The position numbers were made by a program, and so were the translations under genes. From assembly GCA_048593225.1 (NCBI GenBank), contig CM109174.1, positions 125,619,754-125,683,753 on the forward strand: a stretch of DNA of 64,000 bases, in the 5' to 3' direction. The notes under the pieces are model-generated. The model was given only the letters and a program-made list of their open reading frames with translations. It searched no databases and was not told the origin of the DNA. Below, in pieces: positions 1 through 64,000 of the stretch; positions within the stretch are counted from its first letter, which is position 1, and each line of letters opens with the position of its first letter. The stretch is from Sarcophilus harrisii. Its lineage: Eukaryota.

Positions 1-10290
<10,290 letters not shown>

Positions 10291-12089
10291 GTCGGCCCCG
10301 TGGGGGACGGGGATTGGGGCCCAGCCTAGGGTTTAGAAATAGTCTTGGAAATAGGTATTTCTATTGCTAAGGGGATATGTAGGATGGGGGTAAGAAGCTG
10401 GGTGGAGAGGGTGGGTGGGGAAATCCTTAGAACTGGTACAAGACCCCAGGTTTCCATCTCCTCCCCCATTCCTTTGTTGAGGGCAAGGCACTGCTGAGGA
10501 CCAGCAGGGGCAGAGTGGAAACTACATTTAAACACCAAAAAAGAAGTTGTCATGGCAACGGAAGAAGGGGGTGAGGAAAGATGGTCCTAGAGTTCATAAA
10601 ACTGCTGGGAATGTTCCTAAAATCCTAGAGTCTTAAAAATCACTACCCCAACCCACCTCTTTGCACCCTGACTTCCTAAGATCTCTTGGCCCTCTAAAGA
10701 TCTAGCAATTCTATTTTCCAATCCTCAGTCTCAAATTCTAAGTCTCCTTTTCCCTCCAATCTTGGGCTCTTCCCTTCTTTCCCAAAAGCTGCCCAGCTAT
10801 CCTACTGCTTCTGCTCTCTGTACCACTCCCTCTACCTCCCCCCAACCCCCATCTCTTCTACCCTGAAGGAGAACAGGAAGTGGCCAGGCCGGACACTGTG
10901 GAAATCCGGCCATTGTCAAACCCATATTCACTGGGGATTAGGGGTGGGAGAGAAGAGAAAGGGTTCTAGAAACAAGCAAGTAATGGCAAAATTACAGAAA
11001 TAAACCCCTCTGTCTTGTCTGGCTTTCAAGGTTCTCCATAATCTGAACCTGCATCTCTTACCCAGTGCATCTTTATCTCCCACTATTTCTCAAGAAGCAC
11101 TTTTCACTCCAGTCAAGCCAGTTTCTTCCCTGTCCCCACTCTGGACCCAGCTCCAGTTCCATCTCTTTAATAAAGGCCTTTCCTGGACACCCCCAACCAT
11201 CAATCACCTATCTTTTTTAAGGTCTTGGAACATGTATAATCTATCTCACATAATCTGAAACGTAATTATACTCTCCTATTGTTCTCTCTTGTTTCATGTC
11301 AGTTCCCTACTTCCCACAAGCAGATTGTAAACTCCTTGGGGCACGAAGCTATCCTATCTTCACTGAAAATACAGATTTTGTTCAAAGACTTTCTGCCTGA
11401 TCTATCTTCATCTGTAGGTCGCATAAATTTCAGCCCATCCATTTCTCTTGGTGTTCACACTAGGGACACTGTCCACCTATCATCCCACAAGTAGAGGGGC
11501 TCAACTTGCAATCCGGAGTCTGAGGGTTTCTCAGGACGTAGAGGCATGAAACAAAAACCTAGAGAAAAAATACCCTCTCCTTGTCCCTGCAAGCTCCTCT
11601 CTCCTAGACTGAGAGGGATGTCACCAAAACTATATGGGCCATCAGAAGTGAAAATTAAATTTCTCCCCACCTCAAACTCCCAAGTCTCCCTGCACGCAGC
11701 GACCCACAGCCCGAGGGCTCCAACAAAGCCAAGACTAGGCCTGGCAACTAGCCAAGTGAGAATTAGATTCCTCCCAGGCATCTCAGAGTCCAGTTCCTAG
11801 TAGGGTGCCTGGCACACAGAACTACTCCCTAATTGGCTGGTGCAAGGCAAGGTCCTTGAAGGCAAGAACTGCCTTGGTTTTCTATCTATAGAGTGCCGGG
11901 CGCATAGCCGGCAGGACCCTAATAAGCTGGACTGAGCTGCTAAGGCATCCAGGCTAAAGCCCTATAGCCGCGGAGGCCAAATGTAGGAGAAAAAGAAGGG
12001 CAAGGCAGCTGGGGTCTCCAAACTGTCCATCAAGACGCCGACAACCTCTCTATCAACTGAGGCGAGGGGGACGGAATGGGAAGGCCCGT

Positions 12090-14280
12090 CTCATTCTTCC
12101 TCTGGCCTCCTACCCCTGGCGCCCGACCCAACCCTCACCATGCCGAGCAAGAAGGGGCCCGAGGAGCTGGGAGCTGACACACGGCCAAGGGAAAGCGCTC
12201 TTCCTCCAGGGACCTCCCTCTTTTTCCCATACGGAGACAAACCCTCCAAAGGCTTCTGGCCCCCAGGCAGGAGGGATGCAGGGGACCCCACGGGCGCCCG
12301 GCATCCTCCCCGCAAGCCCGGACAAAGGAACGACACAAGAAGGCCGCCCCTCCGCTTGTACACCGGAGGGCGCCGCGCCTGCCCCTCCGCAGGAGGGCGC
12401 TCCCTCTCCGGGACAGCCGAGGTGGGGCGGGCCCAGGGTCCGGCGCTTTCTCGGGAGGCAGGACAGCTTACAGGGGAGGAGGACCACTGGCCTCCCCACA
12501 GTCACAGTTAGGTGAGGCTGCAATCCGGGGCTGCCCTCAGACAAGGGGGTGGGGTCTTACCTGGAGGGGGTCGCTACGGGGCCCCAGCGTCTCCGCCGTC
12601 GCCGCCTCCAGGAGTCCTCCAGCGGCTCCGGGACCGCCGCGAGAGGGGGAAGGACTCCCCACCCCCTCGCTGCCTCTTCCTCGGCTTTGCCCCAATCCCG
12701 GGCTGCAGCGGGGGCGGGAGGAGAGCGAAGGAGCCCCCTCCCCACCCCCCACTTCCTCGGGTGACAGGGGGGGAGCGCCCGACACTCCCCCCCACCCCCG
12801 GCGTCCTCCTGGGGATGTTCCGACGGCGAGTGACAGGCCGGCAAGTGCCTCCCGGCCGGCCTCCCCGGGCGCCCCGTGGGGCGGCGGCGGCTGGGGCGGA
12901 GGGGCGGGTGACAGCCCCGCGACCCCCACCCCCGCTCCGGCTCCCTCCTTCCCCCTCTCTCCACCAGGGGGAGGCGGGAAAGGCTGGAGCTGACCCTGCC
13001 TGCCCGCCCCTCCCTCCCTCCTTCCCTCACCGGCTCCCCTCCTGCTGCCGCTGCGGCTGCTTCTCCCGGCCTGCTGGGCTTCTCGCAGCCTTCTTCCGTT
13101 CCCTTCTTCCCTTCCCTTCCCTTCCCTGGGCTCGCCGGCCTGTCTGGCCCGCGGCGGCTGATCCCCTCTCAGTCCCCTCTGTCTGTCTCTCTCCCTGTCT
13201 CTCTCCCTCTCTCGCTTCCCCCCAGTTCCAAGATGGTGGCCGGGCGGGAGCGCGCAGGCGCGGTAGGGGAATACCGGGCCAAAGGAGGCGGGTCCTGGAG
13301 GGAGGAGCCCCAAAGGAAACCTCCCTCCCGCGCCCGCCGGCCTCGCCGCCACAGCGGGGCTCTCGCAACCCAACCAGCTTGAGGGCTCCTAGAGTGCGCG
13401 CGCGCGCGCTTCCGCCACGCGGACTCCGGATGGGAAGAGATTGGAAGGGGGCGGAGCCCAGGGCGCCAACCCCTCCCCCTCCTCTCCCCGAACCTCCCGC
13501 AGAAGGGGGAAGAGAAGACGGCAAGGGATAGGTCGCATGCGCTCACCCCGCCTCAGGTCCCAGCCTGTTGCTAGGGGAAGCTTTGAGAGGGACGGCCTAA
13601 ATAGACCCGAGACTGAGATCGACGCCTGCGCGGGAGGCACTGGGCGGGGTCAGAAGAAGTGGCGTGCCGGAGGAAGAAAAGGCGGGAAAGTGGGCTACTC
13701 AAGGAAAGAATGCCAGAAAGGGGAAAGGAATCAGAAATTCGAAAGCTGGACTCAGTTTTCCTCTCGCATTGCGCATCGAGACACTTGTGCCTGTGGGGGA
13801 GCTCGGACTAGGTTTTCGGCTCTCCCCATCCCCCAGGGAAAGCATGTGGCAAACCTTGGAGCGCTCTACGAACCTCGGGAACGAGCTTGTTGGACGTGCG
13901 TCAGCTCACCCCCAAAGATCCGGGAGTAGCCCACGTCCTCCTGCGGAGAAAAGCGCGCCTGCCTTCCCAGAGAGCACCACGCCTCTCATACCCAGGAAAA
14001 CACTCCCACTCACAGCCGGGATAACAAAGATCTTTAATGAGCCTCGGTCTCTCACCCCGCCCCTCCCGTCTGATCCCACTCCGGAGGCCGGACCGCCTAC
14101 AGCGTGCCAATCCCGGAGCTGGAAAAAGAAAGATCAGACGGCCACCTGCTGGAAAGCAAGAGCTGTGTTTCGTTCTGCTTCCGTATCCCGGGCGCCTCGC
14201 TCATGGCCTCTTCCCCAGAGCATGAGATAAGGGACTCCCAGAGGGAAGAAACATCACTGGGGGGGGGGGAGTCTGGGGAA
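12090..14280 (-). promoter_or_regulatory. TAOK2: CpG island, promoter and 5' UTR exon region of TAOK2. Extremely GC-rich with dense CpG. It contains a (GCGC)n stretch at 13390-13405, homopolymer G/C runs, and a GC-box-like ggcggg motif. The non-coding first exon or exons are not delimited.
   Basis: CpG density and composition. It lies 2-4 kb upstream (minus strand) of the ATG exon. The long overlapping ORFs on both strands here are compositional artefacts. Confidence 0.55.
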
Positions 14281-14324
14281 ACAAACACATAAGGTCGTGG
14301 TTAAAGGAGGGCTGCAAAGGAACA

Positions 14325-14478
14325 GCGCGGTGGCGCAGTGGGCACAGCACCAGCCCTGAAGTCAGGAGGACCCGAGTTCAAATATAGTCTCAGACACTTA
14401 ACGCTTCCTGGCTGTGCGACCCCGGACAAGTCACTTACCCAACTGCCCCAGCAAAAAAATAAATTTACATTAAAAAAA
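14325..14478 (+). mobile_element. Full-length marsupial tRNA-derived SINE (GGCGCAGTGG...CAGCCCTGAAGTCAGGAGGACC.GAGTTCAAAT...GTCACTTA... ending in an A-rich tail).
   Basis: Conserved A/B-box-like head and the GTCAGGAGGACCTGAGTTCAAAT core. A second near-identical copy lies at 59229-59375. Confidence 0.8.
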
Positions 14479-14714
14479 AGGTGGGGGGGGGAGCCCGGAA
14501 AGGGGCAGCTAGCTAGATAGAGTATAGGTCCAGACTTAAGAAGGGCTGGAAAAGGGTAGGGTAATCATGTTCTATCAAGTGCAGTCTACACTCAGAACAG
14601 TACACTAGGGGTCTGCTGTTGTTTTCCTTAATAATTCAGCACCACATATCTAGACACATTTAAAAGTTCCTGTTTCCCTTCAGGAACTGAAACAGACCAA
14701 TCCAAATCATGGAG

Positions 14715-14835
14715 TGAATTTGTCCACAGGATTCCTATTCTTGGGTCTCTCCCACTCTGCCTTTGTGCTTGCCATCTGCAATGGCGTACACAGAAAGCAC
14801 TCAGAAAATGTTTGCTGAATGAAGAATCCCTCTAG
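14715..14835 (-). mobile_element. MIR-like SINE fragment in the TMEM219 3' region.
   Basis: The reverse strand reads attcagcaaacattttctgagtgctttctgtgtacgccattgc, which is MIR core-like. Confidence 0.45.
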
Positions 14836-14962
14836 AAGAAGAGGGGTCTCAGGCACCCTGATCCTCACTCTTTCCCTGCCAAGTTGAACAACACGAAGGG
14901 TCTACAGAAAAGGGGGTAGAGGCTCTTACCTATAAGCAAAGTACGGTATGAACCTATTGAGT

Positions 14963-15100
14963 TTAGATATGGGCCCTCTGCCAAGACGTGTCCCAACGCG
15001 GATGGGTGCAGACTGCGGCGAAGCAGCACAGAAAGCCACAGAAGAAGAGAAGAAAGCAGCTGAAGTAGAGAAGTCGGGAACCACACAAAACGCGTTCCTC
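14963..15100 (-). CDS. TMEM219: TMEM219 coding exon 4 (C-terminal TM helix plus stop).
   Basis: Acceptor ccctcag; stop is the reverse complement of 14963-14965. Confidence 0.82.
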   Translation of the reverse strand, partial: EERVLCGSRLLYFSCFLLFFCGFLCCFAAVCTHPRWDTSWQRAHI

Positions 15101-16954
15101 CTGAGGGTCGGTAGAACAGAGGGAAAAAGATGAGATGATTTCTCCTAGACAGTTATGAATCAGGAGTTTAACAGTGGGGGGAGGGGAGAAGATAATGGGA
15201 GTGCTAAGGAAGAGGGTAGGTAGCTGGGACAAGGGAAGTAGGTCCTAAATCTCAGGAACAGACTAAGAAGAAATCATTCAGGGAATACAAACAAGCAAGA
15301 TTCACATATGATAGGGATCACAAAATGATAAAAGGAGCAAAAAGGTCTCATAATCTGGGGCTCTTACCATAGTAAGTAGCTGGGTGAGAATAAGGCCCTC
15401 ATGGCTCCAGACCTCATAACAATCTTCTGGCTTAGAACTCTCAACAACATATGGATTCACAATATCTCCCTCCCCTTCTTCTAAGCAGGATGTGGGTGGT
15501 TGGCTAGAGGGCAGGATTCTGGGAGCTGCACTGAGAACCAGGCAAGTCCCAGAGGTTTTCTCTACTGGCACCAGGGCTGTGATCAATACCAGCTCCTCTG
15601 CAGAAGAGCCTGGGGAAGGAAAAGAGATGGGAGAAAATGGGAACTTGGGAGAACACATTTTAGGGAGTTGGCAGAGTATTATTCTCTATACATGCTGATG
15701 CAGTTTTTCTACATTATTCACATTCACCTAAATATATCCAATTCAGTTAAAAAACACAGTACTTATTTAAAACTGGAAGGAACCTATAAGACCATACAAC
15801 TCAATCCCTATTAACACTGTTCCTTTTCTTTTCTTCTTGGAATCATAATCATAGAATGTCAGAATTAGAAAAAACCTTACACATCATCTACCTCTCATTT
15901 ACATTAGTAGAAATGGAGGCAAAGAGAAATGAAGATTTTAGACTTGAAGAAATAAGGCTCAGAGAGGTTGTGATTGACTCAATATCATAGTGGTCTAGTG
16001 GCAGAGCTGGGATGATTCTCACCCAACAAGTCTTCTCTTCCAACCTTATTAATAAAGTTCCATCAAAATATAACTTGGGAAAATATTTTTATATTCACTG
16101 AAGTATCCAGAACATAGTAGCTTCTCAACCAATATCATGGTCAGTGAGGTATAATGGGAAAAAATGAGCAGTTGGATTGCATGGTGACTAAGGACTTTTT
16201 GAGCTTTAACATTCTATGATTATATGAAAAAAAGGAAAGGAATACAGTGCTACTGGGAAGAGGAGGTTTCTCTATTTCCTCAGCTATGAATGAAGATAAT
16301 ATCATTTGTCTGCCCTGAGGCTTCCTTCACAGGATTTCTAATGACAGGCAAGATAATGTATATAAAGATACCCTGAAAGCTATATTCAAATGTTAGGGAT
16401 TGTTACTTCACATTCTCGGGAGAGACAGGAAAATGTTTCTAAGAAACCATGGGAAAGGAAGACTTTCAGGTCATGCCTAACCCCTCTTATCATTTTCTTC
16501 TCTCACCACTTAGACCCATTTGGTGACCATGGACAGTGGCCTGTAGTTGTTGAGTCCGGTTCTTCTTGATATCATCTCCTAAATTTAAACTAGTCAGCAG
16601 TTTTACAGTATGAGTCTCAGGTCCCGGTGGTTTCCCTGCAGCTGTCCTGTTCCAAGGGCAGAGAGTCAGCTGACCCAGAGATCTCATAAAGGAGACCCAG
16701 TCCTATGTGCAAAAAGGTGGTAAAGGGTGGTAAGATGAAAGTGACAGTTAAAACAGATCTACAGAAATAATGAGAGGGAGTAATCTCACCTGAGGGATAT
16801 CAGGATTTCGAAGCCCATCACCATGATTAAGGATAAAACCACCAAGGCCTAGACCTGAAGCCCCAAGCAGCAACAATGCAAGTGCAGCACAAACCAAAGG
16901 TGGGTGGTGTGCCAGGCAGAGCTGCAGGTTCTCTCCTGCTTGCCAGCTGCCCAT
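14963..16954 (-). CDS. TMEM219: TMEM219 gene (coding region, 4 exons, 246 aa).
   Basis: The translated exons match TMEM219, including MGSWQAGENLQLCLAHHPPLVCAALALLLLGASGLGLG...RNPDIPQ | DWVSFMRSLGQLTLCPWNRT... | ...SSAEELVLITALVPVEKTSGTCLVLSAAPRILPSSQPP...EVWSHEGLILTQLLTM | EERVLCGSRLLYFSCFLLFFCGFLCCFAAVCTHPRWDTSWQRAHI*. All junctions are GT/AG and the total of 741 nt is in frame. Confidence 0.9.
15368..15609 (-). CDS. TMEM219: TMEM219 coding exon 3.
   Basis: Acceptor ttccccag, donor gtaaga; 242 nt. Confidence 0.82.
16507..16702 (-). CDS. TMEM219: TMEM219 coding exon 2.
   Basis: Acceptor catag, donor gtgagag; 196 nt, ends in phase 1. Confidence 0.82.
16790..16954 (-). CDS. TMEM219: TMEM219 coding exon 1 (the ATG at 16954-16952 is the 23rd codon of the track ORF; a TM helix follows).
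   Basis: The homologous start is MGSW...; donor gtgaga at 16789-16784. A C10 homopolymer lies 8 nt upstream of the ATG. Confidence 0.82.
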
Positions 16955-17454
16955 AGGGAGGTGAGGGGGGGGGTAATCCTCACTCTCTGCTGAGAACCTG
17001 TCAGTGGAAGAAAAATTCAATTAAACAAAGTATGTGTTATATATCTGTTATCTGCAAAGCATTTATTATGGCTGCAAACAACTCTCCCTTCAATCTTACA
17101 TTATGTTGAGAGGTCATAGTACAAACATTTTCATAGATAAGTAAGTACAAGTTAATTTAAGGAGGGACGGAATAATCATAATAGAGTGGGGACAGAAGAG
17201 GAAGGGGATCAGCAAAAACATCCCTTAGAAAGTGACACCTGAATTTAAAAAACAGGAAACAGCTGGTCAGAGATTCAGATGAGGGTACAGGGTAAAGCAA
17301 ATATATCAATATCTTTCTAGAGGAAAGACCATTCACATTAGAATTAGGGAATTACCAATGCTTGCTCAATCCCTATCAATAAATAATTCCTGCAATTTAA
17401 ATTGCCTTAAAGGAAAAGGGGATGGAGGGGGGTGGAGAGAAGAGAAAAAGAAAA

Positions 17455-17475
17455 GAGAGGGAAGAAGGAGGAAGG

Positions 17476-17549
<74 letters not shown>

Positions 17550-17733
17550 GGAGGGAAGGAGGGAGGGAAGGAAGGAAGGAGAGACGGAGGAAAGGAGAGA
17601 GGGAAGGAGGGGAGAGAGAGGGAAGGAAGGAGGGAGGAAGGGAGAGAGACAAAGGGAGGGAGGGAGAGGGGGGAAAGGGCAGGGGGAGGGGAGGGAGGGG
17701 GAAGAGAGAGAAGGAGGGAGGGAAGGAAGGAAA

Positions 17734-17769
<36 letters not shown>

Positions 17770-17840
17770 AGGAGGAGAAGGGGAGGGACAGATGGAGGGA
17801 GGCAGAGAGTGTGAGTGTGTATGTGTGTGTGTGTTTTTGT
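17455..17840. repeat. Long polypurine/polypyrimidine microsatellite block. It contains (GA)n of about 70 bp, then (GGAA/GGGA)n, a second (GA)n, and a terminal (GT)n at 17812-17836.
   Basis: Directly visible. It generates the spurious E/R/G-rich and S/L/P-rich ORFs at 17358-17860 on both strands. Confidence 0.95.
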
Positions 17841-18329
17841 TTAAGTGGGCTGTAGGTCAAGAAGACTCGAAGGAACTGAGACTAATAATACAGGTTGAAG
17901 GAAAAGGTCTGTAAGATGACATTTCGAAGAATAGAAAGATGAGGTGTGGGAGAGAAGAGAAAGGAATAAAGTAACAATTCACATTATGGATACGTTCCAT
18001 AACACTTCCTAGTTGACAATCTTGTGGGTGCAAGTAACAGTTATCCCCATACACAGGTAAGGAAAGTGAGAGTCAAGGGGAAGTGACTCGCTCCGAGGTC
18101 ATCCCAGCAGCACTACGCCAAGGAAGGACTAGAACGTAGACTTTCAATTTCCAGATGATGGGCTCTTTTCAATATACTGGGATGCCAGTGTTGGGAGGAT
18201 AGGGGGCCGTTGGGGCGGGGTAGAACGGTACTAGGACTAAGCATCAGGAGGGGCGACGGCGGCTGGCAAGAGTGGGAAGGATTGATCCCAATAGCCTCTT
18301 TCACGCTTTAGCCTTGTAAATATAATCAG

Positions 18330-18620
18330 GTAGGGACCAATGGAACATCTGGACCAGGATGGGATTCAGCATCCGCGGCTACTTTCCTCAAAACCACGGT
18401 CCCTCTCAGGAAATTGATCTGCACTCGGAGAGCATCTCTTCCCCCAACTTCCTTTCCCCTTCTCCCATCCCTCCCAGCTCCCTCCAGGGCATAAGCTTGA
18501 GCCCCTAGCTCTCTCACCCTTTAAATGCTCAGATGAAGTCCAGAAGCCCACCTGACGTCACGCTAGGGACGAGGAAAAGGCGGACCACACATGCGCATTC
18601 GTTCCGTCCCCTAACCTTGA
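18330..18620 (-). promoter_or_regulatory. TMEM219: Putative TMEM219 upstream promoter and non-coding first exon region. It is moderately CpG-rich, with a perfect palindromic CRE TGACGTCA at 18553-18560 and an NRF1-like catgcgcat at 18586-18594.
   Basis: The motifs are seen directly. Assignment to TMEM219 is an inference from position about 1.5 kb 5' of the ATG exon. Confidence 0.3.
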
Positions 18621-19439
18621 CTGCCAATCTAAATCAACAAAAAGGTCCTAAACTGCCGATTTCCTCGGTTCCGGAAATTATGACTGGATCAAACCATTTT
18701 AATATGTAATGCAGGGGTAGAAAATAAGTTATCTTATTTCCCTCCCAAAACAGGCTATTGTCATAGAGATGGAGCCACTATGTTCAACACAAAATATCTT
18801 GCAAACTGTAGATTATCTCTGTAAATTAAAATACAGGAACTTTTATTTTACATTTGTTTCATTAAATGAGAACTCACCCCTCCTCTGGATCATACCATAT
18901 CCCCAATCTGGCCCCTCCTCGTGGTGAAGTGGTAAGTGGGTGGGATCTTCAAGCCTCACTTCTGTGCTACTTTGTAGTCTTTTGCGTCTAATTCTTTAAC
19001 CACTGCTCTCTTGTGTGAAGTTATAATCTAGACCTAAGTAACAAATAATGTCTGCTTCCCTCGGTATGCAATACAAAGACTAATAATAACAATCATAACA
19101 GAAGGAGACCCTGTTTCCGGATCAATGATTTGTATAGAGTTTACACATTTTTATATTCAAACATACTCTAAGTAATTACTCGGATAAGAGTGTACTAGAA
19201 GCTGAGGATGCAAAAACAAAATGCAAAACTTTGCCTCCAAAGAGTTTGGAATTTTCGGGGGCCGGGGAGGAAGGAGGGAAGAGAAGGGAGAGAGCATATC
19301 AATCAATCATACTTTAATTATTAAGCACCTACTGTGTGAAGAGAGATGGCATATAAACAATTTTATATAAACGATTATTTGAGTCCGGAAAGACTAATGA
19401 CTGGGCCATCAAAAAGAGTTCCAAGAAGGGGCATATCTT

Positions 19440-20365
19440 TTAAAAAAAAAATTTATTATAGCTTTTTATCTGCAAGATATAAGCATGGGTAATTTTTCAG
19501 CATTGACAATTGCAAAACCTTTTATTCCAATTTTTCCCCTCCTTCCTCCCCCCCCCCCCCACCTTCCCCTCTAGATGGCAGGTTGACTAATATATGTTAA
19601 AAGTGTTAAAGAATAAGTTAAATACAATATATGTATATATGTCCATACAGTTATTTTGCTGTAAAAAAGAATTGGACTTTGAAATAGTGTACAATTAACC
19701 TGTGAAGGAAATCAAAAATGCAGGCAGGCAAAAATAGAGGGACTGGGAATTCTACGAAGTGGTTCATACTCATCTCCCAAAGTTTTTTTCACTGGGTGGA
19801 GCTGGTTCAATTCATTACTGCTCTATTGGAGCTGATTTGGTTCATCTCATTGATAAAGATGGCCACGTCCATCAGAATTGATCATCATATAGTATTGCTG
19901 TTGAAGTATATAATAATCTCCTGGTCCTGCTCATTTCACTTAGCATAAGTTCACATAAGTCTCTCCAGGCCTTTCTGAAATCATCCACTGGTCATTTCTT
20001 ACAGAACAGTAATATTCCATAGTATTCATATACCACAATTTATTCAGCCATTGTCCAATTGATGGACATCCACTCAGTTTCCAGTTTCTGGCCACTACAA
20101 AGAGAGCTGCCACAAACATTTTTGCACATGTGGGTCCTTTTCCCTTCTTTAAGGTCTCTTTGGGAGATAAGTCCAATAGCAACACTACTGGATCAAAGGG
20201 TATGCACAGTCTGATGACTTTTTGAGCATAGATCCAAATTGCTCTCCAGAATGGCTGGATGTATTCATAATTCCACCAACAATGTATCAGTGTCCCAGTT
20301 TTCCCACATCCCCTCCAACATTCCGCATTATCTTTCCCTGTCATTCTAAAAAGGGGCATATCTTA
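19440..20365 (-). mobile_element. L1 (LINE-1) 3' fragment, carrying the ORF2 C-terminus and 3' UTR.
   Basis: ORF 19940..20359 (-) reads ...TGKDNAECWRGCGKTGTLIHCWWNYEYIQPFWRAIWIYAQKV...MFVAALFVVARNWKL..., the L1 ORF2p C-terminal domain. Confidence 0.85.
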
Positions 20366-20549
20366 AAGGAAACCTGAAGTATTAGGGAGCAGAGGTGAGG
20401 AGCAAGTGCATTCCAGATGTATGAACAACTCATTCAAAAGCACAAAGTTGGGGTGGGGGATGACCGGGATTACCAAGATCAGTGAACAGCGCTAAGGACA
20501 AACCAGCATCCCTGCAATCTAACAGCAGGCTTTGGACAGTTAAAAAAAA

Positions 20550-20612
20550 ATTTATATGCACATACCTATGTATATACATATATACATATACATGTATATA
20601 TGAAGAGAATTT
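20550..20612. repeat. Low-complexity (TATACATA)n-like simple repeat.
   Basis: Direct. Confidence 0.8.
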
Positions 20613-21424
20613 TTTTTTAAGAGAATTCTTGGGACTTCTGGCCAAGATGGCGGAGAGGACACACACATCTACTTAATCTCCGTCTTTGCTCTCAGAATTT
20701 ATCTCATGACAGGGCCTCAGAATTAGTGTTTGACTGCCAAAACAAAACCAAAACACAAATAATTACCAACAGAAGACATCCTTGAAATTCACCAGAAAAG
20801 GTCTGTTTTTGCTCCAGGGTGGGGATGGTTAGATTGGGCACAGACTGAAGGCAGGCATCAAGAGCATGGCAGACAGTGAGAGTACAAAGCTGACTGAGGC
20901 GGGTGGGGTATGATCGCAGCCATTTCTTCAGGGAAATCTTTTACCACAGTGGGACTACTTTGCCCTGGCAGCAAACCAGAGGAATTGTAAACACAGGAGG
21001 TAAAGACTATAACCCTGAAAAGCTAGAGTCTTTGGGGACCTGCTACACCCACCCAGAGTGTCTCAGCATGCTCTCAGATTCTCAGAGTGTAGAAGCAGCG
21101 CAGCCTATTGCTGTCCTGCTCGTGCCTCACTGCTGCCCCTGCAGTCTTCTGAGGAAGCTCGGTAATACCATCCAGCCCCATCCCTCCAAAAAAAAAAAAA
21201 AATGTGTTTTGCTAGTTTGTTTTCTTTGATTCTTCATTGACAAAATGAGCAAAAAATTAAAATGAACTCTAACTATTGATAGCTTCTTTATGGATAGAGA
21301 GCAGACTTTAAAACCTGAGGAGACTAAAAACAGACTGTCTCCAGATATCAAAAGGGAATATGATCTGGTCCTCAATACACAGGACTCAATACACAGGATT
21401 TTGTATACACAAATCATACAGCTA

Positions 21425-21560
21425 GCACAGGATAGTGAGAAGGGCCATTTTCCAAGCATATGCCCATAGAGTATTGTCCAATTGGTAGTTAGCCTTAAGT
21501 GCTTGGCTGTCCTGACCTCAGTGCATTGACTCAAGAGTTTCAAGCCCATTATATCTCCCG
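21425..21560. repeat. ERV terminal direct repeat, left copy (the 3' LTR-like segment relative to the minus-strand provirus).
   Basis: gcacaggatagtgagaagggccattttccaagcatatgcccatagagtattgtccaattggtagttagccttaagtgcttggctgtcctgacctcagtgcattgactcaagagtttcaagcccatta matches 27857-27984 with a few substitutions. Confidence 0.7.
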
Positions 21561-21589
21561 CTTTCTTTTGTTTTAGAACACAGGTGGTC

Positions 21590-21760
21590 ATGCCATCCCT
21601 GACCTCTCAGGGAGGTGAGAACCCCAAAAAGGAGGCAATCATGCCCTTTCTGACTTCTCAAGAAAGGAGGTGAAAACACCGAAAAGGAGGTGATCACGCC
21701 CCCCCCCCCAACATCTCAGGAAGGGAGATGAAAAGCGCCAAAGGGAAGTGGAGATTGCTA
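21590..21760. repeat. Three tandem copies of a ~48 bp unit (ctcaggga/aggaggtgaraac.ccaaaaaggaggyratca.gccc).
   Basis: Direct comparison of 21594-21640, 21645-21700 and 21708-21760. Confidence 0.7.
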
Positions 21761-22064
21761 GCGGGTTTCTGGGCTGAAGGATCTTATTAGAAACAGGTAT
21801 GCACAAACCCATCAGCAAGTGAGGTATTACACAAGCACATAGCAATAATGCACAGGCTATTAGTGGTGACTCTCCCCACATGAATTTTACATGAATTGTA
21901 AATGCAAGTAGTGGTATAACAAACAATATAAATCCATATGGTGTTGTAAAAGATTTCCAGAAGTCCTAGAAGGAGGGTATGTCAACAACAGTCACACATA
22001 TGCCTTCTTCAGCATCCAAGAGATAGTCCAAAACCAATTTATTGTCCATTGCTTCACTTGTCAT

Positions 22065-22445
22065 GGAATCCAATGATCCCCGCAAGTTTTTGAAGTCCTA
22101 CAACAGTCTTTTTATGTGTTAGGGAATCCAATGATTACAGCAGATTTTGAAGTCCTGCAACAGTCTTATCCTGTCTCAGAGAATCCAATGATTCCTGAGG
22201 GTTTTAAGGTCCTACAACATTCTTATCATGTCTCAGAGAATCCAATGATTCCTGAGGGTTTTTTGGTCCTACAACATTCTTATCATGTCTCAGAGAATTC
22301 ATTGATTCCTGAGGGTTTTGAAGTGCTATAACAAACTTATCGGGTCTCAGAGAATCCAATGATTCTTGAGGGTTTTGAGGTCTTACAACAATCTTATCAC
22401 GTCTCAGAGAATCCAATGATTCCTGAGGGTTTTCAAGTCCAACAA
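22065..22445. repeat. Mini-satellite with about 6.5 copies of a 57-60 bp unit (gaatccaatgattcctgagggttttnaggtcctacaacantcttatcatgtctcagag).
   Basis: Direct. It creates repetitive spurious ORFs on both strands (22116..22331 +, 22204..22473 -). Confidence 0.9.
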
Positions 22446-25400
22446 TTTTTGATGTCCATGAGTCAAACGCCATAATTGCCAGGCTCTTTCAGTGGTGGAC
22501 ACAGTCAGAAACAGAACCATCCAATGTTTCTTGGGTCTTCTCCTTTGTTTCAAGGGTCTGCTCTGTCTCTTTCTGATGGACAAGGTGAATATGACTCATT
22601 GGCACCCATCCAATTCCTTCTCCATCTGTGGAGATACAAGCAAACCCTCTCCCCCAAGCAGTTAACCTATCTGGTCCCTTCCATTCACTACTTTCCGGAT
22701 CTCTCCACATCACCTGGAGATTATCTAAAAATAGTGGAGCTGCTCGCACTGGACACTGCCCTTCCAGTGGGTTATAAAACCTGTCTGCCGGAGCCAGTGC
22801 ATCTTTGTCAAAAATCAAGAAGTTAATAGTATAAAGAGCTAGATTTAGAAGTTATCTAGGGTTACCTGTGGCTCCCCCTTTCTTTTGTTTTTGGAGGAGT
22901 GTCTTAATGTCTCTGTTTCTCCTCTTTACTATTGCCTGTCCTTGAGGATTAAAGAGTATGCCAGTGGTGTCTAAAATCTTATACTGTGCACAAAAGTATG
23001 CAAAATGTTTAGAAGTATTTGCTGGGCCATTGTCTCTTTTTATTGCTTGTGGCACAGCCATAATCGCAAATGCTTGCATAAGGAATTCAGTGATCACTCG
23101 GGCTGTCTCTTTTGTTGCTGGTATTGCAAAAGTGAATCCTGAAAAAGTGTCTACACCACAACATGGATAAAAGACAAATGACCAAAAAATTTATAATGGG
23201 TCACATCCATTTACCAGATTTTACTGGGTCTCAAATCACGAGGGTTCTTCCCTGGAGACAGTGTAGGAGCATGGAAAGGAAAGCAAGCTGTATAGGCTTT
23301 TACTATGCTCCTAGCTTCCTCTCTTGTTATTCCAAATTGTAAATGTAAAGCTCGAGCAGCCTGATGATATTTAGAATGAGATTCTTGGGCTTCCTGAAAT
23401 AAAAGAGTGTTGGCCAACATGGTTAAAAGGCTATCTGCCTTTGAATTACCATCAAAAATAGGACCTGGAAGTCCACTATGAGAGTAGACATGCAAGATAT
23501 AAATCTTACCTGGATGCTTTCTCACTTGCTCTTGAAGTTCCTTAAAGAGCTGATATATATTAGAAGCTACAAATTTTATTTGGCCTGTGGCAATTCTTTG
23601 TACCACACTTACTGAATAGGCTGAATCAGATATTATATTTATATCTCCTGGATAATAAGTAAGAGCTAGAATGATTGTATACAATTCATTCTGCTGAGTG
23701 GACTGAAAAGGAGTCTCTCTTTATAGTTAAGTCAGAAGAGTATACAGGACAAATATGTTTGGATGCACCTGTAGAGGTAGTTGGTCCTTTAAGAGGAACT
23801 TTAGAAACCTTTTCTTCAAGAATCCATCGCCAGTTACGTAATAGTTTGGTTATCTTTAACAGAGATCCGTGTGTAAAATTTGGAGCTATGGCTAATAAAA
23901 TTTGCCACTTTAGGGTGGTTTCACAGCATACATTAATTTGTGCATTAGTATAAAAGGTGTATATCTTATCAGGTTTTATCCCAGATAATTGTACTGCTTG
24001 CTTAATGGCCTTAATAAAATTCTAGCCACAAGCACTGGGTAAGGAGTAAGGCTTTGTTCTGGTTGTGCTGGGAGGTTGACCCACTCTATCACACTGTCTC
24101 CTTGATGAAGGACTGCTGTGGATGCTCTTGTGTAGCAAAAACTGATATTTCCAAGGGTTTTTGAGTGAATCTTTCAACCACATTGGATAAAACCAGTTCA
24201 ACTTCTCTCAAAGCCTCTTGAGCTTTTTTTGTAAGCTGGTGTGGTGAGTTTAAAGCACTGTCTCTCCTTAAAATGTCATATAATGGTTGTAACTGATAGG
24301 TAGTCAAGCCCAACACTGGATGCATCCATTGGATATCTCCTATCAATTTCTGAAAGTCATTTAAGGTGTTTAGCTTCTCTGTTCTTAAGGAAAGTTTTTG
24401 TACTGTAAGCACCTTAGGATATACTTCATATCCTAAATATTGAAAAGAAGCATGTCTTTGAATTTTTTCTGGAGCTATGTGTAATTTGTAGTTCCTTAGT
24501 GTTTCTATGGTCTTTTATAGACATGCTTCTAACATTTGTTCCTCAGGTGCACATCCCAATATATCATCCATGTAATGTTATAACATAATTTTTGGAAATG
24601 CTTTTCTTACTGGAGTAACAGCAGCAGCAACATACATTTGACACATAGTAGGGCTGTTTTTCATTCCCTGTGGCAAAACTGTCCATTCATATCTTTTATA
24701 AGGTTCAGCTAAGTTAACGCTGGGCACTGAAAAGGCAAATCTTTTCATATCCTTCTTATCTACAGGGATAGAATAGAAATAATCCTTAATGTCTATAACC
24801 CAAAGAGGCCATTCTCTAAGCAATTGAGTAGGAGATGGAAGCCCAGGCTGAAGAGTTCCCATAGTTTCCATGTATTCATTTACCTTTCTTAAAATCAGTC
24901 AATATCCTCCATTTTCCAGATTTCTTTCTTACAACAAATACTGGGGAATTCCAAGGACTTAGAGAAGGTTGTAAGTGTCCTTGTCAAGTTGCTCCTGTTC
25001 TATATCTAATAAGGCCTGAATTTTATCACTAACAAAAGGCCACTGTTCTATCCACACTGGTGTATCAGTTTTCTATTGGATAGGAACAGGTGAAAGTGTT
25101 AGCAGGCCTTCAACAGCAGCCCTGCGTAAAAAAACGAAGTATTCATTTTTAATCCTAATTGTAAAATGTCTCTTCCCCACAGATTGATGGGGATTTTTTC
25201 AACTATAAAAGGAGTTAAAATTCCTGTTTCACCTTCAAATATCCATCTCAAAGGGGTAGCACTAACTTCTGCTATTGATCCCCCTACACCAGACACATAG
25301 GTGTCTGCCTTAATCTTTGGCCAGTTGGCACTGGGCCAGTTGGCACCTCTAATGACTGTACGATCTGCACCAGTGTCTACCAATTCTTCTAATAATATGC

Positions 25401-27856
25401 CATTTATATAGATAGTGAGCATAGGTCGGTCAGCTGTCACAGCTGCTGTCCAGTATATTCCTGGATTTTGTTGCTTGGTGTCAGAATCTGGGAAACTATC
25501 ACCAGATTGCTTATTAGGAGTCTGTATCAGTAAACCTGATGCTACTACTTCTCCTGGTTCACAAGTCATACACTGTCTACCTGTATTAGTGACTGGGATA
25601 TTTATTTACACATTCCCCAGTTTCCCACATCACTGTATTAATGGACACTGTTTTGTAAGTACACTCAGGAGGTGAAATGGTCAAGCCTAATGTGCCTGGA
25701 GGCAAGGGATCCATAGACTGGAGCGTAACAGATTTTACCTCTCCAGGGGGTATCTCAGTTGTCCCAGCTGCATACAACTCTGTTCTCCCCAATTGTAATC
25801 CCTTTCTCCCATCAGGTTGCTTCCTGGCTGATTGGTCATGTTTGGGTACTGAATTTCTAGGTACTCTCTGGGTGTAGCATCTGCGACCATCATGCCCCAA
25901 GTGTTTTTTGCCTGGGGCCCTGGAGCTGGGGCCCTCATCCCATTTCCCCGAATCAGTCTACATTCTGAGGCCCAATGGAAGCCTCTGTTGCATTTTGGAC
26001 ATGGGGTATTGGGTCTTGTTCTCCCACCCTGTTTTCTCACTCTGTCTCTATGCCAACATTGAGCTTTCAGATGCCCTACTTTACCACACTGAAAGCATTG
26101 ATGAGTGTCTCTGGAAATCCCTTGCCAAAAGGGACCCTGTCTTCCCATGTTGGGATCTTGGGAAGTCTGGATCATAACCTGGCTATAAAAGGTATTTGTG
26201 CCCACTGTGGCAAGGAGCATCCTTGCATAGTCCTAGTATAATTCTTCTACAAACCTCATTAGCATTTTCTTTAGCAAGTTGCCTTATCATAATGTCTGTT
26301 ACTGCATTTTCACCATTAGTTCATATGACAACTGACTGCAAATGTCCCACAAAATCAGCAAAGGGTTCATTTGGCTCTTGTGCTGTTTTTGTGAAGGCCT
26401 CACTCTTGTCGTTTTTATTATGGAGAGAAGCCCACGCTTTGATAGCAGCAGCAGCAATTTGCTCATATGTTGCTATAGAGTAATTAATATGTACTGTGAT
26501 GTCTGCATAAGAGCCTACACCTGTTAGTTGGTCACAGGTGATTGGAGGATTAACTCCACTTTGACTATTTTGTTTGGCTTGTATCCTACAGAGCTCACTA
26601 TATTCAGAAAGCCACAACAAGTTTTGTCCAGGTTCTAAACATGTCCTTGCTATAGATTTCTAGTCCCTAGGGGTTAAGACTTCATAAGCTAAATTCTGTA
26701 ATAACATCTTAACATAAGCTGATGTAGTCCCATAAAGAGTGCAAGCCTTTTTCAGATCTTTGAGGATTTCTATATCAAAAGGAAGATATCTTCCACTTTC
26801 TTGACCTGAAGAGTTAAACTGTTGAATCACAGGATACATACCTATTTTCAGATCACCTAAATTCTGGCCTTCTTTCCTGGCTTTAACTACTGCCTTTTGC
26901 AATCTAGTCATAGCAGGGGGTGATTTTGGGGGGAGGAGGTGCTGGTGGTGTCACAACCCCTCCCACTACTCCTGCTCCCTCCATCCAGAAAGGTAAAGTT
27001 GATGGGGGCGTGTCAAGAAACAGTTCCAGTTTAGGCGGGGTTGAATCACCACGCCCTTCACCACACCCTTCATCCTCACTTAACTCCCCATGTCCTCCAG
27101 TGATATCGTTTTTTAATCCCTCCTTTGTCCTCCTCTTTTTCCTCACACTTCCTCATCTGGCTGTTCTTAGAATTTTTCTTTTTTCTATAACTTGCAGGTT
27201 TCTTTAAGGTCAATTATGTTGTATGTACAGGCCAATTATGTTGTATGTATAGAATGTTCCCTTGGAAATTGAACAAGAACCTTTATTATTGTAGAACATA
27301 ATTGTTCTCCTACCAGCTTCCAATTATCTAGCCCTATCTCTTCTTCCTTTAAGAACCAAGGGGACATGTGTTCTAATGTATCCAAAAGTCTAGTGATCTG
27401 CAACCAAGTTACAATTAAGCCTTGTCCCTTGATCAACTTAAGCATGCTTTCTATAGCGACCCCTTGGGGCATGGGGCTGGGGCTGGGGGTTGGGGAGAAT
27501 CTTTTCCCAATATCCGCCCTATTTCAGCCCTTAACAAAATAATTTGTCTATTAAAATACTCACCCTATTTCCTGGTCATCAGAGACTTCCTCAGTGAAAT
27601 TAGGGTCCTTGGTCCACATGTTGGGCACCAAATGTGATGACTGTGTTAGTGCCTTGGATGCTTTAGAATTAGCCTGAGTCAGGATAAGCAAAAGTTCTTA
27701 GTCTTTATTCTTGGTCTTTAGAGGTAGGATTGAATTGGAAGGAAGCAGAATCTCCACGACCACCTTCTCCCTTGTCTACTGCCAAAGTGACTGGCTAGTC
27801 TTACTCCACCCCCCAGTCTTTCCTACAATTCTCCTTATACACCAGTCATTGAGTCA

Positions 27857-27984
27857 GCACAGGATAGTGGGAAGAGCCATTTTACAAGCTTATGCTAATA
27901 GAGTATTGTCCAATCGGTACTTAGCCTTAAGTGCTTGGCTGTCCTGACCTCAGTACATCAACTCAAGAGTTTCAAACCCATTAC
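27857..27984. repeat. ERV terminal direct repeat, right copy (5' LTR-like segment).
   Basis: Near-identical to 21425-21560. Flanking sequence is unrelated on both sides, so the full LTR extent is uncertain. Confidence 0.7.
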
Positions 27985-28074
27985 AGGGAGGGACTAAAAA
28001 GGGAGGGCTGTGAGAAGCAAGTGGTGCTCACAAGTTTAATACTGGGAAGGAGGGTATGGGGGAAGGAAAGGAGA

Positions 28075-28560
28075 AAAGCATAATCTGGGGATATTATGAT
28101 GGCAGGAAATACAGAATTAGTAATTTTAACCATAAATGTGAATGGGGTAACCTCCCCCATAAAGAGGAAGAGGTTAGCAGACTAGATTAAAAGCCAGAAT
28201 CCTACAATATGTTGTTTACAGGAAACACACTTGAAGCAGGGAGATGCATAGTGTAAAGATAAAAGGTTGGAGCAGAATCTACTATGCTTCAGGTGAAGTA
28301 AGAAAAGCAGGGATAGCCATCCTGATCTCAGATCAAGCAAATGCAAAAATTGATCTAATTAAAAGAGATAAGGAAGGGCATTATGTCTTGCTAAAGGGTA
28401 GCATAGATAATGAAGCAAGATCAATATTAAACATATATGTACCAAATGGTGTAGCATCTAAATTTTCAAAAGAGAAATTAAGAGAGCTGCAAGAAGAGAT
28501 AGACAGCAAAACTATAATATGGGAGATCTCAACTTTGCCCTCTTAGAATTAGATAAATCA
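28075..28560 (+). mobile_element. L1 ORF2 N-terminal (endonuclease domain) fragment.
   Basis: ORF 28244..28546 reads ...KIKGWSRIYYASGEVRKAGIAILISDQANAKIDLIKRDKEGHYVLLKGSIDNEARSILNIYVPNG..., which is L1 EN-like. Confidence 0.8.
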
Positions 28561-29379
28561 AACCACAAAATAAATAAGAAAGAAATCAGAGAGAATTCTT
28601 GGAAATTTTACATATAAAAGAGGGGTGTTGAGCTCTTGGCCTTTCTCACTATGGCCCTTCCCATTGAATTTAGTGTTGGGGGAACCTAACTCCAGAGAGA
28701 CATCAGACTTTTTGTATCAATCTCCTGAAGCATCTGGAAAATCTCTTAGATTTGACCCATGTCTGGGATGTCCCCTAAAAGTGTTTAACAGAATAATTTT
28801 TTAAAGTAGTAGATATCAGATATGGAACATTCATTTATTTCTTCTACCATGAAGTGATAGCTAAAATGTAGAAAACATAAGCACACATTGATAAATATTT
28901 ACTAGGACATGAAACAGTAACAAAGGACTCAAGTCCATAAATTGATACATGAACACATACTACAAACATAGAAACCATTAAAATGCAGACATACCTTCCT
29001 ATTCATTTCTAGTATTCTTTTCTGTGAATATATAGATTCCTATGAGACTAATGGGACTGCTGAATAGACTCCATTTTTTCTTCACCTTTGCACAGTCCAA
29101 GCCACAACTCAAGATTTCTAATTTTTTGTCAATTTGATCTGCAAAACTGTTACCTTCTATAATAGTTATCTCCTCTGAGAAGGGGAACAGAATTATAGGA
29201 AGTAATATTAGGCATCTAACACCTAGGCCTCTCAATGATTTCAGACCTATCTAGCTTACAAGATAGCCACCAAAACTAGGAATCTCAGGACCCATGTACC
29301 TAGAGTCAAGGAAAGAAATACAGAATAGAAACAAGGATTTGAAATCCAATCTAAAACACACCTAGAATACTCACCTGTT

Positions 29380-29407
29380 TTACTGCTCTCTCGCTCTCTC
29401 TCTCCTG

Positions 29408-29452
<45 letters not shown>
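29380..29452. repeat. (CT)n microsatellite of about 70 bp.
   Basis: Direct. Confidence 0.95.
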
Positions 29453-29455
<3 letters not shown>

Positions 29456-32400
29456 CTTCAAATATGAAATCCCCTCCCAAATATAAAGCCACACTTTTGA
29501 AAGACAATAAAAGAGAATGAATTTGACATTGTTTCTCCTTTCAAGACAATTGAATTGACAGCTTTTTTCTTTTTTATTATCTATTTATACCTCCTACTGT
29601 TCCCTCATTGAAACAATAATACTCCCCCAACACCCAATAACTAAACTCTCAAAACAAATAGGCACAGTTCATCATTTGACATTGACATTTAAAAAAAATG
29701 CATGTCTCATTCTAGATTTTTAGAAGCTGTCACCTCTCTAGTAGAAAGTGGACAACATGATTCATCTTCATTATCTGGATTCCTGGTTTAATTACATTAG
29801 TAAAGATTCTAAAGTCTTTTTAAATTGTTTTCCCCCCTACAATATTGTTACCATATAAATTCACCTCTTACTTCTCTTCATTTTACTCTATTATCAGTTC
29901 ACAGAAATTTTCCTTCTTTTCCTCGAAACTCTTCATTTTTATGGCATTTCATTTATAAACCTAATTTGTTTATTTTCTAATAGGTGAGCATCCCCTTAGT
30001 TTCTATGGCTTTGCACATGCCATATCACCAAGATAGAGGCACCCATGTAGGATATGGCAAGGATCTGCTGTAGGAATAGACATGTTGAATTCCCTACCAT
30101 GTAGGTGGGAGCAGTCCCTTTCCATTCCATAGAAATAGGTGATATCTTTAAAACTAACAAACTGGGAAAATAAGTAGATCCCATTAATTGGAGAGTGGCT
30201 AAATAAATAGTGGTATCTGAATGTAATGGAATGTTACTGTGCTGTAAAATATGTGTGATGAATATAGAGAAGCAAGGAAAAAACTTGCATGAACTTATAC
30301 AATATGAAGCAAGAAAGCCAAGAAAACAATTTGCATAGTGACTAGAACAATGTAAATGGCAAGAACTATACATCAAAAAAATCAAAAATAAATATAATAA
30401 AATTATAGAGATCATTCAGGAAATCAAATGAAGAGATATGAGAGGACATTTCCAACCTGCTTCTTCATGGAGGCAGGAGGTCTACAGCTGTTATACATTG
30501 CACATCTTTTCAACTTATCAATCTTTTTTTTTAACTGTTGAATTGACTATGGAGGAGAAAATGCATCAACTCACAAATTGAATCAAAAAGAAACTTGAAA
30601 TTGTTCTTTTAACTAAATGTCTAGATGACTCTCATTCTGAGGACGTCTGAGGAGATCTAGATTTCAAAAGATCCAGGTTAAAATCTAAGAAGGTGTAACT
30701 GTTGTAGTTATGATGTTGAAGGTTCTTGTAGGCAGAATTATCAAATACTTAAGCACTTTCAGTGTTTTCTGGTGGTTTTTTTGATTTAGCCTTCTTTTGT
30801 TTTTCCTTTTCACTGTTTCCCAATTTAATAGAGAGAAAAACTATTGAAGCAAATTCTCAAAACCCTCATATTTTTAGTTTTGTGGTCTTCAATGCCGCCC
30901 CCAGGCTCAGTCCCAGGACAGAGGAAAAGGCCATGGCAGTAAAGTTGGGGAGATTCTAAGTGAGGTTAACCCAGCCAAAGGATGTTTGGCTGGACTCCCC
31001 CAGAGTTAGATCAAGTTCACTTCTCCTTGCCTAGCATAACTGGCCATTCTGTATTAATCATTTATGTTGATTTTCCCCTTCCCTTTATTAAATATATATG
31101 TATATGTGTATATATACAGATATATGTATATAATATATCTGATCCAGTCATATGAGATTATGGAGAAGGATGGGAAAGGGATACATGGCATAACTGTAGT
31201 GAAATAAGAAACAAAAAATATCCCTAAAAACTTCAATTTTGCACTCTCTTTCCACTGGCATCCAGAGGATGAAGATCTTAATCACCCACAGCATGGGCAA
31301 CATGCACTAAATTGAGTGTGTGTGTGTGTGGGGGGGGAACCATACATCTTTACTCCACTTTAAGTCTTGTAGCCCCAAGAATCAGGTTTAAAGTTTTGAT
31401 CTGTCATGTTTTCATATTTTAAGTTTTTTCAGTTTTAAGTTCAGATGGTGATGACCATGTTCACAAGTATTTGATTCATGGCAACCTTGGAGTCAGGATT
31501 TCAAATAATATATTGCTCCCTGCCCAACCCAGAAATCAGTACTGGTAAGTAAGGCCAGAGGAACTTTGAACTTGAAATTTGGTGGAACTGTGCTCTATAG
31601 GAAATGAGTTAAACTGTCAGCCTAATCTCTCTCCTTCCCAGTGACTGAAATAGTGTAAGGGAGATTATATCCCCTAGTTATTAGAGTGGTGGTTGTATGT
31701 TTTTTCGTCATATTTTTGAAATAAAACCAGGCTTGGTCACTTATCATTTTACTTTGATCTAGATAAATGGTTTTATATTACTACTGTGGTAATGCTTCAA
31801 AGATTTACATAATTTCTTATGTATAGATGTTCTCTAATGAGGCAGATCACAACTCCTAAGTAGACCATATTCATAGTTGTTGTGACCAAAAAAAAAAAAG
31901 GACCACCCTCTGGTGAAAATCCTCTTTGAAATTAGCTAGGTTGAATCATAGACAATAGACACACAGTCTGTCAGTCACTGAACTCATTCTTGAAAGCTTT
32001 CTAGCCTGGCTGGACTGGCCAGAGTTTGTACACTACTGGTGTAACCAACAGTCTCACCAAAAGAATTCCACTTTATGGTCCAATTAAATCAGAGTCAGTC
32101 ATTGTAGCAATTTGAATGAGACCAATTTCTGTTTGTCCTAGGAATTTAAAAAAATGAACTTAGTTTCTCCTAATCAATGCAAGTCCTACACTTGGTAGAT
32201 GCAGTTGGTCTATGCAAATGAGTGATTTTCTAGTCTATTCATGGTCACATTAGGGAGAGCAAAAGGAGAAATCCCATCAATGAGCTAAAGTGTGTATATA
32301 TGAGATTTATTAAAAGATATTAGGTATAGATGATCAATGTTTCAGGAAGATAAAAATAGAGGTAAGAGGGGTTCTTTGGTCCCCAGCTTTATATCATGAA

Positions 32401-33689
32401 TAAGATGACTTCCCAGTTTTCCACTTTTGTACAAGAAATGTTTAATCTCTGATTTGTTTATCTTTCATCTCTGCTTCTTTGTCTACATTTTGGGATCTTT
32501 GAGTATTGGTGGAGAAGGCAAAGGAAGAAGAAAAGGAGTAGAGAAAGAATATGACTCACTATGAGTCAGACTTGAGTCCATTCTCCTCACAGAGTTTGAA
32601 AGCTGTTCTTCATGGCTTTGGTTGGACTTCTCAGGAACTTTTCCTCTACAAGTAATCATGAGCTCCTACAAAGAACAAATGAACCAAATTTTGTTGATGA
32701 CCTGAGTTTCTGATTTAATTCTTAATTCATTTGGATTTCTAGATGCTAAAGCATAGGTACAACGAACAGCTTCACATTAGCTCAGGGCCTTTTGTTCAGG
32801 ATTTCATATATTCAGATGTCTTTCATCTATGAAAGCAAGCATTTACTTTGGCCTAGAATAATCCTCAATATAAAAAAGGTCACCATGGTTAGATACAGAT
32901 TGCAAGTGGAATTACAATAAGAATAGTTTTCACTACTATATTTGAAGGCTAAAGAAGCCGCTTTGTTATTGGGTAGAAAGTAGGACAAAGGTTTGTGGCT
33001 CTACCAGCCCTTAGTGTTGCTCCCTGAGGTGATTCACAAAGATAATTGGCAGGACTGGAATAGAAAGGAGTTGAAAAATATTTTCACACTCTAAGTCAAA
33101 TAATGAATTGATTTCATAAAAGGGAAGGCAAGAGTGTATTAGAGCTACTTTGAAGCCACTCCTGGGTTTGTTAAATCTCAGGTTTTAGCTTTTAGAACTC
33201 AAAGTTTTGTTGATTGTTTAAGACTTAAGAAAATGAAGGAGAAAAATGTTAATAATGCAGATTTAAATTTAAAAGTGTATCTTGAACACATTTTCCTCCT
33301 CTATTCCCTGCCATCTGTTTGTTATATTAAACATTTACTTTCATATCCCTGAGCAAAAGTATTCAAAAGATAGATTTAATCAGAAACTAAGATTTTCTGC
33401 TGGTTAGTGGTGGCTTTGGGGTTTAAATATCAAAATTACAAAATAACCTCTGAGGCCACATGCTAAAAGAGCTGCCAGATCATTCCTTATCTCCACCTCT
33501 ACTCCTCACTTTAAAGAATAGCAAAAGACAGAATAAACACAATTTATTGGGCTAAACATTAGGTGTGGACAGCTGAGAACCAGTAGACAGCAGTGACAAA
33601 TATCATAACAATCTACCATAACAATCTATAACTTATTGACTATTGTACCAGCAGATGAGTGGAAGTAATTCAGCAGTATATCAAAGGAA

Positions 33690-33905
33690 TCTGAGTTATC
33701 CTAGCTACATGTAACTAGTATTTACATACTTCTGTAAGGTTTACAGAGCACTTTATGTTATCTCATTTGAGGTAGATTCTATTATTATCTCCATTTTAAA
33801 GACAAAGAAACTGAGGTAGAGAGATGTCATGTAATTTGTACAAAGTCACAGAGCAGAAAGTATCTGAGCCAGGCTTTGAATTCAGATGTTCCTGACTCCA
33901 AGTTT
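33690..33905 (+). mobile_element. MIR/THER-like SINE.
   Basis: ...aaagacaaagaaactgaggtagagagatgtcatgtaatttgtacaaagtcacagagcagaaagtatctgagccaggctttgaattcagatgttcctgactccaag. Confidence 0.6.
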
Positions 33906-34514
33906 TCTTTGCCATCTAACTGGCACCTGATTGACACCAAAGACAATACATTACTGGGGGCTCATGAATTATGGTTTTAAATGGAGGCTGACAGAAAATA
34001 TGCCTTGAAACCAGAGTAGCTGTCTAGGGGCATATGGGCATTAGGCGAGTCCATAGACAAATCTAATAGTTTGGATTTTAAAACATTGCCAATATTTTAT
34101 TTCACTTGAGCCTCAAAAATAGCTCTGTAAGGTAAATAATGAAAATGTTACTATTACTATTAAGGAAATAAGGTGTTTAAAGCACCATTGCTAGTAAGTG
34201 GTAGAGCTGGGATTGGAATTTAGAACTTCTGACTTCAGAGCTAATCTTCTTTTCTCTATGCCATTTTCCTCAGGTTGCATTGTTGCATTCTGAGTTGAAT
34301 CTCCCTTTACTCCCAACTCTCCTAGACATAGGGACCCTAGAAGTATAATTCATTTCTCATTCAGACCCAAGCCCTGATTCATCTATAAGGGAATTACATG
34401 AATGAAAGCATCCCTGCTAATTCTTCAGGTATTCCCAAGACTTTTGACCAGATTTGAGGAAAGTGGTCTTCTAATTCTTTTCACACTGAGGTTGAAATAA
34501 TAGAACAAAAAGTT

Positions 34515-34600
34515 TCTTCACACATATGTATATGTATATACACACATGCACACACACACACATATAGATATACACACATATATGTATATAAAGCTTTTTG
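34515..34600. repeat. (CA)n/(TA)n compound microsatellite.
   Basis: Direct. Confidence 0.85.
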
Positions 34601-35330
34601 ATAGTGATTGCCTTATTTGTTATTTATAGGAACTCTGTGAAGTTATTTCAAAGGAAAAAACTGAAGTTCATTGGACATTAAGTCATAAAGTTGAGCGATA
34701 GAATCCTAGTTCTCATCACTCCAAGTGCAGTGTTCTATTTACTACATCAGGAGGATACAAGAGGAGCTTGGTTCTCAGAAGACTGATTAATGAAGTTTTA
34801 CTGTACGGTTCTTATCACCATCACCATAGCTACAAGCTAGCACTAGAGAAAGTAGAATGGCCTGCATCTCTTTTCTATAAAGTGGAATTTTGACCTCATT
34901 CATAAAGTAGAAAATGTGGCAGGCAGCCTGACAAATGTTATCCTATGAAGCTCTTGGCTTCTATACCAAAATTTGACTCATTCAAGCAGGAATAGTTATA
35001 GCATTTAAAAATTCTTGGCATTATATACTGTGAAGTTAGCTTTCAGTGATATGACAATGATGTTTGCTTATTAAGTTGCAGAATGATGAAAGAATGTTTC
35101 TTCCTGCCCATTTTCTTTTTCCCTTCTTTCATTATATTGTTCCTTGCCTTGCTCTCTGCCTGTCTCCCCATCAAAACACTACTTATTCCTCAAGATGTCT
35201 ATATCGATACACACATATATACATATAGGTATATGATATGTATACATAGATATATGTATATAAAAACACATTGATTCTGGCTGGGGCAAAGTTAAGAATA
35301 GTTTTGGGGAGAAGATGATATTTCTCTTGT

Positions 35331-35336
<6 letters not shown>

Positions 35337-35370
<34 letters not shown>
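35337..35370. repeat. (AT)n microsatellite.
   Basis: Direct. Confidence 0.9.
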
Positions 35371-35374
<4 letters not shown>

Positions 35375-35569
35375 CTCATATAAAGCAGATACACTAGTTT
35401 ACATTTATTTATATTTCATTTAAGGTTTTGCAAAACTACTTGATTGGGGGAGGTAGTGCCTGAGCTAAGCTTCAAAGAGAGCTATAGGTTTTGCTATTGC
35501 ATTTTACTTTGAAGCTCTTTAGAGCTTCTATAACTATAGAATTTTTGTCATAGGAATATAGATTTAGAA

Positions 35570-35715
35570 ATGGAAGGGATCTTTGAGGTCATCTAGCTCA
35601 ATTCTCTTTATTTTACAGATACGGAAACTGAGGCTCAGAATGGATAGACAATTTTCACAACACTATACAGGTATTTAGTAGCAGACTAAGGATTTGTTCT
35701 CAGATCCTCTAACTC
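35570..35715 (+). mobile_element. MIR-like SINE.
   Basis: ttttacagatacggaaactgaggctcagaatggatagacaattttcacaacactatacag... Confidence 0.55.
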
Positions 35716-35879
35716 CAAATTAAGCATACTGGCTTGAGCATCATGCTATCTTCTTTCTCTCTGGTTACACATGTAAAATTGCTGATACCTTTTTTTCTAG
35801 TACTTATAACACTGGGCCTTCTACTATAATTAAGGTATGTGTCTTAAACCTTATATCCTTTAGAAATAATTCATAACTT

Positions 35880-37915
35880 TAGCAAAGTTGCAGGATATAA
35901 AATAAATCCCCATAAATCCTCAGCATTTTTATACATCACTAACAAAATCCAACAGCAAGAGATCCAAAGAGAAATTCCATTCAAAATAACTGTCAACAGC
36001 ATAAAATATTTGGGAATCTGTCTACCAAAGGAAAATCAGGAATTATATGAGCAAAATTGCAAAAACTTTCCACACAAATAAAGTCAGACTTAAATAATTA
36101 GAAAAATATTAAGTGCTCTTGGATAGGTCGAGCGAATATAATAAAGATGACAATACTCCCTAAACTAATCTATTTATTTAGTGCTATACCAATCAGACTT
36201 CCAAGAAAATATTTTAATGATCTAGAAAAAAATAACAACAAAATTCATATGGAATAATAAAAGGTCGAGAATCTCAAGGGAATTAATGAAAAAAAAATCA
36301 AATGAAGGTGGCCTAGCTGTACCTGATCTAAAACTATATTATAAAGCAGCAGTCACTAAAACCATTTGGTATTGGCTAAGAAATAGATTAGTTGATCAGT
36401 GGAACAGGAGAGGTTCACAAGATAGAATAGTCAACTATAGTAATCTAGTGTTTGACAAACCCAAAGATCCTAACTTTTGGAATAAGAATTCATTATTTGA
36501 CAAAAACTGCTGGAATAAATGGAAATTAGTATGGCAGAAATTAGGCATGGACCCACACTTAACACCGTATACCAAGATAAAATCAAAATGGGTCCATGAT
36601 TTAGGCATAAAGAACGAGATTATAAATAAATTAGAGGAATATAGGATAGTTTATCTCTCAGACCTGTGGAAGAGGAAGAAATTTGTGACCAAAGATGAAC
36701 TAGAGACCATTACTGATCACAAAATAGAAAATTTTGATTACATCAAATTAAAAAGCCTTTGTACAAACAAAACTAATGCAAACAAGATTAGAAGGGAAGC
36801 AACAAACTGGGAAAACATCTTCACAGTTAAAGGTTCTGATAAAGGCCTCATTTCCAAAATATATAGAGAATTGACTCTAATTTGTAAGAAACCAAGTCAT
36901 TCTCCAATTGATAAATGGTCAAAGGATATGAACAGACAATTTTCAGATGATGAAATTGAAATCATTACCACTCATATGAAAGAGTGTTCCAAATCATTAT
37001 TAATCAGAGAAATGCAAATTAAGACAACTCTGAGATACCACTACACACCTGTCAGATTGGCTAAGATGACAGGAAAAAATAATGATGAATGTTGGAGGGG
37101 ATGCGGGAAAACTGGGACACTGATGCATTGTTGGTGGAGCTGTGAACAAATCCAACCATTCTGGAGAGCAATCTGGAGTTATGCCCAAAAAGTTATCAAA
37201 CTGTGCATACCCTTTGATCCAGCAGTGCTACTACTGTGCTTATACCTCAAGGAGATACTAAAGAAGGGAAAGGGACCTGTATGTGCCAAAATGTTTGTGG
37301 CAGCCCTGTTTGTAGTGGCTAGAAACTGGAAAATGAATAGATGCCCATCAATTGGAGAATGGTTGGGTAAACTGTGGCATATGAATGTTATAGAATATTA
37401 TTATTCTGTAAGACATGACCAGCAGGATGAATACAGAGAGGCTTGGAGAGACTTACATGAACTGATGCTGAGTGAAATGAGCAGAACCAGGAGATCATTA
37501 TATACATCAACAACAATACTGTATGAAGATGTAATCTGATGGAAGTGGATTTCCTTGACAAGAGACCTAACTCAGTTTCAATTGATCAATGATGGACAGA
37601 AGCAGCTACACCCAAAGAAAGAACACTGGGAAATGAATGTAAATTGTTTGCATTTTTGTTTTTCTTCCCGGGTTATTTTTACCTTATGAATCCAATTCTT
37701 CCTGTGCAACAAGAGAACTGTTTGGTTCTGCACACATATATTGTATCTAGGCTATACTGTGACATATTTAACATATATAGGACTGCTTGCCATCTAGAGG
37801 AGGGGGTGGAGGGAAAGAGGGGAAAAATCGGAACAGAAGTGAGTGCAAGTGATAATGTTGTAAAAAATTATCTTGGCATGGGTTCTGTCAATAAAAAGCT
37901 ATTATGAAAAAACAA
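35880..37915 (+). mobile_element. L1 3' portion (ORF2 RT-thumb/C-terminal domain through the 3' end). The 417-codon ORF at 36286..37539 is uninterrupted.
   Basis: ORF2p C-terminal motifs: ...MTGKNNDECWRGCGKTGTLMHCWWSCEQIQPFWRAIWSYAQKVIKLCIPFDPAVLLL...MFVAALFVVARNWKMNRCPSIGEWLGKLWHMNVIEYYYSV... Confidence 0.85.
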
Positions 37916-40184
37916 CAATAACAACAAAACCCCTTATATCCTGACTTTCAAGCTTTACAAGGAGAGGGGATATTATAGATTGAGGAAATTGAGGTTTAAA
38001 GAAGTTAAATGATATCAAAATTCACACAACAGGAAATTTAGGAGTTTGGATGCGGAACAAAGTCCAGTATTCTTTCTATTATATCAAACTGTATTTCAAT
38101 ATTGTGTATTTTACCCTTAAATGCTTTCTGTTTGTGTAGTGCTCATCTCTGGGAGAGATAGGAAGATTGGTTAATATTGATGCTTTCATGAAATTTAATA
38201 GAAGTGTTTCCCCATTGTATGTTAGACAGAGTAGTGCATATATAGTTAATGTTCAGTGGGAGTCTGATTGAATAAATTGATATAGAATATAAGAGCATTG
38301 GACTGGGAATTGGAGAGCTATGTAACTTAAGACAAATCCCTTCAAAGTTCTCTTTGATGAGTAGAATCTTTTTTCTTAATTGCTTTAAGTGAGACGAGAT
38401 TAAAACCTGATCATTTCTCTAAAACTTTTCTCATTGGTGGAGAGTAGAGTTGATGAGAACTTAGGATAGGTGAGTTCATTTGGCTTCCAACTCTGAGGGA
38501 GGACATGCACTGATCCAAGGTCTCTTCTGAGAGAGAACTCCAGAGGAGAGAAAGACTTTGGGAAGGAGTTGACATGTAAAGGGAGCCATTGTCTCTTAGT
38601 ATATCCTGGATTTCCAGGTTGACAAAATAGAGACTTTGGGAAATTTCCCTTTGGGTAAGAACAATAAAAGGCAAAGCTGAGATATAGGTTACTACCAATA
38701 ATAACTTCCTTAGTGAAGCTGAGAAAGGAAAAAAAAAGAATCTTTAATAGAGCAGAGGACTTTGAAGAATTTCTGATGAAAAAATCAGAGCTGAGCAAGA
38801 ATTCTAAAATGCAAATAGGAGTTGAGAGGAAGCTAGAAAGGTAAATGTACTTGTGCAATTAGAAGGGGCTGTATGATGATACAGTGCTAACATCTTAACT
38901 GGAAGGGAAGACATGAGTTTCATTTCAGAATCTTAGAGTTTCCAAAGGAAATTAAGGGAATTAATAAAAAACAAAGGACCTGGGAATGAATTGGTTCTGT
39001 TCTGACATTTTTGAAGAAGAGAAAGTAAAGGAAGGGAGGAACAAAGGAATACACCAGTGTAGGAAGGAAGAAAAGTAAGGTGGAACTTGTTATTTCTCTT
39101 CATTGGGGTGCATTAAAAGTGTACAAACATGAAGATGAAGAGGTAGGGAAATGAGCATCTGGTGAACCTCTGAATCTTTTATCTGAATTGAACAAAAAAG
39201 ACTTGAATATGTGTATACATACCAAGAGTTTGGTGTAAGAATACTAGACTAAAAAGGGAAACAAGTAAAAATAGGAAAAAGGAGTTAAGAGGAAATATAG
39301 TGCCAAGAGCAAGTAAAATGCATTTCTGGATACTGGAAGAGGAGGAGGGGAAAAAAAAAAGAAAACAATCAGAATTTAAGGGAATGCCTTAGATAGCCTC
39401 AGGCTCTTGAAGAATAAGCAAGTTGTGACATATAAATGTAATGACATATTATTACACCATAAGAAATGGTGAAAGAGATGATTCAGAGCATTCTGGGTAA
39501 AATAAACTGATGCAGAGCAAAATGAGCAGAACTAGAACAATTTATGAGAACAACACATGGTAAGGAATAACAACATGGAAAGACTTAAGAACTCAGATCA
39601 ATGCAATGATCAACCATGCGTCCAGAGACTCTATTGGAAAAACATGTTATCCATTTCCTGCTAAAGTGATGGATACAAGGATCAGAAAGAAACATACATT
39701 TTGGGACATGATAACTGAATAGATTCATTTTTGCTTGTCTATGCTAATTTGTATTCTTTCTTAGTTTTTAATGAATGGGCTTTCGTTGTTCTTTATTCTT
39801 GAAGAGGACCAAAATGACATCACTATTTTAGCATTAAGTTACAGTGTCTGACTGTGGCTGATCAGATAAATAGGAATTTAGAAGCTTCTACTACAGGTGA
39901 GGAAATAATAATCGATGAGAACATTAGGGTGAATTCTCTAACTTTGCATATCTTGAGTTTCTTTTGAGCTACTTAATTTCTGTTTTGTTCATGAAGCACA
40001 GCACCTTCTCTGATGAGGGCAGTCAATGCTGGGCAGTCCAATGCCAGTGTCTCCCATGTCCCACAATGAATCCCAAACTTCTGAAGAGAGGCTTTGAGCA
40101 TATGGAAGAGGCTTTGGAGGACAAGACAGATTAACAAAAGTGTTGCCCCCCTCTCCAAAAAAGGGCAATTGAAACATTTTAAGT

Positions 40185-43100
40185 TAACAAAAATTTTTAT
40201 TAAAGCTTTTTATTTTTCCAAATACATACAAAGATAGTTTTCAACATTCGCCTTTGCAAAACCTTGTGTTCCAAATTTTTCTCCCTCCTTCTCCCTTTCT
40301 ACCTTCCCTCAAACAGCAAGTAATCCACTATAAGTTAAACATGTGCAATTCTTCTAAACATATTTCTATATTCATCATATTGCACAAGAAAAATCAGATC
40401 ATAAGGGAGAAAAAACCACGAAAGAGAACAACAAAAACATTTAGTCACCACAGCTCTCTCTCTGAATTCAGATGGCTTCCACCACCACCAAAAGAAGGTA
40501 ATTTGATTTACATTCATTCTCCATAATTCTCTCTTTGTATTTGGATGGCTTTTTCCACTATTGGAATTGCCTTGAATCTCACCTCGATGTTGAAAAGAGC
40601 CAAGCCCACATTGATTATATTAAATTAAAAAGGTTTTGCACAAACAAAACTAACAGAAACAAAATTAAAAGGGAAGTCCAAAGCTGGGGGGGGGGGAAAT
40701 CTTTTTTTTATTGTAGTAAGTTTATTTTTTTAAATACATATTACTTTATGAATATGTTGGGAGAGAAAAATCAGAACAAAAGGGAAAAACCATGGGAGAG
40801 ATTAAGGAAAAAACCCAGAAAAAAGAAGTGAACATAGCATGTGTTGATTTACATTCAATCTTCTTCATTCTTTTTCTAGATGCAGATGGCATTTTCTGTC
40901 CAAAGTTTATTGGGATTGCTTTGGATGACTGAACCATTGAGAAGAATGAAGTTTTTCATAGTTGATCATTGCACATTCTTGTTGTTATTGTTCACAATGT
41001 ATTCCTGGTTCTGCTTGTTTCATTCAGCATCAGTTCATGTAAATCTCTCCAGGCCTTCCTATAAAGAGCTTGTTCATCATTTTTTATAGAACAATAATAT
41101 TCCATTGTCTTCATATGAACAACTTGTTCAGCCATTCCCCAATCTTCTCATTTTCCAATTCTTTGCTACCACAAAAAAGAGCTACTACAAACAGTTTTAC
41201 ACATGTGGGTCCTTTTCCCTCTTTTAAGATTTCCTTGGGATATGAACCCAGTAATGGCACTGATGGGTCAAAAGGCATGTATACAGTTTTATGGCCCTTT
41301 GGGCATAGTTCCAGATGGCTCTCCAAAAAAGTTGAATCATTTCACAATTCCACCAACAATGCATATTAGTGTCCCCTACCCCAAAATAAGGTCAAAGGAT
41401 GAAACTATAAATAAATTAGGAAAACAAGGGATAATTTATCTATCAGATCTTTGGAAAAGGGAGGAATTTATGACCAAAGAAGAACTAGAAAACATTATAA
41501 AAGGCAAAATGGACAACTTTGATTACATTAAATTTAAAAAGGTTTTGCACAAACAAAACCAACAGAAACAAGATTAAAAAGGAAGTACAAAACTGGGAAA
41601 AAGTCTTTGTAGCCATTGTTTCTGATAAAAGTCTCATTTCTAGTCATATGAAAAAATGCTCTAAATCACTATTGATTAGAGAAATGCAAATTAAGACAAC
41701 TCCAAGGCACAACTCCACACCTCTCAGATTAGCTAAAATGACAGGAAAAGATAATGATAAATGTTGGAGGGGATGTTGGAGAACTGGGCCACCAATGCAT
41801 TGTGAAATGATCCAACCTTTCTGGAGAGCCATCTGGAACTATGCCCAAAGGGCTATCAAACTGTACATACCCTTGGATCCATCATTGCCATGCCTGGGTC
41901 TGTATCCCAAGGAAATCTTAAAGGAGGGTAAAGGACCCACATCTGTAAAAATGTAGCAGCTCTTTTTGTAGTAGTAAAGAATTGGAAAATGAGTAGATTC
42001 CCATCGATTTGGGAATGGCTGAACAAATTGTGGACAATGGAATATTATTGTTCTATAAAAAAATGATGAACAAACTCATTTTAGAAAGGCCTGGAAAGAT
42101 CTACATGAACTGATGCTGAGTGAAACAAGCAGAACCAGGAATACATTGTACATAATAACAGCAAGAATATGCGATGGTCACTATGAAAGGCTTGGTTTTT
42201 CTCAGTGGTTCATGATCCAAAGCAATCCCAATAGACATTGAACAGAAAATGCCATCTACCTCGTAAAAAAGAAGTATGGAAGCAGAATACAAATCAACAC
42301 ATACTGTGTTCAGTTTTTTTGTTTTTTTTTTTTTTAATATCTCCCATAGTTTTCCCCTTTTGCTCTGATTCTTCTCCCCCAATATAATTATAAAGTAATG
42401 TAGAATAAAAATAAATAAATTTATGAGGAAAAAAAAGGCAAGTTCACCATAGCTGATCATCACATAACCTTGTTGCTGTGTACAATATTCTCTTGATTCT
42501 ACTCATTTCACTTACATCAGTTCATCTAAGTCTTTCCAGGCTTTTCTAAAATTACTCTGCTCATCATTTCTTTTAGAACAATAACATTCTATTATTTTTA
42601 TATACCATAGCTTAATCAATCATTCCCCAACTGATGGACATCTACTCAATTTCCAGTTCCTTACTACTACAAAAGAGCTGCAACAAACCTTTTTTTAAAA
42701 CATGTATGTCCTTTTGCCTCTTTTTTGATGTCTTTGAAATACAAATTGAGTAGAGATCCTATTGTTTCAAAGAGTATGCATGGTTTTATAGCCTTTTGAG
42801 CATAGTTCTAAATAACCAGAGTGGTTAGATCAGTTCACAACTCTACCAATAATATCTTCTCAGTTTTCCTGTACCCTTTCCCATATATCATTATCTTTTC
42901 CTGTCATCTTAGACATTCTAAAAGGTATGAAGTGGTACCTTTGAATTGTCTTAATTTGCATTTCTCTAATCAATAGTGATTTAGAACATTTTTTTATATG
43001 ACTAGAAATGACTTTAATTTCTTCATCTGGAAATTGTTCATATCCTTTGACCACTTATCAGCAATTGAAACAATATTAAGAAAATAGAGAGCACAGAAGG

Positions 43101-43920
43101 AAGTTCAGAAGGAAACAGAAAAACAGGACAATTTTGAAAGTAACATGTAGAATTTATTATATATACATATATATATGTATTTTTAAAATGTAGCATGAGA
43201 TAGATTCATCATTTCGTTCAGAATCATTTTGTGTTCTGCTGTGTGTATAGAAAGATTCTTTAGGGTGTTTAAGTTAATAATTTTAAAAATGACACTTCCT
43301 ACTCTCCCCTTCCCCCAATCCTTTCTTTCTCTCCAATCTCAGTTGAAAGATTGCCTTACAGGAATGCATATTATTTAGAAACAATATTAACTATGGTTAA
43401 AAGGAGTTAGAGGCGGGGCTGGGGACAAAAGGATAAAGCTGTGGTCTTTTATTGCATTTTTCCAAACTATGGGGCAACAACTCTTTCAAGAGAGGCAGGA
43501 AGAAGTAGTTAAAATCATTGGGCACTTTGAAGTACAACTTTTATAAATGTTTGAAACTGAAAGCCTTTAAAATATTTGGCTATGAGTGAATAAAGGGTTC
43601 TGTGTATTAGACAAAAAGGAAACCATTTTTCACTATTCTTTTTTTAAAAAATTTATTAAAGCTTTTTATTTTTCCAAACTTGTGTGGACAATTCTTTAAC
43701 ATTATAATATTCATATACCACAATTTATTCAGCCATTCTCCAAATGATGGGCATCCACTCAGTTTCCAGTTTCTGGCCACTACAAAAAGGGCTGCCACAG
43801 ACATTTTTGCACATATGGGTCCCTTTCCCTCTTTTAAGATCTCTTTGGGGTATAAGCCCAGTAGAAACGCTGTTGTGTCAAAGGATAGGCACAGTTTGGG
43901 AACTTTTGGGGCATAGGAAA
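40185..43920. mobile_element. Cluster of nested and fragmented L1 pieces in both orientations. ORF2 C-terminal fragments lie on the minus strand at 40880-41345, 42440-43060 and 43600-43910, and on the plus strand at 40535-40700 and 41340-42100. Each minus-strand piece has a similar 3' UTR-like flank (ttttattaaagctttttatttttccaaa).
   Basis: Several track ORFs here carry the L1 ORF2 motifs CWRGC...HCWW...IQPFWRAIW and LFVVALF. Confidence 0.7.
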
Positions 43921-44399
43921 CTTTTTTTTTTTCTCCAAAATTTACTGGTTCTTAACACCTTATTTCTATGAGAGGTTTTTCTGATATGGCTATTGTAACA
44001 ACAAAGTTGCCATCTTAATTAATAGCAGCCATTAATTCAATGACATATAGTTTTGGAAAACTGCACCTAAAATAAGCCTATCCTCGTATGAATAATGTTA
44101 TTATGCTTATTTAAAAATCATAAATATGAAATTTGGAAAGTTTAATCAATAAACAAGTATCTCAATCTGTTACCTTATATTTTGTTTTCATATTAATTTA
44201 TTATAAAACATGTTATTTATTTTTTTCTTTATTTTTCTGGTCATCTATGGATGTTAAAAATAAAAAAAAACATTTCTTTATGAATCACGTTGGGAGAGAA
44301 AAATCAGAACAAAAGGGAAAAATCACTAGAGAAAAAAACAAGAAAAAGGAAAAAAATAACGATGTTTTTTATTTGAATAAAATACAAGCTAAGAAATTT

Positions 44400-45430
44400 A
44401 TTTTAATAGTTTTTTACTGAAAAGCGCGCCTTGGGGCACATGAGTAATTTGCTCCGTTTTGTTTTTAGCAGGGCATCGCTGCATTGAGTTCTTAGAGAAG
44501 GCAAAGACAAGAGTACCAGACCCTCCCCCACGGCCCCCGCGTGCCCCGACGCAGCCTGCGCCGCTCAGGGCTCTGGGAACGCCCGGGGACACAGGGGGCG
44601 CTCGAGAACCAAACCGCTCCGGCCGCCAGTGCGCATGTCTCCCTCTCTTCTTCCTCCTCTCCCAGGGAAGTCGCAGTGCGTTTGCGTGGCTTGGGTCAGC
44701 ACTAACTTCCGGGCAGCGTTGTAGAGATGGGGCCGCGAAGGGGTCCGGGAGCCGAGTAGAGCCGAGTCGGGGCGGGGGGGGATAGCGGGGTGGGCGGGAG
44801 GGAGGGGTGGGGGCGGGGTAGGGGCGGGGGGGAGGCGGGGTGGGGGATTGGAAGGGCTCGCGGAGAGGGGCGGGGTCTGAGGACCAGGGTCAGAGGTTGC
44901 CGCTAGGACTGGAGGCTCGGTGGGGGGGGGGTGATTTTGCCGCTGTCTCCGGCGGGAGGGGCCAGCATGTCAGCCGAGGCCACGGGCGCGGCGTCCCCGG
45001 CCGCCCCCTCTCCTGGGGGTCCCGAACCCCCGGGCCCGGCGCTGCCGCCCACGCCTCCCACCCCCGGGGCCGCGGGCGGGGGCGCGGCCTATGACCTCAA
45101 GCCGCTGAGTCCGAGTAGCAAGTACGTGAAGCTGAACGTGGGGGGCTCGCTGCACTACACCACGCTGCAGACCCTGACCAAGCAGGACACCATGCTCAAA
45201 GCTATGTTCAGTGGCCGCATGGAGGTGCTCACAGACTCGGAAGGTAGCCGGGCTTGGGGCCGGGGCCGGGCAGGACAGCTGCGAGTCCGAAAGCTCCGCG
45301 GGCTCCCGGGGACGGAGCCCGGTCTACACCCCGCCGCGCGGGGTAGCCGTCCCGAGAAATGGGTTTGGGGTTCCGGGCGAGTCACTTAGACCCTCGGCGC
45401 CTCAGTTTCCTCATTTGAACCAAGTTAGAC
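44400..45430 (+). promoter_or_regulatory. KCTD13: CpG island, promoter and 5' UTR region of KCTD13, with multiple GGGCGG-like GC boxes at 44760-44840.
   Basis: GC/CpG density immediately 5' of the KCTD13 ATG. It overlaps exon 1. Confidence 0.55.
44967..45243 (+). CDS. KCTD13: KCTD13 exon 1 (coding part). The track ORF start at 44931 is a GTG codon.
   Basis: ATG at 44967-44969 (gccagcATGtc); donor gtagcc at 45244. Confidence 0.85.
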
Positions 45431-48400
45431 TTGGGCAGCTCAGAATAACCTTTCTCTAAAAGCGTCTCGTCTCTTAAATATCGGTTGGATAGATGAATAG
45501 AGATTAGAGGCTAGCCTCAGCACTGTCAGAAAAAAAAGATGGAAAAGTACTCAGAGTTTGCAGGTAACCTGTATCAGAAGGTGAGGCCTTCCTTCCGAGA
45601 GAGCGACATCCCTGTCGTCGTTAAAAAAAAGTGCCCAAGTGTTTCTCCAAGTATTGGTGCTATAGCTTTACGAAACTGCCCTCTAGGTAAAGGGCTGCCT
45701 TTTGGGGCCAGAGGGAAATTGTTCCTCCTGGAGAGACAGATGGCTAAAGGCCGAGTGTTTCCCCTCCGGCAGGAGTGCAGAATTAAAGGCATGCTTGGTC
45801 CTCAACTCAGGATGGAGTAGGGACCCTTGCAATGCCTGCTTTTCTCAAGAGGCAGGGGTGAACCCTTCACATCCAGAAGGAAAGAAAAAGCAGCTGCTAG
45901 TAGATGTATTTGTTGGGGGTTGGAGTTGGAGTTGGAGGAGGGGAAAATGAGTATTGAATAAAGAATAAAAGCAGCTGTTCCATATGTTGCCGAGGGACAG
46001 GATTATGCTTTTGTTCCTATAGAAGCCAAGGACTTGGGAAGTGGGGGTGGTAGGCTTTGCTGTGCACCTGATCCCACCAGAGGAAAAAGGGGAGGATACA
46101 CGTTTGAAGGAGCATATTAAAAGCTGAGAAGTTTGGGTGATTTTGTAGTCACAAAGTCTTGTTGAAATAGGAGGATAAGTCAGTGGTTACCTCTGAGAAC
46201 AGGACAGAGAAAGGATATCCTGAATATTTTAACTTTTTAGGTTAGATACTAACCTAGATCAAAAAGCAAGGTTTATGGAGTTGGGTACAGTATGATCATT
46301 ATCAACAAAAACTTGTCTTTTCTCCAAGTATTAATGGTTTAAAGACAATGATTGCCCTCTAGAGAAAGGGCGGTTCTTTTTTTGGGGGGGGGGGATTTTT
46401 ATTTGTTAGATATGGTAATAATTAAAAAAACATAGAGAAAATTGAACATTTCTCCCTTCCTCTTTGTGTTTCCTCACCCCCCCCCCCCCCCATTCAGGTT
46501 GGGTGCTGATTGATAGGAGTGGACGTCATTTTGGGACAATCCTGAACTACCTTCGGGATGGGTCAGTTCCTCTTCCAGAGGGCCCTCGGGAGCTGGGTGA
46601 GCTGTTGGGTGAGGCACGTTACTACTTGGTTCAGGGACTAGCTGAGGACTGCCAGTTAGCTCTACAGGTGAGACCACATGTTTTTCTACCTTTTTCTCTG
46701 TATGTGTTGACTTCTTGAGGGGCACAGAAAAAACACTTTTGTCTCCAGCCTATTTCTTCCCACACTATTCTATCCCTCATTTGCTTTTTATCGCACATTA
46801 TCTGAAGTAGTAACCAAGATGGAATGGGTACAATTAATGTGAGAGAATAAACTGCAGGGAGTGACATGTGAGTAAGGGAGCCTGGGGCCTTGTGGGCTTT
46901 TTTTTTTTTTTTTTTTTAGGAACACTGTGTTCTCATTCAGGCTCCATGCCCACATTAGCTAGCTTTTTAATCTCTCTGGATCTGTTTCTTGTGAAATGAA
47001 TAAATGGAACTGGTTCTAATATTTTGTCTAGTTCCAGCAAGAATAATTCACACTTATAAAATATTTTAAGGGCTATAAAGCATCACTACTACCCCTCCCC
47101 CCAAATCCTGTGAAGTGTAAAAATTGAGGAAACTGAGGCTCAGAAAAGTAAAATGATTTTGCTCCTGATCATACATCTAATGTCAGAACCAGAACATAAA
47201 CTCTGGTCTACTGACTCCCAGTATCTTGTCTTTTCTAGTATGCCAATTGCTTTGGGTGTCTTAGTGCTGTTTTAAAATACTTAAAATGGCACTAAGTTTG
47301 AGACATTTTCTATTTTTATAGTATGTTCAAAAATTTATGTAACAAAATAATCCCATAGAATAGTTAGGCTCAGTGTTTTCTTCCTTTCACAGATTAGGAA
47401 ATATACTAAGAGGTAGGTAAAGTCCTTTGCACTAGTTCATTCAAAGCAAGTGGCAGAACCAGAATTATATCCCAGTGTCCTTTCTTTTGTATTATTTTGT
47501 TTTTCCTGCTCTGATTTAACAAGACCCTCTTCTGGGCTATTGTGTTTCCTGATAGTTGTGGAGCTCTGAAAAGTGTTGTAGCCATGAGTAATAGTGAAAA
47601 GAGAAGTAGAGATGGCTGAATTTCTTACTTGATTCTTAAGCCCCAGTTCTTCTCACCATTCTTCCCACTTCTTCTTCCCTGTCAAGCAATAACTAATCTC
47701 CTTTTTCTTTCTTAGCAAAAGAGTGAGAGTCTTTCCCCGCTCTGCCTTATCCCCATGGTGACATCTCCACGGGAGGAACAGCAGCTTCTGGCTAGCACCT
47801 CTAAGGTGAGACACCAGCAGATTGGGAAGGATTGGCTTTTTTGAACTCAGCCTGATCCTTTTCTTCTGTCCTTTCTTTCTCCCCCTCAGCCAGTGGTGAA
47901 GTTGTTGCACAATCGAAGTAACAACAAATATTCCTACACCAGGTAAGGGGGAATCCTGGATTGGCCCAGCCCTTCAATTCTCCCCCCCCGTTCTCTTCCT
48001 TAACAGGTTATAGACTTATTCCCCAAGTTCCTATCTCCTTTCTAAATACATTCTCAATAACCATAATTCTAACTTGGTCAGTTGGTTTTGGTGCTAGAAT
48101 TTGACTGCCTTTTGCTACCCACCTCTCCAATCCCCTAGCACGTCGGATGACAACCTACTAAAGAACATTGAGCTGTTCGACAAGCTGGCATTGCGCTTCC
48201 ACGGGCGGTTGCTCTTTCTCAAGGATGTGCTAGGTGATGAGATCTGCTGCTGGTCTTTTTATGGACAGGGCCGAAAGATTGCCGAAGTCTGCTGTACCTC
48301 CATTGTCTATGCCACTGAGAAGAAGCAGACCAAGGTCAGAGATGAGCCTGGGATTTGAAGATGGGAGAGGTCTACTTTAGCATTCTTAGCTGTTAAAGAA

Positions 48401-48914
48401 GCAATGGAATGGGTATTTGTATGCTTATGGGAGGAAGAAACTGGGTGTATTGAAAATAAGGTAGTTGTAGAGGCTGTCACTTCTCTTTCTCTCTCTTCTC
48501 CTTTTCCCTCTTTCCTCCCACATCTTCCTCCCTTTCCTCTCTCCATTCTTCTCTTTCCTTCCTTTTCTCTCTTAATTTCTCTTTCTTCCTACTCTTCCCT
48601 TCCCCACTTTTGATGAGACCAAAATGGCTCAAATATGGGACAAGTGATTGCCAACCTTGACATCTACCTTTTTACAGGTAGAATTCCCAGAGGCAAGGAT
48701 CTTTGAAGAAACATTGAATATTTTGATCTATGAGACACCCCGGGGGCCTGACCCTGCTCTCCTAGAGGCCACTGGGGGTGCTGCTGGAGGAGGTGGGGCT
48801 GGGCGGGGAGAAGATGAAGATGGACGAGAGCATCGAGTCCGAAGGATCCACGTCAGACGACATATCACTCATGATGAACGACCCCATGGCCAGCAGGCTG
48901 TCTTCAAGGATTGA
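44967..48914 (+). CDS. KCTD13: KCTD13 gene (BACURD1; BTB/POZ domain-containing adaptor for CUL3), 6 coding exons, 340 aa.
   Basis: The exons translate to [18 protein letters not shown]...[52 protein letters not shown] | [56 protein letters not shown] | [30 protein letters not shown] | [17 protein letters not shown] | [66 protein letters not shown] | [34 protein letters not shown]...[26 protein letters not shown]. All junctions are GT/AG and the total of 1023 nt is in frame. Confidence 0.93.
46498..46667 (+). CDS. KCTD13: KCTD13 exon 2 (BTB domain).
   Basis: The acceptor cattcag is preceded by a C12 homopolymer; donor gtgaga. Confidence 0.88.
47085..47245 (+). mobile_element. MIR-like SINE in KCTD13 intron 2.
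   Basis: aaaattgaggaaactgaggctcagaaaagtaaaatgattttgctcctgatcatacatctaatgtcagaaccagaacataaactc. Confidence 0.55.
47716..47805 (+). CDS. KCTD13: KCTD13 exon 3.
   Basis: Acceptor ctttcttag, donor gtgaga; 90 nt. Confidence 0.88.
47890..47942 (+). CDS. KCTD13: KCTD13 exon 4 (53 nt).
   Basis: Acceptor ccccctcag, donor gtaagg. Confidence 0.85.
48139..48334 (+). CDS. KCTD13: KCTD13 exon 5.
   Basis: Acceptor tcccctag, donor gtcaga (weak but in frame); 196 nt. Confidence 0.82.
48678..48914 (+). CDS. KCTD13: KCTD13 exon 6 (coding part, stop TGA at 48912-48914). The 3' UTR continues to about 49565.
   Basis: Acceptor tttacag; ORF 48648..48914. Confidence 0.88.
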   Translation, partial: VEFPEARIFEETLNILIYETPRGPDPALLEATGGAAGGGGAGRGEDEDGREHRVRRIHVRRHITHDERPHGQQAVFKD

Positions 48915-49509
48915 CCTTTTCACTCACCCTGCCCTCAAATTTGTCCTACTCTCTTACTATTACCACCATCATAATGCTTCTACTCTCTCCTTTCCCATGA
49001 TTTCTGCCCCGGCTTTGCTGGTCAAGTCGTGGGTTTCCTTTCTCCACTCAGTATTTCAGATTTATGTTACGGTACATTTAGCCCCTTTTATCCTCCTTAT
49101 TACTCCAAGACCATCAACAACATGGTACATTCCAAGGCATATAATACAGTGCTTCCCAAAATATCACATTTATTAGATTCACCCTCTCCAAACCACTCAG
49201 ATATTTTCTCCCACTCACTCTACTTTCTCCCTATCTCCAGTTCTTACATTCCACTGTCTTTGCATCCATCATAAGTCCGTTTCAGATTTTTGGTTCTGTG
49301 TTTTCACTTCCTTTTAGTATGTATTATGTGCCAAAGTTTTTTTCATGACCTTAACCATCTGCTACATTCCAAGCCTACTTCTTTACTCCTTTATGTTTTA
49401 CAACCAATTCACCTACAATCCTGTCCCTGGCCCTTGTTCCTTCTTGAATTGGTACTGAAGTGGCCTGTGGTCTTTCCAACCTGGCCTCCCCACCTACTTT
49501 TTTCTTATT

Positions 49510-49515
49510 ATTTAT
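49510..49515 (-). terminator. ASPHD1: ASPHD1 candidate polyadenylation signal (AATAAA on the minus strand; tttatt on the plus strand).
   Basis: About 620 nt downstream of the ASPHD1 stop on the minus strand, and only ~25 bp from the KCTD13 signal on the opposite strand. Confidence 0.35.
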
Positions 49516-49538
49516 TTTAATTTTCTATTAAATTATTG

Positions 49539-49544
49539 AAATAA
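49539..49544 (+). terminator. KCTD13: KCTD13 candidate polyadenylation signal AATAAA.
   Basis: gaAATAAAattaaattgc, about 625 nt after the stop. Confidence 0.4.
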
Positions 49545-50136
49545 AATTAAATTGCAAGGATAGACTTGGTTTCTGGAAGAGAGATTTTATCTTTGACAGG
49601 CTGGAATTTGTTTTGTGGGGGTATGATGAGAGAAGGTTGAGGAACTTCTGTGCAGGGTAGGTAAGTTTCACCTATTTGTAGAGTTGGAAGGAATCTTAGG
49701 TTATTAGTCCAGCCCTGTCATTTCAGAGATGTAAGAACCTGAATTTCAGGTAGTTAAATGATTTGTTTAAAAACCAAATTTTAGTGGCAGGAGCAAGCCT
49801 AGAAATTGGTTTTCTCATTTTAAATGTAGTGTTCTTTGCTTTATATTATACTGCATCTAAAACTACCCAATCTCAGCTTTGTGTCCCTTTTACATATCAT
49901 AGAAGGATGCAGCCAGGATTTAAAGAGTTTTGTAAATTTGTATTTTAGTTCTTGGATATGCCACCTCCTCACTTCTGCATGCCCCATCAGTGACACCCAT
50001 AACAGCACCAGAAATCAGAGGCAAACCATGTCATACCAAGCTGTCCAAGTCCAATGTATCTGTGGTTCATGGATAGGAGATGGGGGGGGGGGGAGGGGCT
50101 CTCTCTAGGGGGAATAATGGGACATCAAATTACCCT

Positions 50137-50246
50137 TCAGGGGTCAGGTGCAAAGACAAAATCAAGAGCTTGTCTCTCAGCCCCAGCAACATTGGGATGC
50201 CAGAGGTCAACAATGAAGACCACACGAGGGCCATCTTCTGCAGAGC
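50137..50246 (-). CDS. ASPHD1: ASPHD1 coding exon 3 (stop TGA at 50139-50137).
   Basis: Acceptor ttttgtctccag. An alternative in-frame acceptor lies 9 nt downstream (ctctgcag|AAGATGG). Confidence 0.75.
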
Positions 50247-51349
50247 CTGGAGACAAAAAGGAAGCAGAGGATTATAATTGTTTGGGTTTCGTTCTTAAAT
50301 CCAGATTTGGTCAAACCTCACTTTAGACTCCCAAATCCCATATTTGCAGAACTCTGTGTCTTGGTTACCATTGTGAGCTGCAGTGTGCAGGAAAGAATCA
50401 TCCACGAGCAGGCAATGTCCCTCAGACCAGCACTGGGGCTCACCCCCAACAACTAATTCACAGCCAGGGGGAATCTTCAGGCCTGTTGGAGAAGGCCCAG
50501 GTAAAAATCAGAGAAGTCACCAAACTCAGAAATTACTATCACTTCCCCAGGTAGACCCATAATCTTCCATTTTGCCCCAGGTTTGACCTAAACATCCTTG
50601 ATTCACTACTTACCCAAGTGACAACGAACCCGAGCATTAGTGGGTCCACAGCGTCCTTCAAGTCTGGCTCCAGGCAGAAGAACAGAAAAACCAGCATTGC
50701 CAAAAGAATTGGCACTCACAAAGCTCCTCAGTCCTCGAAGAGCCCGATATGCCCCTGGGCAGCGTCGGCAATTATTTGGCTGACACCGACCAGCCCTGTA
50801 GAGTAGGAACTGGTGGCACCCAGGGGCCAAAGGAGGGGACCAACCCCGTGGTGGAGAAGATGTCCCTGAGAAATCCCAGCTCACAGTTCCAAAGTCCCGA
50901 AGAATGGCAGGGAAACTACTCTCTAGGAGTTCCACATCATGTCGCTGAGCATCCCGGGGCACAAATGGAGCAGAAGGAAGGTCCGGCAAAAAGAGTAGAG
51001 CTGGGCGTTGGATTCCTGGACCTCCACCGAGGCCGCCGCTGCCCTGAGCTGCCCTCCTCACCCTCCCCATCCCAGCCCAGGAGTAACGCTGGGCATAGGC
51101 CCGAAGTCTCTTACTCACTAGGCCTTCTGCCCCGGGCCCTTCCCCGGGCTCCCTGGTGATCCCTGACCCTTGACCTCCAGCCTCCGAACCTCTACCAGCT
51201 CCAGTACCCCCTCTGCTAGCACCCCCTGCCCCAGGGATCAGGGTATCCTGTGAGCCCAATCGATAGCAGTACCAGAGGAAAAGGGAAGTGAGGGCCCCAA
51301 GGATCAGAGTGAGGGCTGGGCAGGCCAGGGGTAGTGGCCAAGGGGGCAT
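50137..51349 (-). CDS. ASPHD1: ASPHD1 gene (aspartate beta-hydroxylase domain-containing 1). Three coding exons (319 aa as read). The N-terminus could extend into an unseen upstream exon.
   Basis: Exon 1 is ORF 50606..51349: [29 protein letters not shown]... (TM helix) ...[51 protein letters not shown]. This is homologous to the ASPH catalytic domain motif GPTNCRLRMHLGL. Exon 2 reads [37 protein letters not shown]. Exon 3 reads [36 protein letters not shown]. The gene sits between KCTD13 and SEZ6L2, as in other mammals. Confidence 0.85.
50369..50482 (-). CDS. ASPHD1: ASPHD1 coding exon 2 (114 nt).
   Basis: Acceptor ctccaacag, donor gtaacc; phase 1/1. Confidence 0.78.
50614..51349 (-). CDS. 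ASPHD1: ASPHD1 coding exon 1.
   Basis: The ATG is the reverse complement of 51347-51349 (caccATGc). An in-frame TAG lies 8 codons upstream. Donor gtaagt at 50613-50608. Confidence 0.82.
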
Positions 51350-53587
51350 GGTGGAAATGGAGTAGGGAGTCTAGTCAAAAGGCCCCAGGCATTCCCTAAA
51401 TCTTTCCCTCCACACCTTGCCCTACTGGCTCTTTCCTCTGGCAACCTCAGATTTACCCCCCTAGGGCCTTACTCCATGCTGTCTTCCTCATTCTCCATCA
51501 CCTCTCCTTCCTGGCCCCCTTTTTCTGGGGCTTCTGCCTCCACGATTCTGCTTCCACTTCTCAATTTCTCTCTTCCTCCATCAGCAGTTCCTGCCCCACC
51601 TCATCATGCAGCCCTCAGATCCTGAGGTGGTGGATCCTAATCCTCTGCAGCAGCTTCCACCTTCCCTCCACGACCCTCTCCTTCCTTTCCTCTCTTCTTC
51701 TGTCCCTCTCCACCTCCTCGCCTCTCCTTTTCCCCTCCCCTTAACTCCGCTCTGTCCCTTCTATTCTCCTCTCCTCTCTCCCCCTCCTTTCCCACTCACC
51801 CTGACGTCACCTTCTCCCCCCTTCCCGCCCCCGCACCCATCCCTTCAGGCCCACCCCAGAATCAGCCGCATCTCGGGGATACTCGCGTCAGGAAGGGAAG
51901 GAGCAGGGGGAAGGGGGCAAGGCAGGGAGGGGAGGGGGAGCTTTTGTAATCCGGGGTCGGAGGCGGGGGGGGGGATGACCCCCGAAGGCTCGGAAAGCAA
52001 CACTGACAGAGCCGGACTCCCCTCCTGGGCGGGGTGTCAGGTCCGCTCCGAGGTGGCTGCGCTGGAGTCCGGCCGGCCCGCAATGCGAAAAGGGGGGAGG
52101 GAGGGGCGGGGCGTGGAGCCAACGGTTAGGGAAGGGCGGGCGGACCCGCAGATTGGCGGGGCGAGGGCGGCAGGGACAGCCGCGGGAGGCTAGCAGATAG
52201 TCAGCAGCTTCTAGGGCCCGGGCCGCCTCGGGCGCCAGGCTCCGCTTCCCGCTAGCCAGTCGCGGGAGCTTGCCGGCGAGGGGCGAAGGCGGAGGCGGCC
52301 CCGGCCAATCGGCTTCGGAAGCCTGGCTTCTGGAGCGGGGGGCGGGGCTGAGGCCGAGCGCTGTCCTTGGGTCCGTGGTGCTGAAGGGGCCCGCGCCCCG
52401 AGCCCGTCCAATAAAGCTCGGCGGGCGGAGTGCGGCGGGGAGCCCTTCTGGGGGGGGGGGAGGCGGGTGGGCAAGCTCCGCGCCAGGCCGAGGCCGGCCT
52501 GAAGGATTCTGGGGTTCCCCGAGGAAACCCAGAAGGGACATTCTAGACCTCAGCCCCCCCCCCCACGTCCCACTGTTGTCCTTGGGGGTGGGGAGCGCGG
52601 GCCCTCCGACGCGCGGGGGCGAAGCCACCCTGCAGGGCTGAGGGAAGGGAGGGGGAGGTAAGGCCGGGGGCAGGGTGGGGGTGCCTGGGAGACAGAAGGA
52701 AACGCAGCTGCGCTGCGGCTCACAGACCCGGGGAGAAAGCGATTAAAGTCCCAGATGTACGGGGAGGCTGCCCGGGAGGGTTAAGGAGCGCGGATGCGGG
52801 GTGGGGGATCCCGCACAGCTCGGGGCCCGCCTTCATACAGCGGTCTCCTCCTACGTCGGCTCTCCCCCCACACCCCCACGCAGCAGGTCCCTCCCCTCGC
52901 CCGGCCCCAGGATCTGACGTGGGCTTCGACACCTTTCTCAGCTTCTCCCTCTCGCACCCGCAGCTCCCTCCCCCAGGACCCTGCGACCCTCTCTCCTCTT
53001 TCCCCCCCAAACCCTTCTAGAACCCTTTAGAGACTCCTCCCTGGCCTCCATTCTCTCCACCCCCCACCCCACGCTACAATTCCAATCTCTACCCCGCATC
53101 CCAACAACCCGGGATCTAACCGAGGCCGAAAGCAGGCGTCAGGGGTAGAGGGGAACCCAGGCGTCCGGACCCCCGAGAGAGCCTGGGCTGATTTAGCGCC
53201 CCCCACCGAGCCCCACCCCCTGCAGCCGCAGCCGCGCCCCCTTTTCCTCCCCCCCCCCATCCCCGGGAACAGAGAGGACAGAGGTGTCCGGGCATCCAAG
53301 GAGGCAGAAAGCTCAGAGTCTTCGGTCCCCAGTCTTTCTCCCATATATTCCTCAACACCCCCCCCCCCACCTCGGCCCTTCGCCTCCTGTCGAGCCCCGG
53401 ATTTTCTTCCTTAAAAGGAAGCAGTAGTAGAGGGAGCAGAAGGGGCGAGAAGAGCGAGAAGACTAGCTCCAGCTCCTGGCGAGGGGAGAATCGGGGAACA
53501 GCCAAGAAGCTGAGTCAAGACTAGTCCTTCAGCGCCCGGGAGCACAGGGGTTGGGGTGCGGGAGAGGGGTTTGGGGACCAGGGTGCC

Positions 53588-64000
<10,413 letters not shown>

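Follow-up and report, generated by a model that had tools for sequence, protein, structure and literature searches.

The DNA analysed here, a 64-kb window of the devil (Sarcophilus harrisii) genome, carries TMEM219 on the minus strand (14966-16954) and KCTD13 on the plus strand (45090-48911), and the positions of these genes agree with the preliminary description in placing a retroviral element between them, in a block 4.4 kb upstream of TMEM219. The TMEM219 exons encode the S. harrisii protein, except for a single residue at a splice junction that was lost when the exons were joined, and differ from the Sminthopsis protein at nine residues, this one included. The element lies on the minus strand within a fragment of an L1 retrotransposon, and its features, together with those of the surrounding L1, are collected in Table 1.

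Table 1. Features of the retroviral element and of the L1 fragment that contains it (positions within the window).
Feature	Position	Strand	Basis or remark
13-nt duplication AGAGAATTCTTGG, left copy	20620-20632		flanks the L1 and ERV block
Left part of the L1 fragment: putative 5' UTR starting ..GGCCAAGATGGCGG.., then the first ~53 codons of ORF1	20633-21403	+	absent with the ERV from the dunnart site
3' LTR, truncated: 150 nt left, from its start through U3 as far as the TATA box	21404-21553	-	87% identity to 27836-27985
Polypurine tract (PPT) AAAACAAAAGAAAGCGGGAGA	21554-21574	-	abuts the 3' LTR start; aligns to reference aaaataaaagaaagcgggaa
55-bp tandem repeat, ~2 copies, just upstream of the PPT	21588-21701		TRF
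Gamma-type env TM remnant with immunosuppressive-domain (ISD) motif MDNKLVLDYLLDAEEGIC (about 21996-22049)	21969-22097	-	PDB; alignment to MEBrv 2 TM
Minisatellite of 57-bp units, 6.6 copies, following the pol stop and preceding the env remnant	22066-22445		tandem-repeat detection
pol pseudogene: RT (YMDD kept), RNase H, integrase	22489-25123	-	Pfam; identity to MEBrv 3 Pol
pro pseudogene: N-terminal ~130 aa, then DTGA retropepsin	25126-25900	-	RVP, E 6e-22
gag pseudogene: MA (Gag_p10), CA (Gag_p24 and Gag_p24_C), NC with two CCHC knuckles	25789-27519	-	Pfam; PDB; reference frames projected
Primer-binding site (PBS) for tRNA-Lys1,2, TGGTGCCCAACATGTGGA	27613-27630	-	14/18 match to TGGCGCCCAACGTGGGGC
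5' LTR, complete, 353 bp, TG...CA	27633-27985	-	sequence reading; first 150 nt recur at the 3' end
Right part of the L1 fragment: spacer plus the ORF2 endonuclease from residue 1 to ~163	27986-28589	+	Pfam; PDB
13-nt duplication AGAGAATTCTTGG, right copy	28590-28602		flanks the L1 and ERV block

Coding regions and family identity

Along the minus strand, from 27523 to 22492, Pfam domains follow one another in the order Gag_p10, Gag_p24, Gag_p24_C, two CCHC knuckles, RVP, RVT_1, RVT_thumb, RNase_H, Integrase_Zn, rve and IN_DBD_C, which confirms the gag-pro-pol order, the two-knuckle nucleocapsid and the DTGA protease first read from the letters alone. The Gag_p10-type matrix, the two CCHC knuckles and a pro gene that occupies a separate frame between gag and pol are those of class II elements. 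The best PDB matches of gag are chains named 'capsid protein p27' and ERV-K capsids, and those of the integrase are 7usf and 3jca (E 9e-52). Likewise, the protease is best matched by 1nso and 3sqf (named 'Protease 13 kDa' and 'Gag-Pro-Pol polyprotein', E 1.4e-17), both of which we take to be the protease of Mason-Pfizer monkey virus. In a database of 5.8 billion proteins the named homologues of the RT are annotated as ERV-K-like and are at most 49% identical to it, and no protein relative above that value was found there.

Marsupial endogenous betaretrovirus 3 (MEBrv 3) was published by Harding et al. (2024, Mol Biol Evol 41:msae160; PMC11334065) as a clade defined by pol, with dvERV6989 from the quoll Dasyurus viverrinus as its representative. 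According to the same source, its members measure about 7.3 kb, carry gag, pro and pol and an ISD after pol, without an env ORF, make up on average 67.5% of dasyurid ERVs and are degraded in the devil (PMC11334065). The published 7305-bp record, taken from the supplement of that paper and validated after transcription, served as our reference, and was compared with the window by blastn and MAFFT. Reference positions 1274-6732 correspond to window positions 26840-21582, and the internal regions are colinear, with no indel larger than 52 nt; identity amounts to 90.9% in nucleotides and 87% in amino acids over pol, 88% in nucleotides (78% in amino acids) over pro and 89% in nucleotides over the env remnant. 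The element is a single betaretrovirus-like, env-less provirus, as had been proposed, and not a set of separate nested pol pieces. Given this colinearity, it cannot be called a heavily deleted provirus either, another of the earlier suggestions. A deletion of the RT N-terminus, suspected from gaps between ORFs, was ruled out, reference 3059-3279 being aligned at 92%. Judged by its pol identity to the published record, by its layout (gag, pro and pol, no env ORF, and a gamma-type ISD 3' of pol) and by its dasyurid host, to which the TMEM219 exons testify, the element is identified as a degraded, env-less copy of MEBrv 3 on the minus strand.

Every coding region has decayed. Upon projection of the reference reading frames, gag displays 6 frameshifts and 4 premature stops, pro a single frameshift, and pol 6 frameshifts and 5 premature stops, that is, 13 frameshifts and 9 premature stops, or 22 frame-breaking mutations in total. 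In the intact reference the coding sequences start at 618, 2237 and 3280, from which we computed that gag, pro and pol each lie one frame back from the preceding one.

A degenerate dUTPase, thought by eye to lie at 25900-25600, was dropped, as no sequence search or model backed it. Pfam detected none of this domain, which class II elements may carry at the beginning of pro, either in the devil copy or in the Pro of the intact reference, the N-terminal region of pro had no dUTPase match in the PDB and gave 0 matches in a full HMMER scan of 1.84 billion representative proteins, and its AlphaFold model, with a pLDDT of 32, was unusable. A word-indexed search with the same region returned a single match, another MEBrv 3 Pro fragment; no recognisable domain emerged in these ~130 residues.

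Long terminal repeats and priming sites

The two ends of the element share one direct repeat of 150 nt (21404-21553 and 27836-27985; 19 mismatches, no gaps, 87% identity, blastn E 6e-47), of which no further copy occurs in the 64-kb window. In the preliminary description this repeat was given as about 130 bp, much shorter than a typical LTR, and no PBS was recognised. The direct repeat is real, at its true length of 150 nt, but a PBS for tRNA-Lys1,2 is present as well, starting 2 nt past the end of the 5' LTR, and its position sets the length of this LTR at 353 bp, which appears normal, as read from one copy of the subfamily. The tRNA-Lys1,2 sequence, TGGCGCCCAACGTGGGGC, was the best of 14 tRNA PBS sequences tried. 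The match, of a kind found in class II elements, is unique in the 64 kb (0.01 expected by chance), two of its four mismatches are CpG changes (C-to-T or G-to-A), and in the alignment it coincides, base by base, with the reference PBS, tggcgcccaacggtggga.

Within the 5' LTR a TATA box (TATAAGG, 27839-27833) and a polyadenylation signal (AATAAA, 27709-27704) were located, and the part outside the shared block bears a weak but specific likeness to the R/U5 of the reference, with 3 of 1000 shuffles reaching its score. The sequence beyond 21403, in contrast, shows no match to the 5' LTR or to the reference LTR (594 of 1000 shuffles reach its score), and the rest of the 3' LTR was not found elsewhere in the window. 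The copy thus has a complete 5' LTR and a 3' LTR that ends after 150 nt, which does not suit the unusual short-LTR family that had been considered. A target-site duplication, which the earlier reading had proposed to look for outside the element, was sought: CCTCCC stands at the 5' side, and no second copy lies downstream of the 3' LTR, where the 3' end is deleted, while the reference copy has the 6-bp CTAAAT on both sides. The 5' flank resembles the DNA below the 3' LTR over 9 nt, TTTTTAGTC, a likeness that was not significant in blastn.

The LTR also differs strongly from that of the quoll reference, with 353 bp against 469 bp, and can be aligned with it over the first ~70 nt only, at 75% identity. 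From the MEBrv 2 record, the Antechinus fragment offers only the first about 40-70 nt of the LTR. Since the leader and 5' gag likewise match the reference at only 67-73%, the copy would represent either a different LTR/MA subfamily of MEBrv 3 or a mosaic. We read the departure from the ~469-nt LTR of the clade's representative as probably marking a different LTR subfamily, and not as excluding the copy from MEBrv 3.

The region between pol and the 3' LTR

The 57-bp minisatellite reported after the integrase was found again. A homologous minisatellite is present in the quoll reference as 8.7 units of 43 bp (5762-6137) and in an Antechinus flavipes fragment with units of 57 bp, and it is thus a feature of the family, with a unit length and a number of copies that differ from one dasyurid genus to another. 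The 55-bp tandem repeat is also a family-level feature, with counterparts detected by TRF at 6582-6753 of the reference and in the Antechinus fragment.

No env ORF follows pol, in line with the preliminary description, yet its statement that nothing env-like lies there does not hold, because 22097-21969 encodes an ISD-type TM remnant. Only four PDB sequences were retrieved with this remnant at E<10 (4jf3, 7s94, 1mof and 1y4m), all of them retroviral TM fusion cores aligned on the ISD motif, and its local alignment to the TM of MEBrv 2 beats 5000 of 5000 shuffles (z = 9.3). The 89% identity given above is to the reference region annotated as ISD in PMC11334065. A candidate membrane anchor beyond the ISD (DFWKSF...PLLAF) falls at the expected position in the alignment with the MEBrv 2 TM, but scores no higher than shuffled sequences do, and is retained as a mere possibility.

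The order of pol stop, minisatellite, ISD, 55-bp repeat and PPT is common to the element, the quoll reference and the Antechinus flavipes fragment, with 82-89% identity across the junctions and no large indel. Given the colinearity with an env-less reference, the missing env is inherited from the family and not a local loss.

The host L1 fragment and the orthologous site in the dunnart

Directly adjoining the 5' LTR is an L1 ORF2 endonuclease (Pfam Exo_endo_phos, E 6e-11; human L1 ORF2 endonuclease 1vyb, E 4.6e-53, residues 2-163), and this right part of the L1 fragment ends 14 nt after an AATAAA (28569). The sequence on the other side of the element is assigned to the 5' region of the same L1, and we infer this because a single flanking duplication encloses both it and the ORF2 part. 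In the fat-tailed dunnart the orthologous site lacks the whole block 20633-28589 and has a single copy of the 13-nt repeat, AGGGAATTCTTGG. The provirus hence lies inside the L1 fragment, and its absence from the dunnart site bears out the proposal of a moderately old, lineage-specific insertion.

The two LTRs differ by 12.7%, compared with 7.3-9.9% for intergenic DNA between devil and dunnart (P = 0.02 to 0.17). This excess is awkward for an integration after the split of the two lineages, although it is not significant at the upper value.

Discussion

We regard it as highly probable, at roughly 90%, that the locus holds a single old, dead MEBrv 3 provirus, nested in an L1 fragment, whose 3' LTR was later truncated. 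The L1 fragment would have inserted upstream of TMEM219 after the devil/dunnart split, and the provirus, at first with two 353-bp LTRs, would then have integrated into it on the minus strand. We hypothesize that a later deletion of ~1 kb took away most of L1 ORF1, along with the 3' copy of the target-site duplication and the distal 203 bp of the adjoining LTR, and that point mutations and small indels subsequently broke every reading frame. Both the order of the two insertions and the single deletion are what the arrangement of the block suggests.

A different origin may be imagined, in which an antisense and already 3'-truncated ERV resided inside a source L1 and was retro-copied by the L1 machinery, not by its own integrase, as part of an ~8-kb chimeric transcript comprising the 5' UTR, the start of ORF1, the antisense ERV and the start of ORF2, with a premature poly(A) in ORF2 and duplication of the 13-nt target. 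Several features would suit it: the block missing from the dunnart starts like an L1 5' UTR and ends shortly after an AATAAA within ORF2, the T9/AAGAG site of the 13-nt duplication is of a type commonly cut by the L1 endonuclease, no target-site duplication belongs to the ERV itself, and the LTR-LTR difference exceeds the devil-dunnart values. Nevertheless, we hold it to be unlikely, since the block has no poly(A) tail and the transcript would have had to read through the plus-strand signals within the antisense ERV, three AATAAA and several ATTAAA; moreover, the excess in divergence loses significance when set against the higher of the two species values (P = 0.17), and a nested insertion with one deletion accounts for everything.

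Another conceivable explanation is a genuine short-LTR family, or a recombinant of two elements sharing only ~150 bp of U3. Although just 150 bp are common to both ends, and identity to the reference is uneven, being far lower in the LTR, leader and MA than in pol, such an explanation is very improbable, as the PBS lies 203 nt past the shared block, directly after CA and exactly in register with the LTR-PBS junction of the reference, and as the remainder of the 5' LTR, with its TATA box and AATAAA, resembles the R/U5 of the reference, while the sequence after the 3' block resembles neither LTR and falls within the L1 block, where we place it in the L1 5' region. Hardest to credit is that an env-carrying virus integrated here and lost env afterwards. 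The TM stub is indeed all that remains of env, and the copy has suffered at least one other deletion, that of the 3' LTR; the proposal is already contradicted, however, by the post-pol layout common to the quoll reference and the Antechinus flavipes fragment, and by the env loss reported for the whole MEBrv 3 clade (PMC11334065).

The nested MEBrv 3 provirus resembles dvERV6989 in its colinear gag-pro-pol (88-91% in nucleotides in pro and pol), Lys-type PBS, PPT, post-pol tandem repeats, gamma-type ISD stub, lack of an env ORF and dasyurid host. In contrast, the reference LTR of 469 bp contains an internal duplication and can be aligned at its start only, its minisatellite unit is 43 bp instead of 57 bp and 5' gag is ~67-73% identical, and the devil copy has a truncated 3' LTR, no target-site duplication and its 22 frame-breaking mutations. 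With the type D betaretroviruses (Mason-Pfizer monkey virus, TvERV(D) and MEBrv 1/2) the element shares a betaretroviral gag-pro-pol combined with a gammaretrovirus-type TM (LQNRRGLDLL-like ISD), an LTR of about 350 bp and a protease whose best solved relatives are 1nso and 3sqf, but it has no SU, fusion peptide or detectable dUTPase in pro, and its TM is a stub. Identity in pol to this group is only about 44-53% (table of PMC11334065). HERV-K (HML), or ERV-K, is likewise class II, with a tRNA-Lys PBS and a Gag_p10-type MA, and the named RT homologues are annotated as ERV-K-like; unlike the present element, however, HERV-K has an env of beta type, and RT identity does not exceed 49%. The mouse intracisternal A-particle (IAP) is also a class II ERV that lost env and, like MEBrv 3, multiplied within the genome as a retrotransposon, according to PMC11334065. 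It belongs to a separate lineage, in which MA is adapted to ER targeting, and MEBrv 3 differs from it in keeping a gamma-type TM stub.

For the family as a whole, MEBrv 3 would have lost nearly all of a gamma-type env before amplifying in the Dasyuridae, keeping a TM stub with its ISD after the minisatellite, and would thus have spread within cells in the manner of a retrotransposon, like the IAP elements of the mouse, a mode of spread that we adopt from PMC11334065. Its reverse transcription is primed from tRNA-Lys1,2, and its three genes follow one another with a -1 shift of frame at each step. The family was already published in 2024, and the copy described here is an ordinary one, among thousands of decayed MEBrv 3 copies, to which alone little weight attaches, the devil genome having been screened by the describing paper. 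Its main value is corrective, in that the 'short LTRs' and the 'missing PBS' were artefacts of reading and the loss of env is a trait of the family and not of the locus. Beyond the published description, the analysis adds the tRNA-Lys1,2 type of the PBS, the variable minisatellite after pol and a Pro N-terminal region without a detectable dUTPase, and the copy itself, 4.4 kb upstream of TMEM219, provides a dated marker whose presence or absence separates the devil lineage from that of the dunnart.

Identification and coding capacity

The element is a decayed, 3'-truncated MEBrv 3 provirus of the Tasmanian devil, an ordinary copy, correctly spotted in the preliminary description, of a family already known since 2024 (PMC11334065). 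Among the eight marsupial ERV clades defined by Harding et al. 2024, MEBrv 3 is a ~7.3-kb gag-pro-pol element without an env ORF; past pol it retains an immunosuppressive domain like that of gammaretroviruses. Most ERVs of Dasyuridae belong to this clade, whose copies are intact in the quoll, dunnart and antechinus and "degraded and nonfunctional" in the devil (PMC11334065). The 7305-bp quoll representative was transcribed from the supplement of that paper, and the copy proved sound: its length is right, its translations agree with the annotation, and its two 469-nt LTRs are identical. A single blastn match joins it to the window, and the global alignment holds no internal indel >52 nt, with nucleotide identities of 90.9% in pol, 89% in the env remnant, 88% in pro, 84% in the minisatellite region, 73% in gag and 71% in the leader. 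Identity to the reference is thus uneven, from 91% in pol to ~67-73% in the leader and 5' gag, with LTRs alignable over ~70 nt only. The sequence suggests either an LTR/MA subfamily distinct from the quoll representative or a mosaic left by past recombination between MEBrv 3 lineages.

The domain order read earlier on the minus strand is borne out by a full retroviral series: Gag_p10, Gag_p24, Gag_p24_C, two CCHC knuckles, a retropepsin with a DTGA motif, RT, RT thumb, RNase H and three integrase domains. The best solved-structure matches are 1nso and 3sqf for the protease (E 1.4e-17), which are Mason-Pfizer monkey virus protease, 7usf and 3jca for the integrase (E 9e-52), the latter being the MMTV intasome, and "capsid protein p27" chains together with ERV-K capsids for the capsid, all of which agree with a betaretrovirus-like origin. 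When the reference reading frames were projected onto the window, 13 frameshifting indels and nine premature stops were found, and no intact gene is left, the YMDD and DTGA motifs being kept. Pro has 78% amino acid identity to the quoll reference, and its N-terminal part of ~130 aa is conserved between the two; neither a dUTPase nor another domain was found in this part by Pfam (devil copy and intact reference) or PDB searches, nor a homologue among 1.84 billion representative proteins, and its structure model (pLDDT 32) was too poor for use.

Features of the locus (window coordinates)
Feature	Position	Strand	Remark
TMEM219	14966-16954	minus	located by probe
Flanking 13-nt duplications, outer limits	20620-28602
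Block missing from dunnart	20633-28589
Tandem duplication	21371-21398		exact, 14 bp x 2, just below truncated 3' LTR
Terminal repeat, downstream copy	21404-21553	minus	truncated 3' LTR
Match to reference 1274-6732	26840-21582	minus
57-bp tandem array	22066-22445		6.6 copies
gag-pro-pol domain series	~27520-22490	minus
Pro N-terminal part	~25430-25900	minus	~130 aa
Tandem duplication	27207-27249		exact, 22 bp x 2, between matrix and capsid regions
PBS	27630-27613	minus	TGGTGCCCAACATGTGGA
5' LTR	27985-27633	minus	TG...CA
AATAAA of 5' LTR	27709-27704	minus
TATAAGG of 5' LTR	27839-27833	minus
Terminal repeat, upstream copy	27836-27985	minus
L1 ORF2 endonuclease	28093-28589	plus	residues 1 to ~163
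KCTD13	45090-48911	plus	located by probe

Terminal repeats and primer-binding site

The terminal direct repeat of the preliminary description is real, although its bounds were misplaced: the two copies align ungapped over 150 nt with 19 mismatches (E 6e-47), and the 64-kb window holds no further resemblance to them. In the orientation of the element, the upstream repeat begins TGTAATGGG, and the downstream copy begins TATAATGGG immediately 3' of the polypurine tract AAAACAAAAGAAAGCGGGAGA. The primer-binding site that had been thought missing is TGGTGCCCAACATGTGGA, which follows ...ATCACA TT, 203 bases beyond the shared block. With the tRNA-Lys1,2 site, TGGCGCCCAACGTGGGGC, it agrees at 14 of 18 positions, the best among 14 tRNA types; C-to-T or G-to-A changes at CpG account for two of the four mismatches. 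Searched for with a CpG-tolerant pattern, such a site occurs once in the whole window, where chance would give 0.01. It also aligns base for base with tggcgcccaacggtggga of the reference.

Because the primer-binding site lies so far beyond the shared block, the 5' LTR is 353 bp long, a length usual among type D betaretroviruses, and not the much-shorter-than-typical ~130 bp first proposed; the 3' copy alone is short. Likeness to the 3' copy ends exactly at TATAAGG. Only the first ~70 nt of the window LTR align with the quoll LTR (75% identity), which has an internal duplication, but the remainder of the 5' LTR still shows specific similarity to the reference R/U5 around AATAAA (a score equalled by 3 of 1000 shuffles), whereas the sequence following the 3' block has no specific similarity to it (594 of 1000). 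The reference copy is bounded by a 6-bp duplication, CTAAAT; for the 5' flank CCTCCC of the devil copy no second occurrence was found in the 1.4 kb below the 3' end. Most simply, a deletion would have truncated the 3' LTR at 21404 and taken the target-site duplication with it.

Insertion context and age

Both TMEM219 and KCTD13, previously named as the flanking genes, were located. Spliced together, the TMEM219 exons give the Sarcophilus harrisii protein except for one splice-junction residue missed in exon joining, and differ from Sminthopsis crassicaudata at nine positions, that residue counted in, which identifies the window as Tasmanian devil DNA. In the orthologous locus of the fat-tailed dunnart (L001) both flanks are colinear with the window and the block is missing; the devil carries the 13-nt duplication AGAGAATTCTTGG at each side of it, and the dunnart (L001 ~7205-7258) a single AGGGAATTCTTGG. 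At the right end of the block lies an ORF2 endonuclease (Exo_endo_phos by Pfam; E 4.6e-53 to the human L1 ORF2 endonuclease 1vyb). The left end opens with ..GGCCAAGATGGCGG.., and an ORF starting MSKKLK follows 611 nt in; from the shared flanking duplication and a likeness to L1 5' ends, we infer an L1 5' UTR and ORF1 start. The non-ERV parts are L1 in plus orientation, the left part by this inference, so that the provirus sits within an L1 fragment which, being missing from the dunnart, is confined to the devil side of the split between the two lineages. At one end of the ERV the truncated 3' LTR meets ORF1 codon ~53, and at the other the 5' LTR meets the end of ORF1 or the spacer; a single ~1 kb deletion over the distal LTR and ORF1 body would produce both the short 3' LTR and the lost target-site duplication. 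The fragment lacks a poly(A) tail and ends within ORF2, 14 nt past an internal AATAAA, a structure that suggests either premature polyadenylation or internal priming.

The LTRs differ at 12.7% of sites (95% CI 7.8-19.1%, K2P 0.14) and devil-dunnart intergenic sequence at the locus at 7.3-9.9%, from which the insertion is about as old as the split; in line with the moderately old, lineage-specific insertion first suggested, it is absent from the dunnart site. Taken at face value, the LTR difference makes it slightly older than the split, which would sit badly with that absence. An L1 transcript already containing the ERV could have been retro-copied into the devil locus. Room for such a passenger is left by the excess in LTR divergence, which is borderline and not robust (P = 0.02 to 0.17), together with a block running from the putative L1 5' end to that tailless end in ORF2, the duplication of 13 nt at a T9/AAGAG site, and an ERV without its own target-site duplication. 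Nevertheless, three plus-strand AATAAA signals lie inside the ERV and ordinary nesting is simpler, so that we consider retro-copying improbable and retain insertion of the provirus into the L1.

Env remnant and tandem repeats

After the minisatellite the element encodes ...SLDSMTSEAMDNKLVLDYLLDAEEGICVTV..., a region with just four PDB matches at E<10, all retroviral TM fusion cores (4jf3, annotated "Envelope glycoprotein"; 7s94, ERV S71 Env; 1mof, Moloney MLV p15; 1y4m, HERV-FRD Env) and all aligning on an LQNRRGLDLL...GG(I/L)C motif. Its alignment to a marsupial type D ERV TM scores above all 5000 shuffles (z = 9.3), so that an env remnant does lie between integrase and the 3' repeat, where no env-like ORF had been seen; a putative TM membrane anchor was not significant. 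Since the reference-wide alignment lacks any large internal indel, the absence of env is a property of the family and not a deletion at the devil locus, and the heavily deleted provirus once considered gives way to one colinear with an env-less reference.

The 57-bp minisatellite reported after integrase is present. At the corresponding place (5762-6137) in the quoll reference, a 43-bp derivative of this unit is repeated 8.7 times, and the tail (9601-11106) of the published MEBrv 2 record, from Antechinus flavipes, is an unannotated inverted MEBrv 3 fragment spanning integrase end, repeat, ISD, PPT and LTR start, with 57-bp units; from integrase through the repeat and ISD to the PPT it is 82-86% identical to the window. 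The MEBrv 3 relatives compared also share another repeat, of 55 bp, which precedes the PPT. The family description makes no mention of tandem repeats, PBS or dUTPase (PMC11334065). The post-pol minisatellite is common to the devil, quoll and antechinus copies, with unit length (57 versus 43 bp) and copy number varying, and it is thus a family-level feature of MEBrv 3.
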